A DNA stretch of 64,000 bases from Vicinamibacterales bacterium (GCA_965249205.1 CBDFLL010000004.1:776194-840193), one strand, 5' to 3'. Positions 1 to 64,000 are shown, counted from the stretch's first letter. The notes: generated by a model from the letters alone, not told the origin. Numbers and translations are program-made.

Positions 1-2211
1 GGCGCGATGGCACCTGAGTTCTCGCAGGCACCGACCATCACGACACCCGCGATGACGCAGGCCGGGATGATCCTTGGCACGGCAGCGTACATGTCGCCGG
101 AGCAAGCCAAGGGACGCACGGTCGATAAGCGCAGCGACGTGTGGGCGTTTGGCGCGGTCCTGTACGAGATGCTCACGGGGCAGCGGGCGTTTGCGGGCGA
201 GGATGTGTCCGACACGATGGCGTCGGTGTTGAAGGCAGACACTAACTGGGACGCCTTCCCAGACTCGGTCTCTCCAACGGTTGTGAATGTGATCAGGCGA
301 TGCCTCCAGCGGGATCGCAGTGAGCGCGCCCGTGACATCGGCGACGTGCGCCTCGCGCTGGAGGGCGCGTTCGAGACGGGCGCGTCCACGGCGGCGGAGT
401 CGGTCGCGGTTTCTCAGACGGTTGTGTGGCGGCGGGCACTGCCGTGGGTCGCCGGCGCGACACTGATCGGCGGGCTGGTCATCGGCCTCACGCTCTCTGA
501 TGTCGTGCGGCCAGCGCCCTCGTCCGCGCTCGTCGAACGCTTCGTGGTGACCACGCCGACCACTCCACTGCTTAACGCTGGATTTCGCTCCATAGCGATC
601 TCAGCCGATGGAACACGCATCGTGTATCTGAGCAGCGCGGACGGCACGACTCACGTCTATGTCCGGCCGGTCGATCAACTCGAGGGGTACTCGCTGTATA
701 GCACAAGCCTGGGCGGCAATCCCACCGTCTCGCCCGATGGTGCCTGGGTCGTCTTTGGGAGCGACGGTATGTGGAGGAAGGTCTCCATCCTCGGGGGGCC
801 GCCTCTCACGTTGTTCCCGAACCCCACGGGCACTGCGCCCCGTGGCGCCAGCTGGGGACCGGACGATACGATCTTCTTTGCGCAGAACGGTACGGGCCTG
901 TTTCGTGGACCCGCCGGGGGTGGCCAGTCCGCGGTGTTGACCACTCCGGACGCTGAGCGCGGCGAGGTCGGCCATTACTGGCCGGAGGTCCTGCCCGGAG
1001 GCGAGGCCGTCCTCTTTACCGTCGTCCATGGCCCAGGCGCGGAGAACATGGAACTGGCCGTGCTCGATCTCGCCACGATGGAGCAGAAGGTCCTATTGCC
1101 TGGTGGGAGCCATGCCCAGTACGCGGCCACGGGGCATCTGGTCTACGGGGCCGACGGTGCGTTGCGAGCGGTGCCGTTTGATCTTGGGCGGCTCGAAGTC
1201 ACCGGCGACCCCGTGCCCCTGCTCGAAGGCGTAATGACCGATCCCACCGGCCTGGTGCAGTTCAGCCTGTCGGCCAACGGCTCCCTGCTCTACGCCACTG
1301 GCGATCCGCAGGGAGCTGCGCAGCGGACACTCGTCTGGGTGGACCGCCAGGGGCAGGAAGAGCTGCTGGCCGCACCCCCACGGACCTACCAGTACCCGCG
1401 TCTCTCGCCGGATGCCACACGCGTCGCGCTGGACGTGCGGGACCAGGAGGACGACATCTGGATCTGGGACCTCGCCCGCGAGACGTTGACCCGGCTCACC
1501 TTCGACCCCGGTTTCGATCAATATCCCGTCTGGACACCGGACAGCACACGGGTCGTGTTTAGCTCCACCAGGGGAGGGAGGGACCTGTATTGGAAAGCGG
1601 CCGATGGCACCGGCACGGTCGAGCGCTTGACGGAGAGCGCCAATCTTCCGTACGGCTATTCGTTCTCCCCCGATGGAGAGTCGCTGGTGCTCCGTGAGAA
1701 TCAGCCTGACACCGGTGAAGACCTGCGTGTGCTCTCGTTGGCCGGGAACCAGACAGTCGAAACACTGGTGGCCACTGAGTTTGCAGAGCGTAACGCGGAA
1801 CTTTCTCCCGACGGCCGCTGGATGGCCTACCAGTCGACCCAGTCCGGCCAAGATGAAGTCTACGTCCGGCCGTTTCCCAATGTAGACGATGGGCAGTGGC
1901 AGATCTCGACCGGGGGCGGCACGCGGCCCCTCTGGGCGTCCACCGGACGCGAGCTGTTCTATCGGCGCGGTGCCGCGCTGATGGTCGTACCGATGCAGAC
2001 GGGGCCGAGCTTCACGCCCGCCACGCCGGAGGTCCTGTTTGAGGGCACCTACCACACGGGACCGGGTCGAAGCTACGACATCGCACCCGACGGCCAGCGG
2101 TTCCTGATGATCAAGGAAGGCGGAGGAGCCGAGGACACGTCGGCGCCGCCCAGTCTCATCGTCGTCCAGAACTGGTTCGAGGAGCTGGAGCGGCTGGTGC
2201 CGGTGGACTGA
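1..2211 (+). CDS. Ser/Thr protein kinase with TM helix and C-terminal TolB/PD40-like beta-propeller (5' part outside window)
   Basis: Kinase subdomains VIII-XI (GTAAYMSPEQ, SDVWAFG, RRCL), hydrophobic helix, repeated SPDG/WTPD propeller motifs; HRD/DFG absent, so the start lies upstream of position 1. Confidence 0.92.
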   Translation, partial: GAMAPEFSQAPTITTPAMTQAGMILGTAAYMSPEQAKGRTVDKRSDVWAFGAVLYEMLTGQRAFAGEDVSDTMASVLKADTNWDAFPDSVSPTVVNVIRRCLQRDRSERARDIGDVRLALEGAFETGASTAAESVAVSQTVVWRRALPWVAGATLIGGLVIGLTLSDVVRPAPSSALVERFVVTTPTTPLLNAGFRSIAISADGTRIVYLSSADGTTHVYVRPVDQLEGYSLYSTSLGGNPTVSPDGAWVVFGSDGMWRKVSILGGPPLTLFPNPTGTAPRGASWGPDDTIFFAQNGTGLFRGPAGGGQSAVLTTPDAERGEVGHYWPEVLPGGEAVLFTVVHGPGAENMELAVLDLATMEQKVLLPGGSHAQYAATGHLVYGADGALRAVPFDLGRLEVTGDPVPLLEGVMTDPTGLVQFSLSANGSLLYATGDPQGAAQRTLVWVDRQGQEELLAAPPRTYQYPRLSPDATRVALDVRDQEDDIWIWDLARETLTRLTFDPGFDQYPVWTPDSTRVVFSSTRGGRDLYWKAADGTGTVERLTESANLPYGYSFSPDGESLVLRENQPDTGEDLRVLSLAGNQTVETLVATEFAERNAELSPDGRWMAYQSTQSGQDEVYVRPFPNVDDGQWQISTGGGTRPLWASTGRELFYRRGAALMVVPMQTGPSFTPATPEVLFEGTYHTGPGRSYDIAPDGQRFLMIKEGGGAEDTSAPPSLIVVQNWFEELERLVPVD

Positions 2212-2604
2212 ACCGCCTCGCGTCGCCAGACTGGATTGGCAGGGAGTCAACAGGGACGTGGAGGTGTCGGACGGCTCGCCGACCTGCGGAGCATGCCGAC
2301 GCGGATCGGCTGAAGCCGAGCGGAGCGATTCAGTGCCGCGAGTTCGGTCCGCGCGATCCGTGACGTAGGAACTAGCTGGGCCAGTGCATGCCGCGACGGC
2401 AGGCGCTCGAGTCAGGCACTACTCGCGGCAGCGGCGGAAGGGCACGAGCGGAGCGAGGCTTCCGGCGTGCGGAGCCGGGAGGCGAACGGCCGGCACATCC
2501 ACGTCCTTAACGCTATCGCGACTCTGTCACAGTGCGCCCTCCGAACGGCCGTATAGCCCACGCAAGAACCGGCCTGCTCGCCTACCGCACGCGAACAGTC
2601 GGCA

Positions 2605-3110
2605 TCAGCGGCCCATCGCGGCGAGTCGCGCTCTCCCGCACTCGATCACGATGGACATCCACCGATCGAATCGCTCGGGGCCGTAGAGGTACGGATTCGG
2701 CCCTGTCGGGTTGCTACGGATGGCTTCCAGCAGCGCGAAGTCATCCTGGAGACCGCCTGCGTGAAAGTTGATCGCCGCCTCGACCCCGAGCGGTCTCGCG
2801 AACTCGTTGAAGACGTGATCGAACTGCTCGAGCGATGCCCGCGTCGGCATCTGCGTAGCGGCGAACGTCATCACCGTATGCGGCGTGCCATTGTGCGTGA
2901 CCGGCACAATCACCCCGAGCGCACCAGGCGTATGGCCGGGGATATTGACGAGCGTCACCGTCGTATCGCCTAGCGTCAGCTTCTGGCCGGTTCCCTGCAC
3001 CGCCTCGCGCCGGCGCGGGTGGTCGCGGCGGGGGAACAGCTACGGCCGGAACGCCAGGCGGAGGCGCCGGCAGGTAAGGTCGGACGAGTTTACCTGCCTA
3101 CGCAGGCAAC
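2605..3110 (-). pseudogene. Truncated subclass B3-like metallo-beta-lactamase-fold gene
   Basis: C-terminal motifs GQKLTLGDTTVTL, PGHTPG and NPY; no HxHxDH; in-frame stop shortly upstream of 3000; Pro-rich N-terminal-like segment in another frame. Confidence 0.6.
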
Positions 3111-3111
3111 C

Positions 3112-3849
3112 TCATCTAATACCGCCGGCCGGGTTAGCTGCGGGACCAGCCCCACCGCCACGACCACGGAGGGGAGGCGGCTGGTATGTTCCCAGACCGT
3201 GGAATTCGTTGGAGTAGACCGTTTCGTAACGCAGCCCGTTCCCATCCTCGTCGACAAATCCCAGGGACTGTTGAAACAGGCCCGGCTCCGGGTACCCCTT
3301 CGGCACGGTCCCCTCAGCGACGTAGAGGCGGTTGTCGTGCATGAAGATCGACACGGACGTGCGGGACTCATCGGCGTTGGTCAGCTGGAGCGTCTGTCCT
3401 TCAACGAGATCCGTAAACGCCCACGTGTAGTGTGTGACCGTGGCATCCCGTTGAATGAACTTCAACGAGGCGTAGATGAGTGCGCCTCGTATGTCCTGAA
3501 ACGCGTATCCAGGACCGATGACGCTGAGCAACAGGCCCCCGGTCTGGCCTTCGCAGGTTTCGGCCCCCGGTGGGCACGCCTCGCTTCGCTCGACGCCCTG
3601 CTGCTCGATGTCGCGGTAATCGACAGCGGTCATCGAGTAGCGTCCCAGGCCCCTCTCGGCGGTGTACACATTCGCCGGTAGGGCGTACCCTTGTTCCGAC
3701 ACCCACGTAGTCGCCGTCACCGTCGGCTCGCCAGGAAAATTGATCTTGAAGCCATCCTGCTCGTTCACGTACAGGCTCCATTCCTGCGCGGAGGCGGACC
3801 CCGACAGGGACACGACGAACGCCATCGCCAGCACAGACACGCGCATCAT
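3112..3849 (-). CDS. Exported hypothetical protein
   Basis: GGAGG before ATG 3849, signal peptide ending ASA-Q, FKINFPGEP start, Cys pair CPPGAETC. Confidence 0.8.
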   Translation of the reverse strand: MMRVSVLAMAFVVSLSGSASAQEWSLYVNEQDGFKINFPGEPTVTATTWVSEQGYALPANVYTAERGLGRYSMTAVDYRDIEQQGVERSEACPPGAETCEGQTGGLLLSVIGPGYAFQDIRGALIYASLKFIQRDATVTHYTWAFTDLVEGQTLQLTNADESRTSVSIFMHDNRLYVAEGTVPKGYPEPGLFQQSLGFVDEDGNGLRYETVYSNEFHGLGTYQPPPLRGRGGGAGPAANPAGGIR

Positions 3850-3923
3850 CTTTCCTCCCAACTACTCCTGCCCTTCGAGCCGCATGACGGTTGCTGATCG
3901 ACGCTCCCGATAGCGTGACGACG

Positions 3924-4901
3924 TCACGGCAGGCGGAAGGTCGTGATGTCTCTCGACATTCTGTCCATGCCGCAGCCATGCGCCCCTCCCATGACGTAGC
4001 CGACGTTATCGAGGGTCGTGCCGTACGCCGCGTGCCGTCCGATCGGCATCGGCGGCAGCATCGTCCACTCGTTGGTCGTGGGGTCGTACATCTCGGCGTC
4101 GTCGAACGTGAGCCGCGCCGGACGATCCTTGCACTCACCGCCGGCATACACCAAGCGCCCGTTGAGGACGAATGACACGCCCGCGCTGCGCGCCACGCTC
4201 AGTGGGCCGCCCACGCTCCAGGTGTTTGTCACGGGATCGTAGATGTCATGCTTGGTCGTGTTGTCGACGGTCGCACCGAAGCGTCCGCCAAAGACGTGAA
4301 CCTTTCCATCCAGCGCGGCAATGCCCAGATGGTCGCGCGCGCCGGGCAGTGGCGCCAGTAGCGTCCAGGTATCGGCGACCGGGTCGTAGACCTCGTTGGT
4401 ATCCACCGTCTGCTGATCAGGATTGCGGCCGCCGATCGCGTACACCTTGCCATCCACGACAACCGCTCCGGGCGCACCGCGCGGGGCGGAGAGCGGCGCC
4501 AGCGCACGCCATGTGTCGGTGGCGGGGTCGTATTCGTAGACGTTCGTCACTGCGCCGCCGTGCGCGCCGAACTGGAAACCACCCACTACGATGATCTTCC
4601 CGTCCAAGACCGTCGAGCCGGCATGCGACGTGACTTGCGGCATCAAGGCCGCCTCCCGCCATGTCTCGGTGACCGGGTCGTATTCCTGGTTCAACGAGTT
4701 GGCGTTCACTCCGCGCATTTGACCGCCAATCACGTAGAGCTTTCCGGCCGCCGCAGCGAGCGTGATCTCCGACCGCTCGTAGGGCATCGATCCAACGGAT
4801 GTCCAGGTGGCCTCTCCCTGGGCCATCGTCAGGATCGGCATTGAGCCGACAAGCAGAACAAAGAGCACGCCGAGAACCAGACGCGAGCGAAAGAGGCGCA
4901 T
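3924..4901 (-). CDS. Exported Kelch-repeat beta-propeller protein
   Basis: Six GG...YDP...W repeats, signal peptide, GGAGGA RBS before ATG 4901. Confidence 0.9.
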   Translation of the reverse strand: MRLFRSRLVLGVLFVLLVGSMPILTMAQGEATWTSVGSMPYERSEITLAAAAGKLYVIGGQMRGVNANSLNQEYDPVTETWREAALMPQVTSHAGSTVLDGKIIVVGGFQFGAHGGAVTNVYEYDPATDTWRALAPLSAPRGAPGAVVVDGKVYAIGGRNPDQQTVDTNEVYDPVADTWTLLAPLPGARDHLGIAALDGKVHVFGGRFGATVDNTTKHDIYDPVTNTWSVGGPLSVARSAGVSFVLNGRLVYAGGECKDRPARLTFDDAEMYDPTTNEWTMLPPMPIGRHAAYGTTLDNVGYVMGGAHGCGMDRMSRDITTFRLP

Positions 4902-5026
4902 GTCATCCTCCAGGCAGGAAAAATGGGACGGCGAGACATGGTTATACACCGACTCCGAGCGATCGGGCGAAACTTCCTCAGACGACGGCCTCCGACCTGG
5001 GGAGCCGCGTGAAAAGAGGGGGCTAG

Positions 5027-6321
5027 CAGGCTGCTGAAGAACCCGGGTGATCGGGCCGTTTTCTAAGGATCATGCGAGTCACCACCGACCGACAACGGTG
5101 CGCACGGCTGTGCGCTGGCCCCGATCAAGGGGCCGGCGACACGCGCGGCCGGTGATCAGGGACACCTCGCCTCCAGATTCCGCAGCCGGACCAAGTTATA
5201 GACCGTGGCGGCGAAGGTAAGCTGCCAATCCACGAGGGCGACACCGCGATGCCGGAGTTTGCGCAAGCCGCCGACGGTCTTCATCCAGCCAAAGACCTGT
5301 TCTACGAGTTTCCGTTTCCGCTGACTGACGTGATAGCCCGCATGCCGCGTGGTCCGGCCATCGATCGCACTCCAGCGGACCTTCTGAGCAACGTGGGGCG
5401 TGACGGCCCGGATACGGACAGCGGCCACAAAGCTTGCCACATCGTAGCCCTTGTCCGCCCCGACCGTGCTGCCCGGCGGCGCGCTGGCCTCCAGCAACAG
5501 CGCCGCTGCCTCGCGTTCGGCGGTCCCCGTCGCGTGAGTCGCGCAGACGTTGGCGACAAGTCCCTGTCGCTTGTCCAGCAGCACGTGGCCCAGATACGCC
5601 AGCTTGGCTTCCTTCCCCTGGCCCTTCCGAGGCAGCATCGCCTCCGGATCGGTCGTCGACTGGTGCGTGTCGTTGCGCCGCCGCTCCCCGTGGAAGTTGA
5701 CCGTGGGATTCCCGGGGTCATCGGGCGGGTCGCTCTCCGCCGCGTCCCGGCACCGAAAGCTCTTCAGGCTGGCCCACGCTTCCAATTGGGTCCCATCCAC
5801 AGTGAAGTGTTCGTCCGAGAGCAGCCCGGCCGCCCGCGCGTGGGCCTGCACCGCATCAAAGAAGGCGGCCGCGAGATCGCCCGCCAGCAGCCGGTCGCGA
5901 TTCTTGGTAAACGTGGTGGGATGCCAAACCGGGTCGTCCAAATTCAAGCCCACGAACCAGCGGAACAGCAGGTTGTAATTGAGCTCTTCCATCAGCAGCC
6001 GCTCGCTCCGCACCGTGTAGAGCACCTGCAGCAACAACGCGCGCAGCAGCTGTTCCGGCGGGATCGACGGACGCCCTGTGTTGGCGTACAGGCCGGCGAA
6101 CCTGCGCGACATCGTTCTCAGCGCTTCGTCCGTCAGCGCGCGAACCGCGCGGAGCGGATGGTCGGCTGGCACGCGCTGTTCCGGCGACAGGTAGCTGAAC
6201 ATGTGAGTGCTTTGCTCATCGTGTCCGCGCATGATGGGGCTCCCTTCAGCGGTGTTGGGAGCATGGTAGTACGCCGGGATCGATCTGTCGATCCCATTTC
6301 ACGGAGTTTTTCAGCAGCCTG
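5027..6321 (-). mobile_element. IS5-family insertion sequence
   Basis: Terminal IRs CAGGCTGCTGAAGAAC (5027) and revcomp of GTTTTTCAGCAGCCTG (ends 6321), 15/16 match; CTAG duplicated at 5023-5026 and 6322-6325. Confidence 0.93.
5156..6232 (-). CDS. IS5-family DDE transposase
   Basis: GRPSIPPEQL, FRWFVGL, VDGT, ADKGYD, RKLVEQVFGWMK motifs. Confidence 0.95.
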   Translation of the reverse strand: MRGHDEQSTHMFSYLSPEQRVPADHPLRAVRALTDEALRTMSRRFAGLYANTGRPSIPPEQLLRALLLQVLYTVRSERLLMEELNYNLLFRWFVGLNLDDPVWHPTTFTKNRDRLLAGDLAAAFFDAVQAHARAAGLLSDEHFTVDGTQLEAWASLKSFRCRDAAESDPPDDPGNPTVNFHGERRRNDTHQSTTDPEAMLPRKGQGKEAKLAYLGHVLLDKRQGLVANVCATHATGTAEREAAALLLEASAPPGSTVGADKGYDVASFVAAVRIRAVTPHVAQKVRWSAIDGRTTRHAGYHVSQRKRKLVEQVFGWMKTVGGLRKLRHRGVALVDWQLTFAATVYNLVRLRNLEARCP

Positions 6322-6726
6322 CTAGAAGAATCCGCCGAAGTCCGCTGTCGTGCCGAGGACGAACTGTGAGGTCGCGGTGTCGAGCAACTCGTGCACCTCT
6401 CGGAGCTGACCGTCTTCGCACCGAACGAACAGGGCGTACTCAACCGAGTACTGCTCGCCGTTCGGGCGAATACGAGCGGTGTAGCGGAAGCGCACGCTGC
6501 TGCGTGCCGCGTCGCCGGTCTCGTCCAGGATCTCGACGTGGACGTCGGGAAAGTAGAGCTTGCCCCAGACGGCTCGATTGAAGGCGAGCACGGTGACTCG
6601 CCCTCTATGAGGACCCGCGAAGCGCCCGGACGATTCTGGCAGCGTCCACTCGATGTCGGGATGGTAGAGTTCGGCCATCGCGTCTGGATCGCCGAAGCGC
6701 TCGATGAGCCGCCGAGCTGGTGTCAT
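6322..6726 (-). CDS. SnoaL/NTF2-like protein
   Basis: 134 aa with LYHPDIEW, GPHRGR, DGQLREVHELLD; its stop codon lies in the CTAG target of IS5. Confidence 0.8.
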   Translation of the reverse strand: MTPARRLIERFGDPDAMAELYHPDIEWTLPESSGRFAGPHRGRVTVLAFNRAVWGKLYFPDVHVEILDETGDAARSSVRFRYTARIRPNGEQYSVEYALFVRCEDGQLREVHELLDTATSQFVLGTTADFGGFF

Positions 6727-6739
6727 GTTCGAGCCAGTG

Positions 6740-6823
6740 TCAGGCCCTCTCGATTTCGCTGAGATCGAGTTGTACGATGATGCGCGGCCGCATGACGAAC
6801 TTCTGTACCTTGCCCGTCACCAT
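6740..6823 (-). pseudogene. 3' remnant of an AMP-binding acyl-CoA synthetase gene
   Basis: Translates [26 protein letters not shown], aligning with the C-terminus of 19334..21028 ([26 protein letters not shown]). Confidence 0.8.
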
Positions 6824-6899
6824 CCTAAACAGAAACTTGGCCGAACTGAATCATCGACCAAGTTTCCGTTTTGGCACTCCTACGGGCAGAGCACCCTGG

Positions 6900-7057
6900 C
6901 AGCCCGTGGTGCAAGTCCGCCTGCATTCGACAAGCGATGCATCCTCGCGGTCTGCGTTGCTCCTCCTTCAAATACGCTCAGTATTCTCACTCGTCACGCC
7001 TTGTCCGCAAGGCGCCTCGCTCGTCTCGGTGCGACGCCGGGCTTTCACCACGGACTG
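6900..7057. mobile_element. MITE-like non-autonomous element, copy 1
   Basis: IRs CAGCCCGTGGTGCAAG and CTTTCACCACGGACTG; CTGG duplicated at 6896-6899 and 7058-7061; homologous to 52306..52560. Confidence 0.8.
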
Positions 7058-7063
7058 CTGGCG

Positions 7064-7987
7064 TTACCTAAAGCGCGCTCCAAAACGATCCCCAGATACC
7101 GAATTGCCATCATATTCTATGCATACAGCAGTCAGGGGGAACAAGGCGTTTGGATCAGGGTTTGGTCGCCGCTCAATCGGACTCACTTCCCAGGGCTCGA
7201 TAAATGCCGGGTCATCCACCGTCGTCTCAAGCGTGACCACGTCGCCCCGCCTGGTAAATCGCTCAGTAATTTTCGTGGCCGCACTCATCGGCCACCCTCT
7301 GGTGGAGTACCAGACAAGTTCGTCAGGAAAATCCACTGTTTCGACAACAAGAGTGTCTCCTTCCCAGCGACCAACCGTACTACCACCCAACTGATTCAAA
7401 CCTTCGTAGTCATCCTCTGAATGCAGCGGTCTGCCGTCGGTCGGCACTTGACGGATAGCCGGAGGCGCCCTCCCGTAAAGAAGCACTACCTTATTGGGTA
7501 ACTGGATAATCTCGCTTGGGAAGCCTCGCTTAATGATACCTTTCTCTTGGCAGCCGAAGCCAGGATCCGTCGGTCTCTCGTAAGCGTACTCTTCATTCCA
7601 TCTGACCTGCTCCCAATATTCGGCCTTGTAAAGAGGCATCCTGTCGCGATCAGACTTGATAATGATTTCCTGATCAATCTCGACCCAATAAAAGTTCCCG
7701 TCTCGCACCTGCATCGTGCTGCCTACTTCATCGCTGTCGGTATCAGCACCAGCAAAACCGAAAGCTCTCCCGCTCCGGGCATAAGGGCCCTCTTGCAGCC
7801 CAGGGACGCCTCCAATCCAAATACCGCTAAGATCGGGATGACCCTGTTCCGTGCGCGGTGTAGGCGCGCTCAGCAGCTCGTCACGCGAGGGGCTAGGGGG
7901 ACCACCTTGGCGACCTTGCGCTATTGCCGGCTGTGCCAGAACCGCTGTGATTCCAATTGCGAAAACCGTTCTCAACAAGATATGCAT
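7064..7987 (-). CDS. Exported hypothetical protein ('PDLSGIW' family), module gene C, copy 1
   Basis: Signal peptide, PDLSGIW, DPGFGC, DGRP-H, GRWEGDTLVVETVDF, terminal CIE; paralogue of 17269..18051. Confidence 0.85.
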   Translation of the reverse strand: MHILLRTVFAIGITAVLAQPAIAQGRQGGPPSPSRDELLSAPTPRTEQGHPDLSGIWIGGVPGLQEGPYARSGRAFGFAGADTDSDEVGSTMQVRDGNFYWVEIDQEIIIKSDRDRMPLYKAEYWEQVRWNEEYAYERPTDPGFGCQEKGIIKRGFPSEIIQLPNKVVLLYGRAPPAIRQVPTDGRPLHSEDDYEGLNQLGGSTVGRWEGDTLVVETVDFPDELVWYSTRGWPMSAATKITERFTRRGDVVTLETTVDDPAFIEPWEVSPIERRPNPDPNALFPLTAVCIEYDGNSVSGDRFGARFR

Positions 7988-8000
7988 TTCCCATTCTCCC

Positions 8001-8483
8001 CTAGTTGGTGCGCCTTAACGTCACCAGCGTGAGATCGTAGCCTGTCATAAATTCCACCGGACGGGCATCAGCGCCTTGGGCAGTGTTGATCTCCAAACTA
8101 CCGTCCGCATGGAAGCGATATATTCCGTCCCAGACGGTGCCATCGATTGGCGGTGTCAAGTTTCTGCCTATGAATGTGAGGTCAATGGTCCCCAATTCGG
8201 GATCCACACTGTACGTGCCGCGCCACGGCGTTCGCTGCAACCGTAGAATCGAGAAAGAATTGTCGGCATTGAACACCACACTCGCTCCCTCTAACTCCTG
8301 AGAAGGCCGCATTTCCCTTTCGGCCTCCTCTACCACCCAGCTCCCCTCGAAGCTTTGAGCGGCGGCGCTTTGAGCAGCGGAGCTCTGAGATACGGTTGCA
8401 AAGGCGACAACCCCCAGGAAGCAACAGAACATAGCCAGCGCTTCCTTGAACGTTTTACCAGACTGGTCCACCCAAAATGACAT
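8001..8483 (-). CDS. Exported TIGR03067-like (lipocalin-type) domain protein
   Basis: FEGSWVV, GTYSVDP, IDLT, GIYRF, RPVEF pattern; N-terminal signal region. Confidence 0.65.
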   Translation of the reverse strand: MSFWVDQSGKTFKEALAMFCCFLGVVAFATVSQSSAAQSAAAQSFEGSWVVEEAEREMRPSQELEGASVVFNADNSFSILRLQRTPWRGTYSVDPELGTIDLTFIGRNLTPPIDGTVWDGIYRFHADGSLEINTAQGADARPVEFMTGYDLTLVTLRRTN

Positions 8484-8556
8484 AGTCTGCCCTTCCCCTT
8501 TATCGAAAAATCAGAAGATCGCTATGCTCTATATTTTTTGAAGACACTATTTGTCC

Positions 8557-8988
8557 TCATGTTCCACCCAGAGGATCTCCCGACCATAGAATATGGGATG
8601 TACCATCTGGCAAGACAATCTCGGCAAGGAAGCCTTCAGCCCGACCGCTATGAGCCCTCACGCCACGAATGGTATAGGTTTCCCCGTGTACGAGGGTATC
8701 CTTCGCGAGCCCTTGTTGGCGCAATCCCCGAATTCCGGTGGTATGGACGGCCCACTCCTCGACTTCGCCTTGCTCATTCTCTACATCAAAGAAGAGAAAC
8801 ACGTGCGGATTGATCCAGCGGGTCCTGGTCAAGACGGCATTGTCAATAAGAAACGGCCAATCGAAATCGTATTGTGCAGAAACGGAATGGTGAGCATACG
8901 TGGAATACGACACGCCGGCCACAAGCACAGCGACCAGACAGATGCTGGCGGACAGTTTGTTCAATGCGAGTTTCATTAGTTCAGTCAT
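8557..8988 (-). CDS. DUF6152-like exported protein, module gene B, copy 1
   Basis: Signal ending TYA then HHSVSAQYD, WINPH motif; AGGAG upstream of ATG 8988; paralogue of 16735..17265. Confidence 0.82.
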   Translation of the reverse strand: MTELMKLALNKLSASICLVAVLVAGVSYSTYAHHSVSAQYDFDWPFLIDNAVLTRTRWINPHVFLFFDVENEQGEVEEWAVHTTGIRGLRQQGLAKDTLVHGETYTIRGVRAHSGRAEGFLAEIVLPDGTSHILWSGDPLGGT

Positions 8989-9049
8989 GACATCTACTCC
9001 TCTAAAGCTACAAATCATAAAGCCCTGACGGGAGAACTCCTCACTCAGA

Positions 9050-9934
9050 TCAGCGACTTGCCGAGGCCGACATGACATTCTCAGGGACTGGGAAAATGAC
9101 ATAGGCGTTGGTGCACCAGCAGGTATTAATTTCTACATCCAGAATCGTATGGCCATCGAGCTTTTGCACGATACGGCTGGGAAATTGGAACCCACTCATG
9201 ATTTCATCGCTCAGCAATGGATCAAGCGGTTCGTAATCGCGATAACCCGAATATTCGCCAGTTAAGGTCGCCTGACCCAGGACGGGGTGATTCACGTTCA
9301 TTTCCACAAGCTCTGGACGACGATTACGATTTAACCGAATCTTCATGCTCGCGTCGTTGTAGGGAACACTCAACTCATAGGTCCGGTGTTCGAGCTCCGT
9401 CACTTGCACCTGATCGACACTCTGATGAGCGAGTTTGATTGCAGCAGGGGGAGTGACAGCAAGCAGTCTCTGCCGCCAATCGTGAAGCTGAGGTGCAGGG
9501 GTCTGCGAGTCCCCCACGGGCGGTCCCTCAAGTGCAACGTTCTGCTCGTTCCAGGAGTAATCTCCGGCAGTAGCCCACACCGAACGCTCGCCCTCAGAAG
9601 TTGTGAGATCATAACGCAGGCCCCCGTCAGGGTAGGCTATTTCCACGTAGTACCTGTCAAGTTCGACCCGGGGCCAATCTGATGGGTCTGAATCCGTTAC
9701 CTGGTAATAGACACCCGAGCCTTCGTAGCGCAATGTCTGCCATACGTCGGATTCCTGCATGCCGCGCAACATGCCTATCGAACGGGCGGCGGTATAGATA
9801 ATTCTCGGCGCTGTTGGCTCATAAGTATCTCGAACCACCCAATCGCTCTGCCCATAGGTCAAGTGGCTAAACCCGGCGAACCATACAAAGACCAATAGGA
9901 TGAACTTTCGCTTAAGAAAATACTTTCTGATCAT
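9050..9934 (-). CDS. Exported hypothetical protein, module gene A, copy 1
   Basis: Signal peptide; shares GMLRGM, IAY, WNE, YSxY, P-RIV, DGH--LD and YVI-PVP with 15824..16672. Confidence 0.85.
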   Translation of the reverse strand: MIRKYFLKRKFILLVFVWFAGFSHLTYGQSDWVVRDTYEPTAPRIIYTAARSIGMLRGMQESDVWQTLRYEGSGVYYQVTDSDPSDWPRVELDRYYVEIAYPDGGLRYDLTTSEGERSVWATAGDYSWNEQNVALEGPPVGDSQTPAPQLHDWRQRLLAVTPPAAIKLAHQSVDQVQVTELEHRTYELSVPYNDASMKIRLNRNRRPELVEMNVNHPVLGQATLTGEYSGYRDYEPLDPLLSDEIMSGFQFPSRIVQKLDGHTILDVEINTCWCTNAYVIFPVPENVMSASASR

Positions 9935-10003
9935 GATGTCCCGCTGCTTCTACCAATAGCCCCAAACTACAGGCCAATCCTTTGACCCACCTCTACTTAC
10001 ATT

Positions 10004-10380
10004 GGCACTGTCAAGTTGACGTCAAGCGGACAGGCTTCGCCCGTCCGATGCGGCGACAACTCATAACCTCCGATTTATACACACGTCGCCTCCCGCCAGA
10101 CCCCGAAGGCACGGGTACGCAACAGGCGATGGTGCACGGCTCGCAGAAGGTGACGACCGACACGAAAGAGATTCAACACGACGCCATGCACCGACAGGAA
10201 TCGTTGCGCGTGCGTGGCCGATTTGAACCGGCGCATCTGGCGCTCGCGGTGCCGGGTCGGCTGGTGAGACACTTCCGCTCGATTGTTTTCGTATTGCCGC
10301 GTGCCGTGCAGCACGGACGGCATGACCGTGCGGTGCGCTGCCGCGTAACTGCGCAGCTTGTCGGTAACCAGACGGAGCGG
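10004..10380 (-). mobile_element. IS6-family remnant (one end plus transposase C-terminus)
   Basis: GGCACTGTCAAGTT terminus at 10004; LVTDKLRSY, ENNRAEVSHQP and MRRFKS motifs; N-terminal part missing. Confidence 0.85.
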
Positions 10381-10641
10381 TCCACGGCCTTGCCGCCGCC
10401 TCCGGGATCCGGTCCTTCTTCAACCGAGGCGCACACCTGATCCGTCGCTCCTCAGCACGAGGGGGGCGCCCGCCGACGTTCATGACCGTGTCCGCGACAT
10501 GGGCTAACCGTTCGCCCTGATTCTACACGTATTCATGACTGTCAAGTATCCAAGGGCGCGTCGCATGTTGACCCAGCACCATCTCGTCGCCTACGCTTCT
10601 CCGTTCGGCGGCGCTACCGTTGAGAAAGGCGAGTCCGGATC

Positions 10642-11127
10642 ATGGAGATGCTTGCGTGGCTCGAAAGCAGCGCACTGGCAAGGTGGGTAGTCGAGTCCGA
10701 GTCGCTGTTGGCTCTGCCGACGGTGCTGACCTTGCACACGATGGGGCTGGCCATTCTTGTCGGGTCGGCATGGGTGCTCGATCTGCGGCTGCTGGGCCTG
10801 TGGCGCCAGATTCCGTTGGCCGCGATGCGTGTGCTGTATCGCCCGATGTGGATCGGACTCGGCATCAACACCGTGACCGGCATCCTGCTCTTCGCGTCGC
10901 AGGCAACCCAGCGGGGCACGTCGCCCACCTTTTTCACCAAGATGTTCTTCGTCGCATGCGGCGTCAGCACCCTCGTACTAATCCAGCGGCACGTCTACGG
11001 TCCGACGGCCGACCCTGAAAAGCCCAGCGGCATGGCTCGGGGCCTCGCGATCGGCTCCATGCTGGCCTGGACGGCGGCGGTGACGGCCGGACGGATGCTG
11101 GGTTACATCTTCATGATCGAATCCTGA
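10642..11127 (+). CDS. DUF6644-like four-TM membrane protein
   Basis: LHTMGL, DLRLLG, TG-LLF, F-TKM, GRML motifs. Confidence 0.78.
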   Translation: MEMLAWLESSALARWVVESESLLALPTVLTLHTMGLAILVGSAWVLDLRLLGLWRQIPLAAMRVLYRPMWIGLGINTVTGILLFASQATQRGTSPTFFTKMFFVACGVSTLVLIQRHVYGPTADPEKPSGMARGLAIGSMLAWTAAVTAGRMLGYIFMIES

Positions 11128-11138
11128 GGGACGGCGCC

Positions 11139-12101
11139 ATGGACAGCTTCGCGAGCTTCCCGATCGACTCGGTCGACCTGCCGCATCTGCATCTGCTGCT
11201 GAACCACGTGCCGACAGTCGGTACGATCGTGGCGATCTTCTTGCTTCTCATGGGGATGGTTCGCCAAGAGGCCGCGCTCAGACATGCGAGCCTGGAAGTG
11301 TTCTTCCTGGTCGCGCTCTTCACTTTGCCGGTGTACGTGACCGGCGGGGCCGCCCAGTTCGCGATCCAAGACCTCCCGGACATCTCGTCCGCACTCATTA
11401 CGGCTCACCATGACGCGGCCCTGCTGGCCTTCATGTGCATGCAGATCACCGGCTTCGTGGCCTGGGTTGGCTTGTGGCAGGCTCGCCGCCTGCCCCGTCC
11501 CGGGGCCTGGCTCTCGCCAGCCGTTCTGCTGCTCTCGACCCTGACCCTCGGGATGATGGCACGCGCCGCGACGATGGGGGGAGAGATCAACCATCCAGAG
11601 ATCCGGGTCGACGAGGTGGCAGCGGTAGGCACGGGGTGGCTGACATCGACCGCCATCAACGCGTGGGTGTTCCAGGAACCCATGGTCTGGCCGGTGGCCG
11701 AGGTTCTGCACTTCCTCGGACTCTGCATGGCCTTCGGCGTTCTGCTTGCGGTGAATCTGCGGCTGCTCGGCGCGATGAAGCGCATTCCGTTCGCGGCGGT
11801 CCACCGTCTCCTGCCGTGGGGGCTTCTCGCGCTCGGCATCAATCTAGCCACCGGGATGCTCTTCTACATCTCGGTGCCAGGCCAGTACGCGGCCAACGGG
11901 CCCTTCTACTGGAAGATCCTGTTCCTGATAGCCGCCGGCGTCAATTTCCTGTATCTGACGGTCATCGACGACACGTGGGCGATCGAGGCCGGCGGGAATG
12001 CCCGATGGATCGACAAGACGATGGCGGTGTCGTCCATCGTGCTATGGCTCGGAATCATCTACTGGGGCCGTATGCTGCCGTTCCTCGGCGGCGCCTTTTG
12101 A
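11139..12101 (+). CDS. Two-domain membrane protein (His-rich DUF2231-like N half plus DUF6644-like C half)
   Basis: N half HLHLLLNHVP, TGG, HHD, GGEINHPE; C half LHFLGL, NLRLLG, FYWKI, GRMLPF. Confidence 0.78.
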   Translation: MDSFASFPIDSVDLPHLHLLLNHVPTVGTIVAIFLLLMGMVRQEAALRHASLEVFFLVALFTLPVYVTGGAAQFAIQDLPDISSALITAHHDAALLAFMCMQITGFVAWVGLWQARRLPRPGAWLSPAVLLLSTLTLGMMARAATMGGEINHPEIRVDEVAAVGTGWLTSTAINAWVFQEPMVWPVAEVLHFLGLCMAFGVLLAVNLRLLGAMKRIPFAAVHRLLPWGLLALGINLATGMLFYISVPGQYAANGPFYWKILFLIAAGVNFLYLTVIDDTWAIEAGGNARWIDKTMAVSSIVLWLGIIYWGRMLPFLGGAF

Positions 12102-12116
12102 TTGTGAGGAAACCAG

Positions 12117-12206
12117 ATGCCCCTACCTGTCCTGGCTGGCTTGGTCGTCATTCTCGTGCTCGGGATCGCCGGTCTGCTCGGCTACCTGATCGATCGAACG
12201 GGATGA
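12117..12206 (+). CDS. 29-aa single-TM small protein
   Basis: GAGGA RBS at 12106-12110; MPLPVLAGLVVILVLGIAGLLGYLIDRTG; begins 15 nt after the preceding stop. Confidence 0.6.
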   Translation: MPLPVLAGLVVILVLGIAGLLGYLIDRTG

Positions 12207-12326
12207 ACGGACCTTGCCGTCATGTGTCGGCGTTGACCGCGCGGGCCGACCGGGCGCACGCACGGGCGTGATGGCAAAGCGGAGCGCCCGAACGTGAAGA
12301 CGTCATCGTCAGACGATCGGAGGTCC

Positions 12327-12426
12327 GTGCCCGACGTGTTTCGAACTCCGGAAGAGCGCTTCTCTGTGCTCCGCGACTACCCGTTCTCCCCGAATTACAT
12401 CGAGTGGCAGGGGCTCCGGAGCACCT
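12327..12426 (+). pseudogene. 5' remnant of a haloalkane dehalogenase gene
   Basis: GGAGG then GTG; VPDVFRTPEERFSVLRDYPFSPNYIEWQGLR matches the DhlA-type N-terminus; homology ends at the 3' end of the aldehyde dehydrogenase. Confidence 0.78.
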
Positions 12427-13854
12427 TCAAGCGGCCGGGCCGTAAACAGACTTGACCTCAAGGAACTCCTCGATGCCGTACGCGCCCCACTCGCGGCCGT
12501 TGCCCGACTGCTTATAACCGCCGAAAGGCGCAGCGCCTGCGAGCGGCGCGCCGTTTATGTGCACCATGCCGGCGCGTATGCGCGAAGCCACGCGCTTGGC
12601 GCGCACCGCGTCTCCCGAGGACACGTAGCTCGATAGTCCGTATGGCGTGTCGTTGGCGATGGCAATCGCCTGCTCCTCACTCTCGTAGGGAAGGATGCAG
12701 AGCACCGGGCCAAAGATCTCTTCCCGCGCGATGGTCATGTCGGGGCTCACGCCAGAGAACACCGTCGGCTTCACGAAATAACCCGTCTCGAGACCGTCGG
12801 GTCTGCCGGGGCCGCCGCACAAGAGCTTGGCGCCTTCGTCGACACCCTTCTGGATGAGACCCTGAATCTTGTTCCACTGCCCTTGGCTGACGACGGGACC
12901 CATGAAACTGTCTTCCGCTCGTGGATCTCCAACCGCGAGCTTCTCCGTTGCTGCCTTCGCGATCTCCTCGGCCTCCCCGAGCAGCTCCTTCGGCACGAGC
13001 ATCCGGGTCGGCGCATTGCAGGACTGGCCACTGTTGTGCATGCACATGAGAGTGCCGCCCTTTACGGCGCGGCGAAGGTCCGCGTCGTCCAGGATGATGT
13101 TGGGAGACTTGCCGCCCAGCTCCTGAGCGACGCGCTTCACGGTATCCGCCGCCGCCTTGGCGACGGCGACGCCGGCGCGCGTCGAACCCGTGAACGACAC
13201 CATGTCGATGCCGGGATGCGCGGACATCGGCGCACCCACTCCCGGGCCGTCACCGTTGATCATGTTGTACACGCCGGCCGGAACGCCGGCGGCATGGAGC
13301 ACCTCGCTGAAGACATAGGCACTCAGCGGAGCGACCTCGCTGGGCTTCAGCACCATGGTGCAGCCGGCCGCCAGAGCCGGCGCAACTTTGCAGGTGATCT
13401 GATTCATGGGCCAGTTCCAGGGGGTGATCAGGCCGCAGACGCCGATGGGTTCCTTCACGATCTGCGCCCCATCGACCTCCTGTTCGAAGTCCATCTCCGT
13501 CAACGCCGCAATCGCTCCACGAAGATGCTGAACGCCCGTGCCTACCTGGGCGCCGCCGGCAAGAGACATGGGCGCACCCATCTCGTCGGAAATCGCCGCC
13601 GCCACATCCTTCTTGCGTTTCCCGTATTCGGACAGGATGTTCTGCAGCAGCTCCAGTCGATCCTCCCGGCTCGTGAGCGAGTAGGTCTCGAATGCCTGAC
13701 GCGCCGCGGAGACAGCCTGATCGAGGTCGGCCGCGCTCCCCAAAGAGATCTGGCCTATCGCCTGCTCGGTTGCAGGGTTGATCACGTCGAAATCGTTGCT
13801 CGTGACGGGGTCGACCCACACGCCGTTGATATAGAAGTTCTTGAAATCGTACAT
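12427..13854 (-). CDS. Aldehyde dehydrogenase
   Basis: [37 protein letters not shown]. Confidence 0.95.
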   Translation of the reverse strand: MYDFKNFYINGVWVDPVTSNDFDVINPATEQAIGQISLGSAADLDQAVSAARQAFETYSLTSREDRLELLQNILSEYGKRKKDVAAAISDEMGAPMSLAGGAQVGTGVQHLRGAIAALTEMDFEQEVDGAQIVKEPIGVCGLITPWNWPMNQITCKVAPALAAGCTMVLKPSEVAPLSAYVFSEVLHAAGVPAGVYNMINGDGPGVGAPMSAHPGIDMVSFTGSTRAGVAVAKAAADTVKRVAQELGGKSPNIILDDADLRRAVKGGTLMCMHNSGQSCNAPTRMLVPKELLGEAEEIAKAATEKLAVGDPRAEDSFMGPVVSQGQWNKIQGLIQKGVDEGAKLLCGGPGRPDGLETGYFVKPTVFSGVSPDMTIAREEIFGPVLCILPYESEEQAIAIANDTPYGLSSYVSSGDAVRAKRVASRIRAGMVHINGAPLAGAAPFGGYKQSGNGREWGAYGIEEFLEVKSVYGPAA

Positions 13855-13887
13855 GCGGAAACTCCAACCGTTCTCAAAGGCCTGCCT

Positions 13888-15300
13888 TCAGACTCCCTCC
13901 GCCTTCGCATCCACCATATCGGTGTTGGAGGTCTCCTGCAGCAATATGACGGAAACCAGCGAGATGGTCGCAGAGAGGGCTATGTATATGGATATGCCGA
14001 TGGTGCTATTGAACCGAGCCAGCAGAGCGGTGGCAATGACCGGTGCCAGCGCGCCACCCACAATGGCGCCGATCTGATAACTCATGGACATCCCTGAATA
14101 GCGCATTTTGGTGGTAAAGAGTTCTGAATAGAACGCCGCCTGGGGGCCATATTGCATAGCAACGCTACCCATGCCTACGGTGACAGCGACAGTAATCCAG
14201 AGAAAAGAACCCGTATCGATAAGAGGAAACAGAAGAAAGCCCCAGATGCCGGCCAGGACGGTCCCTGCGATCGAAACACCGCGCCGCCCTCTCTTGTCCG
14301 AATAGGCTCCCGAAAGAAGTAACCACGGAATCATCACCACATTCGCGATGAGCACGGCAGCCAGCATCATGCTGCGATCCAGCCCGAGACTCGCCTCGTT
14401 GGTGCCGTACACAATGCTGAAGGCGATCAATATGTAGAAAAACACCTGAATATTGATCATGGCTCCGGCAGCCAGTGCAATGGTCTTGGTGTAGGTCTTG
14501 AGCGCTTCAAGCACCGGAGACGGTGTGCGCTCCTCAATGAGTTCCTGCTCGGCCTCGGCAAGGCTTTCGCCACGTTCCTGCGCTCGTTGTCGCGCTGCTG
14601 CCTGATCCTGCCTTTTCTTGAGGGCCTTAAGTTCCTCAAATGCGGTGCTGTCCTGCAGGCGCAGTTCGATGTACATGGCCAGGAAGATCAGCCCAATGCT
14701 CAGCAGGAAGGGTACGCGCCAGCCCCAGGCCATGAAGGCTTCTTCAGACACGCTGGCGGTCACCACCAGAAAGATTAGATTGGCCAGGATTACGCCACCC
14801 GGCGCACCAACCTGGGCAAAGCTACCGTAGAAGCCGCGCTTTTCCTTCGGGGCCGTCTCGGTGATGAGCAAAACCGCCCCGCCCCACTGTCCACCAATGG
14901 CCAGTCCCTGCGCAAAACGCAAAACAACCAGCATGAGCGGGGCGAACCATCTGACGGTCTGGTACGTCGGCAGGCAACCAATGAGCGTAGTGGCAACCCC
15001 CATCGTCATCAGTGCCAGGACGAGTGCTCGCTTGCGCCCGACGCGGTCGCCCCAGTGACCAAACACAACGCCCCCAATCGGGCGGGCAATGAAACCTACG
15101 GCAAAAGTACTGAAGGCCAACATGACCCCAACCAAGGGGGGCACATCAGAAGCAAAGAAGAGGGCGGGGAACACCAGTGCGGCTGCCGTGGCGTAGATAA
15201 AAAAGTCATACCATTCGATCGTCGTGCCTGAAAGTGCAGTCAAAGCGATCTTAAGAATCTTCTTCTCCTCAAGCTGAGAGACTGGCTGGGTCACTGTCAT
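13888..15300 (-). CDS. MFS transporter, MHS (ShiA/ProP-like) family
   Basis: IEWYDF, RPIGGVVFGH-GDRVGRK, WGWRVPFL; about 12 TM segments. Confidence 0.93.
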   Translation of the reverse strand: MTVTQPVSQLEEKKILKIALTALSGTTIEWYDFFIYATAAALVFPALFFASDVPPLVGVMLAFSTFAVGFIARPIGGVVFGHWGDRVGRKRALVLALMTMGVATTLIGCLPTYQTVRWFAPLMLVVLRFAQGLAIGGQWGGAVLLITETAPKEKRGFYGSFAQVGAPGGVILANLIFLVVTASVSEEAFMAWGWRVPFLLSIGLIFLAMYIELRLQDSTAFEELKALKKRQDQAAARQRAQERGESLAEAEQELIEERTPSPVLEALKTYTKTIALAAGAMINIQVFFYILIAFSIVYGTNEASLGLDRSMMLAAVLIANVVMIPWLLLSGAYSDKRGRRGVSIAGTVLAGIWGFLLFPLIDTGSFLWITVAVTVGMGSVAMQYGPQAAFYSELFTTKMRYSGMSMSYQIGAIVGGALAPVIATALLARFNSTIGISIYIALSATISLVSVILLQETSNTDMVDAKAEGV

Positions 15301-15823
15301 GGTTCCTCTGTGTCACGACTAAGAGAATGGCTGTCGATCGTCGGATCTTTCGCGACTTCGACCCTCGAGCAATTGCGTTCAGAGCCCGGCAACGCCACGA
15401 GCGGCGCAAGTTCGGGCCTCCTCCTCGCGTGTACGTGATAGGCCGCGATAGGCGGGCCAAGTATACGGGACCGTAGGGCGGGCCGCACCCGTGTCCTGCA
15501 GGCGATGCGGCCGGGGGGAGTCCACCGGCGGTCACTCAGAGCGCCAGGCCCTGCGGTGCGTAGTGAACGAATGCGAACCGATGTTCTGGGCGCCCACAGA
15601 GTGAACGTTGCCCAGGCCCGCGCCTGCTCAGCGAACACGACTAGTCCGCTGCCATGCCGGAACCGCCTGTATTTTCGACGCCGATTTTTTCAGTTAGAAT
15701 TCCCCGCAGTTCGATTGCCAGCTCTGGATGCGCGGCGTTTCGGTCACTGCGCAAGCCGCCGTCGGATCTCAGGGGGAGCCACCTCGCAAGTCTAAGGCCA
15801 GTTGGATGTTAGAGAGGAATCTC

Positions 15824-16672
15824 ATGCGTGTGAAACTGACAGCGGCCGCCTCCGCTCTGCTGTTCTCCGTCCTGGCGGTCCAGGCACCAGTTGGCGCTCA
15901 GGGCCAGGCCGTCCCCGTCGAGTTGGATGCGGTAGCCGACGCCCTGGGCATGCTTCGTGGAATGGGCCGCGATGACGTCATTCTGACTGTCGAGTTTTCC
16001 GGCGCCGGGACCATGAGCGTTGTAGGCGAGGGGGCCGAACCCGGTGGGCCTTGGCCTCAGCATAAGGTCACTCGATACGATGTCAGCATCGCGTACGACA
16101 TGGCTGGGATGCGCGTGAACCTTGAACGTGTGGGCCCAGATGGTGCCTCTCAGGAGGAGATCCTCGCTGTGTCGGGCCGGCATGCGTGGAACGAATCCGA
16201 GCCCGGCGCCGGACTGGTGGCTGGCGAGGGTACTGCTACGCCGGCGATGGACGCCTGGGTCGACCGGAGCTTGGCCTTCTGGATGCTCCCGCAGGGATTC
16301 GTCAAAGCGGCCACGATGGCGGACAGCGGGACGGAGGTGGTGCAGGACGGCGGAATGACCATGATGACGACCGTCGTTCCGGAGATGCCGGGGACCACGA
16401 TGACCGCGCACGTGAACGCAGACAACTTCATCGATCGCGTGGAAACGACCGTCGAGTACCCCGGGATTGGGGAGGTCGATGTCGAGGCCAGCTACTCGAA
16501 CTACTACGACCTTGGAGGGGAGGAGAATCCAAGCGACGTGCTGTACCCTGGGCGTATCGTACGGACAGTTGACGGACATGCGGTGCTCGACCTGACGGTC
16601 ACCGGCGGCAATTCGTATAACCCGTACGTCATCGTCCCGGTTCCAGACAGTGTCGAGGGAGCGACGGAATAG
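15824..16672 (+). CDS. Exported hypothetical protein, module gene A, copy 2
   Basis: GAGG RBS, signal peptide, paralogue of 9050..9934. Confidence 0.85.
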   Translation: MRVKLTAAASALLFSVLAVQAPVGAQGQAVPVELDAVADALGMLRGMGRDDVILTVEFSGAGTMSVVGEGAEPGGPWPQHKVTRYDVSIAYDMAGMRVNLERVGPDGASQEEILAVSGRHAWNESEPGAGLVAGEGTATPAMDAWVDRSLAFWMLPQGFVKAATMADSGTEVVQDGGMTMMTTVVPEMPGTTMTAHVNADNFIDRVETTVEYPGIGEVDVEASYSNYYDLGGEENPSDVLYPGRIVRTVDGHAVLDLTVTGGNSYNPYVIVPVPDSVEGATE

Positions 16673-16693
16673 ACGGAATAGACGGAATAGACG
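16663..16693 (+). repeat. 9-bp tandem repeat (GACGGAATA)x3 across a stop codon
   Basis: Three exact units plus a partial fourth. Confidence 0.9.
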
Positions 16694-16734
16694 CTGGAGC
16701 TATTAGGGGTCGGAATCGTCAACAGGAGAAGACT

Positions 16735-17265
16735 ATGAGCTGCCGATTTTTCGGAATGCTAACGGTTGTTGGGCTGCTGATGTCCATCGCGCCGGCGGGC
16801 GCGCACCACGCCGCACAGGCGCAATTCGACATGACCAAGTCGGTAGCGCTCGAAGGGACGTGCCTGAGGTTTGCCTGGATCAACCCCCACGCCTACATGG
16901 ACCTGGAGGTCGAGTCGAATGGGGAGACGTCAACCTGGCGACTCGAGACGATCGCCGCTGCCGCGCTCAGGCGCGCCGGCCTGGCGCGTGGCAGCGGCGC
17001 CATCAAGTGCAGCCCGATTGGCGGTGGCGATACCTATAAGGTGCGTGGCATCCCCGCGCGCGATGGGTCTGACCTCGCGCTCGTGGTCGATCTGGAGCTG
17101 CCGGATGGAAGGGTGATCAACCTGTTCAGCGCCAGGGAGTACCGAGTTCCGGAGGGGTTTGAGATCGCAAGGTTAGGACAGCAGGACAAGGAGGGAGCTG
17201 GGACTCGTCTGGTGCTGGACGTCGGCAATCCGGTGGGTGAGCGTCCAATGATAAAGGGAGCCTAA
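16735..17265 (+). CDS. DUF6152-like exported protein, module gene B, copy 2
   Basis: AGGAG RBS; signal ending AGA then HHAAQAQFD; WINPH. Confidence 0.85.
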   Translation: MSCRFFGMLTVVGLLMSIAPAGAHHAAQAQFDMTKSVALEGTCLRFAWINPHAYMDLEVESNGETSTWRLETIAAAALRRAGLARGSGAIKCSPIGGGDTYKVRGIPARDGSDLALVVDLELPDGRVINLFSAREYRVPEGFEIARLGQQDKEGAGTRLVLDVGNPVGERPMIKGA

Positions 17266-17268
17266 GAC

Positions 17269-18051
17269 ATGAGACGTGGTCTGTTTGGTGCGACGTTGTT
17301 GGTATCAGCTCTGGCGGTCGGCTGTGCCAGCGAGCCAGAAGTACCGGACTTTTCCGGCATCTGGGGTGGAGGCGGTTTCGGTCTCGGCCTCACCGAAGAT
17401 GAGTCAGGAAACCTGGCCCTGGGCATCGAGAGGCTTTTCCGTGAGGGGTCTCTCGTGAACTTCGAACGCGACAGCAGCTTGAGCCAGCGGTCCAACCCCA
17501 ACCGGCCCATGTACAAGCCTGAGTACTGGCCGCTCGTGCAGTACTACGACCTGAACGGCAACCTGGAAGATCCGGAGTTCAAGTGTTTCCCGGCGGGCGT
17601 GCCGCGCATGGGACCACCCACGCAGATCGTCCAGACGCCCGACATGATGATCTTCCTGTACGAGACGCGCAACGAGCGCCGCATCATCTACATGGACGGG
17701 CGTCCGCATCCACCCGAAGAGGAGTGGGGAGGGCGCTGGTACGGCCACTCCATTGGCCGGTGGGAGGGCGACACCCTGGTGATCGACACCGTGGACTTCA
17801 CCGACGAGAGCTGGCTTGGCTGGCCAGGTTGGGCCCACAGCTACAATATGCACGTCGAGGAGCGCATGCAGCGCGAGGGCGATACGATGCACTGGCAGGC
17901 GACGGTGACCGACCCCGACGCCCTACTCAGGCCCTGGGTCATGGACGAAGAGACCAGGCAACTGAACGCCGACCCGATGGCCGAGATCGTTGAGGACCTG
18001 CCATGCTTGGAGCAAGATGCTGAGCACATCGTCACGAAGGAGCGCGGGTAG
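17269..18051 (+). CDS. Lipoprotein of the 'PDLSGIW' family, module gene C, copy 2
   Basis: Lipobox AVGC, PDFSGIW, DPEFKC, DGRPH, GRWEGDTLVIDTVDF, CLE. Confidence 0.87.
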   Translation: MRRGLFGATLLVSALAVGCASEPEVPDFSGIWGGGGFGLGLTEDESGNLALGIERLFREGSLVNFERDSSLSQRSNPNRPMYKPEYWPLVQYYDLNGNLEDPEFKCFPAGVPRMGPPTQIVQTPDMMIFLYETRNERRIIYMDGRPHPPEEEWGGRWYGHSIGRWEGDTLVIDTVDFTDESWLGWPGWAHSYNMHVEERMQREGDTMHWQATVTDPDALLRPWVMDEETRQLNADPMAEIVEDLPCLEQDAEHIVTKERG

Positions 18052-18054
18052 CTG

Positions 18055-19272
18055 TCAGCTCGGATTAGCCCGCGCCTTTCGTCGGGCCACCTGGGCCCGG
18101 GGGACCAAGGTGAGTCCCGCGTGTAGCCGTATCATGTCGTCAGGGTGTTTCTTCAACTTTTCACGAAGTTGCCATAGCAGATCGCCAGCGGCGGTTTCGT
18201 CCCAGAACCAATTGTTGATCTCCTGCGCACTGCCCACCCCGGGTTGGGCGATTGCCGCTTCGATATAGAACGCTTTCAAGTCTTCTACAGAGAGCTTGAA
18301 GGTTTCGGCCAGTGTTCTTTCGGCGATGGGTGACTCATCCGGTGTTGGGTCCTCCAGGAATTTGCCTAGCCAGGTGCAAAGGTCCTCCACCGCTAGTCCA
18401 CTCACGTCGGCGGCGCTGCGCCTTCGAAGGTCTCGACCACGGTCGAACCAGGGCATGAGCAGCCCGGTTTCTTCGAGTAAACGATCGGCGATTGCCTTCC
18501 CCCTGCTCGGCGCAGGAAATGACACTGGGCAGGCCCACACGGCGCCATGGGTGTCCCCGGTTACGGAAGGCATATCCACTTCTAACGTTTTCAAGATCGG
18601 TCCGGGACCATCTTCATCGAGCAACGCGAGCGCCGCGATGAGGACATCGCGTTGTAGAGCCACATTATTCGGTGCCCCAAATGGGCGCCCCAGGTCGAAT
18701 GGCACCACCAACGCGCGGGGTGGTCGAATGGTCTTCACGTGTTGTGGAACCAGTCCGATTGCGACCGTGGCAATCCCTGCAGCTTCCAGAATGTGACCCA
18801 GACCGCTCACGGCGATCGTGCACAAGGGTCACACAGGCACCAGCAATGCGATGTTGGTGCCTTCTCCGACCATGGCGCGGGCGAGCTGCTGTGCTGCCGG
18901 GCGTATCTGTTCCAGGCTTGTCGCGCCCATGAAAGAGAAGTGGTACCGCGCCACCGCTTCGATCTCTTTGTCCCCGGCCGCTTCTAACAGGCGTTGTAAC
19001 GGAAATACGACTTCGTTGTCTTGGAGGAAACCCGAGCGATCAAAATTCGTCGAGATATGGGTCATCAGCAGATCCCGAGAATCACGACGATCGATGATTC
19101 GGTAGTCTGCCGATCCGAAGCCGAATGGACGGTCTCCTCGTTGAATGAGGCCCGCGGTCGACACGATAGCCACTCGGCGTGAGTTTCTTGCTGGAGGTTC
19201 GACCCAGGGTGGGTCCCCGAAATCCGGGCACTGCCGCTCAGCGAGTTCTATCGGTACATCTTCTTCCCGCAT
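18055..19272 (-). CDS. Selenoprotein of the GrdB/PrdB-like (glycine/proline reductase selenoprotein B) family, read through an in-frame UGA
   Basis: Track ORFs 18829..19362 and 18055..18825 are in the same frame, joined as VPV-TGA-PLC; AIVSTAG and PPRAL-VPF-LGRP motifs; hairpin GTGAGCGGTCTGGGTCAC downstream of the TGA. Confidence 0.82.
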
Positions 19273-19333
19273 GGTCACCCTCTCCACACAGATTGAGAGT
19301 AATTTCAGTCCGAAGGAGGGCAATCCACCACTA

Positions 19334-21028
19334 TCAGGCCGTCTCGACTTCGCTGAGGCCAAGTTGTTCGATCATGCGGGCCCGCATGCGGAACTTCTGT
19401 ACCTTGCCCGTCACCGTCATCGGAAACTCCTCCACGAACAGGATGTACCGGGGAATCTTGTAGTGCGCGATTTGACCCTTACAGAACTCGCGGATCTCTT
19501 CCTCATCGGCGCGTTCGCCTCCGGCCAGCTTGATCCAGGCGCAGAGTTCTTCGCCATACTTCTGGTCTGGCACGCCGAACACCTGCACGTCGGCGACCTT
19601 CGGGTGACGGTACAGAAACTCCTCGATCTCGCGTGGATACAAGTTCTCGCCGCCGCGAATCACCATGTCCTTGATTCGGCCGACGATCTTGAAATAGCCG
19701 TCTTCGTCCATGGTCGCCAGGTCGCCCGAGTGCATCCATCCGGCGGCGTCAATCGTCCCGGAGGTGTTGTCGGGATCGTTCCAGTAGCCGCGCATCACGT
19801 GATACCCGCGGGCGCAGAATTCACCAGGCGTGCCGGGCCGAACGATGCGGCCCTCCTCATCGACGATCTTGATCTCAACATGCGGGTGGATGCGACCAAC
19901 CGTGCCGACGCGTCGCTCGAGGGAATCGTCCCGCTCCGTTTGCGTCGACGCAGGGCTCGTCTCGGTCATGCCGTAACCGATGGTCACCTGCTCCATGTGC
20001 ATCTTGTCGATGACCTCCTTCATCACCTCGACCGGGCAGGGCGCGCCAGCCATCATGCCGGTACGCAGGGTACTGAGATCAAACCTGTCGAACTCGGGAT
20101 GTTGCAGCTCAGCGATGAACATGGTCGGTACGCCGAGCACGCCGGTACAACGCTCGGCCTCAATCGCCTTCAGCGTCGCCAGCGGATCGAACGCCTCACT
20201 GGCAAACACCATTACCGCCCCGTGGGTCAGGCACGCGAGGTTGCCGATGACCATGCCGAAGCAGTGGTAGAGCGGCACCGGGATACACAAACGGTCGGCC
20301 TCGGTCATGGCCATGCGTTCGCCGAGAAAATAGCCGTTATTGAGAATGTTGTGATGCGTCAGGGTCGCGCCCTTCGGCAGACCCGTGGTGCCACTGGTGA
20401 ACTGGATATTGATGGGTTCGTCGAACTGAAACGTGTTAGCGAGCGCCTCGACCGCCGCATGGCCGGCGCTGGCCCCGCGCGCCACAATCTCATCGAACGT
20501 ATACATGCCGGCGACATCGCCACCGCCGAACTGAATGACGCAGCGCAAATGCGGCAGCTTCTCGGCGTGCAGGTCGCCAGGAGTGGCAGTGTCGATCTCA
20601 GGCGCAAGCGCACGGATCATGCCGACGTAGTCGCTCGACTTGAAGGCCGCCGCCGTAATCAAGGCCTTGCATTCAACCTTGTTGAGCGCGAATTCGAGTT
20701 CCGCCAGGCGATAGGCGGGATTGATATTCACCAGGATCACGCCGGCCTTGGCGGTCGCGAACTGGGTGACCACCCACTCCATCGTGTTCGGCGACCAGAT
20801 GCCCACGCGCTCGCCCGGTTCGAGACCGAGTGCGATCAGGCCCGCGGCAAGGTCATCGACTCGCGCCTTCAACTCGCCCCAGGTCCACCGGATGTTCTGG
20901 TGACGCACAACCAGAGCATCGCGGTCGCGCCAACGAGCAACCGCTTTGTCAAAGTGCACGCCGATCGTGTCGCCAATCAGCGTCGTGTCCGATGTGCCAT
21001 GCACGTAGCTTTGCGTCAATCCGGCCAT
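19334..21028 (-). CDS. AMP-binding acyl-CoA synthetase (ACSF2/FadD-like)
   Basis: [30 protein letters not shown]; likely ATG at 21028. Confidence 0.93.
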
Positions 21029-21092
21029 GTCGTCTTCCCTATTGAAGCAAATAAGGTCCGCCTGTGATCCGCTCGAACGGCCGCACGCTCGT

Positions 21093-21887
21093 TTACTGGC
21101 CCGTGAACCGCGGCTTCCGCTTGTCGAGAAACGCGCGCACACCCTCTCGCCCGTCAGCGGAGACGAGGGAATCGACGATCCCCTCAAGCTCCTTGTCGAG
21201 CTGCGTTTCCATGTCGTTTCTGAAACTCGATCGCAGGAGATCGCGGACCCGGCCGTACGCCTGAGTCGGGCCCATCGCCAGACGGGCTGCAAGGGCTTGG
21301 GTGTGCTGGTGCAGGGCATCAGCCTCCACGACCCCGGTAATGAGACCCCAGTCCAAGGCTTCCTCGGCACTGAGCCGGCGGTTTGTCAGCAACAACTCCT
21401 GCGCGCGGCGTAGTCCCACGAGCTTGCTCAAATGCACCGTCATACTGCCATCTGGAGAAAGCCCGGCGGCCGTATAGGCGGCCGTAAAGGTGGCCGATCG
21501 GGCGGCGTACACCAAGTCGCCGGCAAGCGCCAGGCTCATGCCCCCGCCGGCCGCAACGCCGTTGACGGCAACGACTAGCGGCGCCTTGAGCTTCGCGAGA
21601 TGCTCGAGCGCCGTGTGAAAATCGGCAACCAGTCTGCGCAGCACGGACTTCGGCTCGTCGCCTGCCGTACTGAAGTACTTGAGGTCGCCGCCAACGCTAA
21701 AAAAGTCGCCAGACCCGGTCAGCAGGACAGCCCGCACGCCGGGATCGGCGCGACACGCGGTCGTGGCTTCCAACAAATCTGTCATGAACTCTGGGCCGAC
21801 CCGGTTGGCGATCTCCGGCCGACACATGCGAATGGTGGCCACGCTCTTCTCGACGGAGAACTCTATCGTTTTCTGACTCATGAGCAT
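21093..21887 (-). CDS. Enoyl-CoA hydratase/isomerase (PaaG-like)
   Basis: [35 protein letters not shown]. Confidence 0.92.
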
Positions 21888-21932
21888 GACCGTGATAGTA
21901 GAGCCACAGAACCCGTCAGGACCATCGGGCCT

Positions 21933-22085
21933 TCACTGCATCATCATGACCGACTTCGTTTCGGTGTACAGATCGATCATCGCACGGCCCATTTCCCGCC
22001 CGATGCCAGACTGCTTGTAGCCCCCGAACGGAAGCGCGTTGTCGAGCAGCCCGTGGCAGTTCACCCACACCGTGCCTGCAGGAAT
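21933..22085 (-). pseudogene. 3' remnant of an aldehyde dehydrogenase gene
   Basis: [30 protein letters not shown]; no further ALDH sequence upstream. Confidence 0.85.
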
Positions 22086-22127
22086 ATAATCAAGACCGTG
22101 TCTGATCATAATCAAGACTCGAGCTTG

Positions 22128-23303
22128 ATGACCGAAGTGCCCAGCCGACCCTATGAGGCCGCGCCCTACCCGTATTTCAGCGAGGAGCACGAACTGTTCC
22201 GCGCGTCGGTGAAGCGTTTTTGCCTCGAAGAGGTAGCCCCACACGCCAATGAATGGGAAGACGCCGGCGGGCATCCCAGGGAGCTCTTCAAAAAGGCCGC
22301 CAATCTCGGGCTGTTCGGGATCCGGATTGACCCCGAGTACGGGGGCGCCGGAATGGATTGGTGGGCTTCGGCGGCGGCGTACGATGCCCTGCAATACACT
22401 GACTTTCCCAGCCTCAACATCGGCTTCATGGATCAGATGGACCTCGCGATCCCGCTGATTGATGAACTGGGCACGGACGAGCTCAAGCGCGAGTTCATGA
22501 GACCCGCTGTGGAGGGCGACAAGATTGGCGCGCTGGCAATCAGCGAGCCTGGTTGCGGGTCGGACGTCGCGGCGATGCGTACGACGGCACGGCACGACGG
22601 CGATGATCTGGTGATCTCAGGGCAGAAACTCTGGATCACGAATGGCACCGTCGCGGACTACGTGTTGCTGGCCGTGCGAACCGCTGAGCCGCGGTACGAC
22701 GGCATCTCGATGGTGGTGTTCCCGACGGACGTGAAGGGGTACACGGTCGGTCGGAAGCTCAAGAAGATCGGCAACGTCGCCTCAGACACGGCCGAGCTGT
22801 TCTTCGACGAGTGCCGCATCCCGAAGCGCTATATCGTCGGGCGTGAGAACCGGGGCTTCCACTACATCATGCAGAACTTCCAGGGCGAACGTCTCGCGAC
22901 CGCCTTGCTGGTGAACTCCTTCATGGATCGTTCCCTGGAACTCGCAATTCAATACGGCAAGGACCGCAACGCGTTCGGCCAGCCGGTTGGAAGTTTCCAG
23001 GTGTGGCGACATCGTTTCGCCGAGCATCGCGCGAGCGTGGAGGCGTCTCGCTGGATGGCGTATCGCGCGACCGATCTGATGAACCGCGGCAAGAAGGCCG
23101 ATCGCGAAGTCACGATGGCCAAGTTGGTCGCCGCGGATCTCGCGCAGCGCGTGACCTACGACTGCCAGCAGATCTTCGGCGGTTTCGGATACACGACTGA
23201 ATATGCGATTGGACGGATTTGGCGCGATATGCGGCTCTACACGATCGGGGCCGGCACGTCAGAGATCATGAAAGAGATTCTGGCTAAGCAAGAGGGGTTC
23301 TAG
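22128..23303 (+). CDS. Acyl-CoA dehydrogenase
   Basis: [35 protein letters not shown]; stop TAG overlaps the IS1595 flank. Confidence 0.93.
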
Positions 23304-23309
23304 TGGTCT

Positions 23310-24353
23310 CGTGCTTATCCGGTTGTTTCAGCTAACCCCTATATCTTGCGATCAGCCTGGGGGGCGCACGTCCTGCGCGCCGCGAATCCGTCGGGCGGGC
23401 GTGGGCGTCCGTCCGGTCCCCAGGCCCAGCAGGGTCTGAAAGGCGGCCATCGGGTGCCGCCGCCGATTGTGCCGAAACACGAACTCATCGAGGTAGACTT
23501 GTAGTTGCGCCTTGCTGACGCCGTGGTGCGTGCCAATCAACCACTGTTGGCAATTGCCGATGACGCGGTCGGCCAAAGGCACGACGGAGGGCACCCCCCT
23601 GTGCAGGGCGCTCCGGATCGGTTGCGGGCGGGCGACGTGTCTCACGTCAGCGGCCTGGAGCCCATCGAAACTTTTCAGCCCGTCGGTGTAGACCGTCGCC
23701 CCCGGCGCAATGTGGTGAGTGACGAACGCGAGCATCGTCGATTGTTTGAAGTTCGGGATCACGGACATGCGGACCCGACCCGACCGATCCCCGCGTCGTT
23801 CCACCGCCACCAGCACCAGCGCGGCTTTCCGCCCCTTGAGTTGGCGACTGCCGCGCAGGCCGGCCTGGGGCGCGCCCACCCAGGTGTCATCGATCTCCAC
23901 GTCGCCGTACAAGGGCTCCCGCCCCGCGTTCACCATCGCGCGCCGCAGCTTGTGCAACAGCAGCCACGCCGTTTCGTACCGCCGCAGGCCCAACTGCCGC
24001 TGCAGCAGGAGCGCCGAGAGGCCCCGCTTGTCGGTAACCGTCAAATAGGCCGCCCAGAACCACACCAGGAGCGGCGTCTTCGTGTTGTGGAGAATCGTCC
24101 CGGCGGTCAGCGACACCTGATACCGGCACGCCGCACATTGCCAGCGCCGGTGTGTGGTCAGGCGATAGCCGCGCGCGTGCCGGCACCGGGGACACACAAA
24201 GCCGTCCGGCCAGCGGCACGCCGCCAAGTAGTCCTGACAGGCCTCGGCGGTCGCAAATTGCCGCTGAAACTCCCGGAGATTCTTCGGAAACGACGGGCGC
24301 GCCACGCCGATACACTACCGGTGGTGGCTTGCTGAAACAACCGGATAAGCACG
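23310..24353 (-). mobile_element. IS1595-family element (ISSod11-like ends), copy 1
   Basis: Perfect 23-bp IRs CGTGCTTATCCGGTTGTTTCAGC at 23310-23332 and 24331-24353. Confidence 0.92.
23352..24305 (-). CDS. IS1595-family transposase
   Basis: RWPDGFVCPRC..C..C zinc ribbon, VEIDD, YTDG, YLDEFVFRHNRR. Confidence 0.95.
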   Translation of the reverse strand: MARPSFPKNLREFQRQFATAEACQDYLAACRWPDGFVCPRCRHARGYRLTTHRRWQCAACRYQVSLTAGTILHNTKTPLLVWFWAAYLTVTDKRGLSALLLQRQLGLRRYETAWLLLHKLRRAMVNAGREPLYGDVEIDDTWVGAPQAGLRGSRQLKGRKAALVLVAVERRGDRSGRVRMSVIPNFKQSTMLAFVTHHIAPGATVYTDGLKSFDGLQAADVRHVARPQPIRSALHRGVPSVVPLADRVIGNCQQWLIGTHHGVSKAQLQVYLDEFVFRHNRRRHPMAAFQTLLGLGTGRTPTPARRIRGAQDVRPPG

Positions 24354-24466
24354 AGACCACTAGCGGCGGTGTGGCGATCGCGCCGTGGGTGACCGCGGAC
24401 GAGGCTGTCCGCGGTCAGGATCCCACCTGGAGGTGAGGAACCTGGCCTGCGGAACACCGAACGATG

Positions 24467-24519
24467 TTGACGGAATTCGCCAAGGTCGCATAAAATACGA
24501 CTAATGAAGTCGGGTTTTA
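24467..24519 (+). promoter_or_regulatory. Sigma70-type promoter overlapped by an IscR type-1-like operator
   Basis: TTGACG (24467)-N18-TAAAAT (24491); dyad AAATACGACTAATGAAGTCGGGTTT with GACT-N5-AGTC core, upstream of iscR. Confidence 0.72.
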
Positions 24520-24566
24520 AGGGCGGAGTGGTGGTGGCTGCAGGGTATTAGACCCGCGAGGAAGGC

Positions 24567-25019
24567 ATGCTGCGACTATCGAAAAAGGCCGACTACGCGC
24601 TCATGGCCGTGAGGCATCTGGCTCTGCCGGATTCACCCTCATCCACGAGCGCACGGGAGATTGCCGAGCAGTACGACATTCCGCTCGAGCTGATGGCGAA
24701 GGTGCTTCAGCGGCTCGTGCGGGCCGGCTTACTGATCTCGACGCAAGGGACACGGGGTGGCTACACGCTGAGCCGGCTGCCGGCGGCGATCAGCGTGGCC
24801 GACGTGATTCAGGCGATCGACGGGCCATTCACGGTGACTGCCTGTTCAACGGACAACAACGATTGTGATCAGTACAGCAAGTGCAGTATTCGCGACCCGC
24901 TCTGGCAGATTCGAGAGCGAATTGCAGCGACCCTTGACACGGTAACCATTGCCGAAATGGCGGCAGAGAGTGATGCGGTGGAGGTGCCGATGGCGCACAC
25001 CGCGGTGATAAGACTATGA
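24567..25019 (+). CDS. iscR: Rrf2-family Fe-S cluster regulator
   Basis: Rrf2 wHTH (GTRGGY), three Cys (C-X6-C-X5-C), first gene of the isc operon. Confidence 0.85.
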
Positions 25020-26230
25020 AGCTTCCGATTTACATGGACTATCACGCCACGACACCCGTGGATCCGCGTGTGCTGGAGGCGATGCTGCCCTATTTCACCG
25101 AATGCTTCGGTAATGCGGCGAGCCGGAATCACGCCTTCGGGTGGGCTGCGGAAGAGGCAGTGGACAAGGGCCGTAAGCAAGTGGCGGATCTCATCGGTGC
25201 GAAACCGAAGGAGGTCATTTTCACAAGCGGAGCCACAGAATCCAACAACCTGGCCATCAAGGGCGTCGCGGAGATGTACCGCGAGAAGGGCAACCACGTC
25301 ATCACGTGTGTGATCGAGCACAAGGCGGTCATCGACACGTGCAAGAAGCTGGAAAAGCAGGGGGGGCGCGTCACCTACCTGCCCGTACAGAAGGACGGGC
25401 GCATCGACCTGGACGAGCTTCGCGCGGCGATTACGGACAAGACGATCCTGATCACGATCATGACGGCCAACAACGAGATCGGCGTGCTCCAGCCGGTGGC
25501 CGAGATTGGTGCGATTGCCAAGGAGAAGGGGATTCTGTTTCACACCGACGCGGTTCAGGCGGTTGGCAAGGTGCCGTTCGACGTCAACGAGGTCAAGGCC
25601 GACCTGGTATCTCTCTCTGCCCACAAGATGTACGGCCCGAAGGGGGTGGGGGCGTTGTACGTGCGTCGCCGCAATCCACGTGTGCTGCTGGCCGAGCAGA
25701 TCAGCGGTGGCGGTCACGAGCGCGGCATGCGCTCAGGCACGCTGAACGTGGTGGGCATCGTGGGGCTCGGCAAGGCTGCGGAGATCTGCCAGGCCGACAT
25801 GGCCGCTGACGCAGCACGTCTGCTGGCTCTGCGCGAGCGCTTAAACAAGAAGTTTCACCAGAACCTGGACGAGATTTACATCAATGGCTCGATGGAGCAC
25901 CGGCTGCCGCACAACATGAATATCAGCTTCGCGTATGTCGAAGGCGAATCGTTACTGATGGGTATCAATGATGTAGCGGTGTCGTCAGGTTCCGCATGCA
26001 CGTCCGCCAGCCTCGAACCCTCGTATGTGCTGAAGGCACTCGGCGCAGGTGACGACCTGGCACATTCGTCCATTCGGTTCGGACTGGGGCGGTGGAGTAC
26101 GGAAGAGGAGGTCGACTACGTTGTGGACAAGCTCACGGACGTCGTGCGGCGCCTCCGCGAAATGTCGCCACTGTACGAAATGGTGAAGGAAGGCGTGGAC
26201 CTTTCGAAGATGCAGTGGATTGCGCACTAA
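25016..26230 (+). CDS. iscS: Cysteine desulfurase
   Basis: [26 protein letters not shown]-terminal SPLYEM. Confidence 0.97.
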
Positions 26231-26254
26231 GGGCTTTTAGGCTAGGAGAACCAG

Positions 26255-26686
26255 ATGGCTTACTCAGACAAGGTAATTGACCACTACGAGCATCCCCGCA
26301 ACGTTGGATCGCTTCCAAAGAGCGACGTCAACGTGGGCACCGGTTTAGTTGGTGCCCCGGAATGCGGCGACGTCATGAAGCTCCAGGTGCAGATCAACCC
26401 GGAGACTGGCGTTATTGATGACGCGAAGTTCAAGACGTTCGGGTGCGGGTCGGCAATCGCCAGTTCAAGCCTGGCGACGGAGTGGCTCAAAGGCAAGACG
26501 GTCGATCAGGCGCTCGCGATCAAGAACACGGACATCGTGACCGAGCTGGCGCTCCCGCCGGTCAAGATTCACTGTTCGGTGCTCGCAGAGGATGCGATCA
26601 AGGCGGCGATTGCCGACTACAAGAAGAAGCGCGACGAGAGCAAGCCGGGCGAGACTGTTGGCGCGCACGCGCAGCCGAGTGCCTGA
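26255..26686 (+). CDS. iscU: Fe-S scaffold protein
   Basis: GAPECGD, FGCGSAIAS, LPPVKIHC. Confidence 0.97.
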   Translation: MAYSDKVIDHYEHPRNVGSLPKSDVNVGTGLVGAPECGDVMKLQVQINPETGVIDDAKFKTFGCGSAIASSSLATEWLKGKTVDQALAIKNTDIVTELALPPVKIHCSVLAEDAIKAAIADYKKKRDESKPGETVGAHAQPSA

Positions 26687-26746
26687 AGACTTCCATGATC
26701 CAGCCCCGGACGCCTTGTACGGGTGCTGGACTGGGTGGTGGCGAGG

Positions 26747-27073
26747 ATGATTGAGATTAGCGAGACCGCGGCAAAGAAGATTCGGTCGCTGATGGCCAAG
26801 CAGGGCATCAGCGACGGTGGTCTCCGCGTGGGCGTCAAGGGCGGTGGGTGCTCTGGACTCAGCTATACGTTTGGGTGGGATCGGGAGCCGCGGCTTGGCG
26901 ACGAGGTGTTCGAGGGGCCTGATGGCGCCAAGCTGTTCGTTGACCGCAAAAGCCTCTTGTTCCTCAAAGGCACGACGCTCGACTATGACACGGCGCTGCT
27001 CAACCAGGGTTTTGTCTTTCACAACCCGAACGCCAAACAGACTTGCGGCTGCGGCAGCTCGTTCGGCGCATGA
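26747..27073 (+). CDS. iscA: A-type Fe-S carrier
   Basis: GGGCSG, CGCGSSF. Confidence 0.95.
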   Translation: MIEISETAAKKIRSLMAKQGISDGGLRVGVKGGGCSGLSYTFGWDREPRLGDEVFEGPDGAKLFVDRKSLLFLKGTTLDYDTALLNQGFVFHNPNAKQTCGCGSSFGA

Positions 27074-27101
27074 CGCGCCGCGGGGGGTGGCCCGCACATT
27101 C

Positions 27102-27812
27102 ATGACTCCCGAACCGATTCCCGTGCGTTCTGCGTCGATGCTCGAGTGCCGCAATTGCGGTGCGGGCGCGCCCGTCGACGAGCATTTCTGCCAGCAGTGC
27201 AGCCGGATTCTCGCGCTCGGCCGGCATGGCGACTATTTTTCGTTCCTGGGTTTACCGAGGCGGCTCGGTGTCGATCTGCAGGATCTCGAGCGTCGCTTCC
27301 GTGACCTGAGCCGAAAATTTCATCCCGACTACTTCTACAACGCGCCACCGACCGAGCGACTGGCCAGTCTGGAGCGATCGTCATATCTGAACGACGCGTA
27401 TCGCACCCTGAAGGACGCCTCGGCTCGCATTGAGCACCTGCTTGCCGTGGAGGGACTGCCTCCCGCGGCGTCGGATGAAGGCGGCGTGAAGGTGCCGCCG
27501 GCGCTGCTTGAGGAAGTGTTTGCGCTCAACGAGGAACTCGACGAGATTCGGGAGCTTCGGGAGTCGGGCGGCGACCCGGCCTCGCTCCGCGCGCGGCTCG
27601 ATGCGGCGCGAGCGCCGATCGAGCGGAAGCGCGACGAGCATGAGCGTCGGATCAAGGAACTGGGAGGCCGGTGGGATGGCGAGGCTGACACGCCGGCCGG
27701 CGAGCGCCTGGCCACCCTCGCGGCGTTGCGTGAGCAACTGCTCGAGCGCAAGTACATAGACAATTTGCTCGCCACTATCGATCGTGAGGCGGCTGGTCTG
27801 GGCGCGCCATGA
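27102..27812 (+). CDS. hscB: Fe-S co-chaperone with N-terminal CxxC/CxxC ribbon
   Basis: J-domain HPD, NDAYRTL; CRNC..CQQC; position in isc operon. Confidence 0.9.
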   Translation: MTPEPIPVRSASMLECRNCGAGAPVDEHFCQQCSRILALGRHGDYFSFLGLPRRLGVDLQDLERRFRDLSRKFHPDYFYNAPPTERLASLERSSYLNDAYRTLKDASARIEHLLAVEGLPPAASDEGGVKVPPALLEEVFALNEELDEIRELRESGGDPASLRARLDAARAPIERKRDEHERRIKELGGRWDGEADTPAGERLATLAALREQLLERKYIDNLLATIDREAAGLGAP

Positions 27813-29668
27813 GCCAGGTTGTTGGCATCGATCTTGGTACGACCAATAGCCTGGTCGCTTACGTCAAGGACGGTGAGCCGGTCGTGATCCGTGACGCCTC
27901 CGGCGACGCGCTGGTGCCGTCGATCGTGTCCATCGGCGAGCACGGGGCGGTCGTCGTTGGACGCGAGGCGCAACGGCGTTTGCTCACGGCGCCCGCCAGC
28001 ACCGTGTACTCGGTCAAGCGCTTCATGGGCCAGGGTGTCGAGGATGTCCACGAGGATGCGGGCCTGTTGCCGTTTGGCATCGGCGGCGATCCTGGCGGCG
28101 TCGTGCGGCTTTCGATCGCGGGGCGGGAGTTTACCCCGCCGGAGATATCCGCGCTTGTGCTGCGGGAGTTGAAGGGCCGCGCTGAGGAGCATTTCCGGGA
28201 ACAGGGCGAGTTCGACTTCGAAGTTGATCGGGCCGTGATCACAGTGCCTGCCTACTTCAACGACGCCCAGCGAACGGCGACGCGCGATGCCGGACGGCTC
28301 GCAGGGCTCGAAGTGTTGCGCATAATCAACGAGCCGACCGCGGCGTCGCTCGCGTACGGAATGGCCGCGCGCGACCGAGGCACGATCGCGGTGTACGACT
28401 TCGGCGGCGGAACCTTCGACGTGTCCATTCTGAAGGTTGAAGACGGCGTGTTCCAGGTGTTGTCCACCAATGGCGACACGCATCTGGGTGGCGACGACAT
28501 CGACGCGCTGCTCACGGCAGAGGTGAGGCGAGCGATCGCCGGCGCCGCGCTGGAGCATGGCAACGCCGAAACGATACAGGCTGTTCGCAAGGCCGCGATT
28601 CAGGCGAAGTGGGATCTCTCCAGCGAGGAGGACACCGAGCTTCGCGTCGAGCCGATGGCCGGCGTGCCGGACGGGTACCGGCGGCGCATGACGCGCACCG
28701 ACTTCGAGCGCATGATTCTGCCGCTCGTCGAACGCACGCTGGGGCCGTGTCGCCAGGCGCTGGCCGACGCGGGACTCGGGCCGAACGATATCGAGGAAGT
28801 CGTACTCGTGGGCGGATCGACACGCATCCCGCTGGTTCGCCGCCTCGTGCATGAACTCTTCGAGCGCGAGCCTCATTCGGAGCTGAATCCTGACGAGGTC
28901 GTGGCGCTGGGTGCGGCCGTGCAGGCAGACATTCTTGTCAGCGGGCGTCGTGAAATGCTCCTGCTCGACGTGACCCCGCTCTCTCTCGGTATCGAGACCA
29001 TGGGCGGGGTGATGTCGAAGATCATTCTGCGGAATTCGACGATCCCTGCAAGTGGGCGGGAGATGTTCACCTCCTTCGCCGACAGCCAGACGGCCGTCGA
29101 CGTGCACGTGCTCCAGGGCGAGCGAGAGCTGGTGGCCGACTGCCGGTCCCTGGCGCGTTTCCGCCTGCGCGGCATTCCGCCGATGCCCGCTGGCATGCCG
29201 CGCATCGAGGTCCAGTTCCAGATCGATGCTAACGGCATCCTCAGCGTCAGTGCGAAGGAGCTACGGACCTCCGTCGAGCAGACGATCGAGGTCAAGCCGT
29301 CGTACGGGCTCACCGACGAGGAGGTTGAGCGCATGCTGATCGAGTCGTTCGAGCATGCGGAGACGGACATCGAGGCGCGTCTGCTCATCGAGGCTCGCAA
29401 TGAAGCGGAGACGGTGATTCATGCGACCGAGAAGTCGCTTCGTCGGCCGGATTTCGATCAACTGGCCGCCGACGCGCTTGAGCCGGGAGAGCGGCAGCGC
29501 ATCGAGCAGGCGCTGTCAGAGGCGAAACACGTACTCGGGGGGGTTGATCGGGACCTCATACTCCAGACGACCGAGGCGCTCAACAAGGCGACCCGCCAAC
29601 TTGCCGAGGTCGTGATGAACCGCAGCGTACGAGAAGCTCTGGCGGGGAAGAATGTAAGAGACGTCTGA
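27809..29668 (+). CDS. hscA: Fe-S assembly Hsp70 chaperone
   Basis: GIDLGTTNS, DFGGGTFD, LLDVTPLSLGIETMGG, KPSYGL; follows hscB. Confidence 0.92.
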   Translation: MSQVVGIDLGTTNSLVAYVKDGEPVVIRDASGDALVPSIVSIGEHGAVVVGREAQRRLLTAPASTVYSVKRFMGQGVEDVHEDAGLLPFGIGGDPGGVVRLSIAGREFTPPEISALVLRELKGRAEEHFREQGEFDFEVDRAVITVPAYFNDAQRTATRDAGRLAGLEVLRIINEPTAASLAYGMAARDRGTIAVYDFGGGTFDVSILKVEDGVFQVLSTNGDTHLGGDDIDALLTAEVRRAIAGAALEHGNAETIQAVRKAAIQAKWDLSSEEDTELRVEPMAGVPDGYRRRMTRTDFERMILPLVERTLGPCRQALADAGLGPNDIEEVVLVGGSTRIPLVRRLVHELFEREPHSELNPDEVVALGAAVQADILVSGRREMLLLDVTPLSLGIETMGGVMSKIILRNSTIPASGREMFTSFADSQTAVDVHVLQGERELVADCRSLARFRLRGIPPMPAGMPRIEVQFQIDANGILSVSAKELRTSVEQTIEVKPSYGLTDEEVERMLIESFEHAETDIEARLLIEARNEAETVIHATEKSLRRPDFDQLAADALEPGERQRIEQALSEAKHVLGGVDRDLILQTTEALNKATRQLAEVVMNRSVREALAGKNVRDV

Positions 29669-30087
29669 TGCCTAAAGTCACTTTCATCCATCAAGACAAG
29701 ACGGAACAGACCGTGGAATTCGAGCACGGCAAGCTGGAATATCACGAGCACGGTCTACCGGAGTCGTTCTTGGACATCGCGATGAACATCGGTCTGCATC
29801 TGGAGCACGCCTGCGGTGGCAGTTGCGCCTGCACGACCTGTCATCTCATCGTTCGCGAGGGCATGGAGAACCTGAGCGAGATGGAGGACGACGAAGCGGA
29901 TCGCCTTGACACCGCGTGGGAACTCACGACGAGTTCGCGACTTGGTTGCCAGGCCGTGGTGAAAGGGGACGTCGTCGTCGAATTCCCGATGTACACGCGC
30001 AACTACGTTCAGGAAGGCGGTGCAATTCAGCTCGGCCAGCCGGACGACAGAGAGAAAGCCCGAAAAGAGGCGGAGGCGCAGTCGTGA
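29668..30087 (+). CDS. fdx: ISC-type [2Fe-2S] ferredoxin
   Basis: HACGGSCACTTCH, SRLGCQ. Confidence 0.93.
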   Translation: MPKVTFIHQDKTEQTVEFEHGKLEYHEHGLPESFLDIAMNIGLHLEHACGGSCACTTCHLIVREGMENLSEMEDDEADRLDTAWELTTSSRLGCQAVVKGDVVVEFPMYTRNYVQEGGAIQLGQPDDREKARKEAEAQS

Positions 30088-30293
30088 CGTGGGTCGATTC
30101 CGAAGACATCGGCATCGCGCTGTTCGAGAAGTTCCCGTCGATCGACCCGCTGACGGTGAGGTTCACCGATCTGCGCGAGAAGGTCCTACAGCTGGAAGGC
30201 TTCGACGATGATCCGAATGCATCGAATGAACCCAGGTTGGAGGCGATTCAAATGGCGTGGTACGAAGAGCGACAAGAAGCGCAGGAGGAATGA
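30084..30293 (+). CDS. iscX: Fe-S assembly protein IscX
   Basis: W-DSEDI, DPLTVRFTDL, FDDDP, NE--LEAIQMAW; GTG overlaps fdx stop. Confidence 0.92.
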   Translation: MTWVDSEDIGIALFEKFPSIDPLTVRFTDLREKVLQLEGFDDDPNASNEPRLEAIQMAWYEERQEAQEE

Positions 30294-31117
30294 AGATCAC
30301 CGTCGCGCACAGTCCTGATTCCGATGATGCCTTTATGCATTACGGCATCGCGAGCGGCAAAGTGCCGTCAGACGAAATTGAGTTCTCACACCTGCTCGCG
30401 GACATCGAAACGCTGAACCGCGCCGCGTTCGAAGGCACGTACGAGGTCACGGCCGTCTCGTTCAGCGCCTATGCGCAGTTGACGGACAGGTATCTGCTAC
30501 TCCCGCACGGTTCCAGCATGGGCGACGACTACGGGCCGGTTGTGGTCGCGCGCACAGACGGCCCCTCGTCCACGAAGGGCATTATGGTTGCGGTCCCCGG
30601 TGAGCTGACGACCGCGTATCTCGCGCTGCGAATTTATGATCCGGACGTCACGTGCGTGATGATGCCGTTCGATCGGATCCAAGATGCGGTGCGCGAGGGT
30701 GAGGTCGCTGCCGGTCTGCTGATCCATGAGGGACAGCTGACCTATCAGGACGAGGGCCTCAAGAAGATCGTGGACCTGGGCGAATGGTGGTCCGAGCGGA
30801 CGGGTGGACTGCCATTGCCGCTTGGGGGCAACGTCATCCGACGCGATCTCGGCCCCGACACAATCCGCGAAGTCTCTCGCCTGTTGCATGGGAGCATTGC
30901 GTATGCGTTGGAGCACCGTCAGGAGGCGCTCGACTACGCGCTGCAGTTCGGCCGCGGACTCGATAGGGCCAAGGCGGATCGGTTCGTCGGAATGTACGTC
31001 AACGAGCTGACACTGGAGTACGGTGACCGCGGCCGCACGGCCGTCGCACGGCTCCTCGACGACGCGTGGGAACAGCGGCTGATTCCAAAGCCCGCCGTGG
31101 TTGAATTCAGCTCCTGA
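30290..31117 (+). CDS. mqnD: 1,4-dihydroxy-6-naphthoate synthase (futalosine pathway)
   Basis: AHSPDSDDAFM, DIETLN, LLIHEGQLTY, LPLPLGGN, MYVN. Confidence 0.88.
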   Translation: MKITVAHSPDSDDAFMHYGIASGKVPSDEIEFSHLLADIETLNRAAFEGTYEVTAVSFSAYAQLTDRYLLLPHGSSMGDDYGPVVVARTDGPSSTKGIMVAVPGELTTAYLALRIYDPDVTCVMMPFDRIQDAVREGEVAAGLLIHEGQLTYQDEGLKKIVDLGEWWSERTGGLPLPLGGNVIRRDLGPDTIREVSRLLHGSIAYALEHRQEALDYALQFGRGLDRAKADRFVGMYVNELTLEYGDRGRTAVARLLDDAWEQRLIPKPAVVEFSS

Positions 31118-31204
31118 GCACCCCGGCGTGATGGGCATGGCCCTCCTGACTGCCGATCCCCATTTCTGAGACGGAGCGCTCGACCGAGCAGAGGAGGAAC
31201 GCAG

Positions 31205-32305
31205 ATGACGCGTGTGATTCTGGGATTGTTGCTGGCCTGCAGCATGGCGGGTGCGTTGGTGAGCGCCCAGGTGTCGACACCGTACAAACTCGGGACGTTC
31301 GAGCGAGACGGTCGGGTCTTCGTTGGCGTCGTGCTGCGCGAGTCTGTCGTGATCGATTTCGCGAGGGCGCATGCCGCGATCCCGTCTTCCTCTCTGACGT
31401 TGGTGCCGCCGGTCGACATGAAGGACCTGATCGTTCGCTATGAGACCGGACTTCGGGACCGAATCGTTGAGATCGTCGGTAGCGTTGAGGCGGCAGGTGC
31501 GACGCCGCCTCCGTACGCGTACGCGCTCTCCGCCGTGAAGATCCTGCCTCCGATCATGTATCCCATGACGATGCTAAACGTGGCGGTGAACTACGCCGCC
31601 CACGACGCGGAAATGGCGCTCTTACGTGACCAGGTGCCAGGGTCGGGTGCCCCGACGGCCGGCGCGGCGCTCCCTGGCACGGTGAGCGCGCCGGGAATTT
31701 GGGAGCGGGCCGAGACTGACGGCCGATGGACGCCCTACGTCTTCACGAAGTTGCCGGCGGCGATCATCGCGGACGGGGAGGCGATTCGGCTGCCACCCGG
31801 ACGCGTGCGAGTTGACTGGGAGTGCGAGCTTGGCCTCGTCATCGGCCGGCCGGCGACACGTGTGGCGGTGGCGGAGGCCGCCGACTACATCTTCGGCTAC
31901 ACCATCGAGAACGACGTGTCCGACCGGGCGGGCCGTGGCGACACCCGGTACGGTTCGGATTGGGTCGTTAGCAAGAACCACGACACGTTCGCGCCGATGG
32001 GACCGTTCATCACGCCGAAGGAGTTCGTGGCCGACCCGCAGAATCTGGCGATCAGGTTCGTGCTGAACGATCAGGTGATGCAGGAATCCACGACGTCGCT
32101 GATGATTCACAACGTCTTTGAGCAGGTCGCCTACACGTCAAGCATCATGACCTTGAGACCGGGAGACGTGATCGCGACAGGCACGCCGGCAGGCGTCGGG
32201 TCCGCGCGCACGCCACCGGTGTACTTCAAGGCGGGCGACCGCTCTGAGTGCAGCTATGAGGGGATCGGCACGTTGACGAATCCTGTCGTGGGCCCCACGC
32301 CCTGA
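31205..32305 (+). CDS. Fumarylacetoacetate hydrolase family protein with signal peptide
   Basis: VNY--H, DWECEL, NDVS-R, K-HDTFAPMGP, GDVIATGTPAGVG; N-terminal signal ending VSA-Q. Confidence 0.88.
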   Translation: MTRVILGLLLACSMAGALVSAQVSTPYKLGTFERDGRVFVGVVLRESVVIDFARAHAAIPSSSLTLVPPVDMKDLIVRYETGLRDRIVEIVGSVEAAGATPPPYAYALSAVKILPPIMYPMTMLNVAVNYAAHDAEMALLRDQVPGSGAPTAGAALPGTVSAPGIWERAETDGRWTPYVFTKLPAAIIADGEAIRLPPGRVRVDWECELGLVIGRPATRVAVAEAADYIFGYTIENDVSDRAGRGDTRYGSDWVVSKNHDTFAPMGPFITPKEFVADPQNLAIRFVLNDQVMQESTTSLMIHNVFEQVAYTSSIMTLRPGDVIATGTPAGVGSARTPPVYFKAGDRSECSYEGIGTLTNPVVGPTP

Positions 32306-32433
32306 CCACGCGCCCACACTCGCCTTTCGGCGAGAAGCTGCGTCGGCACTGAAAGCGGGGGCTGGCCCTACGCCTGACGAGGCTGTAGGGCCTGCCGAAT
32401 CTGACAAAGAACGTTGCGCGGGTCGCTCGTGCG

Positions 32434-33753
32434 CTAGTTCAGCTGGCGACCCTCCAGCCAGACTGAATTGATCTGCCGCGTATTGTTGATGTCGTCCAGC
32501 GGGTTGGCATCGAGCACAAGAAGGTCCGCCACCATACCGGGTGCGATCGTGCCTACCTCGTCCAGATCTGACACTGCCGCGGCACCGCTGGTTGCGGCGA
32601 CGAGCACTTGCATCGGCGTCATGCCGGCCTCGACCATCATCTCCATCTCGACGTGCTCGAAGTAGCCTTGCCAGCGCCCTGGGTTGCCCCGCACCCCGCT
32701 GTCGGTGCCCATGCCGATCTGGATGCCCGCGTCTGACAGAAGCTTGAGGTTTCGGGTGGCTTGCGCCAGCGCCGCTTTGATGGACTGTGCCTGTTCGCTG
32801 GTGCGGACCCCCTGCTGATACTCCTCCTCGCTCAGCATGGTCGCTTCCTCGTCGTAGATGGAGATGCCGCGTTGAAAGAACGGATCTTCGAAGAATGCCG
32901 GCGTGGTTTCGTAGGTGAAGACCGACAAATCACGCGTGAGCGTCGGCACATAGCCGACGTTTCGGCTCCGCATAGCCTCGATGAGTTCCTCGTCCACGTC
33001 CTGGTCGCGGACGCTGTGGGCCACGACGTCGAGGCCGCTGTCCACGACCACCTTGGCCTCGTCCAACGTGAAGATGTGCGAGAACGTCCGCAGGCCCCGC
33101 GAATGCGCCTCGTCGATGAGGGCAGTGACGGTTTCGTCAGACATGCGGTTGTCGCCGCCCTGCATATGGAACTTGATGCGGTCCGCGCCCCGGTCGGCCA
33201 GGTCAGCCACGGCCTCGCGTGCGGCCTCCGATGACTGATGGGCACGAGTGCTAGGGCCGGACGTATATACGCGCGCGCGGTCGAGCTCGATTCCGCCCTG
33301 CTCGTCACGCAACACGACGACGGCGTCCCGGTCGGCCTCCTGTTGTCCCAGGCTCACAACGGTGGTCACACCGTAATTGGCATACATCTGGAGGCGCCGG
33401 ACGAGATCGTCACGCATCGGCACGGAGTCGCTGACGTGCTGGACATGGCCGTGCGCGTTGATGATGCCCGGCATCACGGTCTTGCCGTCCAGGTTCACGA
33501 CGGTCGCTCCGGCAGGCACCTCGACATCGGCCCCGGCCGCAGTAATGCGATCCTCGCTGATGAGGATGGTGCCGCCCTCCACGGGCGGCTGGCCGCTGCC
33601 GTCGATGATGCGGACGCCGGTGAGTGCGGTGACGGGAGGGCCCTCAGGCACCTCGGGCGCGCTTTGACACGCCGCCCCCGCCATCGCCAACAGGGCAGCC
33701 AGTGCGACGGTCCACGCGCGTGTTGAATTCCGAACCATATCCAAGTCCCCCAT
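32434..33753 (-). CDS. Amidohydrolase-family lipoprotein
   Basis: PGIINAHGH, GTDSG, G-IAPG-VADLLVL--NPL; lipobox GAAC. Confidence 0.9.
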   Translation of the reverse strand: MGDLDMVRNSTRAWTVALAALLAMAGAACQSAPEVPEGPPVTALTGVRIIDGSGQPPVEGGTILISEDRITAAGADVEVPAGATVVNLDGKTVMPGIINAHGHVQHVSDSVPMRDDLVRRLQMYANYGVTTVVSLGQQEADRDAVVVLRDEQGGIELDRARVYTSGPSTRAHQSSEAAREAVADLADRGADRIKFHMQGGDNRMSDETVTALIDEAHSRGLRTFSHIFTLDEAKVVVDSGLDVVAHSVRDQDVDEELIEAMRSRNVGYVPTLTRDLSVFTYETTPAFFEDPFFQRGISIYDEEATMLSEEEYQQGVRTSEQAQSIKAALAQATRNLKLLSDAGIQIGMGTDSGVRGNPGRWQGYFEHVEMEMMVEAGMTPMQVLVAATSGAAAVSDLDEVGTIAPGMVADLLVLDANPLDDINNTRQINSVWLEGRQLN

Positions 33754-33857
33754 GTCTCCTCGCTCGCCTTATCGCGAACCGGCACAGCATACGCCACAAG
33801 GGCCGCCAAGACCAGATCCTCACTGGAAGTACCGTCTATGATCAGGTCCACTTCAAA

Positions 33858-35255
33858 ATGAGCCGATTCGTGACATGGCTGACGAGCGGATTGGCGACCG
33901 AGTTAACGGCGCGCCGGGCCTCCGTGGTGGTGGTGTTCCTCTACCTGACGGTGGCACGTACGTGGGGAATCTCCGACACATTCTGGCTGCTCGGCGATCA
34001 GATCCGAGACTGGCGGCTCGCGTTGCTGCCGTTCGACGAACTCCCACTCACCGGGGCGCCAAGTTCTGTCGGCGGCGTGGGTCTTGGCCCCATCTACTAC
34101 TGGACGCTCTGGGTGTGCCGCCTCGTCATCGGCCCGTGGGTGAACAACCTGCCCCACGCAGGCGGCATCGGCCTCTCGGTAATGCAATCAGTCGCGGACT
34201 GCGTGTTGCTCGCGGCCATCTGGAAGAAATCCGGCTCTGGCTTGACTGCAGTGGCGCTCACGCTCTTGCTGGCCACGTCGCCGCTCGACATGGCGCTGTC
34301 TGCCACGATCTGGAATCCGACACTCTCGGTCGCGCTCGTCAAACTCACGCTGGCCCTGCTGCTGCTGGCCCCGAGACGGCCGTCGCTTGGATGGACGGTT
34401 GCCACCACGGCGACCGGATGGCTCGCTGTGCAGGCACACGCCACGGCGGTGTTCGTTGCGGCGCCGGCGATAAGTGTGTTTGTTATTCCCGAACTGGCCG
34501 CGCGAAACTGGAAAGGCGCGCTGCAGCGTGCGTCAGCGTCGATCGGAGTCGTGTTGCTGCTGCAGGTGCCGTTCATTCTGCATTTCGTGCTCAGCGGGTC
34601 GCTGGATCCTGTCGGCCCAACCGCGGTGATCGGACAGGTCTCGGCGACCGCGGTCACCCCGGACACGATCCGGATCGTCGACGCGTTTGCAGCCGTCGCT
34701 TCGGCGACCGATTTCATCCTGCTTCGACCGTGGAATCCCGCGGGTACGGCCGTGGCGTTGTCGTTCGCGTTGGCGCTGGCCGCTTATCGTTGCCGCAATG
34801 ACTGGCTGCTGGCCGGCGCGAGCGTACTCCCTGTAGTTGCCGCCACGGTGGGGTTCGCTTTCTGGCAGCTCGCCTACGATCAGTATTGGTTCCTGACGCT
34901 GATGCCGTCGATCGTGCTCGTCCTCTGGAGCGCGCTCACCGCCCGGTCTCGCGCCGTCCCTCTCGTCGGTGTCGCACTGGTCGTCGCTGCCGTGGTCGCC
35001 CAGCCATGGCGAATTCTCGACGCCCACACGTTGGCCCGCCTGCCCGCCTATGGCGCGCTGGCCCGGGGTTCGACGACGATTTATCGCTACACCGATGAGG
35101 TGACGGAGATCCGGGTCGACTTTCCGCTGGATCCGACAACTGATCGGGAATTTCTGTACTGGATCCTGGGCGGCCGAGTGACACCGGACGCACTCTTCCG
35201 CGCGTCGATCTCTCCCGACGGCAACGTCACGTTCACGGCTGTGCCGCAGCCGTAG
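33858..35255 (+). CDS. Polytopic GT-C-like (ArnT/PMT-type) membrane protein
   Basis: GDQIRD after TM1, GP-YYW, WNP, Q-H, many TM helices; start codon uncertain. Confidence 0.65.
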   Translation: MSRFVTWLTSGLATELTARRASVVVVFLYLTVARTWGISDTFWLLGDQIRDWRLALLPFDELPLTGAPSSVGGVGLGPIYYWTLWVCRLVIGPWVNNLPHAGGIGLSVMQSVADCVLLAAIWKKSGSGLTAVALTLLLATSPLDMALSATIWNPTLSVALVKLTLALLLLAPRRPSLGWTVATTATGWLAVQAHATAVFVAAPAISVFVIPELAARNWKGALQRASASIGVVLLLQVPFILHFVLSGSLDPVGPTAVIGQVSATAVTPDTIRIVDAFAAVASATDFILLRPWNPAGTAVALSFALALAAYRCRNDWLLAGASVLPVVAATVGFAFWQLAYDQYWFLTLMPSIVLVLWSALTARSRAVPLVGVALVVAAVVAQPWRILDAHTLARLPAYGALARGSTTIYRYTDEVTEIRVDFPLDPTTDREFLYWILGGRVTPDALFRASISPDGNVTFTAVPQP

Positions 35256-35426
35256 CGTTGCTACGCGCGTTCGTGCCGTTCGGTGGGTCGGGGCGGGAGT
35301 CTTCGATGGTGCTCCCGAAAGCCCCGCGGGCTGTCGCAACTCGCCAGTGCTACCCTCAGGGCCTGGTAGGAGACCGCCTGGTGGCGTGCGTAGTCGCGCC
35401 GCCGGTCAGAATCGGGGGAACACGCG

Positions 35427-37673
35427 GTGGCGGTAGCTGGCACAACCACAGACGCAGAGGGGTCGCTGATCGAGGCGGTCAGCAAGGTCGCAGCACTCGC
35501 GTCCGTGTTGCTGATCCTTGGGCTACAGTTCGCGGTCCATCCAGGCGTGTCGTGGCCGCTACGGATGCTCCTTGCCTGTGCGCTGGCCGGGGGGTGGGTA
35601 CTCGGCAGCGTTTCGGCGGCGGCCGCACTGGTTGCCGTGGCCGGATTGGCGCCCGTACTTCCGACGGCGATTGCGGCCGCGTCTGGCAACGCTGGTGCTG
35701 CTGGAGGTGCGGACCCGGTCGCCCAGTCGGTGTGGCTCGCGGCGGTGATCGGCGCGCTGCTGCCCTCGATCTCCTTGACACGATGGAACTTGCCGGCGGC
35801 GTGGCGCGTATTGCTGGGCGGGTGGGCGCTGACACTGTCACTGGCGTGGCCGATCGTCGTGGCTCGCGAGATCGGCTTTGACCTGCGCGCGTTCGGCGAC
35901 ACGGCGACCATCAACTCATGGGCGGGCATGTCGGCCTCTGAGGTGTCTGGCTGGATCATGTACGTCGTGCTCGTCCAGCTTTCGGGTCTGCTCTGGCTCG
36001 ATGCCATCATGCCGAGGCTGCGGGCCTGGTCGGAGCGCGGCCTTCCGGCGGTCGTGCACGGGTTGTGGATTGGCGCGACCGTCTCGAGTCTCGTGGCGCT
36101 CTACCAGGGCACCGTCGATCTGGAGTTCCTGAGCAGCCCCGCGTGGGCGTCCCTCGGTCGAGCGACGGGCCTGATGCTCGATGCGAACGCCTATGGCGTG
36201 GTAGCCGGGCTGGCGGCACCGCTGGCTGCGGTTGCGGCCTGCTCGCTTCAGCCACGCGTCCGGTGGTACGGCGCCGCCGCGTTCGTGCTCAACTGGGGTG
36301 GTGTGTGGATGTCTGGGTCGCGCACGGCACTGCTGTGCGCGCTGGCCGGCACCGTGGCGTTTGCGATCGGCGAGGTCCGTCGTCGACGGGTACGTCGAGT
36401 CATGTGGGCGTCAGCGGCCGGAGTGTTGGTCGCGCTGTTCGCCGCTCTGACACTGACTGTCACGCTCTCTCGCACGACGAGCCCTTTTGAACGCACCGAG
36501 GAGTTTACCGGCCGCTCACCGTGGCAGGTAGCCGAAGCGTTGGTGGCTCGTGGCCGCTACGGTGAAATCGCGGCTCGCATGCTCTGGGAATATCCGATGA
36601 CCGGTGTGGGCGTCGGCACCTATCACTGGCTGGCGCCCGACTATCAACGCACGACATTCAATCAGGAGTTGGCGTTTGACAACGCACAGAACTGGTGGCG
36701 CCACCAGTTGGCCGAATTGGGCCTGTTGGGCGCGCTGCCTGTGCTGGCATGGTCCATCGTCATCGTGTGGCTGACGATGCGGGGCGCGCGGCGGGCGCGG
36801 GGAGATCACGTCGCGACGGTGCGGGGATTGGTGGTGGGTCTCGGGATCGTGTCGCTCGTGGGCATGCCCACACAGGACCCCGTGGTACTGATGATCTTCT
36901 TCCTGATGGTGGCGATGCTGGCCACTGTCACTCTCGACGATGCGAGCCCAGACGGTGCGAGCCCAGACGGTGCGAGCCCCGACGATGCGAGCCCCGACGG
37001 TGCGAGCCCCAACGGTGCTCGCCCAGGCGGTGCTCGCCCAGATGGTGTTGACGTCCACGGTGCTCGCTCGGATGGCGTTGGTTCGGACGGCGCCGCCACG
37101 CCAACCTGGCCCTCCCGAGGCCGGTCGCTCTCAGGTGCCTGGATGGTTGTCGGGGGGCTGGCCGTGGCGTACGCGGGCAGTCACGTCGCGCTGGCGAGGG
37201 GCAGCCTTGACGTCGCCGAGCGCGCCGCCCGCGCCAACCGTGACTACGTCGTGGGCTTGTATCAGGAGGAGGCACACCCAGACGGCGGCGATTTCCAGTG
37301 GACACGCGGAGAAGCACACCTGGGGCTCGTCAAGCGCGCGCCGTACCTGTCGCTGCGCGCTTGGATTCAGCACCCGGACGCGTCCGACCGGTCCGTGACA
37401 CTCCGTATTTCCAGCCCGTGCCAGGTGCTGTTTGAAGGGGCCTTGGTCGATCCCACTCCGGTGGACATCATTCTCAGGCTGCCGATGACCGAAGCGCGAA
37501 TCGAGCTGGACGTGGAGGTGTCCCGGACATGGTCTCCAGCGAGTGTCGGCAGCCCGGACACGCGGCAACTCGGTGCTGCCCTGGACATTGATTTTGTCGA
37601 CAGTGCGGCAGGCGCGCGCGCCCTGCCGACGGTGGCAGAGTCGTGCGGCGCGAATGCTCACCCGCTACCCTAG
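35427..37673 (+). CDS. O-antigen ligase/Wzy_C-like membrane protein with soluble C-terminal domain
   Basis: RATG---DAN, SGSRTA, P-TGVGVG-Y, NAQN, LAELGLLG. Confidence 0.75.
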   Translation: MAVAGTTTDAEGSLIEAVSKVAALASVLLILGLQFAVHPGVSWPLRMLLACALAGGWVLGSVSAAAALVAVAGLAPVLPTAIAAASGNAGAAGGADPVAQSVWLAAVIGALLPSISLTRWNLPAAWRVLLGGWALTLSLAWPIVVAREIGFDLRAFGDTATINSWAGMSASEVSGWIMYVVLVQLSGLLWLDAIMPRLRAWSERGLPAVVHGLWIGATVSSLVALYQGTVDLEFLSSPAWASLGRATGLMLDANAYGVVAGLAAPLAAVAACSLQPRVRWYGAAAFVLNWGGVWMSGSRTALLCALAGTVAFAIGEVRRRRVRRVMWASAAGVLVALFAALTLTVTLSRTTSPFERTEEFTGRSPWQVAEALVARGRYGEIAARMLWEYPMTGVGVGTYHWLAPDYQRTTFNQELAFDNAQNWWRHQLAELGLLGALPVLAWSIVIVWLTMRGARRARGDHVATVRGLVVGLGIVSLVGMPTQDPVVLMIFFLMVAMLATVTLDDASPDGASPDGASPDDASPDGASPNGARPGGARPDGVDVHGARSDGVGSDGAATPTWPSRGRSLSGAWMVVGGLAVAYAGSHVALARGSLDVAERAARANRDYVVGLYQEEAHPDGGDFQWTRGEAHLGLVKRAPYLSLRAWIQHPDASDRSVTLRISSPCQVLFEGALVDPTPVDIILRLPMTEARIELDVEVSRTWSPASVGSPDTRQLGAALDIDFVDSAAGARALPTVAESCGANAHPLP
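36936..37100 (+). repeat. 15-bp in-frame tandem repeat encoding (D-G/D-A-S-P)n
   Basis: Seven well-conserved units 36936-37040, then degenerate units to about 37100. Confidence 0.9.
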
Positions 37674-37829
37674 TCTGGCTGCCTGTGGTGCGTGTGGTCC
37701 GAAAAGGGGGCTCATTTTGTGCCGAGGGGCGCGTATCCCTAGACCAGACTGAGCTACTCTATATAGCCGTGCTTGGCGTGGTGCCGAAGCCGGCGACCAG
37801 GCGCCCGGGACTGTAAAGAGGGAGATTTC

Positions 37830-39365
37830 TTGCGCGTACACATCGTCAATCCGAGTCACTTTTCATTCGGGACGGCTTTCATTACACCGCGATGGATGTT
37901 TGTGCTTGCAGCGTCAACGCCGCCGAAATGGGGCGATCCGATCCTGAGCGACGAGTCGCTCGAGCCGTTCGACACTGACCGGCTGGACAAGGGCGACGTG
38001 GTCGGCATCGGCCTTCACACCGGCAACGCCCTGGTCGGCTACGAGCTCGGCCAGCGTGCTCGTGCACGAGGGGCGTGGGTGGTGTACGGCGGCAGCCATC
38101 CGACGTTGTTTCCGGAAGAGGCACTCGATCGGGGCGGTGCGCACGCCGTCGTGAAGGGTGACGGCGACGTCGTCTGGGGTCAGGTGATCGAGGATTGCGT
38201 CGGTGGCGCGCCGCAGCAGATCTATAGCGGTGGGCGAATCGACGCAGGCAAGTTCAGAAAAGCGCGTTGGGATCTGATGAAGCGTGAGAGCTACGCGTGG
38301 GCGACGGTACAGACCGTGCGCGGATGTCCCAAGCACTGTTCGTTTTGCTCGGTGTGGCGCACCGATGGGCAAGAGCCTCGTCAACGCGATGTGCACCCGG
38401 TCATCGAGGAGATCGTCGAGCTGCGGCGCATGGGCTTCCGGTTCATCGCGCTGGCAGATGACAATTTTTACCCTGTCACGCTCGAAGACCTCAGGATGGC
38501 CTTCCGCCGTGCGGACAAGACGAGGTACAACGAGCTCAAGGCGCTTCGAGACGAGCGATTCGAGCTCATGGCACTGATGGCGGAACTGCCGAGCGATCTG
38601 AATTTCTTTACGCAGATCACGATGGAGTCCGCCGAGGATCCGGAGTTTCTCGACGCGATGCGGGCGGCGCGCATCAGAGGTGCGCTGGTCGGCGTAGAGG
38701 CGGTCACCCCGGAAGGCTTGAAGGACGTCTACAAGGACTTCAACCTTGCCGGTGAGGATCTCGTGGAGCGTCTGCAGACGTTCCGCGAGCACGGAATCTA
38801 CATCCTCGGCTCGTTTATTTTCGGTCTGCCCAGTGACCGTCCAGCGACGTTCGAGGCGACGGCCTCGCTGGCCAAGCGAGCCGACATCGCGTTCGCGCAG
38901 TTCGTGACGTTGACGCCGTTCCCGGGCACGTTGGATTTTGAGAAGTGGGAGCGCGAACAGGGCGAGAACATGGCGATGGTGGACGGCATCCCGGTGTCGC
39001 GCCACTGGCTGATTCCGCAGGGAAAGCGGCCGAAGCTGCTCACCCCGCACCCGGTCATGTCTGGTGAGCAAATCCGACAGGGTACTCAGAAGGTGTGGAA
39101 CGATTTCTACAGCCTGAAAGCGGCCTGGCGGCGGTCTGACATGCTGAAGAGCTACAAGAGCCGTGTCGCCTTTGTGGTCGCGTCGAAGGTCATGCTCCAG
39201 GCGTTCGGGAACACTGGGTTGTCGACCGACAGCGCACGCGCGTCCCGCGCAACAAAGTGGGGGGGCATCGGATTCTCGCTGCTGCAGAAGATGTTTGCGG
39301 CTCCACCGCTGCCGGATCTGATGGTGCCGACGACCCCGATGGCAGGAGAGAAGCCCGCGGCCTGA
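37830..39365 (+). CDS. B12-binding-domain radical SAM enzyme
   Basis: GG-HPT B12-domain motif, RGCPKHCSFC, DDNF, FIFGLP-D; TTG start after GGGAG. Confidence 0.9.
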   Translation: MRVHIVNPSHFSFGTAFITPRWMFVLAASTPPKWGDPILSDESLEPFDTDRLDKGDVVGIGLHTGNALVGYELGQRARARGAWVVYGGSHPTLFPEEALDRGGAHAVVKGDGDVVWGQVIEDCVGGAPQQIYSGGRIDAGKFRKARWDLMKRESYAWATVQTVRGCPKHCSFCSVWRTDGQEPRQRDVHPVIEEIVELRRMGFRFIALADDNFYPVTLEDLRMAFRRADKTRYNELKALRDERFELMALMAELPSDLNFFTQITMESAEDPEFLDAMRAARIRGALVGVEAVTPEGLKDVYKDFNLAGEDLVERLQTFREHGIYILGSFIFGLPSDRPATFEATASLAKRADIAFAQFVTLTPFPGTLDFEKWEREQGENMAMVDGIPVSRHWLIPQGKRPKLLTPHPVMSGEQIRQGTQKVWNDFYSLKAAWRRSDMLKSYKSRVAFVVASKVMLQAFGNTGLSTDSARASRATKWGGIGFSLLQKMFAAPPLPDLMVPTTPMAGEKPAA

Positions 39366-39373
39366 CCGGGCGG

Positions 39374-40192
39374 TTACGGGGACACCATCGGCGATCCGCC
39401 GGTGGCGGTTGCCGCACGGACCTGTGTCAGGATGCGGTGCAGTTGCCGTAGTCCCTCAGTCAACGCCGCCGGACCCGGCTGCAGGATGTGCGCCGACTTG
39501 ATTTCATAAATCTGTCCGTGACGGACAGCGGCGACGTTCGCCCAGCCGACCCGTGCCGCGATCCGTTCCCTCCGCACGGCCTTGCCGCACCAGGACGCGA
39601 CGATGACTTCGGGATCCCGACGCACCACATCCTCCGCCGTGACGATGCGGTCCCGTCCCATCTTTCCTTGTCTGAGCTCAGGAAAGATGGGTGCGCCTCC
39701 CGCGATCTCGACGAGTTCTTCCACCCACCGAATACCTGAAATGAGCGGATTGTCCCATTCTTCAAAGAAGACCCGAGGTCGAGGCAAGCCTGTGGTCACC
39801 TCGCGGACGGCGTCGATTTCGAGCTCGAGCCTGGCGGCGAGGGCTTCGGCATCGTCGGCGCACCCCACCAGGCCACCCAGCACGCGAATCATCTGCAGGA
39901 TCTCGGCGATGCTGCGCTGGTTGAAGACCGCCACCGGATAGCCCCGTCGGATGAGTTCGGCGGCGATGTCCGCCTGGAGGTCTGAGAAACCCAGTACCAG
40001 ATCCGGCTTGAGTGCTTCGATCTTGCTGAAACGCGCGTTGAGAAACGCAGAGACGCGCGGTTTCCGGCGCGCTTCCGGCGGCCTGATCGTGTACCCGGAC
40101 ACCCCGACAACGCGATCTCCTTGCCCAAGCAGATAGAGGGTTTCTGTTGTTTCCTCTGTGAGACACACGATACGGGAGGGATAGCTACTCAT
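39374..40192 (-). CDS. Cobalamin-binding/TroA-like substrate-binding protein without signal peptide
   Basis: RIVCLTEETTE, FFEEWD-P, WCGK, ILQPGP. Confidence 0.85.
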   Translation of the reverse strand: MSSYPSRIVCLTEETTETLYLLGQGDRVVGVSGYTIRPPEARRKPRVSAFLNARFSKIEALKPDLVLGFSDLQADIAAELIRRGYPVAVFNQRSIAEILQMIRVLGGLVGCADDAEALAARLELEIDAVREVTTGLPRPRVFFEEWDNPLISGIRWVEELVEIAGGAPIFPELRQGKMGRDRIVTAEDVVRRDPEVIVASWCGKAVRRERIAARVGWANVAAVRHGQIYEIKSAHILQPGPAALTEGLRQLHRILTQVRAATATGGSPMVSP

Positions 40193-40234
40193 CCGCCGAC
40201 GCGCCCTTTCCGCTACTCGGCGGCAGCAGAATCG

Positions 40235-41164
40235 TCATTCGAACGCTTCCGGGTGCAGCGCGCGCGCCAGCGCTTGGGCGGCCAAACCCATGCGCGGGCC
40301 GGGAACCACGAGATAGGAGCCCTCCAGAAAGTGTACGCGGCCGCCCCTGACGGCCGGGATCGACGCCAGCGTCGACCAGAGGGTCCGCTCGCGATCCAGA
40401 TCCGTCGACGCCATCATGCCCGCCGCGTGCAGCTCAACGATCGCCTCTGGCGCGCGCGCGAGCAGCGTCTCGTGCGAGGGCTGCACCGACTCCAGCCTCA
40501 CGTCGGCGAATACGTTGGCGCCGCCAGCGATCTGCAGGATGTCGTCCAGGAAGCCGACGCCTCCGCTGACATACATCTGTTGCAGCAACTGTGGCTGCCG
40601 TGTGAGTACGAGGAGGGTGCGCGGTCGTGCGTAGCCGTGGACCCTGGCCTGCACCGCGTCGAGCTGCGCCTGAATTTCGCGTGCCTTGCGCTCGCCGTCC
40701 GCCGCATGACCGGTCGCGGCACCCAGGTCGCGGAGGGCTTGAAGAACCCCTGCCACGCCGCCGTGCCGGTAGGCGAACGTGCGTATCCCGGCCCGGGCCA
40801 GTTGTACCTCCAGTTCGTTCTGCGACCCGTAGGTGAGCACGAGATCTGGCTGAAGCGAGAGGATACGTTCGACGTCAGGATCGAGCAGGGCGCCGACGCG
40901 CGGCAGCGCGTCAACTGCCGGTGGGAACTCGTCGTAGCTGCTCACGGCAATGACTTGGGAGCCCGCGCCAATCGCAAACAGCATTTCGGTCAGCGCCGGA
41001 ACGAGCGAAATGATGCGCGTGACGGGCGCAGTGCTGTTGTCGGTGACTTGACGGGCAGCCACCGGTATGTCGCCGCCCGCAGGGAGCCCGGAGGCTCTCG
41101 GGCCTGGCACAGTCACCGCGACGAGCGCCCCGAGGAGAATCAGCCTTTTCGGATAAGTAGCCAT
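40235..41164 (-). CDS. btuF: Periplasmic cobalamin-binding protein
   Basis: RIISLVPALTEMLFAIG, PDVERIL, PGPR; signal peptide; in riboswitch-led operon. Confidence 0.82.
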   Translation of the reverse strand: MATYPKRLILLGALVAVTVPGPRASGLPAGGDIPVAARQVTDNSTAPVTRIISLVPALTEMLFAIGAGSQVIAVSSYDEFPPAVDALPRVGALLDPDVERILSLQPDLVLTYGSQNELEVQLARAGIRTFAYRHGGVAGVLQALRDLGAATGHAADGERKAREIQAQLDAVQARVHGYARPRTLLVLTRQPQLLQQMYVSGGVGFLDDILQIAGGANVFADVRLESVQPSHETLLARAPEAIVELHAAGMMASTDLDRERTLWSTLASIPAVRGGRVHFLEGSYLVVPGPRMGLAAQALARALHPEAFE

Positions 41165-42195
41165 AGAAAAAACGGTCCTCCGAGCATGGCGGTTACGATG
41201 CCGACAGGCACTTCCACGGGCGCGAGCATCGTTCGCGCCACCAGGTCGCACGCCACCAGAAAAGCCGCACCAAAGAGCGCCGCCGCGGGCAGCACGATCC
41301 GGTGGTCCACACCTGCCATCAATCTCACGAGGTGGGGGACGACGATACCGACAAAACCAATCGGTCCGGCGAGTGACACGGCGGCACTCGTCGCGAGTGC
41401 TGCGCTGATGAATGCGAGGCGCTGGGTCCTGGCGACGTCCACGCCACGCGTCGCGGCGGTCTCGGCACCGACACTCAGCACATTCAGCGACGACGACAGC
41501 CGCGCGAAGATCACAAACGCCACGACAACCAACGGCAGTGCGCCGAGAATCGGACCGAAACCGCCTACGTCAAGATCGCCCATCAACCACCGGACAGCGC
41601 GGTAGGTCTCGGCGAAGTCCCCCATGTACTGGACAAACAGAATCAGCGCGGAGAAAAACGAGTTCAACGTGACGCCGGCCAGCAGCAGCACCGACGTCGA
41701 GATGGGCCGGCCCGGCCGAGTAGCCATGGCATAGACGATGGCTGCGGAGAGAAACGCGCCGGCCAGGCTGGCGAGCGGCAACGGTGACAGAGGTCCGAGT
41801 GTGATGGCGGCGCCGAAGGAAATCGCCAGCATCGCGCCGAGCGCGGCGCCAGCGGAGACGCCTAGGGTGAACGGTGTCGCCAGGGGATTGCGCAGCAGCG
41901 CCTGCAGGACGACACCCGCCGAAGCGAGCGCGGCGCCGACCATCGCACCTGCCAGCACCCGCGGCAACCGGGCGATGAAGAAGATCTGGGCGTCCACGTT
42001 GTCGGTGAAAGGAATCGACTGGTCGAATACACGAGCCAGGCTGATCGATGTACTGCCCATCAACGGCGCCAGTAGACATGTGCCCAGCGCAAACGCACCG
42101 TAGGCCAGCAACGTCATGCCCAGTCGCGCTCGGATCGGTCGCGGCTGTGCGCGTGCGACAAAGCTGGCTGACTGAACAGATGTCATCGCACGCAT
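41140..42195 (-). CDS. btuC: Cobalamin ABC permease (FecCD family)
   Basis: RLPR, RNPLA-P, G-IGFVG-VVPH, PVGIVTA-LGGPFF. Confidence 0.88.
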   Translation of the reverse strand: MRAMTSVQSASFVARAQPRPIRARLGMTLLAYGAFALGTCLLAPLMGSTSISLARVFDQSIPFTDNVDAQIFFIARLPRVLAGAMVGAALASAGVVLQALLRNPLATPFTLGVSAGAALGAMLAISFGAAITLGPLSPLPLASLAGAFLSAAIVYAMATRPGRPISTSVLLLAGVTLNSFFSALILFVQYMGDFAETYRAVRWLMGDLDVGGFGPILGALPLVVVAFVIFARLSSSLNVLSVGAETAATRGVDVARTQRLAFISAALATSAAVSLAGPIGFVGIVVPHLVRLMAGVDHRIVLPAAALFGAAFLVACDLVARTMLAPVEVPVGIVTAMLGGPFFLWLLIRKG

Positions 42196-42196
42196 A

Positions 42197-42400
42197 GCGC
42201 GTTTTCGAGTTCTTCATGGCAACGAATAGCCGCTGCCGCAGCGTCACATTCGGGAGGCGAGTAGACCGGGGCAATCCATCGAGTACGCTCGCATGTGGCA
42301 CTTGGCGCGTTTTCGACTCGAAAACGCGCTGGTCGCCCGAAGAAGTGCCACATCCGAGTACTACGTACAAGCCGAAAACGCGCCAGCGCGGATTTCATGA
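42197..42400. repeat. Nested palindromic intergenic element
   Basis: GCGCGTTTTCG arms at 42197 and 42305, inverted arms at 42318 and 42373; outer stem ATGTGGCACTT (42293) / AAGTGCCACAT (42343). Confidence 0.7.
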
Positions 42401-42510
42401 GCGTGTAGCCCCCGAGGGACCGCAGGCAGTTCCCTCCCGTCGGGGGGAGCACCACGACCGCCTGCGAGGCAGAAGTGAAATCCGCGCCCGGGCGCCGTCA
42501 TACCAGCGAG

Positions 42511-43335
42511 TCACATCACGGGCCCAGGGGCGTGCCGGATGGGCACCACGGTCAGGTGGCCAGACGCCTCATGGAAGTGGACGTCAGCGTCGACATCGTA
42601 GAGCTGCTGAATCATGCTGGCTGTGAGCACCTCGCGGGTCGGGCCCTGGGCGAGGACCCGCCCAGACCGAACAAGGACCAGCGAATCGCAGAGCGAGGCT
42701 GCGAGATTGAGATCGTGGGTGGCCAGCACCATCGAGACGCCACGGTCGTGATTGAGGCGATGGAGCAGCGACGCAACCTCCATCTGATACGCAAGATCAA
42801 GGGAGGCTGTGGGTTCGTCGAGCAGTAGGACGTCGGGTGACTGTGCCAGCGCGCTCGCGATCACGACGCGCTGTTTCTCCCCGCCGCTCAAAGTCATGTA
42901 CGCGCGCTCCGCCAGATGAGCAGTGCCGGTGGCGGCGAGCGCGTCGCGCGCGATGGCAATGTCCTGGGGGCCCTCGAGCTGAAAGGCACCGAGGTGAGGG
43001 TGTCGGCCCATCAGCACCATCTCAAGGACGCTGTAGTCGAAGGCAGGGTGCGTTTCCTGAGGGACGACCGCGATCTGCCTGGCCAGTTCACGTCGTGGAA
43101 TGCTGTGCACGGCGCGGTCGCTAAGCGTGACCACACCCTTGCGCGGACGCAGCACACCCGCCATCAGTTTGAGCAGCGTCGTCTTGCCGCAGCCATTCGG
43201 GCCGAGCAGGCCTGTCAGCGACCCGTGCTGGATGGTGACGGACACGTCGACCAACGAGAACGATCGCGTCGCCTCGCCGGGCGGGTGGTGTGTGGGGCCG
43301 TATCCGAACGAAACGCGTTCGACCTGTAGGGTCAT
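42511..43335 (-). CDS. btuD: Cobalamin ABC ATP-binding subunit
   Basis: GPNGCGKT, LSGGEKQR, LLLDEPT, HDLN. Confidence 0.88.
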   Translation of the reverse strand: MTLQVERVSFGYGPTHHPPGEATRSFSLVDVSVTIQHGSLTGLLGPNGCGKTTLLKLMAGVLRPRKGVVTLSDRAVHSIPRRELARQIAVVPQETHPAFDYSVLEMVLMGRHPHLGAFQLEGPQDIAIARDALAATGTAHLAERAYMTLSGGEKQRVVIASALAQSPDVLLLDEPTASLDLAYQMEVASLLHRLNHDRGVSMVLATHDLNLAASLCDSLVLVRSGRVLAQGPTREVLTASMIQQLYDVDADVHFHEASGHLTVVPIRHAPGPVM

Positions 43336-43420
43336 CGTCTCCTGTCGGCGTCCTTCGCGCCGAACTCGCTCTTGGTGGTGTGCCTGGTCATACGACCTGG
43401 CGAGCGAGCAACGGGAACAA

Positions 43421-43535
43421 GCGCCGGGGCAGGTTTCCTGACTTGCGGATTCGCGCGCGCTCGAATCCGCTTACAGTGGCGGGACCGTGTGGGTTTTTCA
43501 CCCACTTCCCCTGCATCACCCGGGCGGTGTCGGTT
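43421..43535 (-). ncRNA. Cobalamin riboswitch
   Basis: Minus strand GGGGAAGTGGGTGAAAAACCCACACGGTCCCGCCACTGTAA...AAGTCAGGAAACCTGCC (B12 box) directly upstream of btuD. Confidence 0.92.
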
Positions 43536-43578
43536 GTGAGGCGAAGTATAGCACGCTAGAATTCGTTGGGGTTATGTC

Positions 43579-44682
43579 GTGAAATCACGGATTCAGTCTG
43601 CGGGGTTGGCCGACATCGACGACCGGCTTCGTGCCGGTGAGCGTCTGGCCGCGGCCGATGGTCTCCGGCTGTTCGAGTGTCCTGATCTCCTGGCCGTGGG
43701 CTCGTTGGCCAACCGCGAGCGGGAGAAGCGCCACGGGGCCCGGACGTACTTCAACTACAACCTGCGTCTCGAGCCGACCAATGTCTGCGTGGCCAACTGC
43801 CTGTTCTGTTCGTTCGCGCGCCTGAAACCATCCGACGACGCGGCGTACACGATGTCGCTCGAGCAGGCGTGGGACAAACTGCGACGGCGCGCGGATCAGC
43901 CTCTCACCGAACTCCACATCGTCAACGGGCTGAATCCCGACCTACCCTTCAGCTACTACACAGAACTCCTCCAGGGTTTCAAGCGCATCCGACCTGGAAT
44001 TCACCTGAAATGTTTCACAGCCGTGGAGGTCGCGTTCTTTGCTGATCTCTATGGCATGAGCGATGCGCAGGTGTTGCGCGAGTTGATGGACGCCGGGCTG
44101 GACTCGCTTCCCGGGGGGGGCGCCGAGATATTCGCGGAACGCGTGCGCCGTAAAATCTGCAACGACAAGTGTGGGACGGAGCGGTACCTCGACATCCACC
44201 GGACGGCGCACCGTCTCGGCATGCGCACGAACGTGACAATGTTGTACGGGCACATCGAGACGCTTGAGGAGCGGGTGGATCACATGCTGCGCGCGCGCTC
44301 GCTCCAGGATGAGACCGGGGGATTCCAGGCGTTTATTCCGCTGGCGTTCCACCCCGACAACAACCAGATGCGTAAGCTGCCCGCACCGAGCGCCACCGAC
44401 ACCTTGCGGGTGCATGCGGTGGCGAGGTTGATGCTCGACAACATCCCGCACATCAAGGCGTTCTGGATCGCGACGGGGGTCGACGTGGCGCAGGCAGCGC
44501 TCTGGTTTGGCGTGGATGACCTGGACGGCACGGTCCAGGAGGAGAAGATTTATCATATGGCCGGCTCCCCGACCCCTGAAGGTCTGACGATGACCCACCT
44601 GACCGATCTCGTGCGTTCGGCTGGTCGGGAGCCACTTGAGCGTGACACCTTCTACAACGTCAAAGACACGATTTCCTGCTGA
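43579..44682 (+). CDS. mqnE: Aminofutalosine synthase (radical SAM)
   Basis: TNVCVANCLFC, PGGGAE, TMLYGHIE, FIPLAF, DGTV-EEKIYHMAG. Confidence 0.88.
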   Translation: MKSRIQSAGLADIDDRLRAGERLAAADGLRLFECPDLLAVGSLANREREKRHGARTYFNYNLRLEPTNVCVANCLFCSFARLKPSDDAAYTMSLEQAWDKLRRRADQPLTELHIVNGLNPDLPFSYYTELLQGFKRIRPGIHLKCFTAVEVAFFADLYGMSDAQVLRELMDAGLDSLPGGGAEIFAERVRRKICNDKCGTERYLDIHRTAHRLGMRTNVTMLYGHIETLEERVDHMLRARSLQDETGGFQAFIPLAFHPDNNQMRKLPAPSATDTLRVHAVARLMLDNIPHIKAFWIATGVDVAQAALWFGVDDLDGTVQEEKIYHMAGSPTPEGLTMTHLTDLVRSAGREPLERDTFYNVKDTISC

Positions 44683-44778
44683 CCCGGGTCGCTGTCGCGC
44701 GCTATAATCTCTGCAGGTCCAAGCGTCTCCGGGCAGGAGTAGTCCGGGTGGGGTTTCGGCCTTTTTAATGTGCTGACT

Positions 44779-44796
44779 TTGCGAAAAATTTCACAA
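44779..44796. promoter_or_regulatory. Rex-like operator upstream of nadA
   Basis: TTGCGAA-AAAT-TTCACAA, one mismatch to the Rex consensus TTGTGAA-N4-TTCACAA. Confidence 0.68.
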
Positions 44797-44810
44797 GCTT
44801 GACTAAGACC

Positions 44811-45947
44811 ATGTCGTCCACTATTTCGTTGCTGACCGAATTCGAGGCGGCGCACATCTCGGAGCGCCAGGTGCTTCCCGAGCGGTATCTGGGTCTGTCG
44901 GATGCCGAGATGGACTCGCGGATAGCCGCGGCGCGTGAGACGCTCGGCCGGCGCCTCTTGATCCTCGGCCATCACTACCAGCGTGACGAGGTGATCAAGT
45001 TTGCCGACCACACCGGCGATTCATTCCGGCTGGCACGCAGCGTCGCGTCTAGCCCAAACGCGGAGTACATCGTCTTCTGCGGCGTGCATTTCATGGCCGA
45101 GAGCGCCGACGTACTCGGTGCCCCGCACCAGCATGTCATCCTGCCGGATCTGGCCGCCGGATGCTCGATGGCCGACATGGCGGAGCCTGATCAGCTCGAA
45201 AACTGCTGGGAAGAGCTGACGCAGATGGGCATTCCCGGCGTCGTGCCGGTCACGTATATCAATTCGGCAGCCGCGATTAAGGCCTTTGTCGGAGAACGCG
45301 GCGGCACCGTCTGCACGTCATCCAACGCCACCGCGACGTTGCGGTGGGCCTTCGCGCGCGGCGAGAAGGTGCTGTTTCTGCCGGATCAGCACCTCGGACG
45401 CAACACCGCATACAGGATGGGCATCGCGCTCAACGAGATGGTGGTGTGGGATCCGTATGAAATGTTCGGTGGGCTCGATCCGGACCAGGTGGCGCGCGCG
45501 AAGATGATCCTCTGGAAGGGGCACTGCTCGGTCCACGAACGTTTCTCCGTGCAGCAGATCGCCGCCATCAGGACGCAGCACCCGGGTGTGCGCGTCATCG
45601 TGCACCCCGAGGTGCCATGGGAGGTCGCCGAGGCCGCCGACGACTGCGGCAGCACGGAGTACATCATCAAGACGATTACCAGTAGTCCAATCGGTTCCAT
45701 CTGGGCCGTCGGTACCGAGGTTCACCTCGTGAATCGCCTCGCTGACGATCTCGCGCCGGACCGCACCGTCCTGTCGCTCGATCGCTTCGGTTGCCTGTGC
45801 TCAACGATGTTCCGCGTGTCGCCGAACCACCTGCTGTGGATCCTGGAGGCGCTCGTGGAGGGGCAGGTCCACAACCAGATCGTCGTGCCGGACGACCAGA
45901 AGCACTGGACGCGGGTCGCGCTTGATCGGATGTTGTCTATCCGATAG
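44811..45947 (+). CDS. nadA: Quinolinate synthase
   Basis: [30 protein letters not shown]. Confidence 0.95.
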
Positions 45948-46011
45948 CCTCGGAGTACCATCGTTGGTTCAGGCGTCTCGCAACGGGGCGCGCTGCGTAC
46001 GAGGAGAACTC

Positions 46012-46608
46012 ATGGCGCACGAACTTCCAACGCTCCCCTATGACCTCGCTGCCCTCGAACCTCACGTCGATGCGCAGACGATGCAGATCCATCACGGGAA
46101 GCATCATCAGGCCTACGTCACCAACTTGAACGCCGCGTTAGACAAGCATCCCGAATTGCACTCGAAGAGTCTCGACGATCTCTGCAGCGGGATAAGCGGT
46201 ATCCCGGAGGATGTGCGGACCGCCGTTCGCAACAATGGCGGTGGTCACTGGAACCATTCGCGATTCTGGACGTGCATGGCGCCCAATGCCGGTGGCACGC
46301 CGACCGGCAAGATCGCTGATGCGATCAACGCCGCGTTCGGGAGCTTCGACGCCTTCAAGGAGCAGTGGGGCAAGGCGGGCGTCGGCCGATTCGGTAGCGG
46401 GTGGGTCTGGCTGGTGAACGACGGTGGCAAGGTCTCGATCACGAGCACGCCCAACCAGGACAATCCGCTCATGGACGGCAAGACGGCGATTCTTGGGCTC
46501 GATGTCTGGGAGCACGCCTACTATCTGAAGTACCAGAATCGACGGCCCGACTACATCAAGGCATGGTGGAACGTTGTGAACTGGTCCGAGGTGAACAAGG
46601 CGCTCTGA
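46012..46608 (+). CDS. sodA: Mn/Fe superoxide dismutase
   Basis: [28 protein letters not shown]; GAGGAG RBS. Confidence 0.93.
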
Positions 46609-46639
46609 GTCCTCTTCGACGACCTTCTGGAAGGTGAGA

Positions 46640-46670
46640 AACGGACGGGCCTCAACGACGCCCGTCCGTT
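46640..46670. terminator. Hairpin between convergent sod and ferredoxin genes
   Basis: 11-bp stem AACGGACGGGC / GCCCGTCCGTT. Confidence 0.6.
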
Positions 46671-46880
46671 GATGAAGCGCACGGACGTGCTGTAAACTCG
46701 ATCCTCTACTCTCTGCCGCCGCGATCTGGCTAAATTAGAGCGCTTTTCAGATAGCCCCAGTAGTGACTGAGCGAGCATGATACTTCTGCGCACACCACCG
46801 CAACGCTTCGGTCCCGCCGAATGCCGGAACCATTTTCGGCATTGCGGCTGCTCGAATGCCACACGGTCATGAAAAGCGCT

Positions 46881-47252
46881 TTAGACGCCGTGGGCCGCCT
46901 GTCGTTCCGCGGGCGGGATGGCCATCAGCGTTGGCTGCGCGGCGATGTGGGCCTGAACGATGGCTTCTGCTTTCGCCATCGCGTCGGGATCGCCACTGCG
47001 GTAGATACTGTTGGCTTCAATCAGATCCGTCTGGTGTGACGGAGTCGCCTCGACGCTGTCATAAATCGCGGCCACTGGACACGCCGGGACGCACGCACCG
47101 CAGTCGATGCACTCCTCCGGATGGATGTAGAGAATCGTCGCCTGCTCGAACTCCGGCTCGTCCTTGAGCGGGTGGATGCAGTCGACGGGACAGACGTCGA
47201 TGCAGGCGGCGTCCTTCGTGCCGATGCAGGGATCGGTGATGACGAACGGCAC
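46881..47252 (-). CDS. Dicluster (7Fe-type) ferredoxin with C-terminal extension
   Basis: CIGTKDAACIDVCPVDC, CIDCGACVPACP. Confidence 0.92.
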   Translation of the reverse strand: MPFVITDPCIGTKDAACIDVCPVDCIHPLKDEPEFEQATILYIHPEECIDCGACVPACPVAAIYDSVEATPSHQTDLIEANSIYRSGDPDAMAKAEAIVQAHIAAQPTLMAIPPAERQAAHGV

Positions 47253-48140
47253 CTACATGAACTCCTCGACCAGTTTCCGACGCTGCTCCCCGCTCACCGC
47301 TATCGGCTGCTTGACCAACGGGCCGGCCTGAAGTCCCGGATCCTGAAGGTGAAGGCTCGGCCGCGGGATCCCATCCTGGTAAATGAGCCCTATCGGAATC
47401 TTGTCGCCCCATGTCAGTGCGGTATCCATCGCGGCATGGAAGTCGTGTGGGTCGTGGGCAGTGTCTTCCAATCTGTACACCCGCTCGCGAAACCACTCAT
47501 AGGTGTTGTGCTTGTTGAACGTCACGCACGGGCTAAAGACATCAATGAGCGAAAAGCCCGGGTGCCGAATGGCCTCGGTGTACAGCTTCAGCAGGTGCTT
47601 CGGCTGGCCGCTGAATCCGCGCGCGATGTAACCGCAGCCGCTGGCCAGTGCCAGCGCCATCGGGTTGAGCATGCCCTCCAAATTGCCGTGCGGGGTGGTT
47701 TTCGTGACCATCCCCGTTTCGCTGGTGGGCGAGACCTGGCCGGTGGTCAGGCCGTACGTCTCGTTGTCCATGACGATGTAGGTGATGTCGATGTTGCGCC
47801 GCATCGCCTGGATGAAGTGGTTCAAGCCGATACCGTAGCCGTCCCCGTCGCCACCGGTGACGACCACGGTCATATCATGATTGGCGAGCTTGGCTCCGGT
47901 GGCAAACGGTAGTGCCCGGCCGTGCAGGCTGTGCACGCCGTACGAGCGGAAGAACCCGGGCAGGTTTGACGAGCACCCGATGCCCGAAACGACCAGGACC
48001 TCGTGCGGTCGACGCCCCAGTTCGGCACACGCACGGAACAACGTGTTCAAGACGCCGAAGTCGCCGCACCCAGGGCACCAATCCGGTGAAACGTCCGCTT
48101 TAAAGTCTTTTATTTCAAGTAGCGCGGTTGCAGTGGCCAT
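47253..48140 (-). CDS. korB: 2-oxoacid:ferredoxin oxidoreductase beta subunit
   Basis: WCPGCG, SGIGC, GGDGD, YGLT-GQ-SPT, SPCVTFN. Confidence 0.92.
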   Translation of the reverse strand: MATATALLEIKDFKADVSPDWCPGCGDFGVLNTLFRACAELGRRPHEVLVVSGIGCSSNLPGFFRSYGVHSLHGRALPFATGAKLANHDMTVVVTGGDGDGYGIGLNHFIQAMRRNIDITYIVMDNETYGLTTGQVSPTSETGMVTKTTPHGNLEGMLNPMALALASGCGYIARGFSGQPKHLLKLYTEAIRHPGFSLIDVFSPCVTFNKHNTYEWFRERVYRLEDTAHDPHDFHAAMDTALTWGDKIPIGLIYQDGIPRPSLHLQDPGLQAGPLVKQPIAVSGEQRRKLVEEFM

Positions 48141-48148
48141 GTCTCTCC

Positions 48149-50044
48149 TTAGGTTGTCAGTGGCGAGGCATCTGCCGCCGTAGCCGCAACGCGTCGTCCC
48201 GCCCAGTCACCCGACGTGCCTGTCGGATGCTCCGTCCGCCATCCTGCCTCTGTCGACAGTACTTCGATGAGTTTCGTGCCGTTTGCCCGCACTTCCTTGA
48301 CGGCCGCCACGATGTGCTTGGGCTCGAAAGGCTCACCATCGTACTTGCGGACCTGAGCCTGAGCGACGATGCCCGTCTCAGCCCGCAAGTGACGTGCGAA
48401 CTGGCCGCTCTGGTTGTTCTCGACGATGATCACCCGCCGGCTCTGGCCGAGGATGGCAGAGACCTCGGCGATGTGGAAGGGCACCAGGAACTTGATCTGC
48501 AGATGGCTTGTCGAGATGCCCTCCCGATTCAACTGTGCGACCGCCTCGGTCAGTACGCCCCAGGTGGAACCCCAGCCCACGAGCGTCACCTCGGCGTCGG
48601 GTGAGCCCTCGAGCGTCGGAGCAGGCAGATGCTCGAGGACCGTGTTCATCTTGCGGACTCGCTTGTCTGCCATCTTCTTGCGCCGCACGGTGTCAGTAAA
48701 GACATCGCTGAGGAGCACACCGTCTTCGTCGTGCTCATCGCTCGCGGCCACGTGGATGTGACCGGGAAGTCCCGGGACCGCGCGAGGAGAAATGCCAGAC
48801 TCGGTGTTCTTGTAGCGGAGGTACGGCTCGCCGTCGGCGGTCTCGCCCTTGTTGTTGCCTCCAGATGCCGAGGTGATGAGTTCGCCTCGATCGATCTTGA
48901 AGTCGACGTCGAGCAGAGCCGGATCGACGGTCTCGCTCCCCTCGGCTATTAGCAGGTCCGTCAGGATGATCACCGGGCACTGATAGCGGTCGGCGACGTT
49001 GAAGGCCAAGCCCGGGGTGGTGAGGCTATCCGTCATGCTGATAGGGGCGATGATGATCCGCGGGAAGTCGCCCTGGCTGGCGCCAAGGGCCTGGTTCAAA
49101 TCCCCCTGCTCAGTCTTGGTTGGCACGCCCGTGGAAGGGCCGGCGCGCATCACGTTGACGACGACGACCGGAGTTTCGAGCATCCCCGAGAGGCCGATGG
49201 CCTCCGTCATCAGGGCGAGGCCGCCGCCAGAGGTGGCACACATGCTCCGCACGCCCATGTGGCCGGCCCCGATGGACATGTTGATCACCGAGATCTCGTC
49301 TTCAACCTGTCGGACACAGATATCCATCTCTTTCCCGTGGGCCGCGAACCATTCGAGGATGTGCGTCGCCGGGCTCATCGGGTAGGCGCAATAAAACTTG
49401 CAGCCGGCCAGTGCCGCCCCCATGGCCAGGAGATCGTTGCCCAGGACCATCGCCCATTTCTGGCTGTTCTTCTCGAGTCGCTTGGCCGGCGCCGTGAAAT
49501 TGGCGACTGCGTAGTCATAGCCGGCCTTTGCCGCCTCCATGTTGATTTTCACCACGTGCGGCTTCTTCGCGAACGTTGACTCGAGCACCGACTCCAGCTC
49601 TCTGAAGTCCAGACCCATCAGGCTAATCGCGGCTCCTACCGCCACCGTGTTCTGCATGACCGGCAACTTCTTGTATGCCGGGGCCAGGTCGGGGACGGGT
49701 AGGGGACAGAGCTGGACGCCCGCGGGCGGCTCGTAACTCGGTGTCAGCTTGGCGCCGTTGTACAGGGCCACGCCGCCGCCGACGAGTTCCTGCAGATGGC
49801 GGTCCAGCGTGTCTTGATTGAGGGCGATGAGCGCGTCGACTTGATCGCCGTGGTTGAGGGGCTTCTTGGCTGAGATGCGGAGGCGCAACCAGGAGTGCCC
49901 GCCGCGAATCACCGACTGGTAGGCGTTGTAGGCGTACACGGCCTGACCCTGCCGGGCCACAGACAGTGCCAAGGTATTGCCGGCTGAGGCGACTCCATCG
50001 CCCGCCGCGCCGCCAATCCCTACGATGACATCAGATTCGTTCAC
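48149..50044 (-). CDS. korA: 2-oxoacid:ferredoxin oxidoreductase alpha subunit (gamma-alpha fusion)
   Basis: GGAAGDG, IRGG, YPMSPAT, EDE, R-GPSTG-PT; GTG start after GGGGAGG. Confidence 0.92.
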   Translation of the reverse strand: MNESDVIVGIGGAAGDGVASAGNTLALSVARQGQAVYAYNAYQSVIRGGHSWLRLRISAKKPLNHGDQVDALIALNQDTLDRHLQELVGGGVALYNGAKLTPSYEPPAGVQLCPLPVPDLAPAYKKLPVMQNTVAVGAAISLMGLDFRELESVLESTFAKKPHVVKINMEAAKAGYDYAVANFTAPAKRLEKNSQKWAMVLGNDLLAMGAALAGCKFYCAYPMSPATHILEWFAAHGKEMDICVRQVEDEISVINMSIGAGHMGVRSMCATSGGGLALMTEAIGLSGMLETPVVVVNVMRAGPSTGVPTKTEQGDLNQALGASQGDFPRIIIAPISMTDSLTTPGLAFNVADRYQCPVIILTDLLIAEGSETVDPALLDVDFKIDRGELITSASGGNNKGETADGEPYLRYKNTESGISPRAVPGLPGHIHVAASDEHDEDGVLLSDVFTDTVRRKKMADKRVRKMNTVLEHLPAPTLEGSPDAEVTLVGWGSTWGVLTEAVAQLNREGISTSHLQIKFLVPFHIAEVSAILGQSRRVIIVENNQSGQFARHLRAETGIVAQAQVRKYDGEPFEPKHIVAAVKEVRANGTKLIEVLSTEAGWRTEHPTGTSGDWAGRRVAATAADASPLTT

Positions 50045-50706
50045 TAAGACCTCCCCCGTGATTGATCGACGCCGAAGCAGCGACGGGCCCCCTCGGCCCC
50101 GACGCCGATGCTGGGCGGCAACGATATGAACCCGGCCTGGCATTCATTCCGCGACCTCCCGTTATGGCGGTTCGATCCATGCAGCACAATTCCCGTACAG
50201 GACAAGAGGACCGATTCTAGCCGAAAAGGAAGGCTGGAAGCCCATGGTATTGATCTGCCGAACTCTGCAGTGGTGACCGTCGTGCCCTGCAGGAGCGTCG
50301 ATCTGCCCTTATTCGCGTGCTTTGGCAAGCACAGTGACGCGGCGGACGGCCACGCCGAGCGCCAGGAAGAAGACACCCACAGCGACAAGCCGCCGTGGTC
50401 GGGTAAAGTTAGACAACCAGCCGCATACGCGACACATTCGGGCCAGGTTTCTAATTTAGGGCCGTAGGTCGCCAAGAGCGCCCAATCTCGTTGTGACGTG
50501 CCGAAAATTCTGGTGTACCGGTCCCTCGCCACGCTCCGCGAGATGCCCTAGGCTCGGGTGGGAAAAAGACTTCCACCTTGACCACCGATGCATCCCGCCG
50601 GGCTGCGTTGCTCGTCGCTTACATGCGCCCGGCATACGCGTTCCCCGCGCCTTGCCGGGCGGGCGCCTCGATGCCCAAGCTGACACTCCAATTCCGGCCC
50701 GAACCC

Positions 50707-51462
50707 TTAGTCGCTCTCTGGCTCACGAGCGGTCAGGCTCCTCTGCGTCACGCGGACATCCGCGAAGTACGCGACGGTCTCGCCCCCGGTGTCGTCTGAG
50801 TCACAAAAGAGCGCAATATCGACGATCCGAGCGCCGGTGGGATCACCCCACAATTCCCGGTAGATGTCGGCAAGGTCGACGGCCTCGTGATGCCAGCGTC
50901 CCACGTTCGCCTGACCGCCATTCGCGACGTAATGAGGGAACGACCCGATGTACTTGTAATCACCCGAGCCGAGCATGCGGTTGCCCCAGATAATCTCCAT
51001 GCGATGGGGCTCATCGTCTGCCGTTTCGAACACGATGAAGAAACGCGCGGGGTGATCGTCACCTGCCTCTGTGAGTTCGTCGATGGTGCTGTCGATCCCC
51101 CTCCCGATGTACCACTGCCAGCTCAATGTCGGGTAGCGATCAAGCGGGATGTCTGTGTGTCGAAAGAGCATGGACGCGGTGTCGTGCGTGGCCAGCCTGA
51201 TCGCCGCCACGCCCTGCTTGGTCTCGAACGAGATATCCATCGGGCCGTGTCTCCAGAACAGCCTGTGATACCAGCCGTCCGGTAGCGGATCGATCGGCAG
51301 GGGATCGGTGAAGTCCATGATCGCAAACGAAGGCGAACCATCGGGCACCAGGACATTTACTCGGGAGTCGCCGCACGACGCCAGGCTGGCGGCCAAAGTG
51401 ACGACGATAGCCAGCGACGAGGTGGCGCCGAAGCTACTGCGTGGGCCCATGACTACATCCAT
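50707..51462 (-). CDS. DUF3047-like lipoprotein
   Basis: Lipobox LASC; P-LSWQW, GDD-PAR, W--E-VDL-DIY, DSDDTG; start uncertain. Confidence 0.72.
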   Translation of the reverse strand: MDVVMGPRSSFGATSSLAIVVTLAASLASCGDSRVNVLVPDGSPSFAIMDFTDPLPIDPLPDGWYHRLFWRHGPMDISFETKQGVAAIRLATHDTASMLFRHTDIPLDRYPTLSWQWYIGRGIDSTIDELTEAGDDHPARFFIVFETADDEPHRMEIIWGNRMLGSGDYKYIGSFPHYVANGGQANVGRWHHEAVDLADIYRELWGDPTGARIVDIALFCDSDDTGGETVAYFADVRVTQRSLTAREPESD

Positions 51463-51560
51463 GTGAGGCGAAGGGACTGCTCCAAGTTCCTGCGCTGGTT
51501 CCGCTTGCGGCCGTCTCCCCTGTCCGATAGTGTGTGGCCGGTGCAGCCAGGAGAACACAG

Positions 51561-52301
51561 ATGACGCAACGATACTCCCTGACTCGGTGGATCGCCGTCA
51601 GCGTGACTCTCTCGTTGGTGGGATTGGTCAGCCAAGGCATGGCGAGTGCCCAGGCGCTGCTGGCTGAGACTCGACGGGGTGCCGACCAGGGTGATGTCGC
51701 CGACGGGTTCCGTGAGATTTCCTATCAGACCCGCGACGGCGGCGGCGTCTTCGGCACCCTCTATGGTGAGGGCCCGCACGCAGTGCTCCTGGGTCATGGG
51801 GCCGTCTTCAACAAGGAGAGCTGGGATCATCTGGCCAAGCGCTTGGCGGCGGAGGGCCATCAGGCTCTCGCGATAGATTTTCGGGGTTATGGGAAGTCGA
51901 GAGCCGGTCGAGCCCGTGGCGGGCTGCACGAGGACATCATTGGCGGAATTCGCTATCTGAGGGAACAGGGTGCGGCGCGGGTGTCGGTCATCGGAGCGAG
52001 CATGGGGGGTGGTGCGGTCGGCGACGCGGTCACCCAGCTCGACCCCGGCGAAATCGATGCCCTCGTCCTGCTGGCAGCCGTTCCGACCCGGTCGCCGGAG
52101 CGTCTGCAGGGCAGAAAGTTATTTATCGTTTCCGAGGGCGACGGGTCGAGATCCTCGGTAGAGCAGCAGTTCCAGGCCGCACGCGAGCCCAAGACGCTGA
52201 CGACGCTTCCGGGCAGCGCTCACGCACAGCATATCTTCCGAACGGCGGTCGGCGAGGAGCTGACCGAGATCATGCTGGCCTGGATCGACGCGGGCCGCTA
52301 A
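51561..52301 (+). CDS. Exported alpha/beta hydrolase
   Basis: HG, DFRGYGKS, GASMGG, terminal His; signal peptide; AGGAG RBS. Confidence 0.85.
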   Translation: MTQRYSLTRWIAVSVTLSLVGLVSQGMASAQALLAETRRGADQGDVADGFREISYQTRDGGGVFGTLYGEGPHAVLLGHGAVFNKESWDHLAKRLAAEGHQALAIDFRGYGKSRAGRARGGLHEDIIGGIRYLREQGAARVSVIGASMGGGAVGDAVTQLDPGEIDALVLLAAVPTRSPERLQGRKLFIVSEGDGSRSSVEQQFQAAREPKTLTTLPGSAHAQHIFRTAVGEELTEIMLAWIDAGR

Positions 52302-52305
52302 CTAG

Positions 52306-52560
52306 CAGTCCGTGGTGAAAGTCCGGCGTGGCACCGAACGCGGATTTCACGAGCAGGGCCATGCTCCCCTGCCAGGTACTGCTGAAATCCGCGGTAGACG
52401 AGTGAGGCGCCTCGCGCGGATTCTGCTCGGTCGTGGCACGCCTGCGGAATCCGCGCTCGCGGGCAAGGCGCGACGACCGAGAATACAGCCTGTATTTGAC
52501 GGAGGAGCAACGCAGGCCGCGAGGATGCGTCGCTCGTCGAATGCAGACGGACTTTCACCA
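52306..52560. mobile_element. MITE-like element, copy 2, with two internal hairpin insertions
   Basis: Left IR CAGTCCGTGGTGAAAG, shortened right IR CTTTCACCA(C); CTAG at 52302-52305 and 52561-52564; colinear with revcomp of 6900..7057. Confidence 0.8.
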
Positions 52561-52658
52561 CTAGTGTTTCGTCACGCAACACAATCTCAAGAAGACTGTC
52601 GCAGGGCATCGGGGTTGAGTTCGACCCGGACCGTCTTCGGCATCGGAGGAGAATCAGG

Positions 52659-53708
52659 ATGAGCGCGGACGTGATGAGGGCAGTGGTCCTGAGGGAGTTC
52701 GGCGGGCCCGAAAAACTCAATCTCGAAGAGGTTGCCGCACCGACCCCGTCGATCCTCAAGGATCACGAAGTGTTGATTCGCGTCAAGGCGGTCGGAGTCT
52801 GTTACCACGACATCATCAATCGGACCGGCAATCTGCCACGTACGAAGCTCCCGTCGATCATGGGGCACGAGATCGCCGGAGAGGTGACCGCAGTCGGAAA
52901 CGGCGTCGAGTTGTTCCGCCGCGGTGATCGGGTGGCGACCATTCAGCGCGTCCACTGTGGCCGATGCGACCTGTGCCTGCGAGGCCGCAGTACCCTCTGC
53001 AAGGAGGGGGTGTTCTTCGGCGAGGAGATTCCGGGCGGCTATGCCGACTTCGTCGTCTCCGAGGAGCAGGGGCTGGCGAAGATTCCCGACTCCATCCCGT
53101 ACGAGGAGGGGTCGATCTGCGCCTGCACAATCGGGACGGCGATTCACGTCGTGAGATCGCGGGGGGCGGTTCAACTCGACGAGACGGTGCTGATTACCGG
53201 CGCCTCGGGCGGTGTTGGCCTGCACGCGATCCAGGTCTGCCGACTGACCGGCGCACGGGTGATCGCCGTAACCTCCTCGCCCAAGAAGGCCGATCGACTG
53301 AAAGAGGCCGGCGCTGATGAGGTGATCGTCGCGCCCGATCTGAAATTCGCGTCCCAGGTCCGTCGTCTCACACGCGGCGCCGGTGTCGACGTCGCACTGG
53401 AGATCACGGGGGCGCTCACCTTTGATCAGGCGTTGCGGAGTCTCGCTCCGGCGGGCAGGCTGATCCTCGTGGGGAGCCTGGAGACAAAACCGGCGTCATT
53501 CATGCCGGGTCTGATGATCCTGAAGGAGCTCCAAGTGCTCGGCTCGTTCGCGACCACGACCGCCGAGTTGGTGGAGGCGTTCCGGCTGGTGACCGAGAAG
53601 AAGATTCGGCCGATCGTGGCCGACGTGATGCCGCTCAGCGACGTGGCAAAAGCGCAGCAGATGCTCTTCGACCGCCAGGTGACGGGCAGACTGGTGCTGT
53701 CGGTCTGA
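52659..53708 (+). CDS. Zinc-dependent medium-chain alcohol dehydrogenase
   Basis: GVCYHD, GHE, CGRCDLC..C, GASGGVG. Confidence 0.92.
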   Translation: MSADVMRAVVLREFGGPEKLNLEEVAAPTPSILKDHEVLIRVKAVGVCYHDIINRTGNLPRTKLPSIMGHEIAGEVTAVGNGVELFRRGDRVATIQRVHCGRCDLCLRGRSTLCKEGVFFGEEIPGGYADFVVSEEQGLAKIPDSIPYEEGSICACTIGTAIHVVRSRGAVQLDETVLITGASGGVGLHAIQVCRLTGARVIAVTSSPKKADRLKEAGADEVIVAPDLKFASQVRRLTRGAGVDVALEITGALTFDQALRSLAPAGRLILVGSLETKPASFMPGLMILKELQVLGSFATTTAELVEAFRLVTEKKIRPIVADVMPLSDVAKAQQMLFDRQVTGRLVLSV

Positions 53709-53783
53709 CCGGGCGGTCGGTGAGAGACGAGGTGGATCGGGCGCCGATGCTCGGTGAGCTCACGGCGCTGGAGTAGGAGGGAC

Positions 53784-55313
53784 ATGGACCGGTCTGCGGC
53801 GGCGATCGCGTTGTATCGGTGGTCAGCTGGCGACCTCGAGATGTTCCTCGTCCATCGCTCGCCGGATTTGCGGTTCTTCGGCGACTATCTCGCGATGCCC
53901 GGTGGTGTGCGCTCACCGATGGACGGTCCGGATGAGGATGCGCAGCCGGGAACCGGCGTCGCCGCCGGTCGCGCCGATCGCAATGCGATGCGGCAATGCG
54001 CGAAGCGCGAGCTGTTCGAGGAGACAGGTGTGCTCCTCGATGCCGGGATGCGGTCGTTGCCAGCGGATCGCCGAGCGCAACTCCGACGCCGTCTCCTGGA
54101 TCACGACGAAACCGTCGCCGAAGAGGCGTGGCGAGAACTTCGACACGCCTCGGCCGGTCCGTCAGAGTTGACGGAACTTTGCCGGATCCGTACTCCGGCC
54201 TTCACGCCCATTCGGTACGACACACAGTTCTTCCTCGCCGCACTCCCCGACGGCGAGGAGCCGGAGGTGTGGCTCGGTGAGCTGACGACCGGCCGTTTCG
54301 AGACCGCGGAGACCTGGCTCGCAGAGTGGGCGGCGGGCGACTGCCTGATCGTGCCTCCCGTGATCGTTCTTCTGCAGCGTTTGCGGGCAGGCGACCTCTC
54401 GAGTTTCACGGCGGACGCGGCGGCGATGACCGAGGGTTTCCGACGGGGCAAGTTGCACCGCGTGTTCTTTAGCCCGGGCATCCTGATGGCGATCCTGAAC
54501 ACGCCGACATTGCCGCCGGCCACGACGACCAACTGTTTCATCGTCGGGGCGGATCGCCTGTGCATCGTCGACCCAGGTGCGCCGGCGCCGGCGGATCAGG
54601 CACGGCTCTTTGAGCTCCTCGACGAGCTACGAGGCGAGGGCGCGAGCCTTGAGGCGGTCATCTGCACGCACCATCATCGGGATCACGTCGGTGCCGTCAA
54701 CGCGGTCAGTCAGCGCTATCAGCTGCCGGTCCACGCCCATGCGATCACGATGGAGCGGCTCGAGCCGGGGTTTCTGCGCGGTCGCGTGCTGGCGGACGGT
54801 GATCGGATCGATCTCGGTGCCGCGCCGGACGGAAGCCCCGACTGGTATCTGGAAGCGATTTTCACCCCGGGCCACGACCGTGGGCACCTGGCGTTTCGTG
54901 AGAGTCGTTACAAGGCACTGATTGCCGGCGACATGATCTCGACCGTCACCACGATCATGATTGACCCTCCGGAAGGCCACCTTGAGACCTACATGAACAG
55001 CCTGAATCGGCTGCTTGCGACCGAGATGACCGCGCTGCTTCCCGGTCATGGTCCGGCGGTCCCAGATGGCAAGAAAATCGTCGAGAAGTTCATCAAGCAC
55101 CGTGAGGTCCGGCAGGGCAAGCTGCGGGCCGCAGTCGCACAGGGACCTAACACCGTGGAGGGGTTGCTCCCGAGAGTGTATGAGGATGTGCAGGAGGCGA
55201 TGTACCCGTACGCAGCCCGCCTACTCCTGGCCGGCCTGGAGCAACTCGCGGAGGCGGGCCAGGTCGTGAACAGGGACGGCGTGTGGACTGCCACCGAGAC
55301 GTTGTCCATCTGA
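53784..55313 (+). CDS. Nudix plus metallo-beta-lactamase (LACTB2-like) fusion
   Basis: PGG..RELFEETG Nudix box, R-DT-FF, THHHRDH, TPGH, PGHG; AGGAGG RBS. Confidence 0.85.
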   Translation: MDRSAAAIALYRWSAGDLEMFLVHRSPDLRFFGDYLAMPGGVRSPMDGPDEDAQPGTGVAAGRADRNAMRQCAKRELFEETGVLLDAGMRSLPADRRAQLRRRLLDHDETVAEEAWRELRHASAGPSELTELCRIRTPAFTPIRYDTQFFLAALPDGEEPEVWLGELTTGRFETAETWLAEWAAGDCLIVPPVIVLLQRLRAGDLSSFTADAAAMTEGFRRGKLHRVFFSPGILMAILNTPTLPPATTTNCFIVGADRLCIVDPGAPAPADQARLFELLDELRGEGASLEAVICTHHHRDHVGAVNAVSQRYQLPVHAHAITMERLEPGFLRGRVLADGDRIDLGAAPDGSPDWYLEAIFTPGHDRGHLAFRESRYKALIAGDMISTVTTIMIDPPEGHLETYMNSLNRLLATEMTALLPGHGPAVPDGKKIVEKFIKHREVRQGKLRAAVAQGPNTVEGLLPRVYEDVQEAMYPYAARLLLAGLEQLAEAGQVVNRDGVWTATETLSI

Positions 55314-55465
55314 ACGCTCAGCACAGCCCGAGTTCGCCTGTTGGCGGCTATTGCTCTACTATCACTGGCATGCTGATGGGTCAGCGAACGGCAGGGTGCC
55401 CCGTTGGTACGAAAACGGGAATCGGCCCGACGGGCGATACATCGTCGAAACGCGGCGCATCGTGA

Positions 55466-57073
55466 ATGCCGGCCATCCATAGCGATCTCAATCCGCGCTC
55501 CGCGGAATTCAAAGCCAACTCAGATGCGATGCGCGCGTTGGTGGCCGACTTACGCGCCAAGTGTCGGGAGATCGGTGAAGGCGGCGGGGAAGCGGCGCGC
55601 GTGAAGCACGAAGCTCGCGGAAAACTGCTGCCCCGAGAGCGTGTGCGCAAACTGCTCGATGTCGGGTCACCGTTTTTGGAGCTGTCGCAGCTCGCCGCGT
55701 TGAACATGTACGACGACAACGTGCCCTCAGCGGGTATCGTCACCGGTGTAGGACGTGTGTCGGGTCGCGAGTGTGTGATCGTCGCCAACGATGCGACGGT
55801 CAAAGGAGGCACGTACTACGGGATCACGGTCAAGAAACATCTGCGTGCACAGGAGATCGCGTGGGAGAATCGGCTGCCATGTATCTATCTCGTCGATTCC
55901 GGGGGTGCGAATCTTCCCAATCAGGACGACATATTCGCTGATCGCGAACACTTCGGACGCATTTTCTATAACCAGGCCAACATGTCCGCGGCGGGCATTC
56001 CGCAGATCGCCTGCGTGATGGGTTCATGTACCGCTGGCGGCGCCTATGTGCCGGCCATGGCCGACGAAGCGATTATCGTCAAGAACCAGGGCACGATTTT
56101 CCTCGGCGGTCCGCCGCTGGTGAAGGCGGCGACTGGCGAAGTGGTCAGCGCGGAAGCACTTGGCGGTGCAGACGTGCATGCGCGCACGTCGGGAGTTGTC
56201 GACCACTACGCACTGAACGATGACCATGCTCTTGAGATGGTTCGTCGCGTCGTGGCGCGTCTGAATCTGCGTAAGCAGGTTGAGCTGGAGGTACGAGAAT
56301 CGCGGGAACCTGTCTATGCGGCAGACGAACTGCCGGGAATCATTCCCGCTGATACACGAAAGCCGTATGAGGTCAGGGAAGTGATCGCGCGCATCGTTGA
56401 TGGTAGCGAGATGGACGAATTCAAGCCGTTGTACGGCACGACGTTGGTCACCGGATTTGCGCACATACTTGGCTATCCGGTGGGCATTGTCGCCAATAGC
56501 GGCATTCTGTTCTCCGAATCGGCGCTGAAGGGCACGCATTTCATCGAACTGTGCGCGCAACGCGGTATTCCGTTGATATTTCTACAGAACATCAGCGGAT
56601 TCATGGTCGGGCAGAAATACGAATCCGGCGGTATCGCCAAAGACGGCGCAAAAATGGTCAGTGCGGTCGCCTGTGCGCAGGTGCCGAAGTTCACGGTCAT
56701 CATCGGCGGCAGTTTCGGAGCCGGCAATTACGGGATGTGCGGACGCGCGTATTCGCCACGTTTTCTCTGGATGTGGCCGAACGCACGCATATCTGTGATG
56801 GGCGGCGAGCAGGCAGCGGATGTACTTGCCACGGTCAAGCGGGATGCCATCGAAGCATCCGGCCAGACGTGGAGCCAGGAAGATGAGACCGCCTTCAAGG
56901 CGCCGATACACGAGCAATACGAGATGCAGGGCCACCCCTACTATTCGTCAGCCCGGTTGTGGGACGACGGTGTCATCGATCCTGTCGACACGCGCATGGT
57001 GCTGGGCCTGGGGATCTCCGCCGCGCTGAATGCGCCGATTCGACAAACGCGCTTTGGCGTGTTCAGGATGTAG
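55466..57073 (+). CDS. liuB: 3-methylcrotonyl-CoA carboxylase beta subunit
   Basis: [40 protein letters not shown]. Confidence 0.93.
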
Positions 57074-57230
57074 GGGCGCCATCGGTACGCACGTGTGCCA
57101 ACGATGCGGCGTCGCGACACCTGGTGAACGCCGGACCACTTGCCCAACTCGAGACACGTGCCTGCCGCGCATGATGGCCGGCGCATTCGTTCGATCCTGA
57201 TGCGGGAGCGGAGGTTGTTCCGTAAGTACG

Positions 57231-58025
57231 ATGACTGACTATCGAACGCTCGAACTTGAGATCCGTCGCGACGTCGCGGTCATCTGGATGAACCGGCCCG
57301 ACGTACGCAACGCGTTCAACGACACGATGGTTGCCGAGTTGACGCAGGTACTCACGTCGCTCGAGGCGGATGATGCGATTCGCGCAATCGTGCTCGCTGG
57401 GCGTGGTCCCTCGTTCTGCGCAGGTGCCGATCTGAACTGGATGAAGAAGATGGCCGGTTACAGCACCGAGCAGAACTACGAGGATGCGCTCGGCCTGGCG
57501 ACCATGCTGCACACGCTCCATACGTTTAAGAAACCGACCATCGCCCGTGTGCACGGCCATGCGTACGGCGGTGGCGTGGGGCTGGTGGCTGCCTGCGATA
57601 TCGCTATTGCCGCAGTCGAAGCGGAGTTCTGTTTGTCCGAGGTGAGGATCGGACTGATTCCCGCGACGATAGGTCCATACGTGGTTGCGGCGATGGGTGA
57701 ACGCGCCGGGCGGAGATTCATGCTGACTGCCGAGCGCTTTGCCGCGGCGGAGGCGTATCGGGTTGGCTTTGTGCATGAAATGGCGCCGGCCGACAAAGTT
57801 GACGAGAAGATAGACGAAGTACTCGCTCACCTCATACGAGGCGGAAGCGCTGCTCACGCTGAGACGAAGTCAGTGATCACTGCGATAACGGCATCGCCGC
57901 TGAATCAGCAGCTGATTGAGGAAACGGCTACCCGCATCGCGCGAGTACGGGCGTCAGACGAAGGAAAGGAAGGCATTCGCGCCTTTCTCGAGAAGCGTAA
58001 ACCGGCGTGGGTGCCTGGAGACTAG
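57231..58025 (+). CDS. liuC: Methylglutaconyl-CoA hydratase
   Basis: NRPDVRNAF, FCAGADLNWM, LSEVRIGLIPA; between liuB and liuD. Confidence 0.88.
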   Translation: MTDYRTLELEIRRDVAVIWMNRPDVRNAFNDTMVAELTQVLTSLEADDAIRAIVLAGRGPSFCAGADLNWMKKMAGYSTEQNYEDALGLATMLHTLHTFKKPTIARVHGHAYGGGVGLVAACDIAIAAVEAEFCLSEVRIGLIPATIGPYVVAAMGERAGRRFMLTAERFAAAEAYRVGFVHEMAPADKVDEKIDEVLAHLIRGGSAAHAETKSVITAITASPLNQQLIEETATRIARVRASDEGKEGIRAFLEKRKPAWVPGD

Positions 58026-58070
58026 CTGAGCAGAGGGACTCACGGTCGTTGACGCCCTGAAATCGCCCCC

Positions 58071-60074
58071 ATGTTCAAAAAGATACTCATAGCCAACCGC
58101 GGCGAGATTGCGGTTCGCATTGCGCGCACGGCGAAACGCCTCGGCATTCGCACTGTTGCGGTCTATTCGGACGCCGACGCCGGGGCCATGCACTCGGAGA
58201 TCTGTGACGAGGCCCATTCGATTGGGGGCGCCGCCGCACGCGATTCGTATCTGCACGGCGAACGCATCATCGAGGTTGCACGAGAGGCCGGCGCACAGGC
58301 GATTCACCCAGGCTACGGGTTCCTCGCGGAAAACGCGGGTTTTGCCAGCGCCTGTGCCGACGCAGGTGTCGTGTTTGTCGGTCCGCCAGCTGCTGCCATC
58401 GACGCGATGGGCTCCAAGAGTGCGGCGAAGGCATTGATGGAGAAAGCCGGTGTGCCGCTCGTGCCCGGTTATCACGGTGAGACACAGGACGACGCGCTCT
58501 TGCAAGGGGAGGCCGACCGTATCGGCTATCCCGTGCTGATCAAGGCCTCCGCTGGCGGTGGGGGCAAGGGTATGCGTGTGGTCGGGCAGCGCGAAGACTT
58601 CATAGAGTCATTGCGTGGCGCCCAGCGTGAGGCGCAATCCGGCTTCGGTGATGACCGCATGCTGGTCGAAAAGTACCTCAGGCGTGCGCGTCACATCGAG
58701 GTGCAGATATTTGCCGATCAGGCCGGCGATTGCGTGCACTTGTTCGAACGCGACTGCTCCATGCAGCGGCGCCATCAGAAAATCATCGAGGAAGCACCCG
58801 CGCCGGGCATGACGGAGTCGCGTCGTCAAAGCATGGGCGAGGCCGCCGTGGCGGCGGCGAAGGCCGTTGGTTATGTGGGGGCAGGCACGGTTGAGTTCAT
58901 TGCCGAGCACGACGGGCAGTTTTATTTCATGGAAATGAATACTCGCCTGCAGGTGGAGCATCCGGTGACGGAAATGATCACTGGACTCGATCTTGTGGAG
59001 TGGCAATTGCGGGTCGCGTATGGCGGTGCACTTCCGTTGACGCAGTCGGCACTGAGCATGGCCGGCCACGCCTTTGAAGCGCGAGTGTACGCCGAGGACC
59101 CGGAGCGGGGGTTTCTCCCCGCGACTGGTGTCATCACTCACCTGCGACAGCCCGCCGACTCGCGGAACGTGCGCATCGACACCGGCGTGCGTGAAGGTGA
59201 CGACATCGGCATCAGCTACGATCCAATGATTGCGAAAGTGATCGCGTGGGACGTCGACCGCCCGTCGGCTCTGCGCCGTTTGCGCCGCGCACTCGGTGAG
59301 TATCAAATCGTTGGACCGAAGACCAACGTGTCGTTTCTGCTCAATCTGTCTTCCCATCACGCCTTTGCGGGCGCTGATAGTGAGCCGTCGTTGCTCGACA
59401 CGGGGCTGATCGAACGTTACCGGGGAGAGTTGTTCCCTGACGCGCAGCCGGCATCAGACCTGGTGCTCTCGCTCGCGGTGCTGTCGGAACTGTTGCACGG
59501 TGACCATCAGGCGCGGGATGCTGCCGCCGATCCTTATTCGCCGTGGCATAGGCGCGACGGGTGGCGTCTCAATCTAGACAACGATCAGGCGTTCGTCTTC
59601 ATCGATGGTAGCCGGCGCGTCACAGTAACCGCGCGCTATCGCGAACGTGGCTTTCTTCTGGAATTACCGGGCAGCGACGCTGTGGTGAGTGGAGAACACC
59701 GAGACGACAATCGAATTGTCGCCGATGTGGATGGAGTGCGTATCAGTGGCGCTGTGGTTCGAGAGCCGCATGCGTTGACCGTATTCGCATTCGGCGCTAG
59801 CCATCGCCTCGAACGCGAGCAGTTCACGATCACTGAGGACGACAAACCCAGCGGGTTGCTGGTATCACCGCTGCCAGGCAGCGTGGCGAAAGTACTCGTC
59901 GAAACCGGACAACTGGTCGACACGGGACAGCCGTTGATAGTCGTCGAAGCCATGAAAATGGAACACACGATCTCGGCGCCGCACGCGGGCCGCGTCACGC
60001 ACATATATTTCACGCTCGGCGAACAGGTAGCGGAAGGTGCGCAACTGCTCGCTATAGAGGAAATCCAGCCATGA
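58071..60074 (+). CDS. liuD: 3-methylcrotonyl-CoA carboxylase alpha (biotin) subunit
   Basis: ANRGEIA, GGGGKGMR, EMNTRLQVEHP, EAMKME. Confidence 0.92.
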   Translation: MFKKILIANRGEIAVRIARTAKRLGIRTVAVYSDADAGAMHSEICDEAHSIGGAAARDSYLHGERIIEVAREAGAQAIHPGYGFLAENAGFASACADAGVVFVGPPAAAIDAMGSKSAAKALMEKAGVPLVPGYHGETQDDALLQGEADRIGYPVLIKASAGGGGKGMRVVGQREDFIESLRGAQREAQSGFGDDRMLVEKYLRRARHIEVQIFADQAGDCVHLFERDCSMQRRHQKIIEEAPAPGMTESRRQSMGEAAVAAAKAVGYVGAGTVEFIAEHDGQFYFMEMNTRLQVEHPVTEMITGLDLVEWQLRVAYGGALPLTQSALSMAGHAFEARVYAEDPERGFLPATGVITHLRQPADSRNVRIDTGVREGDDIGISYDPMIAKVIAWDVDRPSALRRLRRALGEYQIVGPKTNVSFLLNLSSHHAFAGADSEPSLLDTGLIERYRGELFPDAQPASDLVLSLAVLSELLHGDHQARDAAADPYSPWHRRDGWRLNLDNDQAFVFIDGSRRVTVTARYRERGFLLELPGSDAVVSGEHRDDNRIVADVDGVRISGAVVREPHALTVFAFGASHRLEREQFTITEDDKPSGLLVSPLPGSVAKVLVETGQLVDTGQPLIVVEAMKMEHTISAPHAGRVTHIYFTLGEQVAEGAQLLAIEEIQP

Positions 60075-60985
60075 CATATCCGAAGCGGGTACACCTGATC
60101 GAAGTTGGCCCCCGGGACGGTTTGCAGAACGAGGCACGTGCCGTTCCCACCGACGTCAAAGTCGAATTGATAGAGCGCCTTGCTGACGCGGGTCTGGCGA
60201 TGATCGAGGCGGGCAGCTTCGTGTCACCCAAGTGGGTACCGCAGATGGCGGATACAGGTGAGGTCATGGCGCGTATCCGCCGCCGCGAAGGCGTGGCGTA
60301 CCCCGTGCTCGTGCCAAATACGAAGGGCCTCGACGCGGCCATTGCCGCAGGTGCCACGGAAATCGCCGGTTTCGCCGCGGCGACTGAGACGTTTTCACAG
60401 CGCAACACGAACTGTTCAATCGCCGAATCACTCGGACGGCAGTCGACGGTGTGCCGTGCGGCGATCGAACAGGGATTGCGGATCCGTGGATATGTGTCTG
60501 CTGTGCTTGGCTGCCCGTATGAAGGTGAGGTACAGCCGGCGCAAGTTGCCGATGTGGCGCGGCGCCTGTCGGACATGGGCTGCTACGCAATCTCCCTCGG
60601 CGACACGACTGGCATGGGCACGCCGGCAAAGACACAGCGCCTGATCGAGTCCGTTGGTGCCCACGTGGCGGTCGAAAGACTCGGCGGGCATTATCACGAC
60701 ACGTACGGCCAGGCAGTCGCCAACACACTGGCGTCTCTCGAAATGGGCATGGCCACCTTCGATAGTTCGGTCGCCGGGCTGGGGGGCTGTCCGTACGCGC
60801 CCGGTGCGACCGGTAACGTGGCAACCGAAGACATGGTGTATATGCTCGACGGCATGGGCATCGAAACCGGTGTGAATATGGATGCATTGCTCGACGCTGC
60901 GGAGTTTATCTGCTCGCGTCTGGAACGGGTCACGGTGTCCCGCGCCGGTCGTGCATTGAGCATCAAACGCAAGAAGGCGGCATAG
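60071..60985 (+). CDS. liuE: Hydroxymethylglutaryl-CoA lyase
   Basis: EVGPRDGLQNE, H-HDTYGQ, GLGGCPYAPGATGN. Confidence 0.93.
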   Translation: MTYPKRVHLIEVGPRDGLQNEARAVPTDVKVELIERLADAGLAMIEAGSFVSPKWVPQMADTGEVMARIRRREGVAYPVLVPNTKGLDAAIAAGATEIAGFAAATETFSQRNTNCSIAESLGRQSTVCRAAIEQGLRIRGYVSAVLGCPYEGEVQPAQVADVARRLSDMGCYAISLGDTTGMGTPAKTQRLIESVGAHVAVERLGGHYHDTYGQAVANTLASLEMGMATFDSSVAGLGGCPYAPGATGNVATEDMVYMLDGMGIETGVNMDALLDAAEFICSRLERVTVSRAGRALSIKRKKAA

Positions 60986-61177
60986 TGGGTTTACTGCACG
61001 GCTCGCCCCCGCGCGATCGATGAAATTGCCGACCGGCGTGTCGAAGGGGCGCTGTTCGTGCCCGGCAGCCGCAAGGTCGCGCTCACGCGGACCAGGACCG
61101 GGATCGCGGTTTTGATGTGCAGTATGAGGAGAACGCGAAGTGCTTACGAGACGTGAACAACACCGGAAGGCGGCGGC

Positions 61178-61750
61178 ATGAGCCGGATCGCGCTATCGGC
61201 CCCAGTGCCGCGCACACCACTGCACTCGCGCACGATCGAATGTAGGGGTTATCGTCGCGACGACGCTCTCTACGATATCGAAGGCCACCTGGTCGACGTG
61301 AAGAGTGTCGCGTTCCACAACATGGATCGCGGTGAGGTAAAGGCAGGGGAACCGATCCATGAAATGTGGATACGCCTGACTGTCGATCTCAAGCTGCATG
61401 TGGTCGATGTCGAAGCGCAGACCGTGTGGGGGCCTTACGCGGCCTGCGGTGACATTGCGCCTAACTTCAAGCGGTTGAAAGGTTTGACGATCAAGCAGGG
61501 GTGGACACAAAAAACACGCGCACTGCTAGGGGGCACCAAGGGATGCACGCATCTGGTCGAGTTATTGGGGCCGGTTGCGACGACTGCGTTTCAGACCGTG
61601 TATGCGGATAAGGTCGACCGCGAGAGGCAGAACGGCGAGGAAGTGAAACCGCCGCAGATCGACTCGTGTCATATCTACGCGTCCGACGGCCCGGTCGTTG
61701 AGAAGGTGCATCCCGAGTACTACACGGGTCCCCGGAAGGCGTCAGGTTGA
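61178..61750 (+). CDS. DUF2889-like protein
   Basis: H-RTI---Y-R-D-L-DIEG-L-D-K, HEM, GCTHL-ELL, DSCH. Confidence 0.8.
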   Translation: MSRIALSAPVPRTPLHSRTIECRGYRRDDALYDIEGHLVDVKSVAFHNMDRGEVKAGEPIHEMWIRLTVDLKLHVVDVEAQTVWGPYAACGDIAPNFKRLKGLTIKQGWTQKTRALLGGTKGCTHLVELLGPVATTAFQTVYADKVDRERQNGEEVKPPQIDSCHIYASDGPVVEKVHPEYYTGPRKASG

Positions 61751-61755
61751 CCCTA

Positions 61756-63207
61756 GGTGATTTCAAGGGGTCGTCGCAACACGTCCTCACTGGTGTGAGC
61801 GTAGCAGTTCGTTGAAGGCTTCGGATGGAGTTCTCCAACTGAGAGTCTTCCGCGGTCGGCGGTTGAGTGTGGCCGCGACAGCCGCGCTGTCGCGAGCGTT
61901 GTACCGACTGAGGTCAGTCCCTTTGGGGAAGTACTGGCGCAGGAGGCCGTTGGTGTTCTCGTTCGTGCCGCGCTGCCACGGACTGCGGGGGTCGCAGAAG
62001 AATACCTGCAGCCCCGTGTCGATACGCAGTTGGGCGTGCTGGGCCATCTCCGCGCCTTGGTCCCAGGTCAGTGACCGACGAAGCTGATCAGGGAGCGTCG
62101 CGATCGTCGACGTGATCGCATCCCGTACGGCTTCGGCGCCATGCCCGGCAAGCGCCGGACCGTTCCTGACCCTGCGTCGGCCACGTTCGGCCATGCGGGG
62201 CAGGTGGAGCAACATCGTGAATCGGGTGGTGCGTTCAACCAATGTGCCGATCGCGGAGCTGCCAAGTCCGATGATCAGGTCGCCTTCCCAGTGTCCAGGA
62301 ACCGCTCGGTCCGCGGCCTCGGCGGGCCGCTCGCTGATCATGATCGCGGGGCCGACAAACGCCTTGCCACGACTCCGGCGGCGGGCCCTCGGCACGCGCA
62401 ACGCCCGTCCGGTGCGCAGGCATGCCGTCAGGTCGCGGCGCAGTGCCCCCCGCCCCTGGATGTACAGCGCTTGGTAAATGGCTTCGTGCGAGACCCTCAT
62501 CGATGCATCGTCGGGATACTCTAGCCGGAGCCGACGGGCGATCTGCTGCGGGCTCCACGCCGTCGCCCAATGTCGGTCCTGGCGGCGGCCATGACGTCGA
62601 CCACCCCAGGAGCCCACGCGTGGGCCAAGCACGGGCGTCCCGTCCTCAGCCATGACCGTGCCCGCGAGGCGGTCCTGCACGTAGATCCTCAGCCGATCAT
62701 TCGCGGCCAGCTTGGCGGTCTTCGGGCGCCTGGCACGTCGGTCGCTGTGCCACTGCGCTGTCGACGCCCGATACTCCAGACCACCGCTCCGAGTCGCCGC
62801 ATTGCGATGCAGCTCTCGCGAAACCGTCGACGGGGCTCTACGGAGCCGACCGGCTATGTCGCGCACCCCGGCACCCTGAGCGCTCAGGATCGCAATCTCT
62901 TCTCGCTCCGCGAACGACAGGTAACAAGCCGATCGGGGCGCCACACTGATCGACGGCATACCACCGCTCTCACGGAACCAACGACCGCCCACGGGCGCCG
63001 ACACACCACATGACACCGCGGCATCCTCACTCGACAGCCCCCGGGCGATCGCCTTCCAGAACCGGCGCTGCTCCTCGCGCCCCGCGACCGGCGGCCGACC
63101 AGGCGAACGCATCGCAGGCCGGCCCGCCCGGTCTGACCTTCTTCGTTTCCGTTTCTGCATCGCAGTACCTCATCATCGAGGCGTTGCGACGACCAGTTGA
63201 ATTCACC
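61756..63207 (-). mobile_element. IS30-family insertion sequence
   Basis: Imperfect 25-bp IRs GGTGATTTCAAGGGGTCGTCGCAAC and revcomp GGTGAATTCAACTGGTCGTCGCAAC; CTA duplicated at 61753-61755 and 63208-63210. Confidence 0.9.
61787..63160 (-). CDS. IS30-family transposase
   Basis: WSPQQI, SHEAIYQ, GHWEGDL, TWDQG-E, PWQRGTNENTNGLLRQY. Confidence 0.95.
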   Translation of the reverse strand: MQKRKRRRSDRAGRPAMRSPGRPPVAGREEQRRFWKAIARGLSSEDAAVSCGVSAPVGGRWFRESGGMPSISVAPRSACYLSFAEREEIAILSAQGAGVRDIAGRLRRAPSTVSRELHRNAATRSGGLEYRASTAQWHSDRRARRPKTAKLAANDRLRIYVQDRLAGTVMAEDGTPVLGPRVGSWGGRRHGRRQDRHWATAWSPQQIARRLRLEYPDDASMRVSHEAIYQALYIQGRGALRRDLTACLRTGRALRVPRARRRSRGKAFVGPAIMISERPAEAADRAVPGHWEGDLIIGLGSSAIGTLVERTTRFTMLLHLPRMAERGRRRVRNGPALAGHGAEAVRDAITSTIATLPDQLRRSLTWDQGAEMAQHAQLRIDTGLQVFFCDPRSPWQRGTNENTNGLLRQYFPKGTDLSRYNARDSAAVAATLNRRPRKTLSWRTPSEAFNELLRSHQ

Positions 63208-63217
63208 CTAGACCACT

Positions 63218-64000
63218 CGTGCTTATCCGGTTGTTTCAGCAAGCCACCACCGGTAGTGTATCGGCGTGGCGCGCCCGTCGTTTCCGAAGAATCTCCGGGA
63301 GTTTCAGCGGCAATTTGCGACCGCCGAGGCCTGTCAGGACTACTTGGCGGCGTGCCGCTGGCCGGACGGCTTTGTGTGTCCCCGGTGCCGGCACGCGCGC
63401 GGCTATCGCCTGACCACACACCGGCGCTGGCAATGTGCGGCGTGCCGGTATCAGGTGTCGCTGACCGCCGGGACGATTCTCCACAACACGAAGACGCCGC
63501 TCCTGGTGTGGTTCTGGGCGGCCTATTTGACGGTTACCGACAAGCGGGGCCTCTCGGCGCTCCTGCTGCAGCGGCAGTTGGGCCTGCGGCGGTACGAAAC
63601 GGCGTGGCTGCTGTTGCACAAGCTGCGGCGCGCGATGGTGAACGCGGGGCGGGAGCCCTTGTACGGCGACGTGGAGATCGATGACACCTGGGTGGGCGCG
63701 CCCCAGGCCGGCCTGCGCGGCAGTCGCCAACTCAAGGGGCGGAAAGCCGCGCTGGTGCTGGTGGCGGTGGAACGACGCGGGGATCGGTCGGGTCGGGTCC
63801 GCATGTCCGTGATCCCGAACTTCAAACAATCGACGATGCTCGCGTTCGTCACTCACCACATTGCGCCGGGGGCGACGGTCTACACCGACGGGCTGAAAAG
63901 TTTCGATGGGCTCCAGGCCGCTGACGTGAGACACGTCGCCCGCCCGCAACCGATCCGGAGCGCCCTGCACAGGGGGGTGCCCTCCGTCGTGCCTTTGGCC
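63218..64000 (+). mobile_element. IS1595-family element, copy 2 (runs off window; transposase GTG at 63266)
   Basis: Same IR CGTGCTTATCCGGTTGTTTCAGC; matching overlapping ORF translations appear identical to copy 1; opposite orientation. Confidence 0.93.

Follow-up and report, generated by a model that had tools for sequence, protein, structure and literature searches.

A two-domain PrdB/GrdB-like gene of a Vicinamibacterales bacterium bears the sequence hallmarks of selenocysteine recoding

Here we describe a gene that is divided by an in-frame UGA codon and very probably encodes a single selenoprotein of 405 residues. It lies on the minus strand of a 64,000-nucleotide stretch of DNA from a Vicinamibacterales bacterium; we refer to this whole stretch as the window. 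In the reading that we hold with high confidence, UGA148 is translated as selenocysteine (Sec) by the host's own Sel system together with a hairpin downstream of the codon, and the product is a member of a two-domain family remotely related to PrdB and GrdB. The protein would work without PrdA/GrdE or GrdA and would carry out redox chemistry through Sec148 and Cys151. The coordinates of the gene, of its predicted elements and of its upstream neighbours are collected in Table 1.

Table 1. Features of the selenoprotein locus, in window coordinates
Feature	Position	Strand	Remarks	Basis
Complete selenoprotein gene (predicted)	18055..19272	-	405 codons + stop TGA at 18055-18057	translation with TGA=U
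UGA codon, Sec148 of U-P-L-C (predicted)	18829..18831	-		TGA in homologues, Cys in others
Core SECIS hairpin (predicted)	18801..18817	-	nt +15 to +31 from the U of UGA	covariation
GGAGAGGG, Shine-Dalgarno-like run	19278..19285	-	5 nt before ATG 19272	read from sequence
PrdB/GrdB-like domain, residues 32-219	18616..19179	-	Rossmann-like alpha/beta	TIGR04483
Cys248 of W-A-C-P-V	18529..18531	-	low-confidence inter-domain linker	
C-terminal seven-helix domain (predicted), residues ~260-405	18058..18495	-		domain model
AMP-binding acyl-CoA ligase	19334 to about 21090	-		PF00501/PF13193
Enoyl-CoA hydratase/isomerase	21093-21887	-		PF00378

Gene frame, recoding signals and the downstream hairpin

Two ORFs called with translation table 11, 18829..19362 and 18055..18825, share one frame. 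Read from ATG 19272, this frame contains a single internal stop, the TGA at 18829-18831, in the minus-strand context LLVPV-U-PLC. The initial annotation had proposed that the two ORFs are one frame split by this TGA alone and that the product has 405 residues with U148 and C151, and our translation agrees on both counts. At the sequence level, minus-strand 19272..18055 is confirmed as one gene that annotation has split and whose internal TGA is the Sec codon. The gene is single-copy in its genome. The run GGAGAGGG would be a putative ribosome-binding site. A full-length alignment was assembled from the gene product, 8 Sec homologues and 3 Cys homologues.

The initial annotation had called for a search of the genome for the Sec machinery and for an alignment of homologues at the TGA column. 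The genome (5.18 Mb in 6 contigs, 99.3% complete) encodes selA (572.7 bits), selB (339.3 bits), selD (318.3 bits) and tRNA-Sec (62.9 bits), each scoring above its curated cut-off. All four components form one cluster, within 6 kb of contig C5 (G000:C5:1429453-1435165), and ARAGORN assigns the tRNA-Sec the anticodon tca.

Homologous loci were collected by scanning species-representative genomes. Two scans yielded 7 and 80 loci, and the second of them found at least 550 relatives among 577 pattern matches. The retrieval pattern carried no TGA requirement and the second pattern was spelled with Cys, so that sampling was not biased toward TGA. Searching the protein by tblastn against the 87 loci among the matches listed, which come from 87 other genomes, returned 90 stretches. 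Column 148 is spanned by 89 of them and is TGA in all 89, again among the matches listed, an agreement well past anything chance would give; the 90th stops short of the column. Counted from the match start, the frame is complete in 85 of these 87 loci, at 383-417 codons, and leaves the contig in the other two. In the same 85 of 87, the frame after the TGA stays open for about 255 further codons, and the C-terminal alignment has a mean column identity of 42%.

More distant full-length relatives carry cysteine in place of the TGA. Cys occupies the Sec column in 15 of 18 fetched representatives and in P0056, P0034 and P0075, all of which are single polypeptides with motifs such as PVCPxC and PTCPxC. 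The remaining three representatives are P0111, in which the first Cys is missing, and two aberrant predictions, P0090 and P0193.

A third line of evidence comes from the RNA downstream of the UGA. For the window copy and 85 loci, the 48 nt beginning at the UGA align without gaps and reveal a family helix of seven pairs, nt 15-21 with 25-31, closed by the loop G22-U23-N24. Bacterial SECIS elements are described, in the relevant passage of PMC1088965, by a small apical loop containing G. The hairpin at +15 to +31 is a downstream stem-loop of this kind. G22 and U23 (18810 and 18809 in the window) are invariant in all 86 rows. Over the 85 distinct sequences, 88.4% of the 595 cells of the helix are paired, compared with at most 58.0% in slid-register controls. 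Two-sided changes, found at four of the seven pairs, number 19 cells against 5.1 +/- 1.7 after shuffling, a value equalled in none of 500 shuffles. The weak pairs are 17-29, open in 37 of 85 sequences, and 21-25, open in 17. Mean identity at third codon positions is 90% within the stem and 52% outside it, a difference that protein coding by itself would hardly produce.

In the window itself the helix is GAUCGC/GCGGUC, six base pairs around the 5-nt loop CGUGA. One of these pairs is G-U, position 21-25 is a C-A mismatch, and the stability (-7.8 kcal/mol) falls short of the family median (-10.7, for nt 13-33). Compared with the consensus, the window has A16-U30 for C-G and U17-G29 for G-C, two-sided substitutions that keep the pairing and alter the encoded amino acids.

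The hairpin named in the initial annotation, GUGAGCGGUCUGGGUCAC, does begin 18 nt past the UGA and does contain GGUCUG. It overlaps the conserved hairpin at 18801-18817 but differs from it, and as a conserved SECIS it fails for lack of covariation: its pairs, nt 22-25 with 36-39, are 76.2% paired against 76.0% after shuffling, 221 of 500 shuffles equal it, and sliding the register by +3 pairs better (84.4%). Thermodynamic folding of the 66-nt stretch is unremarkable (z = -1.13, with 24 of 200 shuffles as stable). The minimum-free-energy structure of these 66 nt pairs the UGA itself, and the homologues give it no support.

UGA148 bears all the sequence hallmarks of Sec recoding. The proposal of a hidden selenoprotein with a UxxC motif is thus borne out by the conserved TGA, the open frame beyond it, the Cys counterparts, the Sec machinery of the host and the covarying hairpin.

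Domain architecture, gene context and candidate chemistry

The N-terminal part of the protein matches the PrdB model TIGR04483 of NCBIfam at 69.6 bits (E 2.6e-19), residues 32-219 aligning with profile positions 30-219 of 238, and misses the equivalog cut-off of 300 bits. Other NCBIfam models are likewise under their cut-offs: GrdF at 33.5 bits, GrdH at 29, TIGR01918 at 20.9 (cut-off 65.45) and TIGR01917 at 20.3 (cut-off 602.2). The Pfam model PF07355 GRDB, whose cut-off is 22 bits, reaches 11. Judged by these profiles, the N-terminal part is a remote PrdB/GrdB homologue outside the thresholds set by the curators, and the PrdB/GrdB-like character given to it by the initial annotation stands.

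An AF2 model built from a 12-row alignment (pLDDT 84.1, pTM 0.84) predicts an alpha/beta domain at about residues 30-230, a linker with pLDDT below 50 at residues 236-247, and a helical domain. For the N-domain (model residues 27-243) the top structural match by VIA-align is 9kpr_B, with Z 9.1 and an rmsd of 3.4 A over 139 aligned residues. The next matches are LacI-family and SDR entries at Z 7-8.5, which are generic Rossmann-like folds. The whole-protein model has no Foldseek match at E <= 0.001, and a profile search of PDB sequences for solved relatives returned nothing below E 0.099.

The additional helical domain led by WACPVSF had also been noticed in the initial annotation, and modelling supports it. 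Folded alone from a 31-row alignment, the C-domain is predicted at pLDDT 91.4 as seven helices. It matches no Pfam or NCBIfam family. Its top VIA-align match, 7w1m_D (Z 5.1, rmsd 4.9 A, 102 residues aligned), is below what unrelated helical models usually give, and its best Foldseek E-value is 1.9; such weak matches to a predicted model speak neither for a new fold nor for a known one. The linker motif is W-x-C-P-V. Its cysteine, Cys248, is invariant in the 31-row alignment and, by eye, is kept in 84 of the 85 complete Sec-type loci among the matches listed; the exception, L106, has Gly.

Two genes precede the selenoprotein gene on its strand, one for an acyl-CoA ligase and one for an enoyl-CoA hydratase/isomerase, as the initial annotation had reported and as Pfam matches agree. 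The gap between ligase and selenoprotein gene is 61 nt, and the three genes may form an operon. An acyl-CoA dehydrogenase is encoded divergently on the plus strand. Further along are a class V aminotransferase and, at a distance of 4 kb, an IS1595-family transposase, which suggests that the region has been rearranged.

To survey gene context more widely, 788 ORFs from 88 loci among the matches listed were clustered. No neighbour cluster occurs in more than 10 of these 88 loci, so no conserved partner emerges at this sampling. The most frequent clusters are TauD (10/88), a MEDS/HTH regulator (10/88, with nine of the ten copies within 1.5 kb of the gene) and SelA (8/88). They are followed by a pyridine-nucleotide-disulfide oxidoreductase fused to a VTT domain (8/88), GGDEF-EAL (6/88), HAD (5/88) and a class IV aminotransferase (5/88), and other cluster representatives include histidine kinases and RidA. 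Manual checking of six loci agrees with the clustering. The proximity of the gene to selA in 8 of 88 loci suggests that it is one reason why carriers keep the Sec machinery. Neighbours such as TauD, the aminotransferase and RidA could point to amines or to compounds resembling amino acids, but they occur too seldom to count for much. For an aldehyde dehydrogenase encoded nearby, the best matches come from Woeseiaceae and unclassified Gammaproteobacteria at 63-67% identity, a weak pointer to a gammaproteobacterial host.

This survey bears directly on the possibility that the protein is a stand-alone selenoenzyme of acyl-CoA or fatty-acid-type metabolism, acting on what the adjacent ligase and hydratase produce or consume. 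The arrangement in the window (ligase immediately upstream, hydratase beyond it, dehydrogenase divergent) is what speaks for such a role, which we nevertheless regard as unlikely. Relatives of the AMP-binding ligase occur at only 3 of the 87 other loci, 3-6 kb off and never adjacent, and the dehydrogenase cluster has one other member among them. Neither a hydratase nor an AMP-binding ligase adjoins the gene at any of these 87 loci, which are those among the matches listed. The nearby transposase and the status of the gene as the sole two-domain copy in its taxonomic family (none in 24 and none in 12 relatives) also weigh against the role. On the sequence comparisons the acyl-CoA neighbours are local to this genome, and the link to acyl-CoA metabolism drawn by the initial annotation, which had itself suggested a neighbourhood survey, does not hold.

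The stand-alone character of the protein fares better. Two profiles were searched: PF09338, the family of the pyruvoyl partner PrdA/GrdE, and PF04723, that of GrdA (selenoprotein A). Neither matches anywhere in the 99.3%-complete genome, the PF04723 search being one without a positive control anywhere. PF09338 is also absent from four of the five other carrier genomes with whole chromosomes, all five of which have selA above cut-off. The fifth, G426, has PF09338 at 281 bits, more than 1.3 Mb from its copy of the selenoprotein gene, and this match shows that the search is able to detect the family. The initial annotation had found no GrdA, GrdE or PrdA partner in the window; the finding extends to the whole genome, and it is on this absence that we regard the protein as standing alone. 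Of the non-Stickland, stand-alone enzyme that had been proposed, the stand-alone part is thus retained and the acyl-CoA setting is not.

The same searches leave very little room for a true B subunit of D-proline or glycine/betaine reductase, of Stickland type, with its partner encoded elsewhere. PrdB is the best named match, the JGI label 'D-proline reductase (dithiol) PrdB' is attached to some relatives, and one carrier genome does hold a PF09338 gene. Yet the scores are far under the cut-offs (69.6 against 300 bits, 20.9 against 65.45, 11 against 22), the partner families are missing from this genome and PF09338 from most of the other carriers, and the extra domain is C-terminal here and N-terminal in GrdB-type proteins. 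We consider this alternative highly improbable.

Returning to a selenoprotein that acts on its own, we can outline how it might work. SelA, SelB, SelD and tRNA-Sec of the host would read UGA148 as Sec, directed by the hairpin 15-31 nt downstream with its G-U apical loop. The protein would then act without a pyruvoyl partner (PrdA/GrdE) and without GrdA. If its chemistry resembles that of PrdB and of UxxC redox selenoproteins, Sec148 would be the nucleophile on a substrate or an oxidised partner, and Cys151 would resolve the adduct to a selenenylsulfide. Re-reduction could then proceed via the linker Cys248 or via a thioredoxin-type or pyridine-nucleotide-disulfide reductant. Counting against this outline, a pyridine-nucleotide-disulfide oxidoreductase is a neighbour at just 8 of 88 loci. 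Cys248, placed on a flexible linker, is a candidate relay.

We also put forward, as a tentative proposal that is more likely wrong than right, a self-contained selenol/thiol enzyme of an undescribed kind. It would combine Sec148/Cys151 chemistry with Cys248 as a swinging arm to the helical domain, replacing the separate pyruvoyl or carrier subunits of Stickland reductases. The arm would carry electrons or a covalent intermediate to the helical domain. If the proposal is true, such an enzyme is present in hundreds of marine and sediment species.

Distribution and annotation of the family

The two-domain family is large. At least 550 related stretches are present in species-representative genomes, and an exhaustive profile search returned 3967 representatives at E <= 1e-3, 562 of them at E <= 1e-30. 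Among the 87 loci of the matches listed, carriers include Alpha-, Beta-, Gamma- and Deltaproteobacteria, Desulfobacterales, Acidimicrobiia, Chloroflexota/Dehalococcoidia and Nitrospinota. The same matches extend to SAR324, Entotheonella, Binatia, Myxococcota and the Olavius Delta-1 symbiont, whose copy (L055) is full-length. By sequence, the family is a remote branch of PrdB/GrdB found in Proteobacteria, Desulfobacterota, Acidimicrobiia, Chloroflexota and other phyla.

We drew 401 genomes evenly from the phylum of the host, and 107 of them match at E <= 1e-20, counting the host genome (G000) and G086. The whole profile is spanned at seven places only: in the host genome, in four genomes of one genus (E ~1e-130 to 1e-135) and in two others (E ~1e-81). 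In the other matching genomes, about 100, the match is confined to profile positions ~31-240; their PrdB-like genes are short and stand alone, and many contain a single TGA whereas others lack one. The short form is thus far commoner in the phylum sample than the two-domain form (about 100 genomes against 7). In these 401 genomes the C-domain profile matches two-domain genes only and finds no free-standing C-domain gene beside the short PrdB-like genes, a search that may have missed divergent C-domains, since those of G360 and G197 are unmatched by the 31-row alignment (A2). In the taxonomic family of the host, three members carry the short Sec form. The two-domain gene has a patchy occurrence within its lineage that horizontal acquisition could explain.

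Public records carry the trace of the UGA codon. Among the best 150 of the 3967 representatives, about 20 are full length. Most of the others in this set are 200-270 aa long and start at profile positions 156-197, just past the Sec column, and a few end at position 153, just before it; P0079 ends "...LLAPV", one residue short of Sec. Similarly, most of 84 word-indexed matches have 223-257 residues, or 48-62% of the query. Halves that start or end at the Sec column are the database signature of a mis-called selenoprotein.

That the record should instead be taken literally, as a nonsense mutation or as two genes giving a 147-residue protein and a second protein from TTG 18825, is scarcely credible: table-11 calling does give two ORFs and public predictions list the halves apart, but these sequence comparisons effectively refute it, with the TGA kept in every spanning stretch across several phyla among the matches listed, Cys homologues that are single polypeptides, a TTG "start" at 18825 that is Leu150 of the U-P-L-C motif, a conserved SECIS and a complete Sec machinery.

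With the gene read as one selenoprotein, the cost to annotation becomes apparent. Gene callers split it in nearly every public record, and most entries are fragments of ~245 residues labelled hypothetical, which makes the family invisible to routine annotation. With a curated full-length model that includes the Sec codon, many annotations would be corrected and biochemistry would gain a defined target.

Comparison with known systems

The closest named relative is PrdB of D-proline reductase, as known from Clostridium sticklandii and C. difficile. The reviews PMC9312934 (2022) and PMC13188914 (2026) assign it to TIGR04483 with Sec in a UxxC motif, and in the relevant passages their entry is just "D-proline reductase, TIGR04483, UxxC". 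The likeness covers nearly the whole length of PrdB (positions 30-219 of 238) and includes the motif, here U148-P-L-C151, the equivalence of the Sec columns being drawn from the HMM range. The differences are also clear: the score of 69.6 bits is under the cut-off of 300, PrdA was not found in the genome, the protein runs on for about 185 residues at its C-terminal end and has a conserved Cys in the linker, and the host is not clostridial.

To GrdB, GrdF and GrdH (PF07355, TIGR01918) the relationship is one of remote homology of the Sec-bearing domain. In those proteins the homologous part is the C-terminal half, positions 251-423 of 431-435, whereas here it is the N-terminal half. The genome moreover has neither GrdA nor GrdE, and the scores are below the cut-offs.

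Short stand-alone PrdB-like selenoproteins from the taxonomic family of the host (L022-L024) share the domain at 38-40% identity and have a TGA in the same column, in the motif PV-U-P-F/M-C. Their open frames span 241-288 codons, and the helical C-terminal domain is missing from them.

Metagenomic surveys have listed similar proteins for years. Under the name "proline reductase PrdB", the Sargasso Sea survey (PMC1088965) counts 42 selenoproteins, with the motif UXXC. The GOS survey (PMC2398784) assigns 235 Sec forms and 110 homologues with Cys to pfam07355, and the Olavius symbiont paper (PMC1976440) reports five "proline reductase" selenoproteins, all from Delta-1. As these passages describe them, the surveyed 'PrdB' selenoproteins are abundant in aerobic marine samples and present in a sulfate-reducing symbiont. 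They resemble the protein described here, in a comparison by description, in the UxxC motif and in that L055 comes from the Olavius Delta-1 genome. Taken by the same descriptions, the survey sequences may be of the 400-residue two-domain form or of the short form of ~240 residues. The passages on these proteins in the surveys and reviews (PMC1088965, PMC2398784, PMC1976440, PMC9312934, PMC13188914) make no mention of a C-terminal domain or of a missing PrdA, and our literature search found no paper on the two-domain form or its function.

The novelty claimed at the outset is accordingly reduced, since UxxC selenoproteins named 'proline reductase PrdB' have been listed since 2005-2008 from marine bacteria and Olavius Delta-1 (PMC1088965, PMC1976440, PMC2398784, in their passages on this group). 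The protein joins a selenoprotein group that is catalogued but functionally uncharacterised, and for bacteria lacking PrdA the label "proline reductase" is probably wrong. We find it moderately interesting that hundreds of non-clostridial species would carry a PrdB-like Sec enzyme equipped with a helical domain and a linker Cys of its own.

Genes around the selenoprotein gene

The 260-residue ORF that converges on the selenoprotein gene in the window ends 3 nt away from the stop codon of the latter. On the other side, at a distance of 4 kb, an IS1595-family transposase has the acyl-CoA dehydrogenase as its neighbour on one flank and a class V aminotransferase on the other, and this transposase may be a sign of a rearranged or acquired region. 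The class V aminotransferases belong to the fold family of cysteine desulfurases and selenocysteine lyases. They are found less than 7 kb from the selenoprotein gene in 3 of the 88 loci (the window and the homologous loci L026 and L042), an association that may be a coincidence.

Features in the window, in homologous loci of other genomes (L-numbers) and in the host Sec cluster (G000:C5, locus L010)
Feature	Location	Strand	Remarks
DUF6152 protein	window 16735-17265	+	converges on selenoprotein gene
260-residue ORF	window 17269-18051	+	no Pfam family; converges on selenoprotein gene
IS1595-family transposase	window 23352-24305	-	DDE_Tnp_IS1595 and zinc ribbon
Class V aminotransferase	window 25016-26230	+	
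Class V aminotransferase	L026 6366-7643	-	
Cobalamin riboswitch (RF00174)	window 43411-43538	-	66 bits; model matched full-length
selD match	G000:C5:1430967-1431881 (L010)		open frame of 784 codons
Second two-domain copy, tandem	L029 9267-9689		
Second two-domain copy, tandem	L030 7443-8318		
Second two-domain copy, tandem	L103 2764-2997		

Sec machinery genes

The selenoprotein gene has selA only a few kb away in 8 of the 88 loci, and in some of these also a probable selB at a similar distance (for example L048, 10895-12532, and L025, 10201-11280). Because the selD frame of the host far exceeds the usual SelD, whose profile spans 311 positions, its length suggests a fusion with another domain.

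Tandem copies and short forms

Three homologous loci carry a second copy immediately downstream of the first two-domain selenoprotein gene. In L029 the frame of this copy is lost directly after the TGA, which is a frameshift or an assembly error. Short PrdB-like genes (L022, L023 and L024, from genomes G020, G013 and G024 of the host's own taxonomic family) have frames of 241-288 codons, with the TGA in the context PV-U-P-F/M-C-H-Q. Such short forms, part with Sec and part with Cys, occur in about 100 of the 401 genomes sampled from the host's phylum.
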